A stretch of DNA of 64,000 nucleotides from a virus, in the IMG/VR virus record IMGVR_UViG_3300049016_000019, positions 238 through 64,237 of that record. One strand, given 5' to 3'. Of this stretch, positions 1-64,000 are shown piece after piece. A model generated the notes under the pieces. The model saw nothing but the letters and a program-made list of their open reading frames with translations, did not search any database and had not been told where the DNA came from. The first letter of the stretch is position 1. The number at the start of each line of letters is the position of its first letter. The position numbers and the translations under genes are program-made.

Positions 1-480
1 CCATATAGGGGCACTATGGAAATCCATTACGCAAGAGCGCAATATGATGAATGATCAATGTTTAATGAATGAATGAATGAATGATTCATTACATAACATC
101 AATACATCACATGAGTACATATCATGTGCAATGTAATACATATACTATGTACTACTATGCATATAGTATGTACTACTATACACATAGGTATATGCATAGG
201 GTATATGCACTACTACTATGCATAGGGTATGAGTATGGGGTACATGCACATGCATGGTACTACTACTATGTACTATGGTATATGGGTACTACTATGCATG
301 GTATTAGTACACACATATACAGTAATACATATAACATAACAGTAATAGCAATACATACAATACATATGTACATGGTATGGGTATAGGTATGGGGTATATA
401 TAGGGGGTACCTATGCAGTATCCATACACGTACCCTATATAGAGCATAGCCCTATTAATAGAGTACCCACCCATCCACTT
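1..480. repeat. AT-rich low-complexity tract with short repeats; possible genome terminus/packaging region
   Basis: AATG x5 (64-83); TACTACTATR at 150,171,211,261,287; TATAGGGGG at 4 and 399; composition sharply unlike the GC-rich remainder. Confidence 0.75.
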
Positions 481-658
481 TTTGCACCCCTGTTGTTTTT
501 CGTATATGGGTTCCCCCGTATAGAAAGGGGGGGTATAGTAAAGGCCCCCTTTATACAGGGAGACGAGGGTCTTTACACCACCCCGAACACACGCAGCGCA
601 ATCAGTAGTACACCTATCATGGTGCCGATGTGGACAGCGAGCATTAGATACACCCCCC

Positions 659-1042
659 TTAATTACTACGCCTACGTCCTGCCACTACCATGCCCGCGCC
701 CAGTACCAGAGCAGTACCTGTTGCCCCTATCCAGCGAATAGGGTGATCGCCCGGCCCCCATCCTGTCTGTGCCAGCTCGGGCGCGTCTGCCCCCTTGGCG
801 TCGGCAGCGTGCTTGAGTGCAGCCAAGGACATGGGCGGACCCTGATATGACTCACAACCAACGCCATCACCGTCGTTGTCCAGGTTGTACGGGTCGCCGC
901 CCGCAACCTCCGAGGTATCCACCTGGTGATTGATATCAGGACAGTCCGGCGTGTTGTCAGCCACAGCCATGGATGCGCCACCCATGACAAGGGCGCCCGA
1001 TATAGCACTAAGTGCCAGGGTCCTACGGATCATGATTACCAT
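659..1042 (-). CDS. Secreted excalibur Ca-binding domain protein with LAXTG sortase anchor
   Basis: Signal peptide (MIRRTLALSAISGALVMGGASMAVA); C..DPYNLDNDGDGVGCE excalibur motif; ELAQTG + hydrophobic segment + RRR tail; alternative start 1033. Confidence 0.75.
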   Translation of the reverse strand: MVIMIRRTLALSAISGALVMGGASMAVADNTPDCPDINHQVDTSEVAGGDPYNLDNDGDGVGCESYQGPPMSLAALKHAADAKGADAPELAQTGWGPGDHPIRWIGATGTALVLGAGMVVAGRRRSN

Positions 1043-1347
1043 GCCCTACTCTGTTTGGGCTTAGGCCCTCGCTTCTTGGGCTCAGCCTCCGCCTTGGTTC
1101 CACGCCTGCTGTTGCAGTCACGATGCGCAGGACGCAGATTGGATTCGTCATACGGATCACCGCCCGCAGACAGCGGGACGAGGTGGTCTAGAGTCCAACT
1201 CTTTTTGTGATTGCGATGCAGAGTGAGGTCTATCTCCTCGCTGCATATCCAGCAGTACGGCGGCAGCTCTTTACGCAACCGCGCACTCAGCTTGTACCAC
1301 CGCGTATCTCCGCGCCCCTGCACGTACCCTTGATACTCGCGTGGCAT
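1036..1347 (-). CDS. HNH endonuclease (packaging-associated type)
   Basis: CWIC...TLDHLVPLSAGGDPYDESNLRPAHRDCNSRRG; start re-called at MPREYQ, TGATG overlap with upstream gene. Confidence 0.9.
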   Translation of the reverse strand: MPREYQGYVQGRGDTRWYKLSARLRKELPPYCWICSEEIDLTLHRNHKKSWTLDHLVPLSAGGDPYDESNLRPAHRDCNSRRGTKAEAEPKKRGPKPKQSRAW

Positions 1348-1691
1348 CAGTACGGAAGGCGTGCCACGACGCCCAACTCGGGATGATTGGCCGCGCCGTA
1401 GAACGCCCACGCCAGGGCAGCGGCCCACTCGAACAGGTATGCCGCATGGTCCGAGGTGATCTCGGGTCGGTCGTTCCATTCGCGGATGTACTCGCAGCCG
1501 GTGAGCATGAGCACCTGATGTTCGGCCAGAGCGTGGACCGCGCCGGATGCACCGAGGTCCTGAGCCGCGTCGTCCAGGACGCTGTGCATGCACATCCGTC
1601 CGGTGCTGTCGCCGTGCTCCCCCTTGTACAGACCGCGCTTGCGCATCAGGTCCGCAGCGTGGACGAGGATGTCGTGCGGAGTGACAGCCAT
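1347..1691 (-). CDS. DUF6197-like phage protein, paralog 1
   Basis: TPHDILVHAADLMRKRGLYKG...C...EWNDRPE pattern shared with 8045 and 9714 ORFs. Confidence 0.65.
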   Translation of the reverse strand: MAVTPHDILVHAADLMRKRGLYKGEHGDSTGRMCMHSVLDDAAQDLGASGAVHALAEHQVLMLTGCEYIREWNDRPEITSDHAAYLFEWAAALAWAFYGAANHPELGVVARLPY

Positions 1692-1705
1692 TGCTTGACT
1701 CCCTG

Positions 1706-1771
1706 TCAGAGCAGGATGGAGAGTAGAACAACAAGTAGGATTACGACAATGAGGACATATATAACATTCAT
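1706..1771 (-). CDS. 21-aa hydrophobic micropeptide
   Basis: MNVIYVLIVVILLVVLLSILL; GGGGG 8 nt upstream; fills the gap between tRNA and next gene. Confidence 0.5.
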   Translation of the reverse strand: MNVIYVLIVVILLVVLLSILL

Positions 1772-1786
1772 GGTCATCACCCCCAG

Positions 1787-1857
1787 TGGCGGTGACGGGA
1801 TTCGAACCCGTAGTGCTGGCACATGAAGCCAGTGTGTTTCCGTTACACCACACCGCG
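1787..1857 (-). tRNA. tRNA with CAT anticodon (Met or Ile2)
   Basis: Cloverleaf: acceptor CGCGGTG/CACCGCC (C1:C72 mismatch), D stem GTGT/ACAC, anticodon arm CTGGC-TTCATGT-GCCAG, T arm ACGGG-TTCGAAT-CCCGT; no encoded CCA. Confidence 0.85.
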
Positions 1858-1973
1858 CCGACACACACACAAAGAAATGCCCCACTGCTCAACGACGGGG
1901 GAGTCAGAAGGAGCAGCGGGGCGTATTCAGTTGTGTCAGGGGACACCTATCCCCTTCAATAGCTCAGGATGAT

Positions 1974-2186
1974 TCAAACCGGGGTCTGTGTCAAGTACCT
2001 GATGGGAGGAATCTGAAGTTTCTTTCCCGGCTCATGCACAGGAAGATCATCCAGGTCCCACATCGCCTTGCCGCGCTGCCCCTTGCCATGATTCCTAATG
2101 CGCCCTTCGTACGCCCAGCGGTACAGCGTCTCAGGTTTACGCCCGCACCACAGGCACGCAGCTTCGGTGTCAACCAGACGGCTCAC
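1974..2186 (-). CDS. Small HTH DNA-binding protein (MerR/Xis-like)
   Basis: LVDTEAA..WCGRKPETLYRWAYEGRIRNHG...WDLDDL. Confidence 0.65.
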   Translation of the reverse strand: MSRLVDTEAACLWCGRKPETLYRWAYEGRIRNHGKGQRGKAMWDLDDLPVHEPGKKLQIPPIRYLTQTPV

Positions 2187-2304
2187 TCATCCACCATCCC
2201 GATTCCAGCTCCTCGAACCTGTCCGCGAGGCAGAGCATGCACAGGTAGTGTCGTTGCGGCTCATCCATGGTGGTCACGTCTGCCCATTCATGAGGGCAGT
2301 CCAT
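2170..2304 (-). CDS. Small hypothetical protein (44 aa, CxH...CxxC)
   Basis: Translated by hand: MDCPHEWADVTTMDEPQRHYLCMLCLADRFEELESGWWMSEPSG; fills gap, purine-rich RBS. Confidence 0.45.
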   Translation of the reverse strand: MDCPHEWADVTTMDEPQRHYLCMLCLADRFEELESGWWMSEPSG

Positions 2305-2524
2305 GTTCCACCGCCCCTCGGTAGAGGTGATGAACCAGCCATACCGCGCCGCTGGCGAGGGCTACCTGCCCGCTGCGGTAGTGCACGGGCCGCTTGCGGA
2401 TGCCCAGGGCGTGACGCATGTGATAGCTCAGCGGGGCATGGTTCTCCTTGGACCGCACCGCGACGATCTCAGCGACCGCGAAATAGGTCACCCAACCCAC
2501 CCATACCGCACGCCATTTCTTCAT
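2288..2524 (-). CDS. Small membrane protein
   Basis: Hydrophobic N- and C-terminal segments; 4-nt overlap with upstream gene. Confidence 0.55.
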   Translation of the reverse strand: MKKWRAVWVGWVTYFAVAEIVAVRSKENHAPLSYHMRHALGIRKRPVHYRSGQVALASGAVWLVHHLYRGAVEHGLPS

Positions 2525-3114
2525 TTCGATTCCCTCTGCTGAGCCTCATACAGTGAGATCCACTGCCATCGTGGATAGGAATGTCCGCACGACCGCTCGG
2601 ACGGCGTGCCGATGCACTTGACATCGCTTGACGCGTCCTCTGCCACGATGAGCGCACCACCGCATTTGTCACACAGCATGTCGGCGAGCAATCTCTTTTC
2701 CGCGTCATAGCCAAGGAAGAGCCGTATCTTGCGCTCTACATACCGCAGTTCGCGGACTAGTTCCCCATCTTCGCATTCAGCCAGCGCCCGAAGCGCGTTG
2801 CCAACCGGACGGCACGCATAACCCAGGTATTTGGTCGCAATTTCCTGAACCTCGTACATCAATTCATCAGGGCGGACGAGGTTGCCTGGAATCTTGGACT
2901 CCGGCTTGTTGACGCTTCCGCCCCCGCCACCGCGAACGGGGACGTAATACACCGACTGTGCCAACTGTGTCAAGTACGGGGCCTGACGACGACTCTCGGT
3001 ACGCCGCTCGTACACTCGCTCGCCGTTGACATTCACGGCCACCATGAACGAAACACGCTCGTTCCACCCAACGCCGACGAATCGGTCAATCACCTCAGCG
3101 AGTACGTCAGTCAT
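2521..3114 (-). CDS. Hypothetical Zn-binding protein, possible late regulator
   Basis: C-terminal CDKCGG...C...CGH..W motif; position upstream of the small HTH, tRNA and HNH genes. Confidence 0.5.
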   Translation of the reverse strand: MTDVLAEVIDRFVGVGWNERVSFMVAVNVNGERVYERRTESRRQAPYLTQLAQSVYYVPVRGGGGGSVNKPESKIPGNLVRPDELMYEVQEIATKYLGYACRPVGNALRALAECEDGELVRELRYVERKIRLFLGYDAEKRLLADMLCDKCGGALIVAEDASSDVKCIGTPSERSCGHSYPRWQWISLYEAQQRESK

Positions 3115-3412
3115 TGCGCCTCATGAGATCCAGGGCCGCGCTCATGTAGAAACCGCACTCCTTGCACAAATCTATCCAGCGCCTTCCATCTTTGGTGAGT
3201 CCGATATGCGCGTAGGACGAGGGTATCGCGCACCGAACGCAGGGCCTTCCCTGCTTGATGCGCGCCCATGCCGCCAATTCCGCCTCTTGTCCGTTGGCGA
3301 ATTCAGGACATGCCGGGAACAAGGTGGGGCTCTCGCGTACCAGCATAAGAATGCCGTGCGTGGCCCGTATTCCTCGGGCGAGCTTACGCTGGTCCTCTGT
3401 CCATTCGCTCAA
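3107..3412 (-). CDS. Hypothetical protein with CxxC...CxxC
   Basis: CVRC...WIDLCKECG; overlaps neighbours in operon style. Confidence 0.5.
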   Translation of the reverse strand: MSEWTEDQRKLARGIRATHGILMLVRESPTLFPACPEFANGQEAELAAWARIKQGRPCVRCAIPSSYAHIGLTKDGRRWIDLCKECGFYMSAALDLMRRND

Positions 3413-3584
3413 CGTATTCTCCGTATGTTCGAGCGGAACTGTGCTCCTCTAGAAGCGAGACCATGAAATCGAACGCCTCCCCCTCGGTGAGAACAATGAC
3501 GCCAGGCCGGGCCAAATGCTTCTCGCTGAATCGGAGAACAACCTGACTTCCGACAGCCTGTACCTTGATTTTCTTCACATGCAT
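3384..3584 (-). CDS. Hypothetical protein
   Basis: Tiling ORF overlapping both neighbours. Confidence 0.4.
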   Translation of the reverse strand: MHVKKIKVQAVGSQVVLRFSEKHLARPGVIVLTEGEAFDFMVSLLEEHSSARTYGEYVERMDRGPA

Positions 3585-4207
3585 TCCTCGTGTACGGCCC
3601 AGAATTTCGTGCCTAGTTCGCGCACCTCTCGGCTGTACGCGGGCATACCGTCTTTCGCCTTGACCTTTTCCAGCCGGGTGTACGGCTCGGGGAACTCCAA
3701 CGAGATGGCCGCATCATGGCATGTGACCACACGATCACAGACCGCGCACCGCATGCTCCGCCGTACGCGCTCAGAAAGGTGGTCTCTCGCAGGTACGACA
3801 GGAAACGGGCCTGTGTGCCCCTGTGAGCGCCTTTCGGGGGCAGGTGGGGGGAGGTACCCATCCGGAAGCCTGCCACGCGTCACAGGGGCTTGGAGAGGGT
3901 CTAGCGGCACCACCTCGACCCCCGTCGCGTCCTGGCCCGCGCACCCGCACCCGTGGGCGGCCACGACGACGCCGGAGCGCTCCACGCCCGGGGTCTCCCG
4001 CTCAAGCCTGTATGGCCGCCCGGAGCGCTCCGAGAGCCGGTACGTAGCCCGTCCGCCCAGCAGAGCCTCGCGGTAGCTCTCGGGCGTGCTCAGGGGCGCA
4101 GGATCGACCGATACGCGCAGTCCCCCGACCAGCGAGGTGAACACGTACGCCTTGCAGCGGTTGCACGTCGCCAGCTCGATATCGGTAGTGACCAGGTGCC
4201 TACTCAC
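3575..4207 (-). CDS. Hypothetical Zn-binding protein
   Basis: CNRC and CAVC motifs; GTG start re-called at 4207. Confidence 0.5.
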   Translation of the reverse strand: MSRHLVTTDIELATCNRCKAYVFTSLVGGLRVSVDPAPLSTPESYREALLGGRATYRLSERSGRPYRLERETPGVERSGVVVAAHGCGCAGQDATGVEVVPLDPLQAPVTRGRLPDGYLPPPAPERRSQGHTGPFPVVPARDHLSERVRRSMRCAVCDRVVTCHDAAISLEFPEPYTRLEKVKAKDGMPAYSREVRELGTKFWAVHEECM

Positions 4208-4352
4208 TGCAATGCTCTCCCCGAGCGACACGACGGCGATTGATCTCACCCTTCACGGTCACCAGCTCCTCATGGAGAGCCTTCAGCTCGCGTTCGATCC
4301 GACGGCGCGTGTCGTCCAGGTCGGAGTCAGGGACGCGTCTCATCCAGGCCAT
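4200..4352 (-). CDS. Small coiled-coil protein (50 aa)
   Basis: Hand translation MAWMRRVPDSDLDDTRRRIERELKALHEELVTVKGEINRRRVARGEHCSE. Confidence 0.45.
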   Translation of the reverse strand: MAWMRRVPDSDLDDTRRRIERELKALHEELVTVKGEINRRRVARGEHCSE

Positions 4353-4379
4353 GTTCATTTCAACTTTCTCGCGCGCATG

Positions 4380-4630
4380 CGCAGTAAGAGATAGAGAGAA
4401 TAAGTGTCACTATTGTCATATCTACAGTTCAGGGTACTTATGACAGCTTTTAGATCATTGTCGTGAGTGTCCTGAAGCGATACAGAGAGTGCACGCTCAG
4501 TGACTCGGTCACTCTCCGCACATACTGTCGTGAGTGATGTCGTGAGTAAGTCGCGAGTACTGACCTGCATTTATGACACATGAATCTCTCAGGACGAGAG
4601 AGAGAGAGGGAGGCGCTTTCCCCCCGCCTC
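4380..4630. promoter_or_regulatory. Putative replication origin (iteron-like)
   Basis: Noncoding, AT-richer, directly downstream of helicase; TGTCGTGAGT at 4459, 4526, 4538, near-match at 4550; AGTGAC-TCG-GTCACT palindrome 4499-4513. Confidence 0.55.
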
Positions 4631-4634
4631 ACCG

Positions 4635-5858
4635 TTACTCTCTGTGATTCAGAGGGTGTGTCCATACTGTCCCCGCTTGGGCCTCTCGTACCCTTTTGGA
4701 CTTGACCCCTAGCCTCTTCCTTGCACGCTGCAACATTCGTTCACTAAACTTCTTCCCGGCTTCCTTTATGTCCGCGCAGCGCGCTTCTCCACCCTGGGCG
4801 AGTAGGAACTGGTCCAGCCATCGAACGCAATCGTCTATGTTCGAGTGGCCGCCGTCCTGAAGATCGCCAAGCACGTCGGAGGCACGATCCATGATCTCTT
4901 CCAGCCATTCGATACGGGGCATGTGCGTGTACGTACCGTCGTCACACGGTATCTCTACGGAGTTGAGCCGAAATCGCAACGAGGGCAACAGATGCATCTG
5001 CCCGACGTTCAGCTTCTCGCACGACAGGATGCGCGCGTCGTCCTCCTCGGGGTCCATGACGAGCCCATGTACGGACCGCGCGACGTTGGTCTGCTCACTG
5101 GAGCCGATGACGGCCTCTATCACGTCCCGCGCGTCGGCCTTGCGGGTGTGCGCCAGTCCGAATATGGAGGAGTTCGTCCGCTCGGCGATGCCGTTCACGA
5201 TTTGATACGTGTGTCTGATCTCCCGCTGGTCGTTCGCCTTGCCGCTGACATTCGCGCTCAGCGGGTCCACGAAAGTAACCGCGATATTGTGCTCGCGAAT
5301 AAAGTCGGCGAGCCGCTGTTCATCGTGCGGCAGGCTCAGCGCATCCTTGCCTAGGGGCGTGTGTACGGTCAGGAAGAACACCCGAGAAAGGTCAGCGCCG
5401 TGGGCCAGCAAACGAGGAACAACAGTTTCTTCTATCGAGTCCTCATTTACCACGTAGCACACGTTCCGGGGCGCCCCGTAGAACTCCCCTTTCATGTCCC
5501 CTATGGTGATCCATGCGGCGAATTGCGCGAAGAGGGTGGATTTGGAAACGGCCCCTTTCCCGGCGAGAAGGGAGAGGCCGCCCAATGGTACTCTATCACG
5601 CCATAGCCATTTGGTACGACGCGTTTGGATGCTATCCGCACGAATAGCCCGGAATTGCCGAAGCGATTCCTCTTCCTCTTTCGCTATTTCCTCACCCTGT
5701 TTGCGAATACGCACCTTACGCGCTTCGCTTTTCGCCAATGCCTTGTCGTTGGCGAATTCCATGTTCTTTTGGAAGGCTTCCGCGAAAACCTCAGTACCCG
5801 GATAGGGCTTCCCCGACTCCTGTACCCAATCCGGTTGCTGAAAAGGGTAGGTCATCAC
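4635..5858 (-). CDS. AAA_25/RepA-like replicative helicase-ATPase with C-terminal winged-helix-like end
   Basis: WLWRDRVPLGGLSLLAGKGAVSKST (variant Walker A), VTFVDP Walker B, LAHTRK...IGS. Confidence 0.8.
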   Translation of the reverse strand: MMTYPFQQPDWVQESGKPYPGTEVFAEAFQKNMEFANDKALAKSEARKVRIRKQGEEIAKEEEESLRQFRAIRADSIQTRRTKWLWRDRVPLGGLSLLAGKGAVSKSTLFAQFAAWITIGDMKGEFYGAPRNVCYVVNEDSIEETVVPRLLAHGADLSRVFFLTVHTPLGKDALSLPHDEQRLADFIREHNIAVTFVDPLSANVSGKANDQREIRHTYQIVNGIAERTNSSIFGLAHTRKADARDVIEAVIGSSEQTNVARSVHGLVMDPEEDDARILSCEKLNVGQMHLLPSLRFRLNSVEIPCDDGTYTHMPRIEWLEEIMDRASDVLGDLQDGGHSNIDDCVRWLDQFLLAQGGEARCADIKEAGKKFSERMLQRARKRLGVKSKRVREAQAGTVWTHPLNHRE

Positions 5859-6154
5859 GCTTCCGCCCTGTGGTTACCGGTATTCTCGAACGCCAGAAAG
5901 GCCAACCTGTCCTCATGGCCGAACGGCCAATCGTTGTCCTCCATCAGCCAGTTCCAGCATTCGCGAGAGCATGTCGCGCCCGGCCCGACCACGTCATGCG
6001 AGGGCTTGAGTTCAAAGAAGTGCGGCCCCACGCTCATGACGCTCTCACGCCACTCGGGATAGTTCTCGATGTAGTCGATGACCGCAGGATCAGGAGGGGT
6101 CGGGGTCAAGTTCACTGCGCTCTCCGATATAGGTGTACGTCCAGGACTGGGCAT
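5855..6154 (-). CDS. Hypothetical protein
   Basis: 4-nt overlap with helicase start; true start uncertain. Confidence 0.45.
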   Translation of the reverse strand: MPSPGRTPISESAVNLTPTPPDPAVIDYIENYPEWRESVMSVGPHFFELKPSHDVVGPGATCSRECWNWLMEDNDWPFGHEDRLAFLAFENTGNHRAEA

Positions 6155-6323
6155 CGCCGTACCGGCGCCCGGCGGGGATGTAGACAGCCCCCCCGAACGC
6201 GATGAAGCGCACAGGGGGACGTGTGCGGGTCAGGATCACGACGCGCCCGTCAGCCGGACCGCCGGTGAGGTTGAGCCGGATCACAGTTCCTCCGTCTGAT
6301 GCTGACAGTCGGAGCAGACGCAC
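6090..6323 (-). CDS. Hypothetical protein (GGPxDG motif)
   Basis: LTGGPADGRVV...YTY; start probably downstream of the called one. Confidence 0.4.
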   Translation of the reverse strand: MRLLRLSASDGGTVIRLNLTGGPADGRVVILTRTRPPVRFIAFGGAVYIPAGRRYGDAQSWTYTYIGERSELDPDPS

Positions 6324-6415
6324 AGTCCCGTTTTGCGGTCAAGGCAGTCTGAGCACCGGCACTCGCACAGGCGGAAACGTATGTCGTCAACCAGGTGCGG
6401 CTCATCGTGGGGCAT
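6281..6415 (-). CDS. 7-Cys miniprotein A
   Basis: CECRCSDC-x7-CVCSDC; same spacing as ORF 7219. Confidence 0.55.
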   Translation of the reverse strand: MPHDEPHLVDDIRFRLCECRCSDCLDRKTGLCVCSDCQHQTEEL

Positions 6416-6593
6416 CGAGGTTCTCCGTGATCTTGGGCGTGAAATGCGGGTCCTTGATCCAGTGCTCGTGGCACCGGTCGCAGAGGAAGAACTGTGCACC
6501 GTGGCCCATGGTCCACCGCCATGTCGTCGGCGGGCAGGGGCCGCACTGGCAGTGACAACGGGGCCGCAGTGGGGGGTTGGTACGCCAGGGCAT
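6402..6593 (-). CDS. Small Cys-rich hypothetical protein
   Basis: CHCQCGPC...LCDRCHEHW; TGATG-type overlap with the WhiB gene. Confidence 0.45.
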   Translation of the reverse strand: MPWRTNPPLRPRCHCQCGPCPPTTWRWTMGHGAQFFLCDRCHEHWIKDPHFTPKITENLDAPR

Positions 6594-7045
6594 CAGCGAA
6601 TCCTCCCCCGTCTGGCGTCGCGGCGCTCAGGGGGGCTTTGACCGCCGAAGAACCCGTACTCGGCGTTGCGGTTGGCCCGGCGGCACTCCATCATCACCGG
6701 GCAGGAATCACACCACCGCCTAGCGATGCGGTAATCGCGCTCATCGAAAAAGATCTCCAACGAGCAGACGCACGGCTTGCCGCCGCACTTGTCGCAGAAG
6801 AGCCCGCTGTTCGCGTTCCACAGGATCTTGCGGCACTCGGCGCGCTCCTCCCACGAGGAGTCGACCGGCTTGCCGCCCTGGATTGATCGCAGTCTTGCCC
6901 GCTTGAGCGCCACCTGGTCAGCATCCTTTTTCCGCTTGCACTTGCGGCAACGTCGAGAGCCCCGGCTGTTGGTGATCCACGCGTTGGGCAGCGACATGTC
7001 GTGCAGCTCGTTGCGGCACAGGGTCACCTCCGCTTGCGTAGCCAT
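6593..7045 (-). CDS. whiB-like: WhiB-family Fe-S transcription factor with N-terminal Zn-like module and Cys insertion
   Basis: WEERAEC...IFF...ARRWCDSCPVMMECR...EYGFFGGQSPPERR; start re-called at MATQ with GGAG RBS. Confidence 0.85.
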   Translation of the reverse strand: MATQAEVTLCRNELHDMSLPNAWITNSRGSRRCRKCKRKKDADQVALKRARLRSIQGGKPVDSSWEERAECRKILWNANSGLFCDKCGGKPCVCSLEIFFDERDYRIARRWCDSCPVMMECRRANRNAEYGFFGGQSPPERRDARRGRIR

Positions 7046-7209
7046 ACCCCGATCACTCCTCCCTTGGAGGCCGACATGTACACCCCGTACACGTCGGCGA
7101 GCCCCATGTTCTTGATCACCTTGGCGTGCTCGGCGACCTTTTCCCACGCCTTGTCGCGGTTCTCGCACACCTCTAGCAACTGGTCGTCGTGTCTTTGCGC
7201 AGCGGGCAC
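7024..7209 (-). CDS. Hypothetical protein
   Basis: Tiling ORF between Cys-rich gene and whiB-like gene. Confidence 0.4.
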   Translation of the reverse strand: MPAAQRHDDQLLEVCENRDKAWEKVAEHAKVIKNMGLADVYGVYMSASKGGVIGVWLRKRR

Positions 7210-7218
7210 AGCACTTCC

Positions 7219-7431
7219 TCACCGTCCGTGCCGGTCACAGCCGGGGCAGATGCACACCGCATCGCCGGGCCGCGTGCAGACGGGACAGTCGCAGGCGCAG
7301 TATCCGTATTCACTGAAATGCGGAGCGCCGGACACGTTGCCGTCAAATTCGTGCGCCATGGCGCAGTGCACATTCTTCCCGAGCCGCACCCCGCAGCCGC
7401 ACGCCCCGCCCATGGCCCGATCTTCTTTCAC
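7219..7431 (-). CDS. 7-Cys miniprotein B
   Basis: CACDCPVC-x7-CICPGC. Confidence 0.55.
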   Translation of the reverse strand: MKEDRAMGGACGCGVRLGKNVHCAMAHEFDGNVSGAPHFSEYGYCACDCPVCTRPGDAVCICPGCDRHGR

Positions 7432-7440
7432 GTCAGCCCC

Positions 7441-7665
7441 TCACCGCTCCACCCGTTCGATGATCTCTTTCATCTCCCCGTCGTAGTCCGACCCGAGGGC
7501 CACCACGACGCAGACCTGCGGCTCGTCGCTCACGGACGTGGGAGGCACGCGAACCAGGTCCCCGGCGGCGAGCGGCCCGGCCGTGAACGGGTCGAACCGC
7601 CACATGTACGTGTACTGGCGACTCCCGTCCGGGAAGGCGACACGGACGACCTGTTCAGCCTTCAC
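7441..7665 (-). CDS. Small beta-barrel protein resembling the PriA 3'-DNA-binding fold
   Basis: VRVAF...YTY...LAAGDLVRVP...VVV pattern. Confidence 0.45.
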   Translation of the reverse strand: MKAEQVVRVAFPDGSRQYTYMWRFDPFTAGPLAAGDLVRVPPTSVSDEPQVCVVVALGSDYDGEMKEIIERVER

Positions 7666-7775
7666 TCTTCACCACCACCCGCTTGAGACGGTCGGCCAGG
7701 GCGTACGCGTACATGGCGATACCGAACAGTGCGAGACAGAAACCGAGCATCATGACTCCTCCGCTGGGGGTGTGG

Positions 7776-8048
7776 TCATCGGGCATGCTCCCAGTTGACT
7801 ATGCGGCCGATGCGCGCTTTGCATACATGGCATACCCAGCCGTTCGCGCCGCCGCCCTGCAAAGCAGTTGCCTTATCCCTATGTCCGATACAAACCAGTG
7901 AGGGATGAACGCACGGATGACTGAAGACGGCCCGGTACACCGCGACGCGGGGGCACGGACCCCAACAGCACTCGGCCTCCTCCACTGGCGCGGTGACCAG
8001 TTCTTCGCATGCACTGGCGGCGGCCTTGAGGGTTTCCTGGGGTGTCAC
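7776..8048 (-). CDS. Chimeric protein: DUF6197-like N-terminal helix plus Cys/His-rich body
   Basis: MTPQETLKAAA encoded by a 23-bp exact repeat of the 8045 gene; CC..PC, HPC.H..C..H, CHVC. Confidence 0.5.
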   Translation of the reverse strand: MTPQETLKAAASACEELVTAPVEEAECCWGPCPRVAVYRAVFSHPCVHPSLVCIGHRDKATALQGGGANGWVCHVCKARIGRIVNWEHAR

Positions 8049-8332
8049 AGTTCCTCCGCAGCGCGCTTGAGGGTGAGGATGACTTCCTCGGCCGTACGGT
8101 CTGGCTGATCGTTCCAGTCAGCGACGTTGACCCATCCCCCGGTGTGATACAGGTAACCGGTGAAGGCTTCACGCCCGGCGCTTTCGTAACCGGAGACAGC
8201 CAGAAGTGCGCCCGCTGCGCATACAGAGCCGTCCTTTTCCCTCATCATCCCCTGGGTCCAGCCGTGTTCGCTGATGTACTCAGCGGCGGCCTTGAGGGTT
8301 TCCTGTACGTCGGTCTTTCGCCGCTCCTGCAT
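8045..8332 (-). CDS. DUF6197-like protein, paralog 2
   Basis: TLKAAAEYISEHGWTQG...VCAAGAL...DWNDQPDRTAEEVILTLKRAA. Confidence 0.75.
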   Translation of the reverse strand: MQERRKTDVQETLKAAAEYISEHGWTQGMMREKDGSVCAAGALLAVSGYESAGREAFTGYLYHTGGWVNVADWNDQPDRTAEEVILTLKRAAEEL

Positions 8333-8637
8333 CACTTCTCCCACGGGGGTGTTCCTACTCCCTGGATCTCGATGATCCATACGCTGTCTTCGGTGTTGGC
8401 TGCGGTGACCTGACAAACGCCATCTCGCCCGTCCGGTAGGCGGATACGTGCTTCGGTGCCGAGGATGTCCATGAGACCGGGGGACAGCCCCATGAGCCGG
8501 AAGTGACCATACCACTCACGGGTTACGGAAGCACCATCGTGTTCGCGGAGCGCCGCCGAGCGGTGCAACTGGACGTGAGGGATGCGGGTTTGACGGCCTA
8601 CCGAGCACAGCGTCGCCGGACCCTGGTACATGATCAT
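8332..8637 (-). CDS. Hypothetical protein (DUF4873-like)
   Basis: YQGPATL...W.G...IRLPDGRDG...IQGVGTPP. Confidence 0.4.
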   Translation of the reverse strand: MIMYQGPATLCSVGRQTRIPHVQLHRSAALREHDGASVTREWYGHFRLMGLSPGLMDILGTEARIRLPDGRDGVCQVTAANTEDSVWIIEIQGVGTPPWEK

Positions 8638-9185
8638 ATCTCACTGATCCTTACGGTTCCGTCCGGTAGACGCTGAACGCGATCAAAGATTGACGGCGGC
8701 CGATGTATGGCGGCCAGCCCGTCCTCCGCCCACATCACCGGATGCCGGTCGGCGTCCCCGTACACCTGGTGCTGGTCGTCGGGCAGATCTGCGGCGTCGG
8801 GTATGCACTCCTGGCATACGCACCGGCCGGTCTCCCAGCGGGCCACGTGGTTGTGGTGCTCCGGCCACATGCCACACTCCCCGCACAAGCGGGCGCCCGG
8901 CTCGTCCGGGTCCTGATAGAAGCCGTGCGTCGCCCCAGGGGGATCGGGCTCCAACGCCTCTCGTACGGCCTCCATTTGGCGGTTCGAGGCTTCCGGGCGG
9001 GCGTGCAGCGGGCCGATCGACCAGCATACGGCCTCTAGCAGTGCTGCGATCAGTGCGTTGATGTCGCGCACGTCTACGCGAAAGGTTCGATGGTCTTCGT
9101 AGTCGGAGGCGTATTGCACGTTCACGTCGGTCACGCACTCGGTTACGTCGATGCCTGCGATTTCGATACGGAGGGGGCGGGTCAT
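8634..9185 (-). CDS. Hypothetical protein
   Basis: 4-nt overlaps both sides; CGECG..H, CVCQEC. Confidence 0.5.
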   Translation of the reverse strand: MTRPLRIEIAGIDVTECVTDVNVQYASDYEDHRTFRVDVRDINALIAALLEAVCWSIGPLHARPEASNRQMEAVREALEPDPPGATHGFYQDPDEPGARLCGECGMWPEHHNHVARWETGRCVCQECIPDAADLPDDQHQVYGDADRHPVMWAEDGLAAIHRPPSIFDRVQRLPDGTVRISEI

Positions 9186-9355
9186 TGCAGATCCTTGCGG
9201 GTTGGGAAGTCCTTGATCTTGGCGTGCTGACAGGTGCAGGAGACGGGGTACTCGCAGCGGTGCTTGACGTACTTGTTGGCTACCAACTTCAGAACCGGGC
9301 TGTCGTGTCGCTTGCGGGATTCATCGGCTGCCCGGCAGCAGCTTTGACACATCAT
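9182..9355 (-). CDS. Small Cys-rich protein (57 aa)
   Basis: Hand translation MMCQSCCRAAD...HRCEYPVSCTCQH; ATGA overlaps on both sides. Confidence 0.55.
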   Translation of the reverse strand: MMCQSCCRAADESRKRHDSPVLKLVANKYVKHRCEYPVSCTCQHAKIKDFPTRKDLQ

Positions 9356-9711
9356 GCCGACTCTCTTTCTTGCTGTGCCTTATACCGCCTGCGGGTGTCG
9401 TCGTACAGGAACGGGATGTTGGCGATGCGGTCGCACTCCTCGGGGTAGTGCCCCAACTCGTAGGCCATGTGCCAGAGTTCCAGCCGCGCAATCGGGTCGA
9501 CCATCGAGCGGTCTTCCTCGCTACGCTTCACCCGCTCCGGATAGAACACGCGGAGCAGCGCGTAGCGAGTGGCCTTGAGCACGCCCCGAGCAAACGGACG
9601 GTACCAGCGCAGCCCGCGCGGCAGTTCGAGGTCGCAATCGGCTGCGGCAATGGTGAGCATGAACACGCCGATAGCGCCATAGAGCGCGATGACGATAATG
9701 ACATCGGTCAT
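9352..9711 (-). CDS. Membrane-anchored hypothetical protein
   Basis: N-terminal TM helix VIIVIALYGAIGVFMLTIAA. Confidence 0.55.
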   Translation of the reverse strand: MTDVIIVIALYGAIGVFMLTIAAADCDLELPRGLRWYRPFARGVLKATRYALLRVFYPERVKRSEEDRSMVDPIARLELWHMAYELGHYPEECDRIANIPFLYDDTRRRYKAQQERESA

Positions 9712-9713
9712 GC

Positions 9714-9989
9714 TTACTCCGCTGCCTTCTTCATTGCGAGGATCACGTCCTCGGCCGCGCGCTCCGGTGCGTCGTTCCAGTCAGGGATACCGCAATACTG
9801 GTCAGTGCCGATATGGTCCATCAGCCGATACATTGCACCCTGAGCGTCGTGACCTAGCGACCAGTTGGTGACTTTCCGAATAGCGCCTACCGCGCAGTAT
9901 CGACCCTGGGAATCTGACAGTCCCCCCTGACACCACCCGTGCTCGGCGAGGGTGTCGGCGGCCTTGAGTAGTATCTCACTGGGCGTCAT
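9714..9989 (-). CDS. DUF6197-like protein, paralog 3
   Basis: MTPSEILLKAADTLAEHGWCQG...YCAVGAI...DWNDAPERAAEDVILAMKKAA. Confidence 0.75.
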   Translation of the reverse strand: MTPSEILLKAADTLAEHGWCQGGLSDSQGRYCAVGAIRKVTNWSLGHDAQGAMYRLMDHIGTDQYCGIPDWNDAPERAAEDVILAMKKAAE

Positions 9990-10218
9990 CATCGTTCTCC
10001 CACTCCGTACAGCCGCACTCGGCGGTGATCCGCTTGAGCCAGGCTTCCACTTGCATGGACAGCATGGATTCGTTGTATCCCTGAGCGACACGATCCCAGT
10101 ACCGTACGGCCGTTGCTCCGAGGGCCAGGATCGCTGCTGTCATGATCACGTATCTCAATGGCTTGACGCCTCCTCCGGATCGATCCAGTCGCACGCAACG
10201 AACTTGACGGTACGCCAT
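9976..10218 (-). CDS. Small membrane-anchored protein
   Basis: YVIMTAAILALGATAV hydrophobic segment; start probably near 10158. Confidence 0.4.
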   Translation of the reverse strand: MAYRQVRCVRLDRSGGGVKPLRYVIMTAAILALGATAVRYWDRVAQGYNESMLSMQVEAWLKRITAECGCTEWENDDDAQ

Positions 10219-10370
10219 GCCTGACTACGCTCCCCCTTGTCCAAGGCTCCGACCATGGCTGCGGCGGCTTTGGCGGTAGCGTCCAGTGAGGAGTCCGCTT
10301 CCTGGGCGCTGAACCACGCCTCTTGCTTCTCGCCGTAGATATCCAACGTGACCTTGAACATCAGAACCAT
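10155..10370 (-). CDS. Hypothetical protein
   Basis: Tiling ORF. Confidence 0.45.
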   Translation of the reverse strand: MVLMFKVTLDIYGEKQEAWFSAQEADSSLDATAKAAAAMVGALDKGERSQAWRTVKFVACDWIDPEEASSH

Positions 10371-10666
10371 ACCGATCTATAGGAGATATCGCTCATGCGC
10401 CGGAGGATAGGCGTGTAATTGGCGTCCATTTGCTTGAGTAGCACCTCAAAGCAACTGGTGATCTCAAGCACGGCGTAGGCGGTCATGGACCCTTTGAGGA
10501 ACACCCGCATGCCTACCTCGATTTCGAGCCCCCCGGCACGTTCGACAGCGTCGCATTTCTCGCACAGCGCCATCATGTCCCGATGGGTGTTGTTGCAGAA
10601 CCCGCCGCATCCGGAACAGGGTTTTCGTCCAGGGACGGGGAAGAACATCGCGCCTCCGCCGTACAT
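10361..10666 (-). CDS. Zn-ribbon plus SH3/KOW-like hypothetical protein
   Basis: CSGC...CEKC then IEVGMRVFL; TGATG overlap with HicA-like gene. Confidence 0.5.
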   Translation of the reverse strand: MYGGGAMFFPVPGRKPCSGCGGFCNNTHRDMMALCEKCDAVERAGGLEIEVGMRVFLKGSMTAYAVLEITSCFEVLLKQMDANYTPILRRMSDISYRSVWF

Positions 10667-11175
10667 CACGCCTCCTTGTCTAGCGGATCGTTGACGGGGA
10701 ACCCGGCGCGCTGACAGGCGCGCTCTATGCGCAACGCCTCGCGTATCCACTCGCGCGCCCGCTCTTCGTTGTCGTCCGTGATCCGTTGGCCGACGAGCCC
10801 GCGTAGTTGGCTCTGTAGTTCCGCGTGGCGGGCATGGAGCGCCTGATAGTGCTCCTCGACCCGCTCGCGCTCCTCTTCCCGGCGCGCGCGCTCAGCGAGC
10901 ACTTCGTCCATCGAGAAGCGCGGACCGCGTTGGCTGACATGCCGATAGTGCCCGGCGTTCGGCTTGTGAGGTAGCTGACCGCAGATGCGGCGGATCTCCG
11001 CGAGGGTGTTGAGCAACCCTCGGTTGTCGGATGGGGTGCCGGGTAGCGTCACCGTCTGCCCGTCGTGGTATTTGAGCTTGTGGTGAGAGCGGCCGGTCAG
11101 ACCCTCATACTCCCACCCGTGGCCGGTGGCCCACTGGATGATGCGGCGCACCTCTGCGTGAGTTATCCGGGTCAT
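10666..11175 (-). CDS. hicA-like: HicA-like RNase-fold protein with C-terminal coiled coil
   Basis: GWEYEGLTGRSHHKLKYHDGQTVTLPGTPSDNRGLLNTLAEIRR. Confidence 0.7.
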   Translation of the reverse strand: MTRITHAEVRRIIQWATGHGWEYEGLTGRSHHKLKYHDGQTVTLPGTPSDNRGLLNTLAEIRRICGQLPHKPNAGHYRHVSQRGPRFSMDEVLAERARREEERERVEEHYQALHARHAELQSQLRGLVGQRITDDNEERAREWIREALRIERACQRAGFPVNDPLDKEA

Positions 11176-11528
11176 GACAAAGACCCTTTCTCATGCCCGT
11201 TGGTTATCAGGTCCCCGGCGAGGGTGTGCGCGCAGTCGTCGCACCACACCGAGCCGAGCCAGCGGCCGAACTTGGCGTCCGCCACGCCCTGGCTGTGCAC
11301 CGTGGCCCTGAACGTCCGGACGCGGATATCGTGCGGCTCATGGGCCAGGAACCACGTCGCGCTGTACGCCCTGGCCAGGGTGCCGGGGTCGGTGCGTATC
11401 TCGGGGGTATCGATGTCCGCGAGACGGATGTTGAGCGTGGACGTGAGTCCGAACCCAAGATCCAGCGTCATGACGAACGTGTCGCCGTCCTTGATCTTGT
11501 CAACTTGGATGATCTGGTACTCGTACAT
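11172..11528 (-). CDS. Thermonuclease (SNase) family nuclease
   Basis: IKDGDTF...IRLADIDTPE...KFGRWLG; no signal peptide. Confidence 0.85.
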   Translation of the reverse strand: MYEYQIIQVDKIKDGDTFVMTLDLGFGLTSTLNIRLADIDTPEIRTDPGTLARAYSATWFLAHEPHDIRVRTFRATVHSQGVADAKFGRWLGSVWCDDCAHTLAGDLITNGHEKGSLS

Positions 11529-11761
11529 CACTCGCTCCCGGTGTAACGGATGTACAACGCCGTTCCAAGGTCCACGTCCACGACCTTGACACCCCAGTCG
11601 TCGGGGGGCAGGTAGTACGGCATCCGCCCCCCTGTGATGGCGTAGGCGACTCCCTGAGCGGAGTAACGAGCCGGGTAGGTGGTGACATACACCCACTGGC
11701 CGGGGGCCTTCTTAGCCGTGGCCACAGACTCCCGATGGCTCGCTTTGGGCTTGCGCTTCAC
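11528..11761 (-). CDS. Hypothetical protein
   Basis: GTG start, AKKAPGQWV...A..I..G pattern, TGATG overlap with SNase. Confidence 0.45.
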   Translation of the reverse strand: MKRKPKASHRESVATAKKAPGQWVYVTTYPARYSAQGVAYAITGGRMPYYLPPDDWGVKVVDVDLGTALYIRYTGSE

Positions 11762-11891
11762 TTCCCCACGACCTCCGCTATGGTGCCCAGGATCATGGCG
11801 GTCATGATCAGAGAAAAGACCAGCAGGGCGTAGAACCGCTTGTCGCTCATGGAGGATCGCCGTCGTCGAGTAGGGGGCGGGTCGATGGTCG

Positions 11892-12395
11892 TCACAGTGA
11901 TGCCGTCCGCTCAAAGTCGGTGATGTGAAGCTTGACGTTGGCTGTGTCCAACGTGGTGGGCGAAGAGCCCTTGCTGGTCTGCTTGGGAAGGACGTTGCTT
12001 ACCAACTCGGTACCGTTGGCGATGCGTTCGCCCTTACTGTTGATCGCTTCCCAGTCCCACGTGTAGTCGCTCTTCTCGGAGCTGTGGTTCTGGATCGTGA
12101 ACGCCACCCAGACGTTGGTAAAACTGCCGCCGATGGAGCGGTCGTCGATCTTGAAGGAGACCAGGTCGTCCCGCTCGGGGTTCGTCTTCTTGGGCGTGGA
12201 ACGGTTGGGCTGATCATCCTTGGGGGCCGTGGACGAGGGGGGTACTGTCGTGGGCGCGTCGGAGGAATTGGAGATCGTTGACCCAACTCCGCACGAGATA
12301 GCGGCAGTTGCCACGAACGCGGCGGTGAGTAGGCCCACCTTGAGGTACTTCTTCCGCTTCGGAGGCGGGGGAACGCTGGTGATCGGGTAAGTCAT
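11892..12395 (-). CDS. Membrane-anchored/lipoprotein with FxLYD-like Ig domain
   Basis: KRKKY + hydrophobic helix + Cys; S/T/P linker; FTIQNHSSEKSDY..EAINSKGERI. Confidence 0.6.
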   Translation of the reverse strand: MTYPITSVPPPPKRKKYLKVGLLTAAFVATAAISCGVGSTISNSSDAPTTVPPSSTAPKDDQPNRSTPKKTNPERDDLVSFKIDDRSIGGSFTNVWVAFTIQNHSSEKSDYTWDWEAINSKGERIANGTELVSNVLPKQTSKGSSPTTLDTANVKLHITDFERTASL

Positions 12396-12461
12396 GAGGG
12401 GTCTTTTCGGTGAGGGGGAGACTTACGCCACCATTTCATCCCCTACTGGCGAGTAGAGCAA

Positions 12462-12477
12462 TGTGATCTGCGTCACA
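12462..12477. promoter_or_regulatory. Perfect Crp/GlxR-type box TGTGA-N6-TCACA
   Basis: TGTGA-TCTGCG-TCACA in the intergenic gap, about 70 bp upstream of the lipoprotein gene. Confidence 0.55.
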
Positions 12478-12478
12478 C

Positions 12479-12964
12479 CTAGGGACACTGTCCCCTTGAT
12501 ATTTCAGGTTGCGGGTGCACGATGCGGGTGATGCGCGTACCTGCGATGATCTTCAAGCATCCGTCGCACGGCTTGTCGGTGACATACAGCGTGGCCCCGT
12601 CCAGGCGGGAGCGGTCCGCGTACAGCAGCGCGTTCAGCTCGGCATGGCAGGCTATGCAGGCCCCCTTGCCGGTGTCGTACGAGGAGTCCGGCTCCACGGC
12701 ATCGGGACAGGGCCACCATTTCCCGCAGGCACACACGTCGGGGCCGCTATCTCCGGGCCGCCGGTAGTGCTGCCCCCGTGGGCACTCGCCCCGTAGGCAC
12801 GACGGCCCACCGGGCGGCGATCCGTTGTACCCGGTCGAGGCGACGCGGTTTTCGGTGTCCAGGATGACGGCCCCGACCTTGCGGCGGGTGCAGTCGGCGC
12901 GAGTCGCCACGGCGTTGGCGAGGTTCAGCGCCCAGTCATCCCATGAGGGGCGGTCAGTCATCAA
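12479..12964 (-). CDS. dCMP deaminase (ComEB-like)
   Basis: RADCTRRKVGAVI...TGYNG...CHAELNA...YVTDKPCDGCLK. Confidence 0.9.
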   Translation of the reverse strand: MMTDRPSWDDWALNLANAVATRADCTRRKVGAVILDTENRVASTGYNGSPPGGPSCLRGECPRGQHYRRPGDSGPDVCACGKWWPCPDAVEPDSSYDTGKGACIACHAELNALLYADRSRLDGATLYVTDKPCDGCLKIIAGTRITRIVHPQPEISRGQCP

Positions 12965-13121
12965 GCTCCGCCTTCTCCGCTTCGGTAAGCAGGTCCGCCC
13001 GACGCTCGTCGGACAGGCCCCAAGCGTCCCATAGGACCGTTACCTCGCGGCCGTTCACCTTGACCACGACTCCGGGGCTGTCGTCGTACCACACGCGGTC
13101 GCCGACTTTGATGTCAGTCAT
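12954..13121 (-). CDS. Small SH3/KOW-like protein
   Basis: IKVGDRVWY...GVVVKV...VTVLWD. Confidence 0.5.
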   Translation of the reverse strand: MTDIKVGDRVWYDDSPGVVVKVNGREVTVLWDAWGLSDERRADLLTEAEKAELDD

Positions 13122-13335
13122 GGCTGCCCTCTTTCGTGCAGTCCAGCCGATGCCCCGTGAACCGCCCGCACTCCGGACAGTCGATGCTTCTGTCGCCCTG
13201 CCGCGCCCGGATACGCCACTCACGGTAGCGCTCACACTCTCTCGCGAACTCTCGATCGGCCCGCTCGCAGGTCTGCCGCAGTATCTCGATGCTGTCCAGC
13301 CAGCGGCGGTTGATCTCTTCGTAGTCGTCAGTCAT
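13114..13335 (-). CDS. Hypothetical protein with C-terminal CPECG..HxxxC
   Basis: Tiling ORF. Confidence 0.45.
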   Translation of the reverse strand: MTDDYEEINRRWLDSIEILRQTCERADREFARECERYREWRIRARQGDRSIDCPECGRFTGHRLDCTKEGSHD

Positions 13336-13448
13336 TTCGTCACAAACGTGTAGATGGCCCAGACGATGAAGCCCCAGAAGGCCAGGTTCAGTACGGCGGC
13401 CACGATCCAGAGCAGTACGACGAAAGCTATGGCCCGATCCTCTTTCAC
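13332..13448 (-). CDS. 38-aa membrane micropeptide
   Basis: MKEDRAIAFVVLLWIVAAVLNLAFWGFIVWAIYTFVTK; GGAG RBS. Confidence 0.55.
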   Translation of the reverse strand: MKEDRAIAFVVLLWIVAAVLNLAFWGFIVWAIYTFVTK

Positions 13449-13449
13449 G

Positions 13450-13542
13450 TTAGCTCCATCCGTTCGCGAATCCAATGATCAGGCATCCAATGATGATCTC
13501 GGCTACGAGTATCCATGGCGCCCATCTCAGATACCAGTCCAA
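13450..13542 (-). CDS. 30-aa membrane micropeptide
   Basis: TTG start; MDWYLRWAPWILVAEIIIGCLIIGFANGWS. Confidence 0.45.
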   Translation of the reverse strand: MDWYLRWAPWILVAEIIIGCLIIGFANGWS

Positions 13543-13546
13543 CAAC

Positions 13547-13618
13547 TTACTTGCCTCGCATGGTAAGGATCAGTGCGAGCAGCAGGAAGAACCCTGCCGC
13601 TACCAGTAGTTCACCCAC
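13547..13618 (-). CDS. 23-aa membrane micropeptide
   Basis: GTG start overlapping upstream stop; MGELLVAAGFFLLLALILTMRGK. Confidence 0.45.
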   Translation of the reverse strand: MGELLVAAGFFLLLALILTMRGK

Positions 13619-14129
13619 GGAGGAACCTCTTCGCGAAGTCGCCGGGCGTCACATCGTACGGTTTGCGCCCGTCATTGAACAGATGAACCCCGCAGTGCCA
13701 GGCGATAGCGTCCACGGCCTGCGAGCAGATCAGCTTGCTTGACTTGCTGACCCGCCCCCGCAGGAAGCGCTCGGTGAGGGGCATGGGCAGGCGGTAGGCG
13801 GCTAGGTAGAAGTAGGTATCCCAGTTGTACCCGGCGCCGTCCAGCGTGCGGGCGTAGGCGCTCATGCATGCCACCTGGGCGTCGGTGGCGCCGTACTCCT
13901 CGCGGCTGATCAGGGCCACGGTCCGCCCTCGGTACGCCGTTTGCTTGATGACCGCCGCCCCGCTCGGCCGCGCCTCGAACAGCTCCCCGTTGTCCAGGGC
14001 GAGAGCCACGTGGTTCCACTTGCTTGGGTCGCCGTTGAGCACCTGAAGTGCGCGCACCACTCGGGCGCCCCAGTTCTTGTCGGCGGTCAGGATGATCGTG
14101 CCAGCCTTCACAACAGTACCTTCTTGCAT
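13611..14129 (-). CDS. Permuted papain-like NlpC/P60 enzyme (YiiX/YaeF-like)
   Basis: KWNHVAL (His) precedes GAGYNW and LICSQAV (Cys); ends VTPGDF. Confidence 0.8.
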   Translation of the reverse strand: MQEGTVVKAGTIILTADKNWGARVVRALQVLNGDPSKWNHVALALDNGELFEARPSGAAVIKQTAYRGRTVALISREEYGATDAQVACMSAYARTLDGAGYNWDTYFYLAAYRLPMPLTERFLRGRVSKSSKLICSQAVDAIAWHCGVHLFNDGRKPYDVTPGDFAKRFLRG

Positions 14130-14223
14130 CCGGTGCAGATCTTATACTTGATGCGCCCTACCAGGACGCCGTCATGGGTCTCGGCACGCACCTCGCGGCT
14201 ACGCCATGTATGGATATGCACAT

Positions 14224-14451
14224 TCAGACTCGCCACCAGTTCCTCCCGGGACACTCGATCTCACACGGGCACCACGGGTCACGGGTGCCGTACCTGACAT
14301 GCTGTTCGCCGCACAGCTTGACGCGCAACTCGGAACGGTTCAAGCGTGCGTCTCTGCGCTGCGCCTCACCGATGACGTGAGCCAGGAAGATCTCTTCATC
14401 TCCGGGCAGGTACACGTTAGCTACCGGGGCACTCCGGCGAATCCGATTCAC
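14224..14451 (-). CDS. Hypothetical protein
   Basis: 4-nt overlap with the phosphoesterase gene. Confidence 0.4.
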   Translation of the reverse strand: MNRIRRSAPVANVYLPGDEEIFLAHVIGEAQRRDARLNRSELRVKLCGEQHVRYGTRDPWCPCEIECPGRNWWRV

Positions 14452-15497
14452 GAAAGGCGCACCCCATACTCGGCATTGACTCGCCCCTTCTCAGGGTCCA
14501 CGTACAAGAGCCACTGCATAGGCTCGGATTGGGCGGCCAAGTTCTCAGCGGCGTAGGTATTGGTGCTCTCCGTTGAGCCGTTGCAGTACACGTCACGGTG
14601 ATTGAGGGGGATGCGGGCGAGCTGATGCCAGTGCCCCATGTATACGTCCTGGAACATGACGTTAGCACCCAGTCCACCGGAACCCCAACCCTGGACCTTC
14701 TTGCCCAGTCCATACCAGGGGAAGCCTGAGTGCCCCCGTATCTGGTCGCCGTGTATCAACAGTGCTTTGTACGCGCCGAGTTCCATGATCTGGTACCAGT
14801 TGCGCTCGCCTTTAGGGTCGGTCATGATCAGCTTGAAGCGGGGCTCGTCACGGAGCATGAGCTGTACCACGCGATAGAGCATCCGGTCCGCGTTATCCAT
14901 AGGCCCGAACTGGCCTCGGCGGCCGATACGCCCATGGTTGCCGTCAACGGCGTACATGGTGACGGTCTCAAAGTGGCGGAGCAGGTACCGGACGAAATCC
15001 ACCACGATGACGGGAGTCGTGTTGAGTAGCTGGTCATACAGCGTGGAGTCGATGAGCCACTGTTGGCCGGGGAATATATCCACGCCTTCAATGAAGTCTC
15101 CAAGTGCCGGTATGGCGCAGTGTCTTACCGGGTGGTCCTCCCGCTGGACCTGAGTGATGCTCACGATCTTCTCGGCGTAGCGCATCACTCGCTCGCGGCA
15201 TACCTCTGTGTTGTAGTCGGGAGTGATCTTACCGGTTTGCAGATCCGAGAGCATCGGCACGGCAAGCTCTTCGCGGCGACTCCTACTTACCTTACCGACA
15301 GCCCCTGGACGTGGGACGGGCTTGATGGTCTGACGCTCAATAGCTTCAGTGACTGCTGTCCAGAGGGTGGACAGGTAGTCCTGATGCTTGTGCTTGACCT
15401 CGTAAAGCTGACGAGCCAACGCTGCGTTGCGTGCCTTGAGGCGCGCGATGTCGTTGGACTCGGTAGCTTCATCCTCGAACTCGTCCCACTCGTTCAT
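14448..15497 (-). CDS. Calcineurin-like metallophosphoesterase with N-terminal coiled coil
   Basis: LSDLQ, LGDFIEG, DGNHGR, IHGD, GHWH; start re-called at MNEWD. Confidence 0.85.
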   Translation of the reverse strand: MNEWDEFEDEATESNDIARLKARNAALARQLYEVKHKHQDYLSTLWTAVTEAIERQTIKPVPRPGAVGKVSRSRREELAVPMLSDLQTGKITPDYNTEVCRERVMRYAEKIVSITQVQREDHPVRHCAIPALGDFIEGVDIFPGQQWLIDSTLYDQLLNTTPVIVVDFVRYLLRHFETVTMYAVDGNHGRIGRRGQFGPMDNADRMLYRVVQLMLRDEPRFKLIMTDPKGERNWYQIMELGAYKALLIHGDQIRGHSGFPWYGLGKKVQGWGSGGLGANVMFQDVYMGHWHQLARIPLNHRDVYCNGSTESTNTYAAENLAAQSEPMQWLLYVDPEKGRVNAEYGVRLS

Positions 15498-15501
15498 GGC
15501 C

Positions 15502-15777
15502 TTATCCCTCTCGCCTGCAAGAGCACTCACGTCTGCGGTGCCTTGCGATCGTCCGACCGGAGGGGGCGTCCGCACCCAGGCGCTTTTCAAGCGCGCGAGA
15601 TACAGAGTGAGCGGTCAGGTTTGGGTTGTCGATAGCTGTAGCGACCGTGTCAACGGCATCAACGGGCAACGTGTCCAGCAGGACAGCGATACTGCACCGC
15701 GCCCCGCTACCCTTGATGCTCAGGGCCTTGGCTTCGTGCTCAAAGTCGGCCCAGTCGTTTTTCTTTACCGAACCCAT
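15502..15777 (-). CDS. Small HTH/Zn protein
   Basis: RCSIAVLL...TIARHRRRECSC. Confidence 0.55.
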   Translation of the reverse strand: MGSVKKNDWADFEHEAKALSIKGSGARCSIAVLLDTLPVDAVDTVATAIDNPNLTAHSVSRALEKRLGADAPSGRTIARHRRRECSCRREG

Positions 15778-16016
15778 CGTTTGTGTGCTCCATTCCGTCC
15801 CGCGCTGCGTTCCAACTGGTCTGCCAGATCACGGAAAGCGCGCGCGGTTGCTATGTCCACCCCGGTTTGCAGAACGAACGCATCGTCAGGATGCCGCTTG
15901 GCTGTGCCGTAGCCTGTGAAACGACCCCCCTCAATGACGACAGTAGTGAACTGCTGGTTACTGTCCACATGGATAGTGCCCTTGATCTCCTGCTTACGCT
16001 CGCGGAGTTGTCTCAC
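15765..16016 (-). CDS. DUF1876-like dsRBD-fold protein
   Basis: FTGYGTAKRHPDD...GVDIATARAFRDLA. Confidence 0.7.
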   Translation of the reverse strand: MRQLRERKQEIKGTIHVDSNQQFTTVVIEGGRFTGYGTAKRHPDDAFVLQTGVDIATARAFRDLADQLERSAGRNGAHKRWVR

Positions 16017-16258
16017 TTCTTGGCCTCTTCCAGTTCGATGGCACGAGCGAGGAAGTGCTGGGCTTTCCAGAGATCGCCCAGTCTGGACGCGCCATCCTTG
16101 CGACCGGCGCGGAGCAGATACTTGGCGACAGAGCCCAGGTAGTAATCCAGCTCGAACGCGTCGATGACATCCCAGGGCTGAAGTCCGTTAGGGGCACGGT
16201 AGTAGGGAGGGCCGTACGACGTGGCCCCCTCTCGCTCACTCACCCTCTTGTTCCTCAC
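16013..16258 (-). CDS. DUF3310 family protein
   Basis: PPYY...QPWDVI...YYLGSVAKYLLRAGRKDG...DLWKAQHFL. Confidence 0.85.
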   Translation of the reverse strand: MRNKRVSEREGATSYGPPYYRAPNGLQPWDVIDAFELDYYLGSVAKYLLRAGRKDGASRLGDLWKAQHFLARAIELEEAKK

Positions 16259-16649
16259 GAAATGACGTGGCTGCCCAATTCACTATGTCTACAACCACCT
16301 TGATGGAGCCGGTTGCCTCTACGGTTGCGAGGTAGCATCCGCTCTCATCTTGAAACGTGAGCATGGCCGTGTAGCGGGGGGCATGTACCCTGTTGGGGTC
16401 GTCGTTCACGTCAGTCCTTTGATTGATGGTCGTTCCAGGCGTAGATGGGCCAGCCTTTAGACGCGTGATATCCCCCGTGATGCGGAGGTCTGGCGCATAC
16501 AACTCCCCCTCGGGAGGGGTGCGGCGCACTACACAGCCGCCTGTCTTGCGAAATATCCCTCTGCGGAGTCGCAGCATTCCGAGCATGAGGGTCCACTGAC
16601 TCCCTTGATGAATCCGCAGTAGTCTCCATCCACGATGGTTCGGAGACAT
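16236..16649 (-). CDS. Hypothetical protein (start uncertain)
   Basis: Tiling ORF; real start likely near 16530. Confidence 0.35.
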   Translation of the reverse strand: MSPNHRGWRLLRIHQGSQWTLMLGMLRLRRGIFRKTGGCVVRRTPPEGELYAPDLRITGDITRLKAGPSTPGTTINQRTDVNDDPNRVHAPRYTAMLTFQDESGCYLATVEATGSIKVVVDIVNWAATSFREEQEGE

Positions 16650-16732
16650 GCGGCCGGATCAAACACATTGCACGGCCCCTCATATGCGGCCACAAATCGC
16701 TTGACGCTGCGGATGGTTGAGAACTTAGGCAT
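16529..16732 (-). CDS. Small Cys-containing protein
   Basis: Tiling ORF. Confidence 0.4.
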   Translation of the reverse strand: MPKFSTIRSVKRFVAAYEGPCNVFDPAACLRTIVDGDYCGFIKGVSGPSCSECCDSAEGYFARQAAV

Positions 16733-17021
16733 CTTCTACGTGACCCGGCCCTTCCAGGAAATGCCCCCCGCGATCATCGACTATCTGATCACGCAGTTCG
16801 TTGGCGATCTTGGAGATCTCCTCGAACGTGCGCTGTGCCTGATGGGCGTACCCGGCGGCCCTAGACGCGGGGTCGGGATTGCCCGCGTACTGCTTCACGA
16901 CTCCACGCCACTCGTTCAGCACGTCTCGCGTGTAGTTGTAGCGGTCCATCAGATCGGGCATGCTCTCGATAGCTTGCCGAACGGCGCGGGCGCGTACGTC
17001 CCAAAGCTCGGGGTGGTCCAT
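16725..17021 (-). CDS. Hypothetical helical protein
   Basis: TGATG overlap with prim-pol stop. Confidence 0.5.
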   Translation of the reverse strand: MDHPELWDVRARAVRQAIESMPDLMDRYNYTRDVLNEWRGVVKQYAGNPDPASRAAGYAHQAQRTFEEISKIANELRDQIVDDRGGHFLEGPGHVEDA

Positions 17022-17926
17022 CAATCTTCCTTCGCGCTCTGGAGCCGGTATGCCGAGCGAATCGTCGCCTCGGCCTGTCTGTATCCTCCACGCCCATTGC
17101 ACTCGACGTACGCGGGGGCGAGGAGATCTGCTGCCTCTTCTGCCGTGGCCCCGTCGCTGCACATCGCACGGGCCGCCCATAGAAGGGAGTTGTTCAGGTT
17201 GCCGTCTATCGCATAGCGAACGGTGTCAACGAGCCCTGAGTAGTTCCCCGTTCCGGCGCGTGCGGGCTGCTGGAACGGGGGTATGTGGAGCCGCTGTTCG
17301 CGGGCGGGTGCGGGCTTGTCCATCACGGCCTGGATCAGGAACGAGGGAGCGGGCTTGACGGCCGCGTTCCGCTCCACCAGGTACGGCCCGTTGGGGGTCT
17401 GGGCGCCAGCCGCTAGGACGTAGCCCCCCGACGTGCCGCCGTTGCATCGCACGTCCAGTACGCCCTTGACGATGGACGCCTGCGATGAGCGGATGTCCGG
17501 CGGCCACGCGTAGTACAGGTGTAGCCCCCCTCTGGTCGTACGGACGCTGTACGTGTCCTGTAGTTCCGTGTAGCTGTACCCCGCCGAACTACACATATCT
17601 TTGAGTATCCAGGTGCCGTCTACTCGGGGACCCAGCTCGTCATGCAGGTAGGCGTAAGCGGTGTCCTTGAGTAGCCAGTCCTCTTTGGGTATGTCGCAGT
17701 CCATGACCAGTAGCCCCGAGGGCTTGCAGGCTATGGCCGGGTTGTACATGGGGTTACGTGTCCACCATGCCACGATGCGACTAAGGTCATTGGTTGCCGC
17801 CTGCGCCCAGCGGATGCGCCAGTCCTGCCCAGGGCGTATCAACGCCCCCTGCTTCTCGCCGGGTTCGCACGGGAAGATGTGGAAGCCCCGCTGCTGGGCA
17901 TGGAGAGCGAAGGGGAGCAAGCTCAT
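17021..17926 (-). CDS. Bifunctional DNA primase/polymerase (prim-pol) with PriCT-like C-terminus
   Basis: GFHIFPCEPGEK...N.AIAC..GLLVMDCD...VRTTRGGLHLYY...LDVR..GYVLA. Confidence 0.9.
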   Translation of the reverse strand: MSLLPFALHAQQRGFHIFPCEPGEKQGALIRPGQDWRIRWAQAATNDLSRIVAWWTRNPMYNPAIACKPSGLLVMDCDIPKEDWLLKDTAYAYLHDELGPRVDGTWILKDMCSSAGYSYTELQDTYSVRTTRGGLHLYYAWPPDIRSSQASIVKGVLDVRCNGGTSGGYVLAAGAQTPNGPYLVERNAAVKPAPSFLIQAVMDKPAPAREQRLHIPPFQQPARAGTGNYSGLVDTVRYAIDGNLNNSLLWAARAMCSDGATAEEAADLLAPAYVECNGRGGYRQAEATIRSAYRLQSAKED

Positions 17927-18117
17927 CAGTCACCGATCATGGGCATCTCGAAATCCCAGTCGTTCCAGTACTTTTGTTGCTGTATGAGGCGTTGACGTGC
18001 CGACTTGGTCATCTTGCCCGTGCCCTTGCAGTGACGGCAAACGATCTCATCCAGGACACCTGGAAGACGAGTGGCCCCTTCCCCGTCACAGGCAGGGCAG
18101 ACGGCGCTAGTCATCAT
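17926..18117 (-). CDS. DnaJ-type Zn-finger miniprotein
   Basis: CPACDGEG and CRHCKGTG (CxxCxGxG x2). Confidence 0.6.
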   Translation of the reverse strand: MMTSAVCPACDGEGATRLPGVLDEIVCRHCKGTGKMTKSARQRLIQQQKYWNDWDFEMPMIGD

Positions 18118-18274
18118 CCCCGGACAAGAACCACGCAAGAGCGATGATCTCGCTCAGCGTCTTGTCTTCGTACTTTTCGGCCAGTGACTCTGCCATCTTG
18201 AAGATGTCTACTCGCTGCGCTACTAGTTCAGTAGGCGTCTTGGGCCGACAGTTGGGACAGTCAACGCTCGCCAT
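18107..18274 (-). CDS. Small hypothetical protein
   Basis: GGAG RBS; overlaps next gene. Confidence 0.45.
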   Translation of the reverse strand: MASVDCPNCRPKTPTELVAQRVDIFKMAESLAEKYEDKTLSEIIALAWFLSGDDD

Positions 18275-18333
18275 GACCCCTCCTACGCAGAAGGGGCGCC
18301 CCTCGGAAGGAACGCCCCTGTCTGGCTTCATTG

Positions 18334-18540
18334 TTACTCGTCAAACCCGAGCGCCTTGTTGAAGGCGGCTCGCGCGTCCTCCACAACAGCCTTCTGTGCC
18401 TCGATCTCGTCATCGATCTTGGTCAGTCGGGCACGGCGCTCTTCAAGCTTCTCCAGTTTGGCGAGAGCCGCCTCATACTGACGGGCGAGCGGAGCCAGCA
18501 CGGACGCCTTGCGTCCCGGCTTCTTGGTTACGTCGGACAT
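18334..18540 (-). CDS. Coiled-coil protein
   Basis: Heptad-rich LAKLEKLEERRARLTKIDDEIEAQK. Confidence 0.55.
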   Translation of the reverse strand: MSDVTKKPGRKASVLAPLARQYEAALAKLEKLEERRARLTKIDDEIEAQKAVVEDARAAFNKALGFDE

Positions 18541-18708
18541 GTTCATCCTTTGCGGGTTGTTGCGGGGGATGTGTACACCATCATGTGTACACAGAATGGG
18601 TGGGCGGGCGACTGCGGAGCACTCTTTCACGGATACGCACCCCGCCCCTCAACGATGTGCGGCTCCGAGGTACGTCAGTCCCTCTTACCTAGTGCTAGGC
18701 CCAGCGGG

Positions 18709-19353
18709 TTACGCGGGGAAGGAAGCGGCGATGAGCTGTGCCTGATCGGGAGCCATGGCCTGGACCTGCTCCCGAGGAAGGCCCTTACTGACCAGGAACT
18801 CGACCAGTGCGGGGGGCGGGCCAGCGGAAGGGGCTGCCTGCACGGGAGGCCCGGCCGGGGTGCCGTAGCCAGCGACCGACGGGGCGCCGTTACCGTTGCT
18901 AGGGAGCGAACCCCACCCACTGGTGGTGGCGGGGGCAGGCGGGCCGCTCTGGGGGACGGCGGAAGGCTGTGCGGGGGCGTTGCGCGGGTGCGCGTTGATG
19001 TACTGCATGGCCTGAGCGGCCTCTTGCTCCGTGTAGTCGGCCAGCATCCAGGGCGTACCCTTACCGGTCGGTGCTCCCTGGATCAGTCTGCCGAGGACCA
19101 TCTCGTTGAGGCGAGACTTCGTCTGGCGGACCAGGACGCCGGGAAAGATCATCGTGTTCTTGAGGACCTGCGGACCGCCCGGCGCATCCAGGACGATGAT
19201 GTCAGCCTCGACGCCGTCGCGCTCGCCAAAGTTCTGCGTCTGGATGTTGGCCTTGTACGCGGTCGGGTAGATCAGCAGAAGCCTACCCAGATGGGTGGCT
19301 GCCTCGAACTTGTCGCCTACGGAGTTGTCAGGCTGTGAGAAGGGGTGAGACAC
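18709..19353 (-). CDS. Putative ssDNA-binding/recombination protein
   Basis: GRLLLIYP...VEADIIVLD...IF...VLGRL...PWML core with P/A/G-rich tail; lies in the exonuclease-containing recombination block. Confidence 0.5.
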   Translation of the reverse strand: MSHPFSQPDNSVGDKFEAATHLGRLLLIYPTAYKANIQTQNFGERDGVEADIIVLDAPGGPQVLKNTMIFPGVLVRQTKSRLNEMVLGRLIQGAPTGKGTPWMLADYTEQEAAQAMQYINAHPRNAPAQPSAVPQSGPPAPATTSGWGSLPSNGNGAPSVAGYGTPAGPPVQAAPSAGPPPALVEFLVSKGLPREQVQAMAPDQAQLIAASFPA

Positions 19354-19355
19354 CG

Positions 19356-19538
19356 TCAGTCCTTAGCTGTTGTGGTGAGTTCCGACTGCAACTGCCGTAC
19401 CTCTGTCGCGAGGTAGCGGCGATGTCCGCCGAGAGTCCGGACGATGGTGAGCGAGCCCCGATCCGCCCAGCGGGACACCGTCTTAACGTCTACGCGGAAC
19501 GCTGCGGCGACCTCTTTGGGCGTCATTAGTTCTTCCAT
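19356..19538 (-). CDS. bldC-like: BldC-like MerR-type HTH protein
   Basis: LMTPKEVAAAFRVDVKTVSRWADRGSLTIVRTLGGHRRY closely matches the remembered Streptomyces BldC core. Confidence 0.85.
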   Translation of the reverse strand: MEELMTPKEVAAAFRVDVKTVSRWADRGSLTIVRTLGGHRRYLATEVRQLQSELTTTAKD

Positions 19539-20296
19539 CGTATTCCACCTCCCTTGGACTTGGACATGGTGCGACTGTATCGATTTGCGGTCTGCGGTAT
19601 ATGTCTTGAAGTGATGCGGCCAGCGGCCCACGCTATCGAGACGGCATGAGGGATGCTGAAAGCGCCGAACGCTTCGCAGATCTTGTTGTAGCGAGGAGTG
19701 TTGGGGCGGGGTACGTAACACTGACCGGAAACGATCAGCTTGAGATCAGCGACGGCCGCACGGACGCGATTCGACTGACGCGTGACCATTTTACCCCTGA
19801 CCTTATCAGGCTGGATAGCCCCCCGCTTCAATCCCTGGGCGATGACCTCGGGGGTGGTGTGCACCCCGTACTTGATGCGGGTTAGATGCATCTGCATGTC
19901 TACCGAACGATGGGAGAGGTGGATGACGTTGGCGATTTCGTACCGACTGTAGCCATCGGCGAACATCTGCATGATCATGAAATCCTGCGGGTTCGGCCGG
20001 TACTGGAGTCGGATGCCGGGGGGGACCTTGATCCCGTTCTTCTCGCGGATGCGCTCGCGTCGGTAAGAAGTGATTTTGATAGGGCCCATCCACTCCAACT
20101 GCGTAACTGCGGCCCGCTCGGCGGCCTTGCGTACACGCTCCGCCTTACGGTAGCCCTTCTCTCTGGCCAGGGCGCAGGGCCTACAAGAGCGAACCTTCCT
20201 GCCGCTAGGCGTGACGTGCCAGCGCTGATTGACTGGATCATCCAAATTATGGGGGCCCTCCCCGAACTGACACATAGTCTGCCTAGCCCTTGCCAT
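19526..20296 (-). CDS. LuxR-type HTH regulator with N-terminal Zn-like module and degenerate second HTH
   Basis: IMQMFADGYSRYEIANVIHLSHRSVDMQM...YGV.....IAQGLKRGAI; second copy ending AVSIAWAAGRI. Confidence 0.7.
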   Translation of the reverse strand: MARARQTMCQFGEGPHNLDDPVNQRWHVTPSGRKVRSCRPCALAREKGYRKAERVRKAAERAAVTQLEWMGPIKITSYRRERIREKNGIKVPPGIRLQYRPNPQDFMIMQMFADGYSRYEIANVIHLSHRSVDMQMHLTRIKYGVHTTPEVIAQGLKRGAIQPDKVRGKMVTRQSNRVRAAVADLKLIVSGQCYVPRPNTPRYNKICEAFGAFSIPHAVSIAWAAGRITSRHIPQTANRYSRTMSKSKGGGIRWKN

Positions 20297-21476
20297 TGCA
20301 CCCCCTCTCCATCGTCTTGTCGCCGGGCGCGTGGAACGGACAGAACTTGCAGTCGTCAGCGACAGCGAACGGGCGAGCCGCCTCTATGCCGGACTGGTCT
20401 CGTAGTTGCTCGGCGATGCGATCCACTCGGGCGAGCGCGTCGAGTGCCACTGACGCATCGTAGGGTTCCGTCCAGACGTAAAGGTCGTCCAGATTGGCCT
20501 TTTCCCTAGGCCATCCCACGATGGCGACGTGGTCCACCGACTCCCCTCGCAAGCGCGCACCAAGCCCATACATGTGGACCTGAATACGATACGTGGCAGA
20601 CGGACCCTTGATACGTAGACGCTCCAAGGACCAGCCTCCCATGCACTTATGGTCCAGAAACATGCACAGGGTTCGGTCCAGCAGATCCCCGGTACCCTTT
20701 GGAACTGTGGCAGACGCGAAGGTGAGGGGCATCTCGGTAGCAAACCGGCCGGTTCCGGCGTCAGCCCACTGGAACATCTCCGCCAGACCAGCATGGATGC
20801 AAGTGCCCACGAACGAGGCCCAGTTATCGCCTCCGGGGTTGACGGGCGCCACGCGCAACAACGACATTGCGAGTCGCCTGTCACACGGTGTTCCAATCTC
20901 ACTAGGTCCCAGGGTGGTTTGCTGATTACGCGCCAATCGGTTCGAGTACGCATGGAACATCTCCCGGAAGCGCCCGGCGATCTGATTGCCTAGGTCTGAC
21001 ATAGGCACAGATTGCGGGGCGGGGCGCTGCGAAGGGGCGGGCTGGCTGAACGGCCAGTCAGGTTGACTCAGACTCCCACCGAGCGGCCTTCTCAAGGGCT
21101 TGAGCGTAGTCATCGATGCCGGGGAGGGCGAGGTTACATCCGCAGTCTGCACACCCGCACTCGGGGCAGCACTCGTGACACTCACAGTCTTGTTCGGGCA
21201 TTGCGGATCTCCGAATTTCCTTACGTGCGGACCTAGCTCACCACTGGGCAGTATGCGGACGTTCCTACCGCATTCGGAACACGTTCCGAAGTCTCTACCC
21301 TCGACCGGAACGTTTGGATCTTCCTCGTTGGCGGGGCCTTTAGCGATCTGATGGGCCGGGATGAACTCGCCCGCTCCTACACACTCCTGGCCGTCCTGCG
21401 TGTGCTTGCGGAAGCGCATGGCCTTGGTGGCGGTCACGTGCTTGTGACAGTGCGGGCACAGATACTTGTCAGCCAC
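20283..21476 (-). CDS. Cas4/RecB-like PD-(D/E)XK exonuclease with N-terminal Zn fingers
   Basis: SEIGTPCDRR...GTCIH...GTGD...LDHK...QVHMYG...CKFCPF...C. Confidence 0.85.
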   Translation of the reverse strand: MADKYLCPHCHKHVTATKAMRFRKHTQDGQECVGAGEFIPAHQIAKGPANEEDPNVPVEGRDFGTCSECGRNVRILPSGELGPHVRKFGDPQCPNKTVSVTSAAPSAGVQTADVTSPSPASMTTLKPLRRPLGGSLSQPDWPFSQPAPSQRPAPQSVPMSDLGNQIAGRFREMFHAYSNRLARNQQTTLGPSEIGTPCDRRLAMSLLRVAPVNPGGDNWASFVGTCIHAGLAEMFQWADAGTGRFATEMPLTFASATVPKGTGDLLDRTLCMFLDHKCMGGWSLERLRIKGPSATYRIQVHMYGLGARLRGESVDHVAIVGWPREKANLDDLYVWTEPYDASVALDALARVDRIAEQLRDQSGIEAARPFAVADDCKFCPFHAPGDKTMERGCNGKG

Positions 21477-21591
21477 CGATCATCCCTAGATAGACGGCCA
21501 GGGCGAGCGCGATGAACGCCCCGGCGCTGATGAAGTAGGCAATGATCAGATACATGATGATCGTCATAAGGACACGCAATCCGGTACGCAT
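21469..21591 (-). CDS. 40-aa membrane peptide
   Basis: Hand translation MRTGLRVLMTIIMYLIIAYFISAGAFIALALAVYLGMIGG. Confidence 0.45.
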   Translation of the reverse strand: MRTGLRVLMTIIMYLIIAYFISAGAFIALALAVYLGMIGG

Positions 21592-21616
21592 CCCGTACGT
21601 GCGACGCCTCTTGCGT

Positions 21617-22006
21617 TTACCCATTGGCGGGAGGGTGACGCAAGTAGGCAGCCGCGCGAATGAAGAACTCGGGATCGTCGCGCCCGTGGCCCAGCATGGA
21701 ATTGCAGGGGCGGCACAGTAGCCCCCTCACCTTGCCGGTCGCGTGATCGTGGTCTACGGACAGACGGCGCGTAGCCCCAGTGGCTCGCAAGCAGATAGCG
21801 CACTTTCCGCCCTGGAACAAGTACAGCGCTTCATATCCACCCTCGCCCAAGCCGTACGTTTTCTGGACGCGCGTCTCATGGTTGGCTTTCTGGCGACGCT
21901 TCAGTTCCGCTCGCCAGTGTGTCGCGCATCTCGGTCCCGGATGCGGTGCGGGGCGGGGCCTGTTCTTGGACATCGGCGGGCAGTCCTTGCAGGTCTTTCT
22001 TTTCAT
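21617..22006 (-). CDS. Recombination endonuclease VII (Holliday junction resolvase)
   Basis: YGL..GYEALYLFQGGKCAIC...LSVDHDHATGKVRGLLCRPCNSMLG. Confidence 0.9.
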   Translation of the reverse strand: MKRKTCKDCPPMSKNRPRPAPHPGPRCATHWRAELKRRQKANHETRVQKTYGLGEGGYEALYLFQGGKCAICLRATGATRRLSVDHDHATGKVRGLLCRPCNSMLGHGRDDPEFFIRAAAYLRHPPANG

Positions 22007-22145
22007 CGCACTCCTGAAAGTCCGGATGCGGTTCCCCGCAACAGATACACCATACGTAGGTGACCACCCGAGATGCAGCCATGGCTACATTCGACCAGAC
22101 GTGTGTGCCTCCGTCAGCTCTGCGCTCACACACGACACCTCCCGG

Positions 22146-22373
22146 TCAGTTGCGTTCGGCGGCAAGCTTCCCGAGAACTTCACGCTTGTCGGTCTGGAAT
22201 CGTTCGGACTCTCGCAGCGAGGGGCATAGGTACTCGGCCAGTTCGAAAGAGCACGCCCCGCAAAGGGAGTGCTTGACAGGCTCCTCGATCATGGCACTGT
22301 AGATCACGATCTGCATACTGACGAGCACGGCCATACCGCTGGCTATCTCCGTCTTGCAGTGATCACATGTCAT
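22146..22373 (-). CDS. Small Zn-binding hypothetical protein
   Basis: CDHC...LCGAC. Confidence 0.5.
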   Translation of the reverse strand: MTCDHCKTEIASGMAVLVSMQIVIYSAMIEEPVKHSLCGACSFELAEYLCPSLRESERFQTDKREVLGKLAAERN

Positions 22374-22546
22374 CGCGTTCTCCCGTCTGGACGGGGGCGG
22401 GTTATGGGGATGGACTGAATGCCACCCCCGGCGATCCAGTGGTCTTCCCAGTGTCGGGCGTAAACGTTGATGTGCCGCGACAGTCCAAGCTGAGTACGAT
22501 ACTCGTTACCGCAGATGATGCAGCGCCACGGCTTAACATCGGACAT

Positions 22547-22720
22547 CTATCGCCCCTGAAAGTCAGAGCGCGCCCGCTTGAACGTGTAGCCCTTGGCCTC
22601 GAACTGTCGCTTGCGGTCGTTGCTCAGCAGGACCACCCCGAGGTTCTTGCCGTTGGGGTCAAAGGCTGTCCAGCGGCTGTACACCTTCATGTCGCGAGGG
22701 TCCGGAACCTCATCACTCAT
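22547..22720 (-). CDS. Hypothetical protein
   Basis: GGAG RBS before MSDEVP. Confidence 0.45.
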   Translation of the reverse strand: MSDEVPDPRDMKVYSRWTAFDPNGKNLGVVLLSNDRKRQFEAKGYTFKRARSDFQGR

Positions 22721-22945
22721 GCTCGACTCCTTGTCTAGCGCCTTGAAGATACGGATAGCGAGGGGCCTTAGTGATACGACCAGTACCACTAGGGCTGTAC
22801 CCTCTATGGCGGGCCGACCAGCAGGTGAAGCATGCTCGGGCATGACCGATGCTGTCCCACCCCGTGGCAGGGGCGTTCAGGCTCAGACAAGTGCACGCCG
22901 GGCGCACCTGACAGGGCTCCTGCTGGCCGTGCAGGGGGCAGTGGG

Positions 22946-23158
22946 TTACCTCCATAGGAACTCGAACAGAGCGTCTACGTGTCCGTCCTGCATGCCGCGC
23001 TTCTCTGCCATGTAGGCAGAGTTCGTACGGAGGATGTCTGTCAGCGCATACCGCGCACGCCCCGGCCGTACGTTCTGGGCCACGATGCCGTGCCACATGA
23101 TCTGTTCGTCCATGTCAAGAGCCTGACGTTCCCAGTCGTCCGGGAGTCCGTGAGCCAT
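22946..23158 (-). CDS. Hypothetical protein
   Basis: Tiling ORF with RBS. Confidence 0.45.
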   Translation of the reverse strand: MAHGLPDDWERQALDMDEQIMWHGIVAQNVRPGRARYALTDILRTNSAYMAEKRGMQDGHVDALFEFLWR

Positions 23159-23164
23159 GATGAT

Positions 23165-23332
23165 TCATTCCTTGCATTCGTCGCATAGGGGGACGCCCGA
23201 GGGGCACCCTTCATACTCGTGACGGCATTCGTCGGAGCAGAACAGGTCGTCACCGTTCCGGGGGACGCTCTCACAGTTGCAGCAGGGGCTAGAGCCCAGT
23301 CCGCAGCCCCCGCTGTAGTCGAGGAAGCTCAT
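23165..23332 (-). CDS. Cys-rich miniprotein (FCS-type Zn-ribbon-like)
   Basis: CCNC...FCSDEC...C...LCDEC. Confidence 0.5.
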   Translation of the reverse strand: MSFLDYSGGCGLGSSPCCNCESVPRNGDDLFCSDECRHEYEGCPSGVPLCDECKE

Positions 23333-23371
23333 GGTGCGCAACTTTCCGTTCATGTCAAGTGAGGGGATACG

Positions 23372-23399
23372 AAAAGGCCCCCCGCCGGAGCGGGGGGTC
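23372..23399 (-). terminator. Intrinsic terminator
   Basis: Minus strand CCCCCCGC-TCCG-GCGGGGGG followed by CCTTTT. Confidence 0.75.
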
Positions 23400-23404
23400 A
23401 GGGT

Positions 23405-23605
23405 TCATGCGGAGGGGGTGAGCTGCGCCGTCTCGTCAATCACCAGCGCCCACCCGCCCAGTATGAGGGCGGGGCGGTGAGCGGCGTTGTGGTGGGCACA
23501 GAACATGAGCGTCGCCGTGGCAAGGTTCTGCCACAGCGTGTACGCCTGAGCGCTGCAACGGTCGCAGCGGTCCGTGGCTCGCAGGCGGGGAAGATTCGTC
23601 ATCAC
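23405..23605 (-). CDS. Actinobacterial host-like Zn-ribbon protein (DUF7455-like)
   Basis: LRATDRCDRCSAQAY...LMFCAHH...DETAQL. Confidence 0.7.
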   Translation of the reverse strand: MMTNLPRLRATDRCDRCSAQAYTLWQNLATATLMFCAHHNAAHRPALILGGWALVIDETAQLTPSA

Positions 23606-23928
23606 ACCGCTCCAATCTCGTCGTTCAGAACATCGCCCAGGGCGGTGCGGATGCGGGATTGGTGGCGGCTTGTCGTGACGCTGTACTTTTCGTCCGGCAT
23701 GTGCCAGCCATCTTCATTGTGCCATGCGATTGGGGTGCCGTAGCTGTACACCACGTAGTCAGCTTTGCGCACGCTAACCAGGTGCTCACGAGAGAGGCGC
23801 CCGGGGGAGATCCACGGAGCCTCACGCAAGCCGTACAGGTTGCCGCTTGTCTTGAACGGCTCGCGGGCCAGCAGTACGGGGCGGAACTCCCACCACGGGG
23901 TACGGGTTGTGAGCTTGATCGGGGTCAT
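23602..23928 (-). CDS. Conserved early phage protein
   Basis: YVVYSYGTPIAW...KYSVTTSRHQ motif. Confidence 0.6.
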   Translation of the reverse strand: MTPIKLTTRTPWWEFRPVLLAREPFKTSGNLYGLREAPWISPGRLSREHLVSVRKADYVVYSYGTPIAWHNEDGWHMPDEKYSVTTSRHQSRIRTALGDVLNDEIGAV

Positions 23929-24015
23929 GATCACTCCTGTGAGGGGACAGGAAGAGGGCCGGGTGCCGCTAGGCGGGTCGGCCTTTGGGAGGCGGCGGGC
24001 CAACGGCACCCGAGC

Positions 24016-24201
24016 TTATGGGTGGACGGCGTAGACGGGGTGCGGCCATCCCTGACATTCGCCGGGATAGCCGCACTCGCTACCGTCACAGTGGCCGGTG
24101 AAGCAGTGCCACGTATCAAGGGGGTCGCAGCCGTCCTGACAGCCGCGACACGTAGGGGCGGCGGCGTAGCTCGGCTGTCCACAGCAGTTGCAGTCAGGCA
24201 T
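24016..24201 (-). CDS. Cys-rich miniprotein (10 Cys in 61 aa)
   Basis: CNCC..CRGC..C..HC..HC..C..C. Confidence 0.5.
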   Translation of the reverse strand: MPDCNCCGQPSYAAAPTCRGCQDGCDPLDTWHCFTGHCDGSECGYPGECQGWPHPVYAVHP

Positions 24202-24388
24202 GCTGTTCCCTCACGAGACGGGGGAAGCACATCCATGCGGGCCAGTAACGTCCGTGCCGGTCACGCCACGGGTATTTCTCCTGAGCGTCCGGCCGGTACA
24301 TGACTCGCTTGCCGTGGCCGCCGACGATGATGACGCGCTTTCGCTGGGCGGCCATGATCAGCTCGTTGTCCGTCATGCGGGCACCCAT
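24194..24388 (-). CDS. Hypothetical protein
   Basis: Tiling ORF. Confidence 0.4.
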   Translation of the reverse strand: MGARMTDNELIMAAQRKRVIIVGGHGKRVMYRPDAQEKYPWRDRHGRYWPAWMCFPRLVREQHA

Positions 24389-24555
24389 CCATTGCGATTA
24401 ACGCAAGCGTGGACAGCAGCACGGAAGAACTCAGTACCAGCCTCATCACGGAAGCCCTGATCGTCCTCAAGGTAGTGGACAAGCTCCAGAAGCTCCCTGG
24501 GGTGGGCGGTTTCCAGTTCCAGTCGGAACGCCTTCTCTATCTCGCGACTGGTCAT
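24373..24555 (-). CDS. Hypothetical protein
   Basis: Tiling ORF near the start of the leftward early operon. Confidence 0.45.
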   Translation of the reverse strand: MTSREIEKAFRLELETAHPRELLELVHYLEDDQGFRDEAGTEFFRAAVHACVNRNGWVPA

Positions 24556-24771
24556 CGCGAACCATCTTCTTCCATGGAAGTGGGCTTAGTGCTGGGAGGC
24601 ACCTTGCTCGGCGTGGTGGCTGTGCGCTTCATAGTCGTCACGCGGAGCCGGGGGGAACGAGGTGGCGCGTATGTGTTCGCGTACCTCGCGGGCGATGCGA
24701 TCGAACTCCTGTGTGGTCACTGTGATCACCTTCTTAGAAGTGAGGGGCGTTGATCTGTGACCAGCGGCCGG

Positions 24772-24790
24772 GGCGGGAGTCGAACCCGCC
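24772..24790 (-). other. Isolated tRNA T-arm-like hairpin
   Basis: Minus strand GGCGGG-TTCGACT-CCCGCC; remaining cloverleaf could not be folded. Confidence 0.5.
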
Positions 24791-24836
24791 GTCTGCGCCC
24801 AACCCGGGCAGCCGATGAGGGGGTACCAGCGTCCGG

Positions 24837-25397
24837 GTGGTGAAGGAGAGAGCTTCAACAGTGACCCCGGCCACGACAGCCAGGGTTTGTACTAAGATCA
24901 TCTTAGGCGACACGTCCGGTACGGCTTACCAGTACCCCCCGAACCCAACTGCCCAGGAAAGCCAGTTGGGGAATATATGGGTTGCAGCGTCTCGCGCGCT
25001 TGCTGCGTCAACGCTGCTTGATTCACTGGGCCTAGCGGGTCCTCCGCCTCTCGCCCTGTGTGCTAGGCGGGTCACCCTCCGAGGCTTAGCTACCTGCACA
25101 TTGTCCGGTGATCTAGCGACCGGCACCTTAGATGCTCTTGTCAATGATCTCTGTCCGGTATGCCCGGTTCCTTCTATGACTCAATCGTGCGCCTGATTTG
25201 CGTGTGACGCAAGCCCTACTGCGGGGTAAGTTCTCATGATTCTTTGTCGTCAACTCAGGCTTGCGGTAGGCACAGCGCGCCACGCGGGCGGCAAACATGC
25301 ACCTCGGGGGCGTTTGACCCTTGACGTAACGGTTACGCGGGCCGCATGGTGAAACCGGAGCTTGACAAATCGGACAAAGGAGTGTGAGGTGTACTAA
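24837..25397. promoter_or_regulatory. Divergent control (immunity) region with palindromes and rightward promoter
   Basis: Palindromes at 24892-24906, 25198-25212, 25325-25337; TTGACG-N18-CATGGT (25321-25350) upstream of the repressor. Confidence 0.6.
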
Positions 25398-25799
25398 ATG
25401 GATCAGGCGAATCGAGACGCAACGTTTGCTCGATGGCTGGACCTGACCATGGAAAACAGGGGAATATCTGGCCGTGGCCTTGCAAAGCGCATCAGGGTTC
25501 ACGACTCGGCAGTTAGTCGCTGGCGCTCAGGGGAACAGGGTCCAAGCCTCGACACTGTTATGCGGATCGCCCGCGCACTGAACGTTGATGGCATCAGACT
25601 CGCCGTAACGGCGGGACTGCTAAGCAGCGAAGAGGCCGGACGCCTACCGCTCCCCATGCCCGAGCCGACAGCACGCCGGAAGTCGATCAAGAGGCAGATC
25701 GCCCGCATCCGAGGACTGACGGATCAGGAGAAGCAACACCTCATGGAAGCCTATGACGAGCGGATAGCTCAAGATACGCAAGGGGAGATAGGAGCATAA
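25398..25799 (+). CDS. XRE-family HTH immunity repressor
   Basis: FARWL...GISGRGLAKRI.V..SAVSRW.SG..GPS..T..RIARAL; one of only two credible plus-strand genes. Confidence 0.85.
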   Translation: MDQANRDATFARWLDLTMENRGISGRGLAKRIRVHDSAVSRWRSGEQGPSLDTVMRIARALNVDGIRLAVTAGLLSSEEAGRLPLPMPEPTARRKSIKRQIARIRGLTDQEKQHLMEAYDERIAQDTQGEIGA

Positions 25800-26143
25800 T
25801 GATCAAGGAGGAATGGCGCCGCACGATCACCGTAGTCCTGACCTATTCAGGCTGGGGCGGGGCCTTCGGACTCAGTCTATGGATGACGCTGTCCGGTAGG
25901 TCGGGCGACGACGGCTGGCGGTTGCTGGTCATCGTGTTTGTCGGTATCGCCATAGCGGCGGGAGCGGCACTGGGACGTATCCGATTGACCGAAGCGATAC
26001 TTGGCGCCTTCAGGGCCGGTATGGATACAGCCAATGAGCGATTGGAACATGTAGCCAAGGAGGCCGTCGAGGAAATCAAGCATGACACCAACGGGGCAAG
26101 TCCTGGAGACGCAACCACAAAAAGCCCCCCGCCTGACATGTAG
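25799..26143 (+). CDS. Two-TM membrane protein coupled to the repressor
   Basis: TAATG overlap; two hydrophobic helices. Confidence 0.7.
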   Translation: MIKEEWRRTITVVLTYSGWGGAFGLSLWMTLSGRSGDDGWRLLVIVFVGIAIAAGAALGRIRLTEAILGAFRAGMDTANERLEHVAKEAVEEIKHDTNGASPGDATTKSPPPDM

Positions 26144-26154
26144 TCAAGCGGGGG
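26119..26154 (-). terminator. Terminator at convergence of lysis and repressor operons
   Basis: CCCCCGC..TGAC/GTCA..GCGGGGG stem with T-run on the minus strand. Confidence 0.7.
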
Positions 26155-26165
26155 ACCGCGACGGC

Positions 26166-26405
26166 TTATTTATCAGGCGCCTTGCGTAGCCATGCTGGCA
26201 GGCGCGACTCAACGATGGGAGAGTTGAAGACGCGCACAACCCCTGCGGATGCAGCAAGTAGCGTAGCTACGCCTGGCGTGGATACCGGGTCCACGCCCAG
26301 ACCGGCGATGATGACAGGCATGGCCGCCGCCAGCGTGATGGCGAACTGGACAACGGAACGCAGCGTTCGCCTGCCCGAATCGTCCGGCCTCTTGTGACGT
26401 GCCAT
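26166..26405 (-). CDS. Holin (Streptomyces-phage type)
   Basis: RTLRSVVQ..TM..P..TM..RV..P.VE..LPAWLR; directly after endolysin. Confidence 0.75.
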   Translation of the reverse strand: MARHKRPDDSGRRTLRSVVQFAITLAAAMPVIIAGLGVDPVSTPGVATLLAASAGVVRVFNSPIVESRLPAWLRKAPDK

Positions 26406-27310
26406 TAGGTCACCTTCAGCCCCAGCCAGCCAAGCGTAGTCTTGCCGACAATCCCGTCTGCGTCAGAGCCGGTGAAGCCCTGCGCCTTCTGGGCGGCCTT
26501 GACGGCGGCCTTGGTCTGGTTGCCATAGTAGCCAGTAGCGCCCGATGGGATGCTGAACCCCTTTGCTATCAGACGCAGTTGCATCCTCTTGGTGTCACCG
26601 CTACTGAGTCCGTAGCGGATGTGTGACATCCGTACGGTCGGCGGGCCGGGCTTAGGGGCCGGGGGTTTGGCTGCTGGCATCTTGAGAACCTGCCCAACGC
26701 TGATCTTGTTCGGGTCCTTGAGTTCGTTGAGCAGCGCGATCTCGCGCCACACCGTGTGATGGTCCTTGGCGATAGCGGACAGCGTGTCGCCCGACTTGAC
26801 CACGTACTCATCCGTCTTGGGTTCCGGCACAGGTACGGGCTCTGGTTCGGTCTCGACGTACTTGGGACGCCCATAGCCCGCGATGGTGGCAGCGGTCCGC
26901 ACCCGGCGAGCGCACACGTCATCCGTGTTGCCCTCGATGGTGTAGACCTTATCACCGTCCACCTTCTCGACAACGCCAACGTGATCGATACGGGACAGGT
27001 CATTCGTGCCCGTCCAGTCAAAGAACACGATGTCCCCGCGCTTGATGCCGCCCACGTCCACGTGCCACTGTTCTTTTGAACGGAACTTAGCGGCATGCGA
27101 GACCGTGTAGGCATAGTAGTTGTCAAAGCACACCGCGAGGCCGTTGTCCGAGTGGTACGCCCAGTACGTCACGGCAGCATTACACCAAGCGAAGTTGCCC
27201 TGATAGCCAGACAGGTTGACCTTCGTACGGTACCAAGCCTGAATCTTGTTGGGCTCGCCCATGCCCAGACTCTTCTTTGCCTCATCAAGCATGGCCTCAA
27301 CGCCGCTCAT
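26405..27310 (-). CDS. Endolysin: CHAP + LysM + peptidoglycan-binding domain
   Basis: AWCNAAV, GDIVFFDW, IDHVGVVE, TIEGNT; YVVKSGDTLSAIA LysM; TGYYGNQTKAAVKAAQ...DGIVG. Confidence 0.92.
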   Translation of the reverse strand: MSGVEAMLDEAKKSLGMGEPNKIQAWYRTKVNLSGYQGNFAWCNAAVTYWAYHSDNGLAVCFDNYYAYTVSHAAKFRSKEQWHVDVGGIKRGDIVFFDWTGTNDLSRIDHVGVVEKVDGDKVYTIEGNTDDVCARRVRTAATIAGYGRPKYVETEPEPVPVPEPKTDEYVVKSGDTLSAIAKDHHTVWREIALLNELKDPNKISVGQVLKMPAAKPPAPKPGPPTVRMSHIRYGLSSGDTKRMQLRLIAKGFSIPSGATGYYGNQTKAAVKAAQKAQGFTGSDADGIVGKTTLGWLGLKVT

Positions 27311-27471
27311 GAGCCCTCCCCCCGAAAGAAACCAAAATCATCCGGCTCGCCGTACGCCTCGTGGAGAAGTTCTTCCTCGTTCTCGACCGTAGGCCCGTTG
27401 TCGGTGCGGCGGATGCACTTAGCCTGATCCGCCTGATTCATGTCCTCGTTGACAGGTCGGGGGTTGCCCAT
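27307..27471 (-). CDS. Small acidic protein coupled to endolysin
   Basis: DQAKCIRRTDNGPTVENEEELLHEAYGEPDDFGFFRG; ATGA overlap with endolysin. Confidence 0.6.
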   Translation of the reverse strand: MGNPRPVNEDMNQADQAKCIRRTDNGPTVENEEELLHEAYGEPDDFGFFRGEGS

Positions 27472-27481
27472 GCTGTCATCC

Positions 27482-28030
27482 TCACTTGATCGGTGGGTTG
27501 TTGGCGACAAACTCGGAGAGTCGCTGAACGGCCTCGCGATACTTCTGCTCCATCGCTGCCAGTTCACCTACACGACCCTCCAACTTGTTCCGGTTGGCCT
27601 CAAGTTCGCCAATTGCGGCCAGTTGACGGTCCCGTGCTGCGCGGATTTCCGCTTCGGCTTCCTGGGCGAGTTGTGCGTTGGCCTGCTGAGCCTCCGCTCG
27701 CGCTGCGGCCATGATGCGATCCGCTTGCACGTGCGCATCGCTGACCACGTCGTCAGCGGTCCTCTGGGCAAGCTCCAGAATGCGCACCGATGCCTGAGTG
27801 GGAGACTCGGGCGGGGGTTCGATGGGAATCGGGGGAAGGAAGTTCTGGGATTCGATCTTGCGCATCTCCGTGGTGCTACGTATCGCTGCGTCCTCTGCGC
27901 GCCTGAGCGCAGCTTCATAGTCCGCAGCGATCTGATCGAGGAAGTCGTCTACCTCGTTCTGGTCGTAGCCTTCACGGAGCCTGACGGCTGTGAACGTCTT
28001 GTCTTTGATGTCCTGAACTGTCAATGCCAT
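27482..28030 (-). CDS. divIVA-like: DivIVA/Wag31 homolog
   Basis: MALTVQDIKDKTFTAVRLREGYDQNEVDDFLDQI N-domain plus second coiled coil ILELAQRTADD...LEGRVGELAAMEQKYR. Confidence 0.88.
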   Translation of the reverse strand: MALTVQDIKDKTFTAVRLREGYDQNEVDDFLDQIAADYEAALRRAEDAAIRSTTEMRKIESQNFLPPIPIEPPPESPTQASVRILELAQRTADDVVSDAHVQADRIMAAARAEAQQANAQLAQEAEAEIRAARDRQLAAIGELEANRNKLEGRVGELAAMEQKYREAVQRLSEFVANNPPIK

Positions 28031-28055
28031 TGCGGGTTTTCACTTCCGGTGCAGG

Positions 28056-30111
<2,056 letters not shown>

Positions 30112-31026
30112 TTACAGGAAGTACTCGATGTTGTTGAACGAGATCCAGTCAGGCTGAGCCACCGCATACGTGTGCTGATGCTCAAGGTGGTGCGTGTGGC
30201 TACCAGCGCCCACGCTGAACGAGTGGGAGTGGCCACCCACGACACCATGTGCATGGTCGAGGTGGTTGGTCAGGGCCGTGTATGTCGTCCAGTCCTCGGG
30301 GTCTACGTATGACGTGGTCCCACTGTCGCTCACGCTGGACGCCGTGGTCTCCTCATCGCTGGAGTTGTTGTTCACCGCATAGGTGCGAGCGCCGCCGTCG
30401 ATACTGACCTGTCCGTTCGTCGCAAAGATGATCTGAATTCCAACATCACCTCCACCGTACCCTCGCGCAGCAAGTACCTTACGCTCCACGCTCGGGCGTA
30501 GCTCCACGGGGAGTACGCCAGCAGCGATGATCGTTGTACCGCTGGACCGGTTGACGCGCCCCTTCCACTGCATCTTTGGGACGCCGTGGTCGTCAACGCG
30601 TCGGCATGCGAAGTCGTCGGCGTCAGTGAATCCGGAAGACAGGGCAGGCGACGTGAAAGAGCTTGCGCTCTCCGCGATGTGTCCAATGATCCAGATGTCC
30701 GCGCCTTGCTTACCGATCAGCACGGTCTGACCTACGGTCGGGCCGTAGCTATCGATGAACCGAACTCCCGAGATCTCTGTCGTATCGCCGGACAGTGTAA
30801 CGCTTACCGTGGGCGGGGTTGCTGTACTGCTGATGGAGGCGATAACCCCTTTGCGGAACGTCGCCGGATCAAACGGGAATTCAGGCTTTTGGATCTCCAT
30901 AGCAAGATCGCGGATCGCGCCGTCCTGTCCCGTACCTGCGCCCTGAGTCGCCTGATTGGCTTGCTGTGCGGCCGACTCCGGAGGTACGACAGGAGGCTCG
31001 GGAGGAGTGGTAGCAGGAGTGGTCAT
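30112..31026 (-). CDS. Minor tail protein
   Basis: FRKGVIASI..TVSVTLSG..Y.PTVG..VLI; C-terminal fibre-like region; tail-module position. Confidence 0.7.
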   Translation of the reverse strand: MTTPATTPPEPPVVPPESAAQQANQATQGAGTGQDGAIRDLAMEIQKPEFPFDPATFRKGVIASISSTATPPTVSVTLSGDTTEISGVRFIDSYGPTVGQTVLIGKQGADIWIIGHIAESASSFTSPALSSGFTDADDFACRRVDDHGVPKMQWKGRVNRSSGTTIIAAGVLPVELRPSVERKVLAARGYGGGDVGIQIIFATNGQVSIDGGARTYAVNNNSSDEETTASSVSDSGTTSYVDPEDWTTYTALTNHLDHAHGVVGGHSHSFSVGAGSHTHHLEHQHTYAVAQPDWISFNNIEYFL

Positions 31027-32168
31027 TCTTCCAGCGCCAATCTCTTCTGCCGCAGACGCAGGCCCTGAGTAGAACTCATGCTCAGCGGGATGTCGAACGC
31101 GTCCAGGATGTGGAGCCCGGCGACTCCGGATCGGGCACGCACAACCTCGATGATATCGCTCGCCTCATAAGAGGGGTTGACGACAGCGGTGATGGACAAC
31201 TGTGAAGAAACGCCGAGGGATTGCTGCAATAGCGCCTGAGCGACGGCTGCCGCTTCCGCCTCTGTCTTGACGAGCTGGTCGGTGTGGAACATCGGCACCT
31301 CGCCGTAAGGGCCAAAGCGATACGTTGCCGAAGTCGGCTCCTCGTCCCACGCTTCAGCGCGTACCGCAGGAAGCTCATCCCCTGGCGATTCTCCCGTGAC
31401 GACAACTCCGTTAAAGCCGGGCTCATCACTGAAGATTCGGGACAGGTCGGTCATGATGCACTGCTGACCCTCAATGTACGTGAAGTCAGGCGAGGGCAGA
31501 GCATCGATATCCACGGGGGGGGCGATGACCAGGATGCCGGACGCGTCAAAGTAGGCTTCACATGCGATAGCCGTAGCCAGCGTAGTGATGGCTTCCCAAG
31601 GATCGTCGCCCACATCGTGTACCCGAGGAGCCGTAGTAGTCAAGGTTGTTGAGATAGCGTCATACTCAACGCCCGGGAAGGTTCGCTCGGCGATCTCCTT
31701 GATAGCGGTAATCACGTTCGTCTGTTCAGGTATTACGTAGGGCTGAACAAACCTGTCCCTCGCCACCGTACGCGAGAGATCAAATCCCTCGATCTTGATC
31801 TCGGGCGAACCGCCAATCTTGTCCGTCACCGTGACCTTGGAGATACGGAACACGCCCAGGGGGTAGACCTCGGTCTCGCCCTCGGGGAACTCGTTCGTCT
31901 TGGCGTATCGCACGCCCCGGTACGGACGAATCTCCGTACCGTACGGGGTGAGTGGACTGTCCTGCCCCTTTGGCGCCAGTTCGCCCAGAGGGTCTACGCA
32001 GGTGATATCGCATGTGCGGCGGACCGCTGCGGTACGGTCCACCGACACTGTGCCATCAGTAGCAGGCAGGCGGATCACTTCCTGATTGGGAGCCTTTACC
32101 TCTACGTAGGAGTAGACCTCGTGTGAGCGACGTATCTCCTTGAGGAAGCGATCCGTTGCGCGTGGCAT
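31023..32168 (-). CDS. Minor tail/hub protein (DUF5047-like)
   Basis: GTVSVDRTAAVRRTCDI..PYGTEIR.YRGV..YPLGVF; position after distal-tail gene. Confidence 0.75.
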   Translation of the reverse strand: MPRATDRFLKEIRRSHEVYSYVEVKAPNQEVIRLPATDGTVSVDRTAAVRRTCDITCVDPLGELAPKGQDSPLTPYGTEIRPYRGVRYAKTNEFPEGETEVYPLGVFRISKVTVTDKIGGSPEIKIEGFDLSRTVARDRFVQPYVIPEQTNVITAIKEIAERTFPGVEYDAISTTLTTTAPRVHDVGDDPWEAITTLATAIACEAYFDASGILVIAPPVDIDALPSPDFTYIEGQQCIMTDLSRIFSDEPGFNGVVVTGESPGDELPAVRAEAWDEEPTSATYRFGPYGEVPMFHTDQLVKTEAEAAAVAQALLQQSLGVSSQLSITAVVNPSYEASDIIEVVRARSGVAGLHILDAFDIPLSMSSTQGLRLRQKRLALEE

Positions 32169-32169
32169 T

Positions 32170-35100
32170 CTACTCCTCCGGTGCTACCTGAACGAACGTG
32201 ATCTTGACGAACCGAAGGGGATCAGTCCGTCGCTTTCCGGTGAGCTGAGTCTCTGACTCCAGGTCACCAACCGGACGAACCCACCAAGCGTTGTCCATGT
32301 CCGACTGAAGGTACAGAGTGCGGCCGGTCTTGAGGAGCTTCCGCAAAGCGGCGTACTCATCTCGATAGCAGATGACCGTAAGCTCTACGGCCTCACCCTT
32401 GTAGCCTTCAGTGAGGACCACGGGATAGCTCTCGCCGAGCGGCTGGAACACCGCCGACGTGTTGGTAGTACCAACAGTCAACGGCGCCGCCTTAACCCGT
32501 AGTTCAAGGTTGCTGCCCGGATTCTGAATATCCTTGAGCCACCAAGTGGACGCGGTGACGGACACCTCCATGCTCTCCGCACCATAGGGTGACACGAACT
32601 TGTCGCCCAAGAGTCCGTATGAGATGTTCCGCACCCGATACTTGCGGCTGACGAGCGGGATGATCGTGTGATCCATGTACTGAGACACGCCGGTAAGCGG
32701 ATCGAACAGCGGCGGATTGGCCTTAAGTCCGGCAAGGTTCTGCCAGGGGCCATAGCCAGAGCCATCATCGTCCGCGTACTGAATCTCAGGGCCCGTCCAC
32801 ACAGGATGCTCGTCCCTGCCCGTACCGTTACGCCACACCAGCGACTCGCCCAGTGAGACGGAGACGCGGTCAAAGTTGACCTGATCATTGAGAGCGCGGT
32901 CAACTGCGGACACGATCGGCCGAATGCGGGTAGTGCCAGTCGGCAGGTCGAACACCGCTGCGGACTTCACCCATGTCGTCGTCTCGAACGGTGCCCCTTC
33001 CGCTATCTGCGACGAAATCAGCTCGTTAGCTCGGTAGCAGTCCAAGCGAAGGAAGGGAGTACCAGCCGCCGAGCCCAGGAAGGCCGCCGTCATGGTCACC
33101 TTGCCACCGGAAAGGCGCAACACCTCGGGATCGATGAGTGAGATATCGACCGTCTCGGTAGTCTGTGCGGCCACAACTCCCGCCGCAGCCGCCTGCCCTG
33201 GTCTCAGAATCCCGATCCAGGACGCCACACCATCGACAGAGGTGCCCGAGCCGGGCGTGAATTGCGCCGTGATGGACATGTTGCCGGTAGAAACGACGCC
33301 GTTAGAGTCGTATACGCCCATCGTCAGCCAGGGATCAGCGCTTCCGGTCGTGCCGTCCGTACGCTCAGTCTCGTTGGCTCCAGGGGGTGGCACCTGGGCA
33401 GGGTCCAGGCCCTTGATGACACCGATCCACGCTGCGGCAGAGAAGTAACTCTGGTTCAGCGTGGCCGATCGCGACGTATTGCCCGTGGAGATCGAACCGT
33501 TCGAGTCATAGATCGCCAGGGCAACATCCTCGTTGTTCTGGCGCACCACGTACTGATCGAACCGCTCTTTGTCAGTAGAGGCTGACCACGTGGGGGCATC
33601 GCTGGCAGAGGCTCCGAAGGCCGCTATGCGCCAAGACATTGAGTTGGTGTTGTTCACCGTGGCCGTGGTGATAGAGCTACCGGAGCCGCTCTGTGTGCCG
33701 TTCTCAGCGATGAACTGGTTGGCCGCCGTGTCACAGTTCCGGTAAGCCATAACCGTCGTGATGGTAGGCGTAGCAGAAAAGCTGAGAGATCCCGTCCAGG
33801 AGGTGGGCTCACTGCTTCCCGCCGTCCGCTTCAAGATGGCCAGAGTGTTGGCGTAAGAGTTGTCGGACTGGGCGATCTTCCTGACCAGTGTCCAGCCGGA
33901 CGGGGGCGTGACGGTACCAATCTCATTACCGATCGAGATGAACGCGATCATCAGGTCGGCGGACTGGACACCTGACGGCCTGTTGATGGTATAGCTGGTT
34001 GAGCCGCTAGTGCCCTGAGACCACTTGGTGGCGGCGCCCACAAACTGAATTGGCGGGGCGCCAGCGGTGGATGGTGCATCCTTATTGGCTACCAGAGTGC
34101 CGCCGGTTGCATTATCCCGGAACGCGAACGCCGATACACGCCACGCGTTCGGGTCGGTGTTGCTGACCGTCGCCGTAGCTGACGTGAGCGCGCCCGTGAC
34201 ATCGGTACGAACGTTCTCAGCCACGAACTGCTCATCCGCCAGAGCGGCACCAGAGTAAGCGACCACAACCGCTCTACGCCTGGCCGCCGAAGCGCTTATG
34301 GCTCCCACCCATGTAGACGGATCGGCGGCCAAGCCGGTGCGCTTAAGCACCCACATGGCCACATCGTCGGTGTCATTGTCCAGAGAACCGGTGTTGACCA
34401 GAGTCCAGCCTGCTGGCGGATCGATTGTGCCAGCTTCAGTCGCCGTGACGAACGCCAGCAGGAGGTCCCCATCAACGACACCGGCAGGCTTGTTGAGTGT
34501 GTAATCAGTCCCCGTACTGGGTGACGAGAAGACCGTACCGATCGCCCTGAATCCCAGGGAGGCCGCGACGCCGGTATAGGCCATGCGGTTCATCTTTACG
34601 CCACTTGAGCCCGTTCCGGTAACCGCGACACGGCTCACGGTCGTTGCCAGGTTGGCCAGCGTCCAAGTGTTGCTCCCGGCCGGGTCGTCGCCCGTCGACA
34701 CGTGCGAGGTGAGAAGGTTACGGCTCATGTGCCCGCCGTCGCTCCACGGCACGTCGGTCCCGTACATCAGCCCCACGTGGTCAACGTAGTGCGTCTCCGA
34801 AGCCACGACTGAGACGACCTCGCACTGCACCTTCGCATACACCGTTCCGAGGGGCGCGTCACCAGTGGCGGACGCTTCGGTCCAGGTAGTGGAAAGCGTA
34901 GTCGCAGTACCCGAAATGACACTGGACGGGATCTCCGCGAACGACTCATCATAGAACCGCGCATAGATGTTGACCGTACGTGAACCGGATGTCGCCTTGC
35001 GGAACTGCGCCCTGACCGTTACGGGCGTGCTGGGAGCGCACTCCACATAAGTACTCGTTGCAGACATGTTGCCCGAACCGGCACCAACCATCTGAAGTGC

Positions 35101-36132
35101 ACCGACACCAGGCCCGTAAAAGGCCATAGTCGTCCGGCTCAGGGTCGCGTTCGTAGCGGTGTACTCGACGGGGTCGGCGGGCGATTCTAGACCGGCATGC
35201 CCCACGGACATGAGGTTGGACGCATCCCGGAACTGAAGGAACGCAGCCGAGTTGAACGTGTCAGGCACAACGGAGATGGTGGCCGCGCCAGAGCCAGCGC
35301 CGAACGCCCCATCCTCGATGGGGATGCCGGGCGCCGGACCCTGGACAGTAAACGTCTTGAACGCCCAGGGGCTATAGACGCCGAAGTTCGACTTGCCGCG
35401 TACATAGACGTAGTAGCTGTCAGGGTTGAGTGAGTCGGTCAGTGCGACAGCCTCGATCTCGCCCGCGACGGAACCCGCAATGATCGGCGCAGTCTTGTCC
35501 GGGTCGAATCCCGAAGCGTTCTTCTGGACGGCGGTGAAGATCTTGTAGTCCGCCGCCACCTGCTGATCGCCATCAGTCTGGTTGTACGTCCAAGTGATGG
35601 TCGGGGAAGGCGTGTTGACGGTACCAGTGGGGCCGGTGACCGTCAGGCTGGGCGAGTATCGGAAGTTCACGCGGCAATAGAACTTGTAGATGCGAACGTT
35701 GTCTGCCGCCATGCAGTACGAGAAAGCTCCGATAAGGAACTTGTTCAGGCGGTGTATGTCCCACTTGTTGCCGCGAGGGTCGCGCCTGAACGTTCCGATC
35801 TCGTACAGGGTAGGTGTCTGCGAAGGATAGATGGACCTTGTGTAGTAGCAGGATGTCTTGTCCTTGGACAGCACCTTGAACGAAATCGACCTCATGGATG
35901 AAGTCGTTTTCGCGACACGGGCAAACACGGTAACCGAGTCGATCTTCGCGCCCGAAGGAAGGCTGGTGATGTCCTGCGGGAACGCAAGCGTGAAAGAACC
36001 CTTGCTAGAAGGGTTCTTCACGTACGTCGAGTCGCTGTCATCGTCCAGGGCGTCAAACGCTTTGGTCGCCCCAACCACCGTCCAGCCCTGGTTCTGCCAG
36101 TCGGATGTAGGCAGAAGATCGATGGAAGCCAT
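32170..36132 (-). CDS. Large multi-module tail protein (carbohydrate-binding-like modules, distal-tail-like C-terminus)
   Basis: Follows tape measure; repeated KPxG..GDL..PxGWTL modules; C-terminal G..VVLT..ELTV..L..LL..GRTLYLQ. Confidence 0.7.
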   Translation of the reverse strand: MASIDLLPTSDWQNQGWTVVGATKAFDALDDDSDSTYVKNPSSKGSFTLAFPQDITSLPSGAKIDSVTVFARVAKTTSSMRSISFKVLSKDKTSCYYTRSIYPSQTPTLYEIGTFRRDPRGNKWDIHRLNKFLIGAFSYCMAADNVRIYKFYCRVNFRYSPSLTVTGPTGTVNTPSPTITWTYNQTDGDQQVAADYKIFTAVQKNASGFDPDKTAPIIAGSVAGEIEAVALTDSLNPDSYYVYVRGKSNFGVYSPWAFKTFTVQGPAPGIPIEDGAFGAGSGAATISVVPDTFNSAAFLQFRDASNLMSVGHAGLESPADPVEYTATNATLSRTTMAFYGPGVGALQMVGAGSGNMSATSTYVECAPSTPVTVRAQFRKATSGSRTVNIYARFYDESFAEIPSSVISGTATTLSTTWTEASATGDAPLGTVYAKVQCEVVSVVASETHYVDHVGLMYGTDVPWSDGGHMSRNLLTSHVSTGDDPAGSNTWTLANLATTVSRVAVTGTGSSGVKMNRMAYTGVAASLGFRAIGTVFSSPSTGTDYTLNKPAGVVDGDLLLAFVTATEAGTIDPPAGWTLVNTGSLDNDTDDVAMWVLKRTGLAADPSTWVGAISASAARRRAVVVAYSGAALADEQFVAENVRTDVTGALTSATATVSNTDPNAWRVSAFAFRDNATGGTLVANKDAPSTAGAPPIQFVGAATKWSQGTSGSTSYTINRPSGVQSADLMIAFISIGNEIGTVTPPSGWTLVRKIAQSDNSYANTLAILKRTAGSSEPTSWTGSLSFSATPTITTVMAYRNCDTAANQFIAENGTQSGSGSSITTATVNNTNSMSWRIAAFGASASDAPTWSASTDKERFDQYVVRQNNEDVALAIYDSNGSISTGNTSRSATLNQSYFSAAAWIGVIKGLDPAQVPPPGANETERTDGTTGSADPWLTMGVYDSNGVVSTGNMSITAQFTPGSGTSVDGVASWIGILRPGQAAAAGVVAAQTTETVDISLIDPEVLRLSGGKVTMTAAFLGSAAGTPFLRLDCYRANELISSQIAEGAPFETTTWVKSAAVFDLPTGTTRIRPIVSAVDRALNDQVNFDRVSVSLGESLVWRNGTGRDEHPVWTGPEIQYADDDGSGYGPWQNLAGLKANPPLFDPLTGVSQYMDHTIIPLVSRKYRVRNISYGLLGDKFVSPYGAESMEVSVTASTWWLKDIQNPGSNLELRVKAAPLTVGTTNTSAVFQPLGESYPVVLTEGYKGEAVELTVICYRDEYAALRKLLKTGRTLYLQSDMDNAWWVRPVGDLESETQLTGKRRTDPLRFVKITFVQVAPEE

Positions 36133-39100
36133 TTAGCCGCGCCTCCCTACTTTTTGCTGAAGCATCATGCGAAGCTTCGGAACGAGTTCACTCTCAAGGC
36201 GCTTGACTGCGTCCTGATCCATATTGCCCTGCACGGTGATAGGCAGGCTGAGATTCACTGCGCCGCAGTCATGATCACGACCCTCGTACTTGGCGTCGTT
36301 CCACGGTTTCGTCTCGCCGCCGCGCTGCCAACGACGATCGTGCTCATAACCCTTGTCGCCATGCGGCCACACCTTCTCGCCGCCACGGAAGCGCACCATC
36401 TCAGGCCCACGCTCACCGACCATGTGCCAGCCTCGCGTAGCTCCAGGCGTGCCCAGAGCGTACGGAGAGCCAGGCACGTTGCCGCCATACCGAGCCTGAA
36501 TGTAGTTCGCCGCCGCCACCATGTTGGCCAGCGGGTCGAGAATGTTGTTCGGCAGCGACGGGTCACGGTACGCCGCGAACGTCGGCGGAATGACCTGCAT
36601 CAGACCCTGAGACGGGATACCCGCCGCAGCGTTGCTGTCCGTCCGGTTGATGGCGTTCGGGTTACCGCCGGACTCTGCCGCCATCAGCGCCAGGAACGCG
36701 GGAAGCTGACTTGCCGACAGGCCAGCGATCTGGAGCGCCTGAGCGGCCAATGCAGACCACGCCTGAACGGACTGGGCACCGGCAACGGGCGCCGAGACGG
36801 CGGCCATTGCTTCGGCCTGCTTCTCCTTGTCCTTATTGATCAAGAAGTCGATAGTGCCCTGGACAGCCTTCTTGCCCATGCCGACCATGATCTTGCCAAA
36901 GTTGCCAGCACCGATATCCAAATTGCCGAGAAGCTTGAACGCCCAGTCAAACGCTTCCTTGAACGGGCCAGCACCGATCAGGCCCAGCAGCATTTTGCCT
37001 AGGCCCTTGAGGTTGCCGCCGGGGATGATAGCGCCCAGGACACCGCCGATGGCCATGTTCAGGGCGTCGCCCAGGTTGTCGCCAGGGGTGAGGTCGGGGC
37101 CGAAGTCAGGACCGATGCCCGTACCGAACAGGCCGCCGCCGTCATCGTCGCCGATGTTGAGTTCCAGCACTCCCGCGAACGCCTGGCTCAGACTCTTGCC
37201 CTGGGCGATGTCCGACAGAATCTTACCGATCTTCTTCAGGATCGGCTGAAGGAGACTCAGGATTCCGCCACCACCACCGCCGCCCACGCCGAGGCCCGTG
37301 CCACCCGCCTTGAAGCTCGCCACCTGAGCGGCGGCGGCCGGGGACAGGTCCGGGTGGGACATCAGAACGGCGTGAATGTGCGGAGACATGCCCTGCTCAG
37401 GACCGCGCATCCATGCCGCGAAACCGGCGTTGATCAGCGCTTGCAGATACGCCGCATTCGGAACGATGTCGATCACGCCGCCACGGTCATGCGTGCCCGC
37501 ACTAGCCGCCACGCCCGGGTTGTACTCCGGCTGAATGATCGCACTGGCCGGGACTCCCGCACGCGCAAGAGCGGCAAGAGTGATGCCGCCCATGGCGAAC
37601 GACTGGAGAGTTGAATTCAGGCCGCCCGGGACAACGCCACCTTCGGCATACCGCTGCATACCAGCGTTATTGCCCTTGCGGTCCCGTCCGTGACTCCTCT
37701 TGTTCCAGCGCCTGTTGCGCCATCCGCCTGTCGGGCCACCCTTTCGGCCCGCCCGACCCTTGCTGTAGTGGTAGTTGGCGGAATGGACAAAGCCGGGACC
37801 GCCAAGTCCCTTGACAGCTTCGGGAACCAGGACGCCCTCGCCCGGAGACAGGACCGCAGGAACACGATCCTTACCGGGAGCATAGCCCGGCACCGTACCA
37901 CCGTGAGCGAAGGCCACGGGCGGCTTGCCCGCGATACCGCCGTACTCGAACCCGATGACACCACCCTCGGCCAGAGCCGGGATGGCTGAGATGCTAACGT
38001 TGATGTTCAGGAAGTCGGCGACCTTATTAAAGCCGCCAGTAACCTTGTTGATGAACCCAATGACAGCATTGATTGCAGCCTTGATGACGCTCTTGATCTT
38101 TTCCCAGATATCACTAGCGATATCCCTGACGGCGTTCCAGCCATTCGACCAGGACGTACGGAAAGCTGCGATGAAGGCGTTCCAAGTATCCTGAACGCCC
38201 TTCGTGAAGGCATTCCACAAACCTCTGATCGCGGTCCAGACAGTATCCGCAACGTTCTTGACGAAATTCCAGCCGTTGGACCAGGACGTACGGAAGGCAG
38301 CAATGAAGGCATTCCAAATGTTCTGGATCGCTTGAGTGAAAGCAGTCCAAGCTGCCTTCAACGCGTTCCAGATTGTCTCGGCTGCCGTTTTGACAAAGTT
38401 CCAGCCGTTCTGCCAGGACGTACGGAAGGCCGCTATGAACGTGTTCCAGATGTTCTGAACTGCCGTCACGAATGCCTGCCATGCGGCTTGCAATGCAGTC
38501 CAGATAGCCCTTGCTGCGGTGCTGACAGCGTTCCAGGCCGCGTTCCAGGCCGCCGAGAAGGCGGACGAGAAGGTGCTCCAGGCTGTCTGCATGGCGGTCA
38601 TGAACGCCTGCCAAGCGACTTGCAGTGCAGTCCAGATAGCCCTTGCTGCCGTACTCAGAGCGTTCCAGACGGCGTTCCAGGCCGCCGACAGAGCCCCCGA
38701 TACAGCTGTCCAGATGGTCTGAAGAGCCGTAATAAAAGCGTTCCAGGCAACCTGCATAGCTGTCCAAATAGCCTGAGCCGAAACTCGCATGGCGTTCCAA
38801 ACAGCGTTCCAGGCGGCGGACAGGGCGGAACTAACGGTAACCCAAACGACCTGAAGGGCCATGATGAAAGCGCTCCACGCTACCTGCATGCCCGTCCAGA
38901 TCGTACGGGCGACCGTAGCTATGGCGTTCCAGACAGCGTTCCAGGCTGTAACCAGGGCCGTAGACACAGTAGTCCAGACGAGCTGAAGTGCCATGATGAA
39001 GGCACTCCAGGCTACCTGCATCCCTGTCCAGATCGTCCTAGCTACAAGGGCTATGGCGTTCCAGACAGCGTTCCAGGCCGTAACTAGGGCCGTGGACACG

Positions 39101-40476
39101 GTAGTCCAGACGAGCTGAAGCGCCATGATGAACGCTTGCCATCCGACCTGCATGGCCGTCCAGACGAAACGCGCCACTGCGAGCATGGCGTTCCAGATGG
39201 TACTCCAGTTCAGCGCGAGGAGAGCGAGCACGCCGATCGGCCCCATGAGCAGAAGCGTAAGCTGCCCCAGACCTTGTGTCAGGAAGTTCCACACGGCCAT
39301 GGCGACCGTCTTGATGAAGTTCCAGGCGTAGGTCCAAGCGGTCTGAAACCACGTGGTCTTCGTGGCGATCAGGACGATAGCAGTCACCAGAGCCGCGATC
39401 GCGATAACGATAACGCCTATCGGAGAAGCTGCGAACACAAAGTTCAAAACAGCCCAAGCCAACCTGAGTTGCGTCACCGCGATCGTCACGAGTCGAATGA
39501 CCAGCAAGCCTAGGATCGCAGCCTTCCAGGCCACGAACCCTATGACGATCGCCTGAATCCAGCCCGGCGGAAGTGCGGCCACGATGCGCAGGAGCGTTGT
39601 CGCCAGCCCGAGAGACAGCGGCCCCAGGCCAGACATAGCCCTGAGCACGTTCCCCAGGGCCGCAACGAGCGCCTTGAAGAACTCCCTTACTGGGCCAGAG
39701 CTTTCCTTTACCTTCTCCAAGAATCTGGCAAATCCCCCGCCTTCAGCCCACGCTCGCATCGCTGCTGCGCCGTCGCGAAGGGATTTGGACACACTTACGC
39801 TCAACGGGAGGAAGGTGCGGAACCCTATCCCTAGTGTCGCTAGAACGTCCCTGCCTGCCGCAATCAGGTTGCGGAGCGCGGGCACACCGAACTTGATCAC
39901 GTTGTCGATGAATCGCTGGAATCCGTTGTCGCGCCCCATCCATGACCGGAAAGCCTCTGCCACCTTGAGGATTTCAGGATGCACCGCCCTGACGAGCGGA
40001 GTCATCTTGCCTAGGCCGGTAGTCAGTCCCTGGACCGCCACCGTGGCAGTCTTGAGCGTCATGCCCTCGGTTGACTTAATGAAGCCGGTCCAGGCGCTTT
40101 TCATGCCGTTGACGCTACGCACGAACGTCGTCTGGACAGGGCTCAACTTCTGTCCGGCTTTGGCCATTTCGAGAGTGCGCTCAATGGCACCCTTGGCAGC
40201 CAGGCCGTAGGCCCCAAGCGCCGCACCGGTCGTGACGGCCATGGCCGCCGACGCCGCGCCAACTCCCGCAAGAGCGGTGCTGATTGGAATCAGGGCGGGA
40301 GTCAACGCGACGGCGGCAGTGATAAGCGGCTGGAACCTAGCGGCAGTTGCGATCAGAGCTTTCTCGTTGCGCTCAAGAGTAGTGCTCAGGTCGTTGATGT
40401 CGCGACGAGCAGCACGCACGCCTGCGGCGTTGTAGTGGCTGAAGATGTTAAAGCCGAGGCTGGTGATCGTAGCCAC
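36133..40476 (-). CDS. Tape measure protein with C-terminal lytic transglycosylase (SLT)
   Basis: 1447 aa, W-rich 11/22-residue periodic repeats; AESGGNPNAIN..QGLMQVI..ILDPLANMVAAANY. Confidence 0.95.
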   Translation of the reverse strand: MATITSLGFNIFSHYNAAGVRAARRDINDLSTTLERNEKALIATAARFQPLITAAVALTPALIPISTALAGVGAASAAMAVTTGAALGAYGLAAKGAIERTLEMAKAGQKLSPVQTTFVRSVNGMKSAWTGFIKSTEGMTLKTATVAVQGLTTGLGKMTPLVRAVHPEILKVAEAFRSWMGRDNGFQRFIDNVIKFGVPALRNLIAAGRDVLATLGIGFRTFLPLSVSVSKSLRDGAAAMRAWAEGGGFARFLEKVKESSGPVREFFKALVAALGNVLRAMSGLGPLSLGLATTLLRIVAALPPGWIQAIVIGFVAWKAAILGLLVIRLVTIAVTQLRLAWAVLNFVFAASPIGVIVIAIAALVTAIVLIATKTTWFQTAWTYAWNFIKTVAMAVWNFLTQGLGQLTLLLMGPIGVLALLALNWSTIWNAMLAVARFVWTAMQVGWQAFIMALQLVWTTVSTALVTAWNAVWNAIALVARTIWTGMQVAWSAFIMALQLVWTTVSTALVTAWNAVWNAIATVARTIWTGMQVAWSAFIMALQVVWVTVSSALSAAWNAVWNAMRVSAQAIWTAMQVAWNAFITALQTIWTAVSGALSAAWNAVWNALSTAARAIWTALQVAWQAFMTAMQTAWSTFSSAFSAAWNAAWNAVSTAARAIWTALQAAWQAFVTAVQNIWNTFIAAFRTSWQNGWNFVKTAAETIWNALKAAWTAFTQAIQNIWNAFIAAFRTSWSNGWNFVKNVADTVWTAIRGLWNAFTKGVQDTWNAFIAAFRTSWSNGWNAVRDIASDIWEKIKSVIKAAINAVIGFINKVTGGFNKVADFLNINVSISAIPALAEGGVIGFEYGGIAGKPPVAFAHGGTVPGYAPGKDRVPAVLSPGEGVLVPEAVKGLGGPGFVHSANYHYSKGRAGRKGGPTGGWRNRRWNKRSHGRDRKGNNAGMQRYAEGGVVPGGLNSTLQSFAMGGITLAALARAGVPASAIIQPEYNPGVAASAGTHDRGGVIDIVPNAAYLQALINAGFAAWMRGPEQGMSPHIHAVLMSHPDLSPAAAAQVASFKAGGTGLGVGGGGGGGILSLLQPILKKIGKILSDIAQGKSLSQAFAGVLELNIGDDDGGGLFGTGIGPDFGPDLTPGDNLGDALNMAIGGVLGAIIPGGNLKGLGKMLLGLIGAGPFKEAFDWAFKLLGNLDIGAGNFGKIMVGMGKKAVQGTIDFLINKDKEKQAEAMAAVSAPVAGAQSVQAWSALAAQALQIAGLSASQLPAFLALMAAESGGNPNAINRTDSNAAAGIPSQGLMQVIPPTFAAYRDPSLPNNILDPLANMVAAANYIQARYGGNVPGSPYALGTPGATRGWHMVGERGPEMVRFRGGEKVWPHGDKGYEHDRRWQRGGETKPWNDAKYEGRDHDCGAVNLSLPITVQGNMDQDAVKRLESELVPKLRMMLQQKVGRRG

Positions 40477-40479
40477 TAC

Positions 40480-40824
40480 TCACTCCTCACTCGCTGCGGC
40501 CTTTTGCTCCGCTGCACGTCGTGCTCGTTTGTACATCTCGTGTGAACGCGGGTAGCGCTCCGCCTTTGGCACGGGGTTCTTCTTGCCCTTGCCCGTGAAG
40601 TTCGCCGCACCGAACATGTGATTGAAGTGCTGTTGCAACTCGTGCATTTGGGCCAGCAGTTCATCACGCCATTGGCTGCCGATGGGGCCGTTCTCTCGCT
40701 CGTAAGCAACCCACTCGCTGAACATGCGAGAACTCATACCGTCCAGCATCGCGTCCACGTCTGCGCAACCGAGGGCCAGGGCTAGTCGGAAGGCGAACTC
40801 CCGTTCTGGCCGCTGCCGAAACCC
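40480..40824 (-). CDS. Tail assembly chaperone, -1 frameshift extension
   Basis: Slippery G-GGT-TTC (plus 40818-40824); -1 frame reads FRQRPEREFAFRLALALG..VDAMLDGMSSRMFSEW. Confidence 0.8.
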   Translation of the reverse strand, partial: GFRQRPEREFAFRLALALGCADVDAMLDGMSSRMFSEWVAYERENGPIGSQWRDELLAQMHELQQHFNHMFGAANFTGKGKKNPVPKAERYPRSHEMYKRARRAAEQKAAASEE

Positions 40825-41177
40825 TCGGCCAGCTCCTCAACATCCTCGTCACTGAGCCCGTTCAGCTCGTTGCACTTCATGAACAGGCGCTGAAGGGCGG
40901 CAGCCGACTTCTCACCCAGGCGGGAAACGTCGCCGGAGTCGAACACGCGCTTACCGTCCTCGTCCACGATGCAGAGCGCGACAAGGCGGGCGCGGATGTT
41001 GGCGAGGTTCTGCTTCATCTTGTTGCCGCGCGTCTCGACCGTGGACGCCTCGAACGCGTCACGCTCCTTGGCGGTCAGCATACGCAGTCGAACGGAGCCA
41101 CCCCATTCGGGGACCTCTACGTCCACCGTCTTGAGGTCGTCATAGTCAAGGATCTGATCCCTGTTGAGCAGTGCCAC
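40782..41177 (-). CDS. Tail assembly chaperone
   Basis: LNRDQIL..DDL..VEVPEWGGSVRLRMLT..ERDAFE..RARLVALCIVDEDG. Confidence 0.9.
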   Translation of the reverse strand: MALLNRDQILDYDDLKTVDVEVPEWGGSVRLRMLTAKERDAFEASTVETRGNKMKQNLANIRARLVALCIVDEDGKRVFDSGDVSRLGEKSAAALQRLFMKCNELNGLSDEDVEELAEGFGSGQNGSSPSD

Positions 41178-41218
41178 TGTTTTCTCCTTTTGCGGGTACG
41201 CGGGTATGCGGGTAGATG

Positions 41219-41260
41219 AAAAATGAAGGGAGGCAGGGGACCCGCACGCCCCTGCCCCCC
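41219..41260 (-). terminator. Terminator-like hairpin
   Basis: GGCAGGGG/CCCCTGCC stem with downstream T-run on minus strand. Confidence 0.55.
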
Positions 41261-41268
41261 AGTCTAGG

Positions 41269-41760
41269 TCAGCCCGATCTAGCGACAGTGTCCCGAGCAT
41301 CTTCCAGAACATCCGTCAAGGCGTCCTGAATCGGAACCCTGCCGTCCTGGAATGTGTCGGTGAACCATGAGCCAGAGCCTCGCTGAGTAACCCACACGTC
41401 CCTGTTACCGAATACGGGGTGCCTCCATCCCTGCGGCCTGTCCAGACCGCGAGGAATGATCGCCTCGTTCGGCTGATTCATGGACGTAGTCACGCGCACA
41501 GTGGTCGTCGCCCCAGATCGCGTTGTCTCTGAATCCACGCCACGAGCCACCCTGGCCCGAAGGCCGGTTGAGCCCGCATGTCCACGAACTCGCATAGTAC
41601 GTACGCGAGCTTTGGCCTCTTCAACAAGCGGCAATGACGCACCCTTGAGAGCCCTACCGAGACGCGCGTCCATGGTGGATTCAACTTCGCGCAGAGCCAG
41701 AGCCGTACGCAAGAACTCTGGCCCTGCAACGATCCAGATCGTCTGCTTACCAGCGGGCAT
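41269..41760 (-). CDS. HK97-gp10-like tail/neck component
   Basis: TGLRARVA...GWRHPVFG...Q...WF motif. Confidence 0.7.
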   Translation of the reverse strand: MPAGKQTIWIVAGPEFLRTALALREVESTMDARLGRALKGASLPLVEEAKARVRTMRVRGHAGSTGLRARVARGVDSETTRSGATTTVRVTTSMNQPNEAIIPRGLDRPQGWRHPVFGNRDVWVTQRGSGSWFTDTFQDGRVPIQDALTDVLEDARDTVARSG

Positions 41761-41763
41761 GGC

Positions 41764-42180
41764 CTACGCGACGGCGCGGGCGATGCCAGACCTCTGGGCG
41801 GTGAAGGTGACCTCGGTCTCGGAGAGGTCGCCGACGTCACCGGCAAGGGGCTGGTACTCAAGCAGGATGCAGGTAGCGCTGTACTGCGGGTTGCTCGGGC
41901 CAACCGCAGCGGAAGTCGGGCGCACCTTAACGACGAACTCAAGCTCCTGATCCCAAAGGGGATAGAGCACGGCGTCGGTAGCGCCAGACGCGTAGTCCTG
42001 CTGGAAGTTCAGCTCAAACGAGTCGTCCTTGAGACCGTGAGCACGCTCACGGCCATCGCCACCGAAGTTGGTGGTGTCGATCTCATCCTTGGACAGGTTG
42101 ACGGTAACCGAGGAGACGTGAGACGAGAAGTTCACGCCGTTGACCTCGATGTAGCAGTTTCTCAGGACAAGCTTAGCCAT
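41764..42180 (-). CDS. Major tail (tube) protein
   Basis: VSSVTVNLSKDEIDTTNFG..RE..GL.D..L.F.QD...NPQYS..C.L..Y.P. Confidence 0.85.
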   Translation of the reverse strand: MAKLVLRNCYIEVNGVNFSSHVSSVTVNLSKDEIDTTNFGGDGRERAHGLKDDSFELNFQQDYASGATDAVLYPLWDQELEFVVKVRPTSAAVGPSNPQYSATCILLEYQPLAGDVGDLSETEVTFTAQRSGIARAVA

Positions 42181-42191
42181 TTTCTAGCTCC

Positions 42192-42533
42192 TTAGGCCCA
42201 GTTGGCGCGAACGATAGCAACGGTGATACCCGCGTCCTGCGCACTCGTCGTAAGAGTGGCACGACCCGTACCGTCGTCGTATTCCTTACGCAGCGGAATC
42301 CACAGCTCCCCAATCGTGATTGGCAGCGACAGCGTCGGGTCAGGAGTTGCCTGACCGTACGACGTGCTACCAGGGACAGTGATTCCCACGTTGCAAACGG
42401 TTGAGGATGTGTTCTTGTACACCGCGAAAGTGTTGCGTCCGGAACCTATTTCAGCAGTGTCGGAAGCGGCGGCGGCCGTGAAGGTCGGCTTAGTGCCCGC
42501 GTCCACGATGTTGTATGTCGTCAGTGCGGCCAT
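42192..42533 (-). CDS. Virion protein, tandem duplicate copy 2
   Basis: Highly similar to 42553-42891. Confidence 0.75.
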   Translation of the reverse strand: MAALTTYNIVDAGTKPTFTAAAASDTAEIGSGRNTFAVYKNTSSTVCNVGITVPGSTSYGQATPDPTLSLPITIGELWIPLRKEYDDGTGRATLTTSAQDAGITVAIVRANWA

Positions 42534-42552
42534 ATCATTGACCTACCTTTCA

Positions 42553-42891
42553 CTATGCCCAGTTGGCGCGAACGACAGCGACAGTAATGCCGGTAGCGCT
42601 CGTCATCGTAATAGTCGCCCTACCTGTGCCGTCGTCATATTCCTTGCGCATCGGAATCCACAGCTCTCCCGTAGTGGCCCCGATAGTCAGCACGGGGTTC
42701 GGTGTCGGCTGTCCATACGCCATGTTGCCAGGAACTACGACGGTTATGTCTTCGGTGGTCGCGTCCGTGTTCTTGTAGACCGCGAACGTGTTCCGCCCCG
42801 AACCGATCTCGACAGTGTCCGAAGTTGACGCCGCGCCGAAAGTAGGCTTGGTGCCAGCGTCCACGATGTTCTGAGTTGACAGTGCAGCCAT
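42553..42891 (-). CDS. Virion protein, tandem duplicate copy 1
   Basis: MAAL.T.NIVDAGTKPTF..EIGSGRNTFAVYKNT..GELWIP.RKEYDDGTGRAT. Confidence 0.75.
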   Translation of the reverse strand: MAALSTQNIVDAGTKPTFGAASTSDTVEIGSGRNTFAVYKNTDATTEDITVVVPGNMAYGQPTPNPVLTIGATTGELWIPMRKEYDDGTGRATITMTSATGITVAVVRANWA

Positions 42892-42908
42892 GGCACCTAA
42901 CCCCTTTC

Positions 42909-43331
42909 CTAGTAACCGTTCGTGCGAACGATCACCTTGATGATGGCGCCCACGTGCGATATGCGCGCCGTCTGGAACTCTCCGCCGTATCCGTCCATCC
43001 CACTAGCGAACGCATCAACGTCAGCTATGCCTAGGGTCGGGTTGTTGAAGAGCACTTCACGGACGCTGTTAGGCCCAGCGCCCGTGAGAAATTCGTCCAA
43101 CTCCTCCTGAGAGCTGGTCGTATCGGATCGTCCGACGAGTATGTAAACATCGAACGTCCACTCGTCAGTGCCTCGCGCGAAGGCGACTGCCCAGTCCGCT
43201 TTGCGCGGCATGACTACTGCGGCAGGAACCTGGGCCACGTCGGCAACTCGCTCGTACACGCTCATCTCCGCCGCTACGCCGTCAGCGATAGCGTCAGCTA
43301 GAGCCTCGCGAATCTCGGTGAGGGTGGCCAT
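42909..43331 (-). CDS. Tail terminator protein
   Basis: Position and LTEIREALAD..PAAVV..W.F.V.ILV..SQEELD pattern. Confidence 0.7.
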   Translation of the reverse strand: MATLTEIREALADAIADGVAAEMSVYERVADVAQVPAAVVMPRKADWAVAFARGTDEWTFDVYILVGRSDTTSSQEELDEFLTGAGPNSVREVLFNNPTLGIADVDAFASGMDGYGGEFQTARISHVGAIIKVIVRTNGY

Positions 43332-43960
43332 CAGCCAACCTCCACACGGTTCTTGACGTAGGGCCCCAGCCTGTCCCGATTGATCTTCACGTCACGGACA
43401 CGGATCACGTTGCCGAACTGATCACTACCAGCAACACCCAGCGGAGCATCCTTCATCTGGAACTGCTCCGCCGCGATAGCGAACGTAGCCATCCGGACAG
43501 GGTCCGGTACGGCGACCCACCCCCACTGGGCAGTGACCTCAAGGCGTGCTGTCCGACTGGTGTACCGATAGCACGGAAAGCGCCTACTGGCCGCAGCGCG
43601 AATCTCATTGAACGGCCAGTCGGGCATCCCGTCCTGGAGTCCACCGAATGGGTACAGCTCATAGTCCGTAGACGCCCATGTCGTCTCGAACGTCCCGTCG
43701 CCAGTCTCGTCCGTCTTGATAACCAACCCAGTTACGGTGTGGAAGTCATCAACGTAACTCCACATGCGGTTAGTTGGGACATAGATCCTGGCTGTGGCCG
43801 TCGCTGTCTTGTTGAACTGCCGACTACACAGCAACTCAACCTGCCGACTTGCGGAGTAGATGGCGTTCGTCAGAAGATCATCATACCGAACCTCGACATC
43901 CTTGATCTTCAGATAGTCCTTCATCTCCGCGAGGGTGACGTATGGATCGCCGATCGCCAT
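43331..43960 (-). CDS. Head-to-tail adaptor (gp6-like)
   Basis: YVTLAEMKDYL..ASRQVE..C.RQF..VTAQWGWVAVPDPVR.AT. Confidence 0.85.
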   Translation of the reverse strand: MAIGDPYVTLAEMKDYLKIKDVEVRYDDLLTNAIYSASRQVELLCSRQFNKTATATARIYVPTNRMWSYVDDFHTVTGLVIKTDETGDGTFETTWASTDYELYPFGGLQDGMPDWPFNEIRAAASRRFPCYRYTSRTARLEVTAQWGWVAVPDPVRMATFAIAAEQFQMKDAPLGVAGSDQFGNVIRVRDVKINRDRLGPYVKNRVEVG

Positions 43961-43971
43961 CAGTGCCCTCC

Positions 43972-44364
43972 TTAGATCACGTGGCCGACTGCAACCCAAG
44001 CAGTGACAGTGGGACTCGTACCGCCAGACAGGGTACTCAGTCGCGCCCGGATATAGCGCACATGAGGCATGTATATACGGTCAGGAGTGCCGGAAATCTC
44101 TTCCCCATTCGTGACCGTGCTGGAAGCGTATCCCGTCGCCGAAAGAGAAGTCACTCCAGTGCCGAACCAGTTAACCCCGTCCAGGGAGCCCATGATTGTC
44201 ACTTGAGCCGCTGTCGGGCTACCGGTAGTGAAGTGGTGCACCGTATACTCGTTCGACACTCCGCCGAGATCTATCGACGTACCGTCAGTCCCAGATTCTG
44301 TCGCTGTGTCAAGGGACTTGAACGGCAACACTGACTTAGCCTGAGATACGGCAACCTCACACAT
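43972..44364 (-). CDS. Putative head decoration protein, paralog 2
   Basis: GSLDGVNW..RYIRAR..GGTSP shared with 44621 gene. Confidence 0.55.
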   Translation of the reverse strand: MCEVAVSQAKSVLPFKSLDTATESGTDGTSIDLGGVSNEYTVHHFTTGSPTAAQVTIMGSLDGVNWFGTGVTSLSATGYASSTVTNGEEISGTPDRIYMPHVRYIRARLSTLSGGTSPTVTAWVAVGHVI

Positions 44365-44614
44365 CAGCATCACCCTTCGGCTCGTCGTCAGCCTTCTTGG
44401 GCCTGGGCAGCGAAAGCGAGCGACGCTCCCCAGGTGCCGCAGTCGCTTGTTCCACGTCGTAGTGCACATGCAGCGGTTCGAACATGGCGCCATGCTCCTT
44501 CAGGAGTGCGTGACCCTTGCGAACAATGGTTACGCCCTTCCGAAGCATCACGCGCTCACCGTTCACAGACACGAGAGCGTTAGTGTTGCAAACATACAGA
44601 TCAACGGAAGCCAT
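44357..44614 (-). CDS. Small head-associated protein
   Basis: VEQATAAPGERR motif after the capsid gene. Confidence 0.6.
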   Translation of the reverse strand: MASVDLYVCNTNALVSVNGERVMLRKGVTIVRKGHALLKEHGAMFEPLHVHYDVEQATAAPGERRSLSLPRPKKADDEPKGDADV

Positions 44615-44620
44615 GTGGCA

Positions 44621-45013
44621 TCAGCCCATCTCAGCCGAAGCTGAATAGGTGAACGACGGCGTAGTGCCACCAACAACCGAACGCGTCCGAAGGTACTGCA
44701 CCGCCGGGAACACGCCTCGCACCGTAGCCGCCCCAGTGAAGTTGCTGGGCGCTGTACCGACAGAACCAACACGGTAGCCGTTAGCGCCGATCGTGCCCAG
44801 CTCGAACCACGTGCTTGAGTCGTTGGACCCCTCCACGACGACTGTCATCGTAGGAGTTGTGCCAGACGCAGCAGTTACAGCTACCGTAACGACAGCCACG
44901 GAAGCAAGCTTGGTATTCAGAACGCCATGCGTAGTGGACGATGTCTCTGCGGCCGAACTCTTCGTAACTCCAAGCGAGCCACGCCGACGACCAGAGCTAG
45001 AGAAGTAACCCAT
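44621..45013 (-). CDS. Putative head decoration protein, paralog 1
   Basis: EGSNDSSTW..QYLRTR..GGTTPSFT. Confidence 0.55.
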   Translation of the reverse strand: MGYFSSSGRRRGSLGVTKSSAAETSSTTHGVLNTKLASVAVVTVAVTAASGTTPTMTVVVEGSNDSSTWFELGTIGANGYRVGSVGTAPSNFTGAATVRGVFPAVQYLRTRSVVGGTTPSFTYSASAEMG

Positions 45014-45054
45014 TTTCTCAACACCCTTTCTGGGCGATGGTTCGCCCGCGAGTA

Positions 45055-45097
45055 AGAGGCGCGACGCAAAGGTAATGAACCGAAGCGTCGCGCCTCT
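45055..45097. terminator. 13-bp hairpin after the capsid gene
   Basis: AGAGGCGCGACGC / GCGTCGCGCCTCT perfect inverted repeat. Confidence 0.7.
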
Positions 45098-45111
45098 AGT
45101 AATGCGAAAGC

Positions 45112-47571
45112 TTACGCCTTGACCTTCAGCACACGGAACGCGCCGTCAACCAGCACCTTGGAGCTGTTACGCCACACGGCAAGCAGTCCACGCTGACCGG
45201 ACGGGCGGTTGTTGGCCGTAGCGAACAGGTGGGGAACAAGCTCCACCTGCATACCGACGCGGTCCACAATCAGGAACTGCTGAAAGTCGCCAAGCAGCAG
45301 AAGCTTGGTGCCAGACGCCACAGAATATGCCGCCATCTCCGAAGCCTCGAACGCCTGGTAGCCGATAAGCTGCGGAGGCGTCCCATCCGAGAAGCGCGCC
45401 CACATCTCCGGACCGTCAGTTGACGCAAGCTGCCTAATGGTGTTGTACATCGACTTGTTGGCAAGGAACTTGGCGTTCCGGCGCCACCTGGGCGGAAGCG
45501 CATCGTCCAGGGCGTACACATCCCCGGCCGCGAAAGAGAGCGAGCCAGCCGTTTCTACCTCACTACCGGCACCCAGGCCCGCGACAACACCCTCGGGGAA
45601 CACGGTCGTACCAACGCCGTTCACAAACGCGTCGGCCTCTTCTGTGGCCTTGGCGTCCGTCAGAAGGCGGCCCATCTCAGCCCGCATCTGCGACCAGTCC
45701 TGGTCGATCTCGAACGAGAACGGGATGAAGCCGGTAACCCTGGTCGGGGTGACCTCGGGCTGGACCAGCGTGGGCTCATTCAGCCCAACCTCTGCCGCCT
45801 CCGCCGAACGGGACACGGTAATGCCAGCGGAGCTAACACCCTGCCAGGTCTTACCGACAATCTGCTCAACCCGAGAGATCGAGCGCAGCGGGTCAACGAC
45901 GCCATCCGAAGTCAGAATGACCGTGGGGTCAAGCTGATACGGAACAGCGAACCCGCCAGTAGCACCCGCGCCAACAGCAAGCGCAGCACGCTCTTCGCTG
46001 GTCAGGGTATTGGTGCTGAGCGTCAGCATGGCCTTGCCGAACGCACGGTCATAGACCGGCGAACCAGTCGCCAGGATACGGCGGGCAAGCGTGCCGTCCT
46101 TGTCGTCCACGTTGTCCAGCAGGCGGGCCACAGACTCCTGTGCCGCCTCGCGGGAGGTGCTACCGGGGAAGCGGGCCTGCTCCACGGCGCGCATGGCGTT
46201 GTCACGGTACAGCATGCCAAGCTCGTCAACGGAGCGGGCCTGCGACCGGATCTCGCCCAGGTCGTAGATGTTGCTAGGGCGACGCACGCTGCGAGAGGAC
46301 GACTTCCGCACGGGGCGGTCGAGGTTGCTCTCGTCACCAGCAAGCGACTTCAGCTCAGCGGCGCGCTCAGTAGCAGCGATGATCGCGTCGTCGTGCTCCA
46401 GGTACTCCTTGCGAAGACTGTTCCACTCGCCCTGAGTCTCCTCGGGAAGGGTGGCACCGCTGAACTCGCGGTCGATCTCAGCAAGGCGAGACTTGATCTC
46501 GCTCTGGCGAGACACCCTCTCCTCAACCGTCATAGGCTCATTCATGGGGACACTTTCCTTTCGTGTCTCGTTAGTTTCTGTTTCTACGTGTCCCGATGAG
46601 GTGCCCTCGCGGGCGGCGTCCTCGGGGTTCTCACCTTCGGGGGAGGTGCCCTCTTGGGCGGCGTCCCCTTCTGGAAGTTCTGTGGTTGCGTCAGCCGCCT
46701 TCTCGTCGTCCATCTGGACGTTGTACTTCTTGAGCGCGGCCTTGATCTTTCCCTTGATCTTGGCAAGCTGCTCAGGCGTGTACTTAGCGGCGTTCTTCGG
46801 CATGTTGATGTAGGACCAGGCGGCCTTGCAGTGATCCTCGCTGTCCAGGGGATAGCGCTTCTTGCCGTCCTTCTGGTAACCGGGGTCGGCGTAAGTCACG
46901 TCGCCATAGGGCTTCTTGGGATCGTCGGCTCGCTCGTCGTCATCCGCTTCAGCCGTCCGCCGGTACTCGTCCAGCAGCGCCTCGCGGTCCTCTTCAGTGA
47001 TGGACCGAACGCCGACACTCGTCTCGGCATACGCCGGGAAGACGACAGGGCCAGCCTCGAACAGTTCAACCTCGCGGATGGTACGGGCCAGAGGGCCGCG
47101 CTCCCCCGCATCCCAGAGCAGCCGTCCAAGCTCCTCGTCCCGCACGGAGTTTCCGTCGATGTCATGCCAGGCGTCGCGAACTACCCTGAAACGAAAGGAC
47201 ATGCCCGAAATTGCTCCGCCTTCAATTGCCTGGCGAATGGGCTCTACGACGTCGTTTGGGAAAAGTCGTGCCGAGACGAACAGACCTTGCTCGTCCTCTC
47301 GGATGGACTCAAACCGGCCTATCGGGATACTGCCCGTCCGTACGTCGTGTCCGTGATCAAACTGGAGAACGGGCGTACGCTCTGTGATGGTCTTCGCGAA
47401 GGCGCCCCGCGCAATACGTTCCGTGAATCTTCCCTCGTGAGAGTTGATCTCCGTAGGGGTGTCGAAAACGGCGGCGTAACCCTCAAGGGTCCTGCCGTCC
47501 CCGCTCGCTCGCTCTTCTGAAGTTACAGGCGTGAAGTCAACTGCCCGCAGGCAGAGGCGATTGGGTTTCAT
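45112..47571 (-). CDS. Fused HK97-type prohead protease + DUF6582-like domain + major capsid protein
   Basis: GRTLEGYAAVF..LQFDH..GMSFRF..LFEAG.V.FPAY; PYGDVTYADPG..RYPLD..AAWSYIN; GGFAVP..E.AEV..LLLGDF. Confidence 0.92.
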   Translation of the reverse strand: MKPNRLCLRAVDFTPVTSEERASGDGRTLEGYAAVFDTPTEINSHEGRFTERIARGAFAKTITERTPVLQFDHGHDVRTGSIPIGRFESIREDEQGLFVSARLFPNDVVEPIRQAIEGGAISGMSFRFRVVRDAWHDIDGNSVRDEELGRLLWDAGERGPLARTIREVELFEAGPVVFPAYAETSVGVRSITEEDREALLDEYRRTAEADDDERADDPKKPYGDVTYADPGYQKDGKKRYPLDSEDHCKAAWSYINMPKNAAKYTPEQLAKIKGKIKAALKKYNVQMDDEKAADATTELPEGDAAQEGTSPEGENPEDAAREGTSSGHVETETNETRKESVPMNEPMTVEERVSRQSEIKSRLAEIDREFSGATLPEETQGEWNSLRKEYLEHDDAIIAATERAAELKSLAGDESNLDRPVRKSSSRSVRRPSNIYDLGEIRSQARSVDELGMLYRDNAMRAVEQARFPGSTSREAAQESVARLLDNVDDKDGTLARRILATGSPVYDRAFGKAMLTLSTNTLTSEERAALAVGAGATGGFAVPYQLDPTVILTSDGVVDPLRSISRVEQIVGKTWQGVSSAGITVSRSAEAAEVGLNEPTLVQPEVTPTRVTGFIPFSFEIDQDWSQMRAEMGRLLTDAKATEEADAFVNGVGTTVFPEGVVAGLGAGSEVETAGSLSFAAGDVYALDDALPPRWRRNAKFLANKSMYNTIRQLASTDGPEMWARFSDGTPPQLIGYQAFEASEMAAYSVASGTKLLLLGDFQQFLIVDRVGMQVELVPHLFATANNRPSGQRGLLAVWRNSSKVLVDGAFRVLKVKA

Positions 47572-47800
47572 CTGTCATCCTCCTTTGGCTGCGGGCTTCA
47601 TTTATCAGCTCTGGGTAGGCGTCAATGACCCACTGCGCAAGGTCAATCGCCCGTTGGCCGCAAGGCTGCGGCACGCACCACAACTCCAGGTTCTCTGGAC
47701 GATTGTCGTGTCGAACGCCATTTTTGTGATAATGCATCGGACACCACCCCTGGGCCTGAACCGCCTTAGTACACCCGTCAGGATGCTTACATATTTTCAT
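47537..47800 (-). pseudogene. Internally deleted HNH homing endonuclease remnant
   Basis: C..PDGC..AQGWCPMHY joined directly to HKNGVRHDNRPENLELW; intervening EHR..V segment absent. Confidence 0.6.
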
Positions 47801-47803
47801 GCG

Positions 47804-49258
47804 CTAATCTCCTGCGGGCTTGCTAGGGCCGGGCTTCGGTGTTGGCTTCGGGGCTGTCGGCTTGGGCGCCCCTGCTGCTGGCTTGACTGGCGCTGGCTGC
47901 GCCCCTGGGGCGCCAGGCTTCGGCGCGGCGGGCTGACCGCCCTCGGGGAGCGGCGGTTGAAGCTGAACCGAGAACAGGCCGGTATGCTTGAGCAGTCGCC
48001 AATCCTCTTTCAGGACCGCCTCGACAACCGAGTCTGGCGTGTATCCATCCTGGACAAGCTTGGCGATCGTGGACGCTTCCTGCGCCTGGATCTCTGACAA
48101 GTCCTTACGGTCCTCGCGCAGGAATGGAATGTCGCGGTCGTCGTACCAGAGTCGCGAGTCCGGGGGTAGTAGAATGATCGGCTCATACGCCGCGCATATG
48201 GATCGCCACAGCGGGCGGAGCGTGCCGTCCGCGAACGCGTCCTTGGCCGCCTTGAAGTTGCCCGCGTTGAGAGACGATCCCTGCATACCTTCGGACAGTC
48301 CGACGATGACCGGATGCACTCGGGCGGCGGCGGCGATGCGGGTTTCTCCCGCGCCCTGTGTGACCTTGAAATCCATCTGCTGGAGGTCTGTGCCGACCAC
48401 TGTAACGTCGGCGCCTCCACCCAGGTACAGGGTTTCGTACGCGTGCTCTACGCCGTGCTTGCCCTCGTTCATGGCTTGCATGAACTTCCGGAACTGTTCC
48501 TCGGTCACCGTCTCCTTGAAGGAAACCGCAAGGTTCGGAGTGGCGGCATTCTCAAAGAACTTGCCCTTGTGCTCTGTTGCGGCCTTGTCTGACGTGATCT
48601 CCCGGATAACCGGGGTAATCCAACTCATCCCACGATACTGGGCAGTTGGGTCGGGGATCGGCGCCCAGTGGGCAATCCGGCCCTGAGAACCGTCGATAGG
48701 GTAGAGCTTCCAAAGGTCCTTGTCCTGCGTGTTCCCTGGCCGGTACAGGTAGCCAGCCACGTCCGTCTCCACCGCGTCCTCGGGAGGGGCGGTCAGGATA
48801 ATGTCCGTCCAGTCGGGACGCAGGCGCCGGATGCGGGGGCCGTTGCGAACGATATAGTGGTTGCCTGCAAGGTCAGCGTCCTGCAAAGCCCGCGAAAGAA
48901 GCTCTCCCGTAGTGCCGTTGGGCCAGGGGTGCTCAAGGACTCGAAGATCGTTATTGCCGAACAGGTCTCCTGGGCGTCCGGCCCGAAGGCGCTGAAACTG
49001 AAAGCGCGCCTCGCTGAAGATCATCTGACGGGCGGTGATGCACGCGAACACGACCCCATCGGACTTGTAGGCCCCAGCTACGTAGCCCTCGAAACTGTTC
49101 CCGATCTCCTCGACGTTGCGCCCGCGCCCAACGCCCGTGATCGGATATCCCATGCCCTGATAGCCGAACCACTGTTCGGCCCAATCGTCAACCGACAGGC
49201 GCTCTTCCATCTTGGGTGGCTGTGAGCGGCCGAAGAGGTTTGACCAGATGTTAGGCAT
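47804..49258 (-). CDS. Portal protein (HK97 family)
   Basis: AY..VVFACI..R..G.YRGMSWI..F.N.A.P..IAAAARVHP.IVG; P/A/K-rich tail. Confidence 0.92.
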   Translation of the reverse strand: MPNIWSNLFGRSQPPKMEERLSVDDWAEQWFGYQGMGYPITGVGRGRNVEEIGNSFEGYVAGAYKSDGVVFACITARQMIFSEARFQFQRLRAGRPGDLFGNNDLRVLEHPWPNGTTGELLSRALQDADLAGNHYIVRNGPRIRRLRPDWTDIILTAPPEDAVETDVAGYLYRPGNTQDKDLWKLYPIDGSQGRIAHWAPIPDPTAQYRGMSWITPVIREITSDKAATEHKGKFFENAATPNLAVSFKETVTEEQFRKFMQAMNEGKHGVEHAYETLYLGGGADVTVVGTDLQQMDFKVTQGAGETRIAAAARVHPVIVGLSEGMQGSSLNAGNFKAAKDAFADGTLRPLWRSICAAYEPIILLPPDSRLWYDDRDIPFLREDRKDLSEIQAQEASTIAKLVQDGYTPDSVVEAVLKEDWRLLKHTGLFSVQLQPPLPEGGQPAAPKPGAPGAQPAPVKPAAGAPKPTAPKPTPKPGPSKPAGD

Positions 49259-49412
49259 CGTCGTCGCCCTCCTTCATATTCAGCACGCTCACCATGACAA
49301 ACAGAACAAGTCCGGCACCCGCGAGACCGTACTGCCCGAACTGCCATACAGCAGCAGCGGACAGCATCGCGTACGCGATAGCCAGAGCCAACAGCGCTTC
49401 ATGTCTCTTCAT
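49251..49412 (-). CDS. Small two-TM protein between terminase and portal
   Basis: Hand translation MKRHEALLALAIAYAMLSAAAVWQFGQYGLAGAGLVLFVMVSVLNMKEGDDDA. Confidence 0.6.
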   Translation of the reverse strand: MKRHEALLALAIAYAMLSAAAVWQFGQYGLAGAGLVLFVMVSVLNMKEGDDDA

Positions 49413-50951
49413 TCAGCGCCTCACAATCCAGGGCTCGGCGGACTTCGGCTTCTCAAGAACCATCTTCCGATGTCCCCAGATTGCGATCGTCGCGGAGACG
49501 AGCGGCGAGATATCGACCGTCGAACTCCGCTTATCCCAAGCCCACATGTCGGAAACGACTCGCGTGTCCGCCCCGGCGAGGGCCGCGTTGAGCGGCGGCT
49601 GGCCCTTGTGGACCACGTCGGGATCGTTTCCCTTGCGGGGCACTATCGATGAAACAAACGATCCGCACGCCTCCGCATACTCGCGGGTGATAGGACTGAG
49701 AACCGTGATCCCAGCGTCCTCAAGAGGGCCGATGAAACCGCTCGCCTGCTGACCTTTATCAATGACGACGGCTGCGATCTTGTTGTTTCGGCAGATCTCT
49801 TTGACTCGGGGTACCACCCACTGCGTACCTGGACGGTGATCGTAACGATCTTCTGTAGACGTGATCTCGACATGAATCTCGCCCTCGTCGTTCTTTCCGG
49901 CCGCTGCGATACACGAGAACTTGCGATCAGGCGTCGTATCTACGGCCAGCACTAGATGCTCATCATCGACTATGTCGGAGAGTTCGTCAGCTCTTGCCAT
50001 CCATGCGTCTTCGCTGATGACCGACCACTGATCACCCTCGACCGGCCACGTGCCCACGCCCAGGCGCTCTCTGGCGAACGTCTCGTCGTCCATGGAATGG
50101 AACTCAGCCTGAACATGCTCCGCGCTGATTCGAATACCCAGGGCGGGATTGGCCTTAGCCCAGGATTCGAGCGTGTCCGGCTTGTCGTGATCCGTGCAAC
50201 CCGGAATGCAGAAGTCCGTACAGGCGTCGATTGACCATTCGCAGTAGAACAGCCGCTTGGCCCTATCCCCTCCCTTAAGGCCACGCTGTCGTACCGACCC
50301 AAGCTGCGTAGATTCCTTGTCACCAGCAGAACCCGTATACCAGATCTGCGAGTTGGGCCGCGCCGAAAGGACCGGCATTAGGGCGCCCACCTGGCCGGAG
50401 TTGAGGATCATCGCCTCATCCAGGATCAGGCAGTCGCCCGTGAAGCCACGCCCACCAACCTTGGTACGAGTAAAGAACTTGAGGCGCTGACCGTTCTTAA
50501 GGATAATCCCCTCTTCACCGTGAGAACGCGGCGTAGACTTGATCTCCTTCTCTAGGTCTGGGCAGCCTTCCAGCAGTTGCAGGATGCGCTCAAACGCTTC
50601 CTTGGATGTGGCGAACTGGTGAGCAGAGTGAATGATCAAACGCTCACCGAACAAGAACAGCCCGGCAAGCTCTCTAGCTTCCAGCAGCGAGCCCTTGCCA
50701 TTCTGTCGGGACACGACCAACGCAACCTCGAACGCAGCCCACTTGCGCTGATGCTGGTCGAGTATCGGATTCCAGAACGTCTCCTCGCGCTGCGCGCACG
50801 CTTGTTCCATCACCCATATCTGCCATGGGTCAAGCTGAAGACCCGCCAGCTCCGAGAGGTCGGCCACTTCCCTGCCCAGGGAGCCCAGACTTGGCGGCAC
50901 GTGCTGAAGTCTTGGGAGCTGATGACCCAATATTTCCTCGGATGAGTTCAA
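49413..50951 (-). CDS. terL: Terminase large subunit
   Basis: VSRQNGKG Walker A, LILDEA Walker B, LAVD RNaseH-like nuclease, DISPL. Confidence 0.95.
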   Translation of the reverse strand: MNSSEEILGHQLPRLQHVPPSLGSLGREVADLSELAGLQLDPWQIWVMEQACAQREETFWNPILDQHQRKWAAFEVALVVSRQNGKGSLLEARELAGLFLFGERLIIHSAHQFATSKEAFERILQLLEGCPDLEKEIKSTPRSHGEEGIILKNGQRLKFFTRTKVGGRGFTGDCLILDEAMILNSGQVGALMPVLSARPNSQIWYTGSAGDKESTQLGSVRQRGLKGGDRAKRLFYCEWSIDACTDFCIPGCTDHDKPDTLESWAKANPALGIRISAEHVQAEFHSMDDETFARERLGVGTWPVEGDQWSVISEDAWMARADELSDIVDDEHLVLAVDTTPDRKFSCIAAAGKNDEGEIHVEITSTEDRYDHRPGTQWVVPRVKEICRNNKIAAVVIDKGQQASGFIGPLEDAGITVLSPITREYAEACGSFVSSIVPRKGNDPDVVHKGQPPLNAALAGADTRVVSDMWAWDKRSSTVDISPLVSATIAIWGHRKMVLEKPKSAEPWIVRR

Positions 50952-51168
50952 GCCTGCTCACCTCCCCTTGCTCCTTCGGGATTGCCGCTATGTCTTCCAT
51001 GACTTTCGTCAAGCGAAGCACCAGCGCGGCGGTATCTCCCGTACGCAGCTTGGACATGTTGCACGAGTTGCATCGGTTGCCTTCAAGTTCATGGACAAGA
51101 TAGTCGCGTATTGCTTCAAGCGCCCTGCGTTCATCCCCCGAACTCACAGCTTCATGCAGATCGCCCAT
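50830..51168 (-). CDS. terS: Terminase small subunit
   Basis: GDERRALEAIRD.L...DTAAL..RL..V..DI actinophage TerS pattern; immediately upstream of terL. Confidence 0.75.
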   Translation of the reverse strand: MGDLHEAVSSGDERRALEAIRDYLVHELEGNRCNSCNMSKLRTGDTAALVLRLTKVMEDIAAIPKEQGEVSRLELIRGNIGSSAPKTSARAAKSGLPGQGSGRPLGAGGSSA

Positions 51169-51461
51169 CAGTAACCACACCTCGTACAGGTTCCGTTGTC
51201 GAACACGTGGCTGTTCTTCTTGTGGACCGTCTTCATGTAACCAGGAAGCACATGATCAATAATGTTGGTCGTAAGACCGTCCACCATGTGGGCCGGAACC
51301 CCGGCCGCCTTCAGGAGCCTATGGAGCGTCGTCCACTTATGGAGCGCGCCGATCCACTTTGCCAGGCCCTTGCCCTTCGTCCAGTAGTTCCATAGCGCCG
51401 TGCCAGGGCCGTAGGGGAGTTTCGATACGTCACGCTCCATATCATCCCTCCAGTCCATCAA
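51168..51461 (-). CDS. Conserved small phage protein
   Basis: LWNYWTKGKGLAKW..HKWTTLHRLL motif; TAATG overlap with terS. Confidence 0.6.
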   Translation of the reverse strand: MMDWRDDMERDVSKLPYGPGTALWNYWTKGKGLAKWIGALHKWTTLHRLLKAAGVPAHMVDGLTTNIIDHVLPGYMKTVHKKNSHVFDNGTCTRCGY

Positions 51462-53730
51462 TGGCGGTTACGCGCGGATTCGCCGGTACGTAGTATGTCC
51501 TGTCCTCGGGGTCAACCTTCTTGACTCGGGCACCAGTTGCTTTGGTTTCTACGCCCATGGTTACGGTCGGAATCGGAGCTGTCGAGGCCATGGTGCCGAT
51601 GGCGTAACCGCCGACGAACTCCATGCCTATCGGCTGCGGGGCTGTAGCAGCTATCGTTGCAGACGCCAGCAACGAGCCATCCATGGCCGCCGTTGGCGAC
51701 GGCAGGATGACGTGAACCCGATCCGCCTCCGACTCGCCGCCAAGGTCTGCCGTTGCGGCCGGAGCCGTGGCCCCGGTGAAGTCGCCAGAGATGGACAGCG
51801 AGCCATCCACGTTGACCGTTGGCGACGGCCAGTTCTTGGCTATCGTGCCAGAGACGTTAACGGCACCGTTGACGTCTATAGCGACCTGCGGAGCCAGAGG
51901 CGACAGTAGCGCAACAACATCGCTGGGCGGGTTGATCGCCACGATGATCGCAGGATGGCCGCCGTTGGTGCCGGAGTTGACTGTGAGCGTCCGACTGTAC
52001 GTTCCGGCACTTATGTCCCGATTCGAGTCATAGACCGCCAGCGCGCGCATGCGGTCTACGGTCATCGTGCCGAAGTCTTTGCGTTCGGCGTCTGACGCGT
52101 CGCTGCTCGTACTAGTTGACACCGTGGCGGGCGGAGGCTCTTCAATCACGCTAGCCGCAGACGACAGCCAGACCGTTCCAGTGGTCGTCACGCTGCCCGT
52201 AGACTGACCTGCCGCCGTGCCCGTCGCGCCATTGTGCGCCTGGATCGGATTGTCGCCATCGACGCCCCGATAAGACGCTCCGGCGACCTGCCAGACGGCA
52301 GCCGTTCCAACGCTCCACGTGTACGATGCTGGCTCACTCGCGCCCGCGATCTTGTACCAGGCACTCAGGCCGATGACGCCACTACCGCCGTTAACCAGAC
52401 GGATCTTCGTCCAGCCGGACGGGGCGGTAGGGTCAGCCGCGCCCGTGTAGCTATTGACGTAGGTCAGCATCAAGTCGCCCTGGATGGTGCCAGTCGGCTT
52501 GTCCAGAGCTAGCGTTCCGCTGTTCGTGGTTGACGCTTCCGAGGCCGCGACGAACGATATGCCACTGGTGATGGCTACCGAACCGGCAACATCCACGACC
52601 GGCGAGAGCGGCGCTACGGCCAGGGTCCCGCTTGCCGTGACGCTTCCATTGACGTCCGCTGTTGCAGCGGGAGCAATCGCGTTCAGCGGGTTCTGAGCTG
52701 CCTCGATATCGACCGTTGGCAATGGGGCGTTGACTCTCTCAACGTCGCCCTCGGCGGTGAGCGTGCCGGTTATGTCAACGGTCGGCACCGGAGCTTCTGG
52801 AGTGAGCGATCCTACCGGAACGCCCGCAAACAACACTACGGGCATCGGTGCAGTCGCATCCAACTCGCCCGTAAGGCCAACGACATCATCATTCGACGGC
52901 AACGCCGCACCGGGGATCAGACGGCCGGGGGCCGCACTCTGGTCCGGAGGTTCAGTCGCCTGTCGTACTGTCACGTACGGCAAAGGCGCATCCGGGCTTA
53001 GAACGCCCTGGACATCCGTACCTATCGCACCATCGATGTTCGCCACCGTGGGCGTAGGCGCCGATGCCGCGAACGACCCCGCAGGTGCAGGTGCGAGGAT
53101 CACGGTGTACATCGCACCGTTGGTAACCGTACCGCTGCTGTTTACCGTGTACGCGTAAGCACCGCTCGGGCGTCCAAGCTGGTAATACAGGGCGCCGTTG
53201 CGAGTCGATGCACCGCCATCAAAACCCCAGTCGGCCGCTTCCGTGCCCGCATCGGTCGTAGTATGCGTGACCGCAGTTGGCTGGTCGTCCCGTGATGCGC
53301 GGAACGTCAGTACAGCAACGTCGCTCGTGGTCGCCGTAGCGCTAGGGGCTGTGGCCGGATCTTGCGTAGTGTACGACGCTTTAGCTGAAGCCTGAATCGG
53401 CGAAACGTTGTTTACGCCACGGAAGGTGAAGAGGCCGACACCCCAAATGCCCCCGGTGTCAACGTTCCAGCTATAAGTACTCGGCTCCGAACTGCCCGCC
53501 ACTTTGTAGTACATCGTGGCATGAATGTTCGTAGTATCCGTAGCGGTATTGATTAGCGTCCAGCCGCTGGGGGGCGTCAAGGTGTGAACGCTGTCAGCCG
53601 CCTTGTAGACCGCAGCGATGATCACGTCACCTTGCGCGGTTCCAGTGGGCTTAGGAGAGTTGAGCGCAGTAGTGCTAAAATCGCCCGCCGCATTACTTAC
53701 GGTCGAGCCAGCGACATAGGAGATAGCCAC
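51442..53730 (-). CDS. Fibre-like virion protein A (762 aa)
   Basis: Two KPTG..GD..PSGWT modules, APxPxV repeats, C-terminal PEDRT motif. Confidence 0.7.
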   Translation of the reverse strand: MAISYVAGSTVSNAAGDFSTTALNSPKPTGTAQGDVIIAAVYKAADSVHTLTPPSGWTLINTATDTTNIHATMYYKVAGSSEPSTYSWNVDTGGIWGVGLFTFRGVNNVSPIQASAKASYTTQDPATAPSATATTSDVAVLTFRASRDDQPTAVTHTTTDAGTEAADWGFDGGASTRNGALYYQLGRPSGAYAYTVNSSGTVTNGAMYTVILAPAPAGSFAASAPTPTVANIDGAIGTDVQGVLSPDAPLPYVTVRQATEPPDQSAAPGRLIPGAALPSNDDVVGLTGELDATAPMPVVLFAGVPVGSLTPEAPVPTVDITGTLTAEGDVERVNAPLPTVDIEAAQNPLNAIAPAATADVNGSVTASGTLAVAPLSPVVDVAGSVAITSGISFVAASEASTTNSGTLALDKPTGTIQGDLMLTYVNSYTGAADPTAPSGWTKIRLVNGGSGVIGLSAWYKIAGASEPASYTWSVGTAAVWQVAGASYRGVDGDNPIQAHNGATGTAAGQSTGSVTTTGTVWLSSAASVIEEPPPATVSTSTSSDASDAERKDFGTMTVDRMRALAVYDSNRDISAGTYSRTLTVNSGTNGGHPAIIVAINPPSDVVALLSPLAPQVAIDVNGAVNVSGTIAKNWPSPTVNVDGSLSISGDFTGATAPAATADLGGESEADRVHVILPSPTAAMDGSLLASATIAATAPQPIGMEFVGGYAIGTMASTAPIPTVTMGVETKATGARVKKVDPEDRTYYVPANPRVTAIDGLEG

Positions 53731-53885
53731 CGGTTACCCCCTACATCCTGGGACGAAAACCTAGATCTCAAGCTCCCTGGATGACGCCGTATCCTCCACA
53801 TCGTCATCGAACTTTTCGCAAAGCAGCCAAAAATTGAGCGTGCGATGCGGCACTTCCGTGGAGTACCAAAACATCCAACGCTTCC

Positions 53886-55634
53886 CTACTCCTCTTCGGG
53901 CACCAAGTACGTCCTAGCCTGCGGTTCGATGTACTTCGTGCGATCCTCCGGCTGAACCTCGATCACCCTTTCGCCAACGACCTTGGTTTCGATCCCTAGG
54001 AGCATCTCCGCCCTAGGCGCATCCGGCGACATGGTCCCGACGACTGTCACAGCGCCCTCGGTATCGGCCGTAGCAGCCGGGGCGATAGCGACAATGACAT
54101 CCAACTCTCGTGTGCCATTGATGTCAGCCGTGACAGCAGGGGCAGTTGCGTTCAGTGGACCGCCGTGGAAAATACTGCCGCCGAAGTCCACCGTGGGCGG
54201 GCCGGGCCAGTTCTTGGCGATCGTACCGCTGACGTTGACCGTACCGGAAACATCCAAGGAACTACCGGCTGACGGGGCAATCGCTGCCACCGATCCTGTT
54301 GCCGACTGAACGCCAGGCTTCAGTACGAGCGACATGGCAGCCCACACGTTCGAAACGCTGTGCGTAGCCGTCCGCGTACCAGTTGCCCCACTCGCCGTCA
54401 ACTGCTGGGCATCTAGAGCGACAACCGTCCAGCCGAAGTTCTGGTCTGCGATCTCAGTCATTCCGGTCGGCGTAGAAAACGTTCCCGCGTTCTGCGACGT
54501 AAAGCCGCAAACCAGGAAGTACGTATCCGTTCCGGTAGTGGTGGGAGCGACCGCCGCCGTAGCGGCCGTAGCTGAAGCTCCATAAGTAGAAGCCACAGCT
54601 ATCGGCGTATTGGTGTCCACGCCCGTGAACGCCACGACGCACACGACTCCATCTGACGCTGCGGTAGCTCCGAAAGTATAAGTCGCCGGTTCGCTTCCCG
54701 TCGCAACCTTCCAGAACGTTCGTGCATGCATCGCGCTTGTGACGTTGGAATCCGGCCCCGTCTGCGCCCAGCCTGCGGGGGCCGTTAGAGCGGAAGCGGG
54801 ACCGTCAGGATCGGTGGCCGTGAAGGCCAGCAAGAAATCACCCGACACGGTCCCTGTCGGCAAAGCAGCAACTGACGTTGTAGCGCCGCTGTTGGTTCCG
54901 AACGATGTGGAGCGCACAGCTATGCCGGAAGGCGCCGCCGATGTGCCGGTAAGATCAACACACGCCGCTGGGGCCGTAGCGTCCAGCGTGTTGGTAATGA
55001 CCTCTTCGGCAAGTGCAAGTGTCCGCGAAATGCTGTTCGTCGGTGCTGCGCTAGCGTCTATCGACAGTCCGAGAACGGTTCCGGTCGCCAGGTTCGTCAT
55101 GTCGTACATGCCGGTGCTGTACGCCAAGTTAACTTCAGAACTACCGATATCCGCCCGCTCGTTTGCTCCAGATGCGCTGTACGTCAACGAGGTGGTCGAA
55201 CTGATGCGTCGGCACGTACGAATGTGTACGACCTTGGACGGTGTCGTAACGCCGCTGACAGACGGCCCAGTTACCGGATCTGTTGACCCAGACGTTGACA
55301 CATTGCCCGAGATGGGACTAGTGGTCCTGACTCCCCTGTACGCAATGATGGCACCGTGAAGAGCGCACCCATCACCGTCGCTAGTCCACGAGTAGCTAGA
55401 AGGCTCGCTCGCTCCAGCGAACTTGTAGTAAATAAAACTATGCAGAGAGGAGGTACCCGCCTGCGTTTCCGAATAAAGCGTCCAGCCGCTGGGAGCGTTT
55501 GTTCCTGTACCGTCCGCCCCTATGGCGGCTAGAAGGAAATCGCCCTGTATGGTACCTGTCGGCTTATTTATCGTAACCGTAGTTACGTTATCCAGTCCGC
55601 CCTTGGTTGCTACTGCGACAAAGGTAACAGGCAC
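53886..55634 (-). CDS. Fibre-like virion protein B (582 aa)
   Basis: Paralog of A; shared SGTIAKNWP and C-terminal G.ETK..G.RV..V.PEDRT. Confidence 0.7.
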   Translation of the reverse strand: MPVTFVAVATKGGLDNVTTVTINKPTGTIQGDFLLAAIGADGTGTNAPSGWTLYSETQAGTSSLHSFIYYKFAGASEPSSYSWTSDGDGCALHGAIIAYRGVRTTSPISGNVSTSGSTDPVTGPSVSGVTTPSKVVHIRTCRRISSTTSLTYSASGANERADIGSSEVNLAYSTGMYDMTNLATGTVLGLSIDASAAPTNSISRTLALAEEVITNTLDATAPAACVDLTGTSAAPSGIAVRSTSFGTNSGATTSVAALPTGTVSGDFLLAFTATDPDGPASALTAPAGWAQTGPDSNVTSAMHARTFWKVATGSEPATYTFGATAASDGVVCVVAFTGVDTNTPIAVASTYGASATAATAAVAPTTTGTDTYFLVCGFTSQNAGTFSTPTGMTEIADQNFGWTVVALDAQQLTASGATGTRTATHSVSNVWAAMSLVLKPGVQSATGSVAAIAPSAGSSLDVSGTVNVSGTIAKNWPGPPTVDFGGSIFHGGPLNATAPAVTADINGTRELDVIVAIAPAATADTEGAVTVVGTMSPDAPRAEMLLGIETKVVGERVIEVQPEDRTKYIEPQARTYLVPEEE

Positions 55635-55655
55635 CGCTTACCCCTCTCGCGCCTA

Positions 55656-55686
55656 GCCGCCGATAGCCCAAGTCGCCATCGGCGGC
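55656..55686. terminator. Intergenic hairpin
   Basis: GCCGCCGAT / ATCGGCGGC inverted repeat. Confidence 0.45.
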
Positions 55687-55699
55687 CCATCGTTCACGA

Positions 55700-56113
55700 T
55701 CAGCCAGCGGGCATCGTGAAGGTGCCGGACGTGATCGAGACGTTCACGCCCACAGAGATGGTCGTGGTGTTCAGTTCCAGCTCAGCGCCGGAGCCAGTAG
55801 CACCAACCGCGCCGTCAAAGACCTTTGCTGGTGTGCCGCCGGACTCCACCCGGAACCAGCCAGCCGTGCCCGCATTCGTGCCGGTCGTGGACAGCGGGAC
55901 GCCAAGGAGCGTTGCCGTACCAGCGGACGACGCGCCAAACGCCGTAGCGGGAAGCGTAAAAGTGGCCAGGATGGTACCAGAGGCGGAATCGTCTGCCGTT
56001 GCAGGCTGCGAACCGGTGTAGATCTTCAGCGTTCCAGCGCCGCCCACGTCGATAAGGTCCACCGCCGCGTTGGTCATCGCGTTACGCGTAGCGGTAGGAA
56101 GTCGAACTGCCAT
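55700..56113 (-). CDS. Small virion connector protein
   Basis: TRNA...GTLKIYTG.QP..ILATF..GTAGWFR..DG.VG..L.LN..I..G..V.I conserved structural pattern. Confidence 0.65.
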   Translation of the reverse strand: MAVRLPTATRNAMTNAAVDLIDVGGAGTLKIYTGSQPATADDSASGTILATFTLPATAFGASSAGTATLLGVPLSTTGTNAGTAGWFRVESGGTPAKVFDGAVGATGSGAELELNTTTISVGVNVSITSGTFTMPAG

Positions 56114-56125
56114 GATGATCCTTTC

Positions 56126-56407
56126 TTACCGTTCCGTGACACGAATGGTGATTGACCGTTCGTCGGTGCGGTTCTGATTTGTGGTAACTCGTGCAGATAC
56201 GCGGTAGATCTGTCCGTCAGTTCCGCCAGACAGCCACGCGGTCACGCTTGTCAGGCTGTGCGTTGAGCTGTCGAGGACGATGCCAGCCGATACCGTCACT
56301 AGGGATGTTGCGATCGTTTCCCCCGAGGCCAGCCACTCTGACCAGTCCCATTTCCAGTCGAGTACAGCGTCGGGGTCCTTCACCCAGTCCGTTACGAGTC
56401 TGGCCAT
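56126..56407 (-). CDS. Fibre-tail adaptor-like protein, copy 2
   Basis: KDPDAVLDW.WDW..WL..ETI..WLSGG..G..Y..RVTT...RT.ER. Confidence 0.7.
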   Translation of the reverse strand: MARLVTDWVKDPDAVLDWKWDWSEWLASGETIATSLVTVSAGIVLDSSTHSLTSVTAWLSGGTDGQIYRVSARVTTNQNRTDERSITIRVTER

Positions 56408-56408
56408 G

Positions 56409-56684
56409 TCACCTCTCCGCTACCTTGACCGTTATGGTGCGCTCTTCCGTTCGTGCGGCCGACGTAGTGACGCGGTTCCGAACTCTGTACGCCTGACCTG
56501 CCGTTCCCCCGGAAAGCCAAATCGTCACCACCGACGTGGTGTTGGACTGACTATCCAGGGTGATGCCGGAGTCCACGAACATTTGCGAAGTTGCGATCGT
56601 CTCCCCGACGTTAAGCCATGAGGTCCAATCGAACTGGTAGTCCAGGACGGCGTTGTCGTCTTTCATGAACACGAACCTAGCCAT
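56409..56684 (-). CDS. Fibre-tail adaptor-like protein, copy 1
   Basis: KDDNAVLDYQFDW..WL..ETI..WLSGG.AG..Y..RVTT..RTEER. Confidence 0.7.
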   Translation of the reverse strand: MARFVFMKDDNAVLDYQFDWTSWLNVGETIATSQMFVDSGITLDSQSNTTSVVTIWLSGGTAGQAYRVRNRVTTSAARTEERTITVKVAER

Positions 56685-59600
56685 CCTGATCCTCTCTGAT
56701 TACGCGGTCCTCGGGATCGATGTTGGCGACCCTATCTTCGGCGACCACGACCGCCCGTTCCGCCCGACCCGGTATGACGATGATCCGACCCTCGGGCGTC
56801 GATCTCATGAACACCATGACTTCCGGGAACATGGCCGCGAGCGGGCCACCCTTCAACCCTTCAGTGAGCGACGCGTCCGGCACGGGGGCCGTCATTGCCA
56901 GGACCGCTACGCGCAACAGCTCCGCGTCCAGGGTGGCGGCGCTCACGGCACCCGTTCCCGCGTTCGCGGCCAGGGTGGCAGTACCCTCGTCCGCCGTACC
57001 TATCACCGTACACGTCTCCGCGTCGATGATCAGGCTTGCCGAGCCATCCGTAACCGACGCCCCCGCCATGGCGATGCCCGCGTTGACCACGACCGCCGAG
57101 CTAGCATCGCTAGCCCCTGCCAGCACCTGCGCCTGTCCGGCGGGAGCGTTCGCCTCCGCCGCCGTGCTAGCGGTCGCATCGCCCGCTGTCGCCGTCGCTT
57201 GCGCCACTCCGGCGTTTGCGACTACGGCGTTCGACGCGTCGGAGGCCGTCACCGTTACATCAGCGGCACCGGCCTGAGCGCTCACGTCCGAGGTCGTATT
57301 GACCGTGGCCGCGTTGGCTACTACGGACCCGCTAGGCGCCCCGGCGTTCGCGGTAACCGCAGAGGCACCATCGCTCACGCTCGCTGCGCCCGTGGGGCTC
57401 TCGACGCTCGCAGCCAACGACCCCTGGCCAGGGAGTGCGGACGCGGTGCCGGTCGCACTGACAGCGCCAGCGCTTATCGACCCCTGAGCGTCGCTCGCCG
57501 ATCCGTTCGCTACCGCCGTACCGGCATTAACGATCACGGATGCAGTCGGATCGCTTGCCCCGGCCGTAGCCGATGCGCTCTCTGCGTTCGCGTTCGTCTG
57601 AGCAGACGTGTTGGCAGTTGCGTCGTTAGCTACTACGGACCCGTTAGACGCCCCGCTGTTAGCGGCGAGGGACGCGGTCCCGTCGTTCGCTAGCGCCGAA
57701 GCGTCCGCAGTTCCCGCGTTCGCGTCCGTCTGGGCCACCGTGCTTGCCGTAGCGTCGTGCGCTACCGCCGAGCTGCTGGGCGATCCGCTGTTCACGGTTA
57801 GTGCCGCCGCGCCGTCATCAGCACTAGCGGTTGCAGTCGCCTGCCCCGTGTTCGCCGCTGACGCCGCTGCCGCATCGCCCGCCTGAGCCGATGCCGTGCC
57901 GCTGCCCGCGCTCGCAGTGACTGTCGATGCGGCGTCCGAGGGCACCGCTACGGCTGCCACTGTATCGGCGTTGACTGCGACTGTCGCCGCCGCATCCTGC
58001 GCTATGACTGTCGCCGTTGCGCTTTCCGCGTTCGCGTTCGTCTGGGCTGCCGTAGTTACCGTGGCGTCGTTCGCTGTAGCCGAACCGGTAGACGCCTCGC
58101 TGGCCGCGCCGAGAGATCCGATACCCTCGTCCGCCGTAGCGGTTGCAGCCGCCTGTCCCGCCGTGGACACGATCGCTTCCGACGCGTCCGCAGGCAAGGC
58201 CGTCACTACCGCGCTACCAGAAAGAGCGCCCACGGCCGCCGTAACAGCGCCCGCGCTTGCCGTTGCCGATGCGCTGTCCGCCGTGACACTCGACGCCCCA
58301 GCGGGGTTGTCCAGCACTGCGGACGATATAGCAGACCCCGCATTAGTCGCCAGCGCTGCTGCTGCGCTATCCGCTGTCGCCGCTGCCGAGATCGCTTCTG
58401 CGTTCGATCCAAGACTCGCAACCGCGTTATTGGTGGTCGCGGTCGCGGATGCGGTTTCAGCGTTAACCGTTACGGCCGTCGATGCGGTATCCGCCGAACC
58501 GGTGACCGTGACTGCGCCCGCGTTTGCGCTCGTCCCCGATCCGCCAGTGGGGAACAGTGCGATCGTACGACTGACCGTGTTCGTTGGAGTATCGGAACAG
58601 TCGATCGATGCGCCCGTGATACTGCCCGACGCGGTATGGCCGCTCTCCTCGTAGAGCGCCTGACTGTACGACACCGTGTTCGCTGTGCCGAAATCCAGTC
58701 GCTCCGTACCCTTGTCCGCCGCATAGGTCGGGTTGGACGCCGACGCCACGCGAGCCTGTCGCGTATGGATGATCTTTGCAGCCACCGAGGTAACAAGCGT
58801 AGGACCAGTAACAGGGTCACCGCTCGTTGCTGAAGAAACCTCAAAATCGAGCGGGGTCGTCCCATCAACGTTCCGCCAGACCGATATAGCCGCACCGATA
58901 ATCGTTGCGGTCCCTACCGAAAAATCGTAACTCGACGCTTCCGACGCGCCCGCGATTCTGTAGTACAGGTGCGAACGCATCGCCCCGCTAAGGGTGTTGT
59001 CTACCAGCGTCCAGCCGGTAGCGGTCAGCGTCTGATCGTTAGTGTGAATCGTCGCCAGCATCAGATCGCCCTCGGCGGTCCCTGCTGGCTTGTTCACCGT
59101 GGCGGTCGTTTGGTTGATCGTCGTTCCGCCGAAGTGTTCCTCGCCGATGAACGAGACGTCTGACGTAAGAACCGTTGCATCATTCGCCGTGGCCGAAGCC
59201 GCAGGCTGTCCAGAAGCCCCGTAAATGGCCCCAGTTGGGGCGGGGCGCAGAACCGCACTCCATGCCACCTTGTCGGCGGAGCTAGCCCCCGTACCGGTGA
59301 ACGTGACGTCGCCTACCGGTACGGGCGCATTGCTGTGCGTGCCAGACAAGTTGACATACGTGCTGCCGGAAATGGACGACGAGATGTCCGCATTTTCACG
59401 TATATTGCCAGCCGACGTAGTAATGCCCCAGGTGGCTCCATTGCTTGCAGACACAGCCCCGAACGCGCTGATCGCCCAACCGAGGTCATCCGTATTCGTA
59501 ATCGCGGTCGTTGTCAGCGTCGTATCGGTAGCGGTCTCAGAGTCCATCTGCGTATCGATGAACGGGTTGGTGATATCGATACCAACAAACGACCGTGTCA

Positions 59601-61308
59601 ACGCTGCCCAGTTGGTACTAGCACCCAGGGCGACCGTAGCGCTCGTGCCGGTCCCCTGTGACACCTTCCAATAGACATGATGACTACACGCGCCATCCGT
59701 CTGTGTGTTCGCCAACGTCCAGCCATCGGGAGTCGTTGGCGTCGTAGCCGCGCCCGTTACTAGGCTCATCACCATGAGCTTGCCGGGGTCCAACCCGGGA
59801 GGCATGTCAACGACCGCCGTTGAGCTATCTGATGCCGAAACCGTGGTTTTCTGCTGATCGAACGCGACACCGATCGCCGGGCGCAGGGTGCCCCACCATG
59901 CGACCTTCTCGGCACTCGTAGCCCCAGCGGTTCCCGCCGCGAACATAGCCGCGTCACTGATCGGAACGTTACCGCCGTTGGAGTCATACCAAGCGATACT
60001 GGCTTTCGTGGTTCCCGATGACTGAACGTCAGTCACTTCAGTGAACTCGAACTGAATCGGAAACGTCGATCGAATGCCTGCCGATGTCCATGCAGGACTA
60101 GCGAGTCGGGACCCCCATGCCGATATCGCCCAGCCGTCCTCATAGACGTTGATGATCGAGCCGCCGGTGTTGAGCAACGCATCCGCGCCGGTGTCGGCCG
60201 TAGACCGGAAACTCTGGAACGGAACACTGTTCGCCGTGCTCGTATCACTAAGATCTTGGTAGTAAACGCCGGTATACGCTACCGCCGACGCCGCCCAGTC
60301 GGTAGACACGTTGATGGATATGGTTACCGTGCTCGCGTCGCCGGTCTGCTTGAAGCGCGCGAAAAGGCTCTGCTCATAAGCCCCGGCGAGCTGCTGTCCG
60401 TCAGAGTTGCTGATCCTACGCCAGCCGGACGGGGTCGAGGGTGTCGCCGTGCTGTTCGTACCGAGCGCCACAATCTGCAACGCGCCTACCGGCGTGCTGG
60501 CAACGAGGTCAACTACCGCCGATGTTCCGGCTGTTGTCGAAACGGTCGTCTGTGATCCGAACCGCTGAATCACGGTGGGCGCGGAGCGAATCCGCAGCAT
60601 GACGCTGACGCCACGCACGTTGGTCGTCGTGCCGCCCGCCGTTGCGGTGAAGACCGGCGCGGCAGTTGACGTTCCGGATGACACTGTCGTGCGGGCAACC
60701 ATGCCCGCGCAGTCTGTACCTTGACTAGTGTAGGGCTCAGAAAGCTCAGTCATAGCAGCAAACGTCGCGCCGGTTGCACTTATTGCCTGGCTTGAAAACT
60801 GACCGCCGGTAGCAGTGTCAGTTGGCGTAGAACAGCCCACCAATACATGGTCGTTCGTCGTGAAACCGGGATCAGAGGAGCCAGTCACAGACCACGATGT
60901 TCCGGTCGTGCTATCTGTCCCACTCGTGGCATTGAGCTGCCATTTAATGCCTGCGGTGCTCTCGTGGTAATAAAAAACCTGACCCCATGACGATGCACCA
61001 GATGTGATGGACACCGATACCGAAGTCTCATTGCCGTTAGCTATGCGATAAAACATCGCGCAGCGGGTAGGTCCAGCGTCAGTACCTACCGTGCCCCCAC
61101 CACCGCTAAGATTGCCAGCGCCCGGAACAGGCAGCCAGTCGGTCGGAGTATTGATTGTCGCTGTATCGGGCTTAGTTCCAACTATCAGGATAAGGAGATC
61201 GCCCTGCACTACCGCGCCGGGGATATCTGGAGCGAGGGTCGTAGTACCCGTAAAGTTCGCCGTGGCAAGGGTCGGCGTAGTGCCCTGCCCGCCGAAAGTG
61301 ATAGCCAT
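56677..61308 (-). CDS. Giant fibre-like virion protein C (1543 aa) with Ala-rich stalk
   Basis: Four N-terminal beta modules, about 600 aa of NA(G/E)xAxA..D repeats, C-terminal AEDRV..PEDRV. Confidence 0.75.
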   Translation of the reverse strand: MAITFGGQGTTPTLATANFTGTTTLAPDIPGAVVQGDLLILIVGTKPDTATINTPTDWLPVPGAGNLSGGGGTVGTDAGPTRCAMFYRIANGNETSVSVSITSGASSWGQVFYYHESTAGIKWQLNATSGTDSTTGTSWSVTGSSDPGFTTNDHVLVGCSTPTDTATGGQFSSQAISATGATFAAMTELSEPYTSQGTDCAGMVARTTVSSGTSTAAPVFTATAGGTTTNVRGVSVMLRIRSAPTVIQRFGSQTTVSTTAGTSAVVDLVASTPVGALQIVALGTNSTATPSTPSGWRRISNSDGQQLAGAYEQSLFARFKQTGDASTVTISINVSTDWAASAVAYTGVYYQDLSDTSTANSVPFQSFRSTADTGADALLNTGGSIINVYEDGWAISAWGSRLASPAWTSAGIRSTFPIQFEFTEVTDVQSSGTTKASIAWYDSNGGNVPISDAAMFAAGTAGATSAEKVAWWGTLRPAIGVAFDQQKTTVSASDSSTAVVDMPPGLDPGKLMVMSLVTGAATTPTTPDGWTLANTQTDGACSHHVYWKVSQGTGTSATVALGASTNWAALTRSFVGIDITNPFIDTQMDSETATDTTLTTTAITNTDDLGWAISAFGAVSASNGATWGITTSAGNIRENADISSSISGSTYVNLSGTHSNAPVPVGDVTFTGTGASSADKVAWSAVLRPAPTGAIYGASGQPAASATANDATVLTSDVSFIGEEHFGGTTINQTTATVNKPAGTAEGDLMLATIHTNDQTLTATGWTLVDNTLSGAMRSHLYYRIAGASEASSYDFSVGTATIIGAAISVWRNVDGTTPLDFEVSSATSGDPVTGPTLVTSVAAKIIHTRQARVASASNPTYAADKGTERLDFGTANTVSYSQALYEESGHTASGSITGASIDCSDTPTNTVSRTIALFPTGGSGTSANAGAVTVTGSADTASTAVTVNAETASATATTNNAVASLGSNAEAISAAATADSAAAALATNAGSAISSAVLDNPAGASSVTADSASATASAGAVTAAVGALSGSAVVTALPADASEAIVSTAGQAAATATADEGIGSLGAASEASTGSATANDATVTTAAQTNANAESATATVIAQDAAATVAVNADTVAAVAVPSDAASTVTASAGSGTASAQAGDAAAASAANTGQATATASADDGAAALTVNSGSPSSSAVAHDATASTVAQTDANAGTADASALANDGTASLAANSGASNGSVVANDATANTSAQTNANAESASATAGASDPTASVIVNAGTAVANGSASDAQGSISAGAVSATGTASALPGQGSLAASVESPTGAASVSDGASAVTANAGAPSGSVVANAATVNTTSDVSAQAGAADVTVTASDASNAVVANAGVAQATATAGDATASTAAEANAPAGQAQVLAGASDASSAVVVNAGIAMAGASVTDGSASLIIDAETCTVIGTADEGTATLAANAGTGAVSAATLDAELLRVAVLAMTAPVPDASLTEGLKGGPLAAMFPEVMVFMRSTPEGRIIVIPGRAERAVVVAEDRVANIDPEDRVIREDQDG

Positions 61309-61337
61309 GAGCGCCCATCACCTCCGGCCTGGGAATT

Positions 61338-61757
61338 CTATAGTGGCACCGCGTCGATCACCAGGCGACTCAGCTCGCGTTCGTCCTGATCCACGATCTC
61401 GTCATTCCAGGTTAGATTATCCTCGCTATCCACGAACCATAGCAACCGATAACGCAACGCGTCACCAAGATCCCCGCCCGCCTCTTCTCCCGTATGATAC
61501 ACCGTCACCGTAGGCGGCCCCGATGGTTCAGCGGCGGAATCTCCGTCTGTCCAGAAGCGAAATCTCCACTTCTGCCCCTCCGGAGGGGTGCGGGGAAAGA
61601 AACCAATTCCCAAACCCCAAACATGCTGACGAACATGCTTCGGGTAACCCATCGCCAATACGGGTTTCTCGTCCTGGCTGATCATGCCGGAAACTCCCCA
61701 GCGCGCTACGGGTACCCCATGATCCGATATGATTTCCTCGTTACCGAAATTCATCAA
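61338..61757 (-). CDS. Hypothetical protein
   Basis: ORF with RBS inside the fibre block. Confidence 0.5.
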   Translation of the reverse strand: MMNFGNEEIISDHGVPVARWGVSGMISQDEKPVLAMGYPKHVRQHVWGLGIGFFPRTPPEGQKWRFRFWTDGDSAAEPSGPPTVTVYHTGEEAGGDLGDALRYRLLWFVDSEDNLTWNDEIVDQDERELSRLVIDAVPL

Positions 61758-61766
61758 ACACCCCCC

Positions 61767-62267
61767 TCAGACAGTGATACGGAAGATCCCGTTAGCATGC
61801 CAGATTATCGTGAACGTGCCAGCGGTCACCGACTGGGCGCCCCCGAAAAAGTTGTAACACACGCCCTGGTCGGCGATGCCGCCCGTACCCGCCGTGATCG
61901 TGTCATCGTAAACCAGACACCCCATCACGCCGGACAGCGTCACGGTGCCGCCCGGCGCTACGTCAGCCGCATCGAACATGAACACGCCCGTTGACGGGGT
62001 CGTGAGCGTCTTCGTGCCCAGAGCTACGCCGCCCGCCACCCAGGGAGAGCTAGTAAGCTCGTTGGCCGTCGCCCAGGCCCCGGTGTTGTATCCGGTGGAC
62101 GTAAGGGCCGCGTCCTTGTCCGGGGTTCCTGTGTTGTTGTACAGCGCCGCCTTGACCGAATCTGCGGCCAGTCCTGCGTAGGCGGCCGGGAGAACGGCCG
62201 ACGTTTGGCCATGGCCCATAACGGACTTGGGCCACTCGCGGAACATTGCGCTTGCTGTGAATGCCAT
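61767..62267 (-). CDS. Virion structural protein (fibre-module connector family)
   Basis: DSVKAAL..AGG..L..FDAAD..LVYDDT..FGG..T.GTFTI.W..GIF. Confidence 0.7.
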   Translation of the reverse strand: MAFTASAMFREWPKSVMGHGQTSAVLPAAYAGLAADSVKAALYNNTGTPDKDAALTSTGYNTGAWATANELTSSPWVAGGVALGTKTLTTPSTGVFMFDAADVAPGGTVTLSGVMGCLVYDDTITAGTGGIADQGVCYNFFGGAQSVTAGTFTIIWHANGIFRITV

Positions 62268-62270
62268 GAC

Positions 62271-62597
62271 TCAAAACCTCATTTCCACGTTGGCGCAACC
62301 GGCAAAAGCCGCTACGTCGTTGCTTCCGTCCGCGCGAGTTGTCTCAACGCGCATGATCGGGCGACCCTCGCCATCGGTGGTGACGGTCTCTTTTCCGATA
62401 TAGTCTTCGCGCTCAACGGCCTCGACCTTACAGTCTGTTCCGGCGGGCACGAACGGCGCCGAAAGCCCCTTGAGGCCCCGGCAGTTGTGGAAGCGCGTAT
62501 GCGGCTGCGCTTCGTGCGTCACGTCCGTAGCAGTGCAGTTGGGGCACTCCCACCGCTGCTCAGGGTTCAGGATGGGGAGGTCATCCGGGAATGCCAT
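62271..62597 (-). CDS. Conserved Zn-binding phage protein of the fibre module
   Basis: WECPNC..HTRFHNC.GL.GLSAP..EREDY.G.E..GRPIM.V.T.R.DG. Confidence 0.65.
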   Translation of the reverse strand: MAFPDDLPILNPEQRWECPNCTATDVTHEAQPHTRFHNCRGLKGLSAPFVPAGTDCKVEAVEREDYIGKETVTTDGEGRPIMRVETTRADGSNDVAAFAGCANVEMRF

Positions 62598-62601
62598 ATC
62601 G

Positions 62602-63999
62602 TCACTTCCTGTCCGCTTGTAGATATGCGCCGATCTGAGTTGTGCAATCCGTCCCGGCCCGCAGCAGGCTAACACTCAACGTCCCGGCGGTAGTTACCAC
62701 ACAAGAGCCCTGAACGCGAACAATACGCACGTTCGCGATCCCGCTGTTCGTTGTCTGTGTGAACGACGACAGCACCGTACTATACGTGTCCGTGTCAGCG
62801 GCAGCCCCAATGATCTCGACAGAATACGCCAGACTGGAAGTCGTCGGTGGACCGGTCGGCGAGACGATAGCTGTCACGTTGGTATTTGTTCCCAGGCAGG
62901 GAATCCAAGCCTCAAAACGCCAACGCCCCACCGGAAGCGTCATCGTGAGCCCTGCGACCGCCGTATTAGACGTACCTATCGTCGTCGTTGCCGTCGCCTC
63001 GCGGTAGATCGACTTCCCGATCTCCGCCGAAGCTAGCATGTTTACGTCGGCGGTAGTACCGCTACCGACAAAGTCGTTGTCAAGTAGCGTGGTATTCGTT
63101 CCAGTTGACTGATGCAGACCGTGGGCAGGTTCGTTGCCAGACCCCCAGAGGCGGCAGACGTTGTCGCTGATCGTGACCTCGTCCGGCGACGTGTCCAGCT
63201 TGATGCACGAACTCGCCCCAGCAGAAGCCCTCGACGCACCCTTGATGTAGTTGCTCATGATCCGGATGCGATCTCCGCCCACCACGTACAGGCCGTGCAG
63301 GTCTGAGAGCTGAATGATATTACCGATCGCGATCGTGTCGGCGCACTCATAAATCTGCATCCCGTAACGGCCTGAAGTGGCAACTGAGTTGTTCGCCAGG
63401 ATCGCCTTGTCGCAGTACTGGGCACGAATGCCGCCAGATAGCGAACTAGCCACCACATTACCGGAGATGGTCGCACCGATTACTCGTCCCGTATCCTCGC
63501 CGAATACCCGGATCGCAAAGTCGTTCGTCAAATCTGAACCGCTGGAATCGTGAGTGATCGTATTGTCTGCAACCACGACATTGACGATGTTCTGCGACGC
63601 GCTAGTCTGCGTTCCGTTGACATCTTTCGTGTCTTCGGTGTTGCCCGTCCAGATGGGGCGAATCTCGATGCCATTACCTGACGCGATGTTATTTCCGCTA
63701 ACGACAGCGTTGTTCCAGTTGTAGCCGCGCACCGCGCGGTACCCAACCTCAAAGAAGTTACCCTGCACACGGATATTATCGTGCCAGCGACCAATCGTTC
63801 CAGAGTGCGACCCAGTGCCACGGCCCCACTTCTGCGTACCGATTGACCCAGAAGGCCCGACCGTGCAGTTGCGGATCGTTACATCCTTGCAGGTCGTATG
63901 ATCATGCGGCCCGAACGCAGCGAAGTACGCTGCGCCCTTGGTCATGTCCAACTGGATGGCTTCAGAATCATCTCGGCCGGTAACGAAAGCGGCCCCGAG
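62602..63999 (-). CDS. Right-handed beta-helix (pectate-lyase-like) depolymerase/spike, 5'-truncated
   Basis: Frame open to the window edge (..DSEAIQLDMTK); repeated xxNxI..GI.. beta-helix rungs. Confidence 0.8.
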   Translation of the reverse strand, partial: LGAAFVTGRDDSEAIQLDMTKGAAYFAAFGPHDHTTCKDVTIRNCTVGPSGSIGTQKWGRGTGSHSGTIGRWHDNIRVQGNFFEVGYRAVRGYNWNNAVVSGNNIASGNGIEIRPIWTGNTEDTKDVNGTQTSASQNIVNVVVADNTITHDSSGSDLTNDFAIRVFGEDTGRVIGATISGNVVASSLSGGIRAQYCDKAILANNSVATSGRYGMQIYECADTIAIGNIIQLSDLHGLYVVGGDRIRIMSNYIKGASRASAGASSCIKLDTSPDEVTISDNVCRLWGSGNEPAHGLHQSTGTNTTLLDNDFVGSGTTADVNMLASAEIGKSIYREATATTTIGTSNTAVAGLTMTLPVGRWRFEAWIPCLGTNTNVTAIVSPTGPPTTSSLAYSVEIIGAAADTDTYSTVLSSFTQTTNSGIANVRIVRVQGSCVVTTAGTLSVSLLRAGTDCTTQIGAYLQADRK

Positions 64000-64000
64000 G

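Follow-up and report, generated by a model that had tools for sequence, protein, structure and literature searches.

BldC is a well-studied brake on the development of Streptomyces, and its unusual mode of DNA binding has been solved. Among the genes that it represses are whiI, smeA, whiD and sigF; some others are activated, and the protein delays the onset of development (PMC6428758). The Streptomyces protein (PDB 6AMA and 6AMK; NF033787; PMC5859096, PMC6428758) consists of a single MerR-like winged helix-turn-helix (HTH) domain that reads AATT-N4-C units in 9-bp phase (PMC5859096). Arg30 makes the YpG contact, His46, Arg47 and Arg48 are the residues of the wing, and the head-to-tail interface sets Phe21, Val23 and Trp31 against Leu11, Ile40, Thr42, Leu43 and Gly44, to which an Arg22–Glu16 pair is added (PMC5859096). 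In solution BldC is monomeric, and it loads head to tail, with cooperativity, on 9-bp direct repeats. Development in Streptomyces also helps to contain infection by phages (PMC10117723).

Host-type regulators of the WhiB and Lsr2 types are carried by actinophages at lineage-specific syntenic positions, and several independent acquisitions have been proposed (PMC8612146). The same survey of actinobacteriophages reports 'MerR' domains in more than 10% of the phages and does not mention BldC (PMC8612146). The WhiB and Lsr2 proteins of phages resemble the protein described here, P0001, in being host-type global regulators on actinophages but belong to other protein families. Gp36 of D29 and L5 and the Xis of Pukovnik are, like P0001, small phage winged HTH proteins, which act cooperatively on direct repeats; in the lytic phage D29, Gp36 acts as a regulator of phage genes via direct repeats rich in GC (PMC12266134). 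The repeats that Gp36 recognises are GC-rich (GCGGC), whereas the BldC residues for AT-rich, minor-groove reading are kept in P0001, and L5 gp36 gives no match to NF033787 (HTH_BldC). Among cultured phages, the best matches to P0001 are MerR-like HTH proteins of Microbacterium cluster EE phages, such as Naby gp25, and the Xis of the Gordonia phage EricDab, with 42–54% identity. They remain below the NF033787 cut-off of 77 bits (63 bits for Naby gp25 and 59.6 bits for EricDab Xis), and the EricDab xis gene adjoins an integrase and a repressor.

Literature searches returned no paper dealing with a BldC encoded by a phage, and P0001 is a member of the BldC family in a phage setting not described in the literature searched. 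Among 50,697 deposited phage records, only MT836007.1 matches BldC at a minimum of 60% identity over the whole domain. This unverified scaffold from human faeces, deposited as 'Bacteriophage sp.', carries a canonical BldC (103.8 bits) beside an alpha/beta-hydrolase-like gene and, because its neighbour genes look cellular, is probably a bacterial fragment and not a phage. In IMG/VR, 173 uncultured viral contigs carry a BldC signature, some of them being provirus calls that may include host flanks. More distant relatives occur in Mycobacterium phages (Luke, HH92 and others, H110–H116), whose Cro-annotated proteins are 43% identical to canonical BldC; this resemblance points to a lytic-switch role of remote BldC relatives in temperate mycobacteriophages.

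The stretch of DNA analysed here (the window, 64,000 nucleotides) corresponds to bases 238–64237 of a 67,057-bp IMG/VR virus record from an uncultured actinomycete phage, for which CheckV gives a completeness of 100%. The minus strand carries almost all genes of the phage, and the BldC-family gene is present in a single copy (Table 1).

Table 1. Coordinates of the BldC-family gene, its neighbours and its syntenic anchors (positions in the window)
Feature	Position	Strand	Basis or remark
BldC-family gene, P0001 (60 aa + stop)	19356-19538	-	Translation, NF033787, 6ama/6amk, AF2, Foldseek
Shine-Dalgarno-like site AAGGGAGGTGG	19545-19555	-	Ends 9 nt upstream of the ATG at 19538; read from sequence
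Upstream gene, 256 aa, weak LuxR/GerE-type HTH	19526-20296	-	ORF list; GerE; phrog_3282
Downstream gene, 214 aa, phrog_870	18709-19353	-	phrog_870 E 4.9e-25; start 2 nt past the BldC-family stop
Cas4/RecB-like exonuclease, syntenic anchor upstream of the slot	20283-21476	-	phrog_1674 E 8e-53
Endonuclease VII, syntenic anchor	21617-22006	-	Pfam PF02945 E 2.5e-27
Primase-polymerase, syntenic anchor downstream	17021-17926	-	Pfam PF09250 E 2.3e-26
Cro/CI-type HTH gene, opposite orientation	25398-25799	+	Pfam HTH_3 E 1.8e-10

The 60-aa reading of the gene competes with a 121-aa ORF that starts from a GTG at 19721. The shorter one is preferred because of its strong ribosome site and because three metagenomic relatives (P0002, P0046 and P0047, 92–98% identity to P0001) are each 60 aa long. 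This translation contains FRVDVKTVSRW and RTLGGHRRY, so that the motifs quoted in the original prediction are present exactly in the 60-aa minus-strand product. The gene is tightly packed in an operon, as indicated by the overlap with the upstream stop and by the short gap to the downstream gene. The TAA of the 256-aa upstream gene falls 13 nt inside the BldC-family ORF, and translational coupling is therefore likely. The product of this upstream gene has a Cys-rich N-terminus and gives only marginal matches, with E 0.0038 for Pfam GerE, which does not reach the cut-off, and E 8e-4 for phrog_3282 ('sigma factor'). A scan for promoters and terminators between 16.5 and 26.5 kb performed no better than chance.

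Membership of P0001 in the BldC family is secure, as judged from profile comparisons and from its predicted structure. The protein scores 88.9 bits on NF033787, against a curated cut-off of 77, and its close relatives score 86.6–88.9 bits; cellular BldC proteins typically reach 94–104 bits, P0001 being lower. Its best solved relatives are BldC chains (PDB 6ama/6amk, E 1.1e-16). The near-canonical BldC homologue that had been announced from the sequence is thus what these comparisons return, and the BldC core given on that occasion (RVDPKTVTRW...RTLGGHRRY) agrees with the alignment to 6ama/6amk. The Pfam domains HTH_17, MerR and MerR_1 span residues 4–51. The AlphaFold (AF2) model, with a mean pLDDT of 93, comprises only alpha1-alpha2-beta1-beta2-alpha3, and these elements lie at the BldC positions with a 7-residue shift when compared with the topology given in PMC5859096. 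When this predicted model was submitted to Foldseek, the 6ama/6amk chains took ranks 1–7 (TM 0.77–0.90, rmsd 0.7–1.1 Å, 62–65% identity), lower ranks being held by RacA, SoxR and other MerR proteins, and by the Xis of Pukovnik at rank 22 with 26% identity. A classical MerR regulator is ruled out, since P0001 is a single MerR-type winged HTH that stops at residue 60, after alpha3, without coiled-coil dimerisation or effector domain.

P0001 and Streptomyces BldC therefore share the architecture of a single MerR-like winged HTH domain, as well as their topology and approximate size; identity extends to 33 of 51 core residues, and the fold predicted for P0001 lies within about 1 Å of that of BldC. 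They differ in that P0001 is without the approximately 7-residue N-terminal tail, has a different C-terminal helix that is longer in the prediction, carries the changes P25V, T29S, K33D and I40V, and is encoded by a phage, within a replication/recombination operon. The residues that matter for binding can be compared one by one, BldC residue n being P0001 residue n-7 and the roles being those assigned by Schumacher et al. 2018 (PMC5859096). P0001 is identical at 16 of the 20 BldC residues that touch DNA or the neighbouring protomer, and keeps (BldC numbering) K26, R30, H46, R47, R48, L11, E16, F21, R22, V23, W31, T42, L43 and G44. All the base- or groove-reading residues are thereby retained (K26, R30, H46, R47 and R48, which are K19, R23, H39, R40 and R41 of P0001), as are nine of the ten residues of the head-to-tail interface, the tenth being changed by I40V. 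One of these nine, Leu43, is charged or polar in classical MerR proteins. Four of the 20 contact residues are changed: A15K, at a backbone contact; K33D, by which one phosphate contact is lost; T29S; and I40V. Val or Phe at position 40 is found in the BldC proteins of syntenic phages and is rare in cellular ones. As the conserved residues are shared family-wide, including in non-sporulating actinomycetes, they indicate the binding mode and not the target.

The gene does not look like a fresh acquisition. P0001 is 65% identical to Streptomyces BldC and 59–71% identical to the best 80 matches from bacterial genomes. A match is present in 251 of the 301 sampled genomes of the class (a tally that includes three unpublished genomes, G024, G036 and G249, used for no other result, and extends to non-sporulating actinomycetes), and its identity is at most 73%. 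A Haloactinospora protein reaches 80%, over part of its length. Because of the distance to Streptomyces BldC and to the sampled actinomycete genomes, P0001 is, on sequence identity, not a recent capture of a host bldC but a long-resident gene of the phage lineage. Phylogeny was discarded as a guide to the donor or host, since the 55-column tree gives no supported sister and P0001 is 60–73% identical to nearly every sampled actinomycete BldC.

Five IMG/VR phages (loci L094, L100, L149, L150 and L153, in G306, G307, G308, G309 and G310, respectively) have a BldC-family gene at the corresponding position, after the Cas4-like exonuclease gene and among homologues of the endonuclease VII, phrog_870 and primase-polymerase genes, these flanks being partial or complete depending on the relative. 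Their BldC proteins score 92–99 bits on NF033787, all above the cut-off, and their large terminase subunits (TerL) are 52–66% identical to that of this phage, a similarity that equals or exceeds the one to any cultured phage (55%). The exonuclease is 52–61% identical to those of the relatives and 47% to that of the Streptomyces phage Dagobah; the corresponding values are 53–71% for endonuclease VII among the relatives and, for the primase-polymerase, 51–52% with L094 and L100 and 44% with Dagobah. Homologues of phrog_870 adjoin the exonuclease gene in Dagobah, L094 and L150/L153; in Dagobah the two genes are direct neighbours and no BldC gene separates them. The divergence from this phage is similar for the BldC proteins (55–67% identity) and for the flanking phage proteins (51–71%), which fits inheritance of the gene with the module. 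A single origin of the syntenic phage BldC proteins is not rejected by the AU test (p 0.19) and does not appear in the best tree. The five related loci contain no homologue of the 256-aa upstream gene, so that a conserved LuxR–BldC pair was rejected and, on this comparison, the upstream gene seems to have been inserted there later. No close relative was returned by a metagenome scan and a first viral scan in which P0001 served as single query, and megablast of 6 kb against phages gave no match. Globally, sequence and gene order place the phage in a lineage of 60–72 kb actinomycete phages in which the BldC-family gene is part of the replication/recombination block. A small terminase was rejected, as the gene lies 30 kb away from TerL.

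The host is probably a Streptomyces-like mycelial actinomycete, given the similarity of the endolysin and replication genes to those of Streptomyces phages: the catalytic half of the endolysin is 57–70% identical to endolysins of Streptomyces griseus phages, and the replication genes have their best matches in Dagobah, a phage of S. coelicolor. An argument against such a host is that TerL is closest, among cultured phages, to those of Rhodococcus phages (55%).

By homology, P0001 would bind DNA as BldC does, its protomers arranged head to tail on phased AT-rich 9-bp direct repeats, with the Arg and Lys of the recognition helix reading the major groove and the His/Arg/Arg of the wing inserted where the minor groove is narrowed. 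Bending and coating of the DNA would repress or remodel promoters. The tight packing between neighbouring genes suggests that the protein is probably made along with early or middle replication genes. Its substrate would most likely be host DNA at BldC sites, to which P0001 would bind by itself or within filaments shared with host BldC, thereby helping to hold the infected hypha in its vegetative, non-sporulating state. The reading of P0001 as a BldC-like DNA binder and not an excisionase, acting most likely on host BldC sites so as to reinforce the vegetative state, is given a probability of roughly 0.5 on the basis of the sequence comparisons and the structural model.

Host DNA is favoured as target because the phage contains no BldC-type arrays and because all the base- and groove-reading residues match those of host BldC; with these sequence arguments, it would be preferred only slightly ahead of a phage-directed role. 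Nine identical interface residues, with I40V as the tenth, make mixed contacts with host BldC sterically credible, and it is plausible from sequence that P0001 joins or disrupts host BldC filaments, as the original prediction had envisaged. The more specific proposal that P0001 co-assembles with host BldC on whiI, smeA, whiD, sigF and other targets, as a brake that would keep infected hyphae vegetative and defeat sporulation-linked containment, is tentative and rather doubtful in this detail. A delay of sporulation would be relevant only for an actinomycete host that sporulates, as deduced from the endolysin and replication genes, and in a fast lytic cycle developmental control may matter little. 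If such co-assembly on host promoters is true, BldC would join WhiB and Lsr2 as the third type of global host regulator that actinophages have taken over, and action on host BldC sites would link infection directly to developmental timing in antibiotic-producing bacteria. If P0001 acts on phage DNA, a filament-forming regulator would have been reused by a virus. Either target could easily be tested, since BldC assays, operators and mutants already exist.

The search for BldC-type operators in the phage genome bears directly on the choice between these targets. The genome contains 37 AATT tetramers. The pattern AATT-N5-AATT, with up to one mismatch, gives 2 matches against 3.9 expected, and TGTCCGAWTT, with up to two mismatches, gives 62 matches against 67 expected. 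Windows with 2, 3 and 4 phased 9-bp units number 3, 4 and 9, respectively, for simulated means of 0.9–2.3 and maxima of 3, 5 and 9. Cognate AATT-N4-C direct-repeat operators are thus not enriched in the phage genome, and neither phased pairs nor phased arrays of them exceed expectation there. A depletion of AATTNNNNC (16 occurrences against 54 expected) was set aside as an effect of trinucleotide and codon composition, the observed/expected ratio of AATT being 0.87 under a second-order model. As BldC tolerates degenerate sites and recognises them in part by the shape of the DNA, missing arrays do not exclude phage targets; furthermore, operator arrays are a feature of the regulon and not of the protein, so that their absence from the phage is no bar to family membership.

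A role on phage DNA, in which P0001 would set early, middle or late promoters or organise the origin or terminal repeats, is possible, without being the likelier choice. By analogy, its nearest functional precedent is D29 Gp36, an Xis-like protein of a lytic phage that acts on direct repeats in its own genome (PMC12266134). Such a role would agree with the location of the gene within the replication/recombination block, at a position kept across the lineage, with the Cro annotation of the distant mycobacteriophage relatives, and with several repeat-rich non-coding tracts. At the left end of the genome, bases 80–244 of the record hold eight copies of the 13-bp unit TTAGGGTCCCATA, four of them head to tail, the last one entering the window at positions 1–7. 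Within positions 1–560 of the window, this array of iterons is followed by a tract of about 400 bp with 34% GC, dense in short repeats of 4-, 13- and 21-bp period, and the whole is a candidate packaging or origin region. This AT-rich end was rejected as a platform for BldC, since its dominant period is 13 bp and not 9, which is unfit for the geometry of a BldC filament; no 9-bp-phased AT-rich array exists anywhere in the phage. The intergenic region 4358–4635 contains three copies of ACTCACGACA, two of them in tandem (repeats at 4459–4545), together with repeated TGTCATAA/GACA motifs, and has the appearance of an operator or promoter serving the genes on its left.

Also in line with a phage-directed role, the non-coding region 24913–25398 (485 bp) holds one exact whiI-type unit, AAATCGGACA, at 25367–25376, where about 0.1 such matches would be expected per genome. 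This unit overlaps a TTGACA hexamer and adjoins the ribosome site upstream of the Cro/CI-type gene, but it stands alone, and in the five relatives boxes of the AAATCGGACA type do not exceed the control level. A Cro-type lytic switch was rejected as well: the BldC-family gene is neither adjacent to nor divergent from the Cro/CI-type gene, and lies deep in the replication operon, approximately 5.4–5.9 kb from this repressor-like gene and thus out of the Cro position.

Dominant-negative phage copies of host regulators exist, for example the WhiB of TM4. P0001 could likewise antagonise host BldC, either by capping or poisoning its filaments or by competing for its sites without repressing, which would leave the BldC targets de-repressed. 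The conserved interface residues would allow the heterotypic contacts that this requires, and the stability of the filament could be altered by K33D, by the absence of the N-terminal tail and by the divergent C-terminal helix. However, the two head-to-tail faces are both preserved, so that extension of the chain is more to be expected than capping, and the DNA-reading residues are all kept; an antagonist is therefore unlikely, and reinforcement of host BldC remains the preferred reading.

The last alternative is an excisionase or recombination directionality factor serving an integrase. The 'excise' domain TIGR01764 matches P0001 with 29.9 bits for a cut-off of 28.8, phrog_66 ('excisionase and transcriptional regulator') with an E value of 5e-8, and relatives of P0001 are named 'excisionase family' by JGI. 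The TIGR01764 match is, however, common to named cellular BldC proteins and therefore does not discriminate Xis from BldC. In the tree (136 sequences including P0001 and three near-copies, 55 columns), the Xis-type outgroups fall outside 131 BldC-type rows that include P0001 (SH-aLRT 86), nothing finer being resolved. The original prediction had reported no integrase in view, had seen no support for an excisionase, and had proposed beforehand a phylogeny against the BldC and Xis families, naming a grouping with Xis proteins together with an integrase elsewhere in the genome as the contrary outcome. P0001 falls within the BldC set, and its absence of an integrase partner extends from the window to the whole 67,057-bp record, where a six-frame HMM search gave no match at E<=1 for the tyrosine integrase PF00589, for PF00239, for PF07508 or for rve (PF00665), and found no ParA, ParB or DDE (rve) transposase. 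Neither the Xis grouping nor the integrase was found, and both statements of the original prediction stand.

The relatives add evidence in both directions. Two of them (G306 and G307) are classed as proviruses, and G308 encodes a large serine recombinase; the distance between the recombinase gene and the BldC gene is about 52 kb in the linear record and would shrink to about 10 kb in a circularly permuted genome. In contrast, the complete relatives G309 and G310 give no match to PF00589 or PF07508, and in the present phage the Cro/CI-type gene is the only lysogeny-like gene found. As relatives with and without an integrase both carry the BldC gene, this gene is kept regardless of the presence of an integrase. 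With a complete record devoid of integrases of any class and a BldC-family gene that sits in the replication block, the excisionase reading can, as far as the sequence goes, practically be dismissed for this genome.

Several minor observations concern other genes of the phage and other members of the family. The phage encodes a dCMP/cytidine deaminase at 12479–12964 (PF00383, E 6e-19). A 132-bp tandem repeat of about 8 units (73–79% matches) occupies 38135–39197, inside a 1447-aa gene (36133–40476) whose product is probably the tape measure protein. Among metagenomic proteins (P0056–P0110), many consist of two to five tandem BldC-like domains, and one protein of 623 aa has eight; such proteins may represent the head-to-tail filament in a covalently joined form. 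Lastly, Streptosporangium sp. (G001, locus L011) shows 19 BldC-like matches, compared with one to a few in most sampled actinomycetes, and is a case of large expansion of BldC paralogues.

What the first reader, a model, noticed from the sequence alone, without database searches (positions are those of the whole stretch)
27482..28030. Phage-encoded compact DivIVA lacking the host linker and C-terminal tail
Seen: DivIVA N-domain (RLREGYDxxEVDxFLD) and a second coiled coil, ending at 182 aa. Established: host DivIVA has a long C-terminal region phosphorylated by AfsK that modulates branching. Inference: this is a phosphorylation-blind mimic that co-polymerises with host polarisomes, either splitting or poisoning them or targeting lysins to hyphal tips.
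Basis: partly seen in the sequence, partly recalled or inferred. Interest (0 to 1): 0.87.

Follow-up and report, generated by a model that had tools for sequence, protein, structure and literature searches.

The report
Minimal DivIVA in phage lysis module
An uncultured actinobacterial phage carries a stripped-down copy of DivIVA, the bacterial cell-pole organiser, wedged between its wall-cutting enzymes; it belongs to an undescribed phage-only branch of the family whose layout matches a laboratory-made minimal DivIVA that makes hyphal tips burst.

Summary
ORF 27482-28030 (minus strand, 182 aa) is a true DivIVA homologue. Its N-terminal domain scores above Pfam and NCBIfam cut-offs. Its C-terminal coiled coil aligns with Wag31 and with Streptomyces DivIVA (40% identity), but the intercoil linker and C-terminal tail are missing.

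New here: it is not a one-off host capture. It sits in a clade of 30 metagenomic proteins, all 161-200 aa, separated from 43 cellular DivIVAs (support 95/93). In all 13 contexts I could read, the gene lies 8-31 bp downstream of a peptidoglycan hydrolase (signal-peptide-like N-terminus in all 12 complete ones), usually upstream of the endolysin and a holin-like gene.

The clade is absent from PHROGs and from genuine phage genes among 50,697 deposited phage records, and no paper on it was found. The linkage runs one way: 0 of 80 other viral Rpf-type hydrolase loci carry it, and a near-identical module (L038) lacks it. It is therefore an accessory gene.

At 182 aa it matches the engineered 186-aa DivIVAmin of Kitasatospora, which causes hyperbranching and tip bursting. 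Most likely it deregulates or marks polar growth zones to help lysis. This is inferred, not shown. The host is unknown, though features are Streptomyces-like.

The parts
27482..28030 (-). Phage minimal DivIVA (182 aa): membrane-binding N-domain and CC1 (1-61), short linker (62-78), CC2 (79-177)
28056..30011 (-). Exported multi-domain wall hydrolase (651 aa): signal peptide with a basic GRRSKPK n-region, Rpf-type transglycosylase, DPBB (weak, below cut-off), LysM, NlpC/P60, M23. Its stop lies 25 bp before the DivIVA start
27307..27471 (-). Small acidic protein (54 aa, pI 4.25), starting 10 bp after the DivIVA stop and overlapping the endolysin start. This family travels with CHAP endolysins even where DivIVA is absent
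26405..27310 (-). Endolysin (301 aa): CHAP, LysM and PG_binding_1 domains. The CHAP domain is 57-70% identical to endolysins of Streptomyces griseus phages
26166..26405 (-). 79-aa protein with two hydrophobic segments, a holin candidate (phrog_4316, function unknown)
26123..26157 (-). Intrinsic-terminator-like hairpin (15 pairs, 10 G-C, T run) that closes the co-oriented module. No minus-strand terminator-like site lies inside the module

Best explanation
Shown: the gene encodes a genuine DivIVA-family protein. It has a conserved membrane-binding N-domain and a homologous second coiled coil, and it lacks the unstructured intercoil and C-terminal regions. It belongs to a clade of 161-200-aa proteins that were phage-borne in every context read. 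It lies co-oriented with the wall hydrolases at the end of the tail/lysis gene string, with no terminator-like site in between. Inferred: late in infection the protein binds the cytoplasmic face of the membrane at curved growth zones (hyphal tips or poles, branch sites, cross-walls). There it acts as an unregulated 'minimal' polarity protein. It either occupies these sites in competition with host DivIVA or nucleates deregulated assemblies. Wall synthesis there becomes faulty while the phage's exported Rpf/NlpC/M23 hydrolase and its endolysin attack the wall, which favours bursting at tips. It is an accessory enhancer or site-selector of lysis, not a core lysis component.
For: Homology and architecture. 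One clade of 30 short proteins against 43 cellular ones, UFBoot 95 / SH-aLRT 93. The nearest cellular relative checked (P0037) sits in the canonical yggT-divIVA-ileS context, so the ancestor was a true divIVA. In 13 of 13 contexts the gene directly follows a wall hydrolase (gaps of 8-31 bp), and all 12 hydrolases with a complete N-terminus have a signal-peptide-like start. This holds across at least three phage genome layouts. The N-domain is as conserved within the phage clade (59%) as among cellular proteins (64%) despite roughly 33% overall identity, which indicates purifying selection on membrane binding. There is no internal minus-strand terminator-like site, and a strong one follows the holin-like gene. 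Experimental precedent: the engineered 186-aa DivIVAmin of Kitasatospora viridifaciens (N + CC1 + CC2) localises in foci and supports polar growth, but causes irregular wide hyphae, more branching and frequent tip bursting (PMC12585849). Inactivating Wag31 with phage Fruitloop gp52 gives bulging poles (PMC7474061).
Against: No localisation, interaction or expression data exist. Complex prediction and read mapping were not available. The host is unknown. DivIVAmin's phenotype was seen when it was the only DivIVA in the cell, not alongside the wild type. CC1 and the C-terminal end, which carry Actinomycetota-specific motifs needed for polar growth (PMC12585849), are poorly conserved in the phage clade, so the protein may not engage host partners at all. 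In one context (L017) the hydrolase-DivIVA pair lies beside replication genes, not the endolysin. That fits less well with a role limited to the lysis stage.
Confidence: 0.4

Rival explanations
1. Secretion-site scaffold. The phage DivIVA recruits the pre-protein of the upstream signal-peptide hydrolase (perhaps through its basic RHxKP n-region) to polar or septal membrane, so that export and wall cutting are localised. Listeria DivIVA does this for the autolysins p60 and MurA.
For: Strict adjacency to a secreted hydrolase in 13 of 13 contexts, including L017, where the pair has moved away from the endolysin together. A conserved basic motif with a nearly invariant proline lies in the hydrolase n-regions. 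Listeria precedent: PMC3478244. GpsB, which shares the N-domain fold, appears among the sequence matches.
Against: The same kind of hydrolase occurs without any DivIVA in 80 of 80 other viral loci. A near-identical module, L038, also lacks it. The hydrolase therefore does not need it. No interaction test could be run. Adjacency may simply reflect a permissive insertion point.
Confidence: 0.2
2. Superinfection exclusion or inter-phage competition. By altering or masking host DivIVA at the poles, the protein blocks entry or development of other phages that depend on polar DivIVA, as Fruitloop gp52 does against Rosebush.
For: Published precedent that phages manipulate Wag31/DivIVA for exclusion (PMC7474061). 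The accessory, patchy distribution of the gene is typical of competition genes.
Against: The gene lies in the late structural/lysis operon rather than with early or lysogeny genes, and the window's phage has no integrase. Its fixed link to a wall hydrolase is not explained.
Confidence: 0.1
3. Organiser of phage replication or assembly. The protein acts as a polar anchor that tethers phage DNA, replication factories or assembling virions to the membrane, as DivIVA tethers RacA or ParB.
For: DivIVA proteins are general polar scaffolds (PMC3478244). In L017 the gene sits next to a primase-polymerase gene.
Against: In 12 of 13 contexts it is inside the lysis module, and no conserved DNA-binding partner gene accompanies it.
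Confidence: 0.07
4. Functionless passenger: a recently captured, truncated fragment of host divIVA.
For: Phage records can carry host divIVA as apparent transduced DNA, for example Enterococcus phage VEsP-2.
Against: The ORFs are intact and form a deep clade (about 33% mean identity). N-domain residues are invariant and the position is fixed across different phage types.
Confidence: 0.03

Closest known systems
Cellular DivIVA / Wag31 of Actinomycetota (for example the Streptomyces 388-aa protein P0058)
   Same: Membrane-binding N-domain with the ...VRLREGYD..EVD.FLD motif, CC1, and CC2 starting with the LAQ.TAD motif. Identity is 38-41% over the aligned parts.
   Different: Phage-borne, and 161-200 aa against a cellular median of 248. 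It has no PQG-rich intercoil region and no phosphorylated tail. CC1 and the C-terminal end have diverged. It lies in a lysis module, not the dcw cluster, and scores far below the Wag31 equivalog cut-off (38.9 against 260 bits).
Engineered DivIVAmin of Kitasatospora viridifaciens (Lubbers et al. 2025, PMC12585849)
   Same: Same domain content (N + CC1 + CC2) and nearly the same length (186 against 182 aa). It is the only experimentally studied protein with this architecture in a filamentous actinomycete, where it causes hyperbranching and tip bursting.
   Different: It is an artificial deletion of the host gene with native coiled-coil sequence. The phage protein is a natural, highly diverged lineage that would act alongside wild-type host DivIVA.
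[quoted passage not shown]
   Same: A DivIVA functionally coupled to exported NlpC/P60-type wall hydrolases.
   Different: It is a host housekeeping protein, there is no gene adjacency, and the coupling in the phage is only inferred.
Mycobacteriophage Fruitloop gp52 (PMC7474061)
   Same: A phage gene product that acts on the DivIVA/Wag31 system and changes pole shape.
   Different: gp52 is described as a Wag31-binding inhibitor used for superinfection exclusion, not as a DivIVA relative.
GpsB
   Same: Homologous N-domain (E 0.002-0.02 to solved GpsB chains).
   Different: From my own knowledge, GpsB has a short trimerising C-domain and is found in Bacillota. The phage protein has the long DivIVA-type CC2.

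Membership tests
DivIVA family (Pfam PF05103 / TIGR03544) | N-terminal DivIVA domain scoring above the curated cut-offs | tested here: met
   PF05103 44.6 bits against 28. TIGR03544 49.6 bits against 22. 2WUJ/2WUK are the best solved-structure matches.
DivIVA family (Pfam PF05103 / TIGR03544) | Architecture: N-domain and CC1, a linker, then a long second coiled coil homologous to DivIVA CC2 | tested here: met
   AF2 model with helices at 24-61 and 79-177, pLDDT 91.4. Residues 81-168 align to Wag31 model positions 147-234. End-to-end alignment with cellular DivIVAs.
DivIVA family (Pfam PF05103 / TIGR03544) | Structural match of the whole model to solved or predicted DivIVA structures | tested here: inconclusive
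   Foldseek found no PDB match. Wag31, DivIVA and GpsB rank at the top of AFDB Swiss-Prot, but with E of 0.28 or worse. This is expected for extended helices.
DivIVA family (Pfam PF05103 / TIGR03544) | Binding to negatively curved membrane, and oligomerisation into dimers and tetramers | not testable with these tools
Only conservation of loop residues (R17 in at least 90% of rows; F13, G21, Y22 invariant) supports membrane binding.
Wag31/DivIVA orthologue (NCBIfam NF050102 equivalog; essential polar-growth organiser) | Score above the equivalog cut-off | tested here: not met
   38.9 bits against a cut-off of 260.
Wag31/DivIVA orthologue (NCBIfam NF050102 equivalog; essential polar-growth organiser) | Chromosomal dcw-cluster context (sepF-yggT-divIVA-ileS) | tested here: not met
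   The gene lies between a phage hydrolase and an endolysin. The cellular relative P0037 does show the canonical context.
Phage lysis cassette component | Co-oriented and closely spaced with the endolysin and a holin-like gene, with no internal terminator, and conserved in that place in related phages | tested here: met
   Gaps of 25 and 10 bp, then two overlapping starts, with a terminator after the holin-like gene. Same placement in 12 of 13 contexts.
Phage lysis cassette component | Required by the cassette (present wherever the cassette occurs) | tested here: not met
   L038 has the same hydrolase, small acidic protein, CHAP endolysin and holin-like gene without DivIVA. 0 of 80 viral Rpf-type hydrolase loci carry it (positive controls 10 of 10).

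The most novel reading that the evidence does not exclude
Phages of filamentous or polar-growing actinobacteria have evolved their own minimal DivIVA as a new class of lysis accessory factor. It hijacks the host's cell-polarity system and turns growth zones (tips, branch points, cross-walls) into the places where the wall fails. It would do this by replacing regulated polarisomes with unregulated ones, by delivering the exported hydrolase there, or both. Lysis of a hyphal host would then be spatially programmed by the phage.
Probability: 0.3. Interest if true: 0.8.

Novelty: new variant of a known kind. Interest (0 to 1): 0.66.

Why it matters
DivIVA is the essential polarity determinant of Actinomycetota, and how phages lyse tip-growing, multicellular hyphae is poorly understood. 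A conserved phage lineage of minimal DivIVAs embedded in lysis modules would be, as far as my searches reach, the first case of a phage encoding its own copy of the host polarity organiser. It offers 30 natural, highly diverged 'DivIVAmin' sequences that show which residues of the N-domain and CC2 are indispensable. It can also be tested directly with an existing assay, reversion of Kitasatospora delta-divIVA L-forms. If it does direct or promote tip bursting, it would be a new kind of lysis accessory gene and a tool for perturbing polar growth.

Tried and rejected

2. Foldseek against the PDB gave nothing. AFDB Swiss-Prot ranked Wag31, DivIVA and GpsB first, but not significantly.

3. PHROGs has no family for the window protein or for three other clade members.

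4. tblastn against 50,697 phage records gave only N-domain hits in Enterococcus and Listeria records and an unannotated gut-virome contig. The one I inspected (VEsP-2) lies beside DNA annotated as a transduced bacterial gene, so I reject it as a phage homologue.

5. I considered the small acidic downstream protein as the DivIVA partner and rejected the idea. The same family precedes the endolysin in Streptomyces phage LazerLemon (gp34-gp35) and in L038, neither of which has DivIVA.

6. An obligate hydrolase-DivIVA partnership is weakened by the reverse census (0 of 80).

7. Host identification failed. The endolysin scan returned only distant hits such as Amycolatopsis and Paenibacillus. Terminase relatives point to Rhodococcus equi phages at 50-55%, while endolysin relatives point to Streptomyces phages at 57-70%.

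8. No integrase or serine recombinase was found.

9. Literature searches for a phage-encoded DivIVA homologue found none.

Full report
**1. The observation**

The window is a tailed-phage genome. It carries a large terminase, a portal, a prohead-protease/capsid fusion, a 1447-aa tape measure with an SLT domain and a DUF5047 tail protein, all on the minus strand. It lies in a 67,057-bp IMG/VR record that CheckV rates 100% complete.

The ORF at 27482..28030 (minus strand) encodes 182 aa. It matches:
- Pfam DivIVA above the gathering score (44.6 against 28 bits, residues 3-59);
- the NCBIfam DivIVA domain (49.6 against 22 bits);
- the solved B. subtilis DivIVA N-domain.

Residues 81-168 align to positions 147-234 of the Wag31 model. 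The protein also aligns end to end with cellular actinobacterial DivIVAs, including the LAQ.TAD motif that opens the second coiled coil. An AlphaFold2 model built on 30 relatives (pLDDT 91.4) gives helices at 24-61 and 79-177, joined by a 17-residue linker.

**2. What is missing**

I compared the protein with a Streptomyces DivIVA of 388 aa (named by its source). Identity is 40% over the aligned parts. The phage protein lacks the roughly 85-residue PQG-rich intercoil region, the last turns of CC2 and the roughly 85-residue C-terminal tail.

Short cellular DivIVAs also exist. One example is a 228-aa protein in a canonical yfiH-ylmE-(195-aa gene)-yggT-divIVA-ileS context. Others are 202-205-aa proteins of Actinomyces and Microbacterium. 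Compactness alone is therefore not phage-specific.

**3. A phage clade**

An exhaustive search of 1.84 billion representative proteins gave 1657 hits at E of 0.001 or better.
- A quick tree of 132 single-domain hits placed the window protein among 30 proteins, all 161-200 aa, apart from 102 cellular-type proteins.
- A careful tree (73 rows) keeps these 30 on one side of a branch with UFBoot 95 / SH-aLRT 93.

None of the four members tested matches a PHROG family. A tblastn search of 50,697 deposited phage records found only N-domain hits in six records: two Enterococcus phages, three Listeria phages and one unannotated gut-virome contig. The one I inspected lies next to DNA flagged as a transduced bacterial gene. 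I found no paper describing a phage-encoded DivIVA homologue.

Caveats:
- The clade was delimited from the first tree, after the fact.
- The tree is unrooted, so a single acquisition is not proven.
- Context is known for 13 of the 30 members.

**4. Context**

In the window the order along the direction of transcription is:
- tail genes;
- a 651-aa hydrolase with a signal-peptide-like N-terminus (Rpf-type transglycosylase, LysM, NlpC/P60, M23; a weak, below-cut-off DPBB match);
- a 25-bp gap, then DivIVA;
- a 10-bp gap, then a 54-aa acidic protein that overlaps the next start;
- a CHAP-LysM-PG_binding endolysin, overlapping the next start;
- a 79-aa protein with two hydrophobic segments;
- a strong terminator-like hairpin.

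No terminator-like site on the coding strand lies inside this string.

I read the context of 12 further clade members: L005, L006, L013, L015, L016, L017, L019, L020, L021, L022, L023 and L024. In all 13 cases the gene directly upstream, 8-31 bp away, is a peptidoglycan hydrolase. That hydrolase carries an Rpf-type domain in 10 cases and otherwise an SLT or NlpC/P60 domain. Every one of the 12 with a complete N-terminus has a basic n-region, a hydrophobic core and an AxA-like site. In 12 of 13 an endolysin follows.

In L017 the hydrolase-DivIVA pair lies beside a primase-polymerase gene instead. The carriers include at least three genome layouts, some with integrases. The window's own phage has none.

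**5. The linkage is one-way**

I scanned IMG/VR with an alignment of the hydrolase N-termini and kept the 80 best loci. I then searched every ORF of at least 40 aa in them (about 4 kb on each side of the match) with an HMM of the phage clade. None matched. The same pipeline recovered 10 of 10 positive controls.

Many of these hydrolases sit upstream of the terminase. One locus, L038, has an Rpf domain 78% identical to the window's. It carries the same module (hydrolase, small acidic protein, CHAP endolysin, holin-like gene) without DivIVA. The small acidic protein also precedes the endolysin of Streptomyces phage LazerLemon, so it belongs with the endolysin and not with DivIVA.

DivIVA is therefore an accessory insertion at one fixed point of a widespread lysis module.

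**6. What selection keeps**

| Region | Phage clade | Cellular proteins |
|---|---|---|
| N-domain | 59% | 64% |
| CC1 | 17% | 36% |
| Start of CC2 | 39% | 47% |
| C-terminal end | 22% | 46% |

Values are mean pairwise identities. Invariant residues all lie in the N-domain, apart from L85 and A88. Membrane binding seems to be the constrained function. The oligomerisation and partner-binding surfaces have drifted, which argues weakly against obligatory co-assembly with the host protein.

**7. Mechanism**

The decisive comparison is with published work. Lubbers et al. (PMC12585849) built a 186-aa DivIVAmin of Kitasatospora viridifaciens (N + CC1 + CC2, with no intercoil region and no tail). It still supports polar growth. 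It also produces wide irregular hyphae, altered branching and frequent bursting at the tips. The deleted tail holds the known phosphorylation sites, AfsK being one kinase.

The phage clade is a natural version of this architecture and is expressed next to wall hydrolases. My best reading (0.4) is that it deregulates or competes for the host's polar growth zones so that the wall fails there during lysis.

The main rival (0.2) is a Listeria-like role in bringing the exported hydrolase to the right membrane site (PMC3478244). The adjacency favours this reading. The many hydrolases without DivIVA count against it. Exclusion of other phages (precedent: Fruitloop gp52, PMC7474061), anchoring of phage replication or assembly, and a functionless capture are less likely.

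**8. Host**

The host is not determined.
- Terminase relatives are Rhodococcus equi phages at 50-55%.
- The CHAP domain of the endolysin and its small acidic partner are shared with Streptomyces griseus phages at 57-70%.
- The module itself contains no LysB-like gene; I did not screen the rest of the genome for one.
- The N-domain loop reads ...VRLREGYD, as in the Streptomyces and Kitasatospora proteins.

A Streptomyces-like host is plausible but unproven. Statements about AfsK therefore remain conditional.

**9. Verdict**

This is a new, phage-borne variant of a known family with a testable link to lysis.

Noticed in passing
window 27307-27471 (-); L038 4988-5134; L015 6536-6703; L019 1774-1995; L022 6593-6766; L023 6539-6673; L036 4301-4504: A family of 44-73-aa acidic proteins (pI about 4.0-4.4 in the five computed) shares a C-terminal motif of the form E.(A/E)LL.E.(F/Y/W)GEPDEDG.Y. 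Its gene ends at or overlaps the start of the downstream endolysin gene (a CHAP type where the domain could be read), also in the cultured Streptomyces phage LazerLemon (gp34-gp35). It has no Pfam, NCBIfam or PHROG match. It may be an endolysin chaperone or regulator.
   Followed up: partly
window 29991-30011 (-) and 26385-26405 (-); N-termini of the hydrolases in L005, L015-L017, L019, L021-L024: The signal-peptide n-regions of the DivIVA-linked hydrolases share a basic (G/A)(R/K)H.(K/R)P(K/T) motif with a nearly invariant proline. The window's holin-like protein also starts MARHKRP. The same kind of start appears in many other viral Rpf-type hydrolases that lack DivIVA, so it is not specific to the pair. 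Its role is unknown.
   Followed up: partly
L009 about 7920-8309, L011 7989-8153, L012 7968-8168, L010 1680-2381: Other IMG/VR viral contigs encode different DivIVA-domain proteins. L011 and L012 have mini-proteins of about 54-66 aa that consist of the N-domain only, L009 has one of about 130 aa, and L010 has a protein of about 233 aa. DivIVA-domain genes in viral contigs may therefore be more varied than the clade described here.
   Followed up: no
L040, L046, L051, L053, L060, L061, L074 (about 4000-6500); L004 5153-6229: In many actinophage contigs, and in Rhodococcus phage REQ1, a signal-peptide Rpf-type transglycosylase gene sits just upstream of the large terminase gene rather than in the lysis module.
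   Followed up: no
window 45112-47571 (-): A single 819-aa ORF fuses a prohead serine protease (S78), DUF6582 and the HK97-type major capsid protein.
   Followed up: no
L036 3446-3820 (LazerLemon gp32): In the DivIVA-less Streptomyces phage LazerLemon, a 124-aa protein precedes the lysozyme-like gene of the lysis region. It has one N-terminal hydrophobic segment followed by what looks, by eye, like a coiled coil. It could be a membrane-attached coiled-coil analogue occupying a similar niche.
   Followed up: no
L037 1-1579 (Enterococcus phage VEsP-2): The 'cell division initiation protein DivIVA' annotated in this deposited phage lies next to a feature annotated as a transduced incomplete bacterial gene at the record's start. 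It is probably host DNA, not a phage gene.
   Followed up: partly
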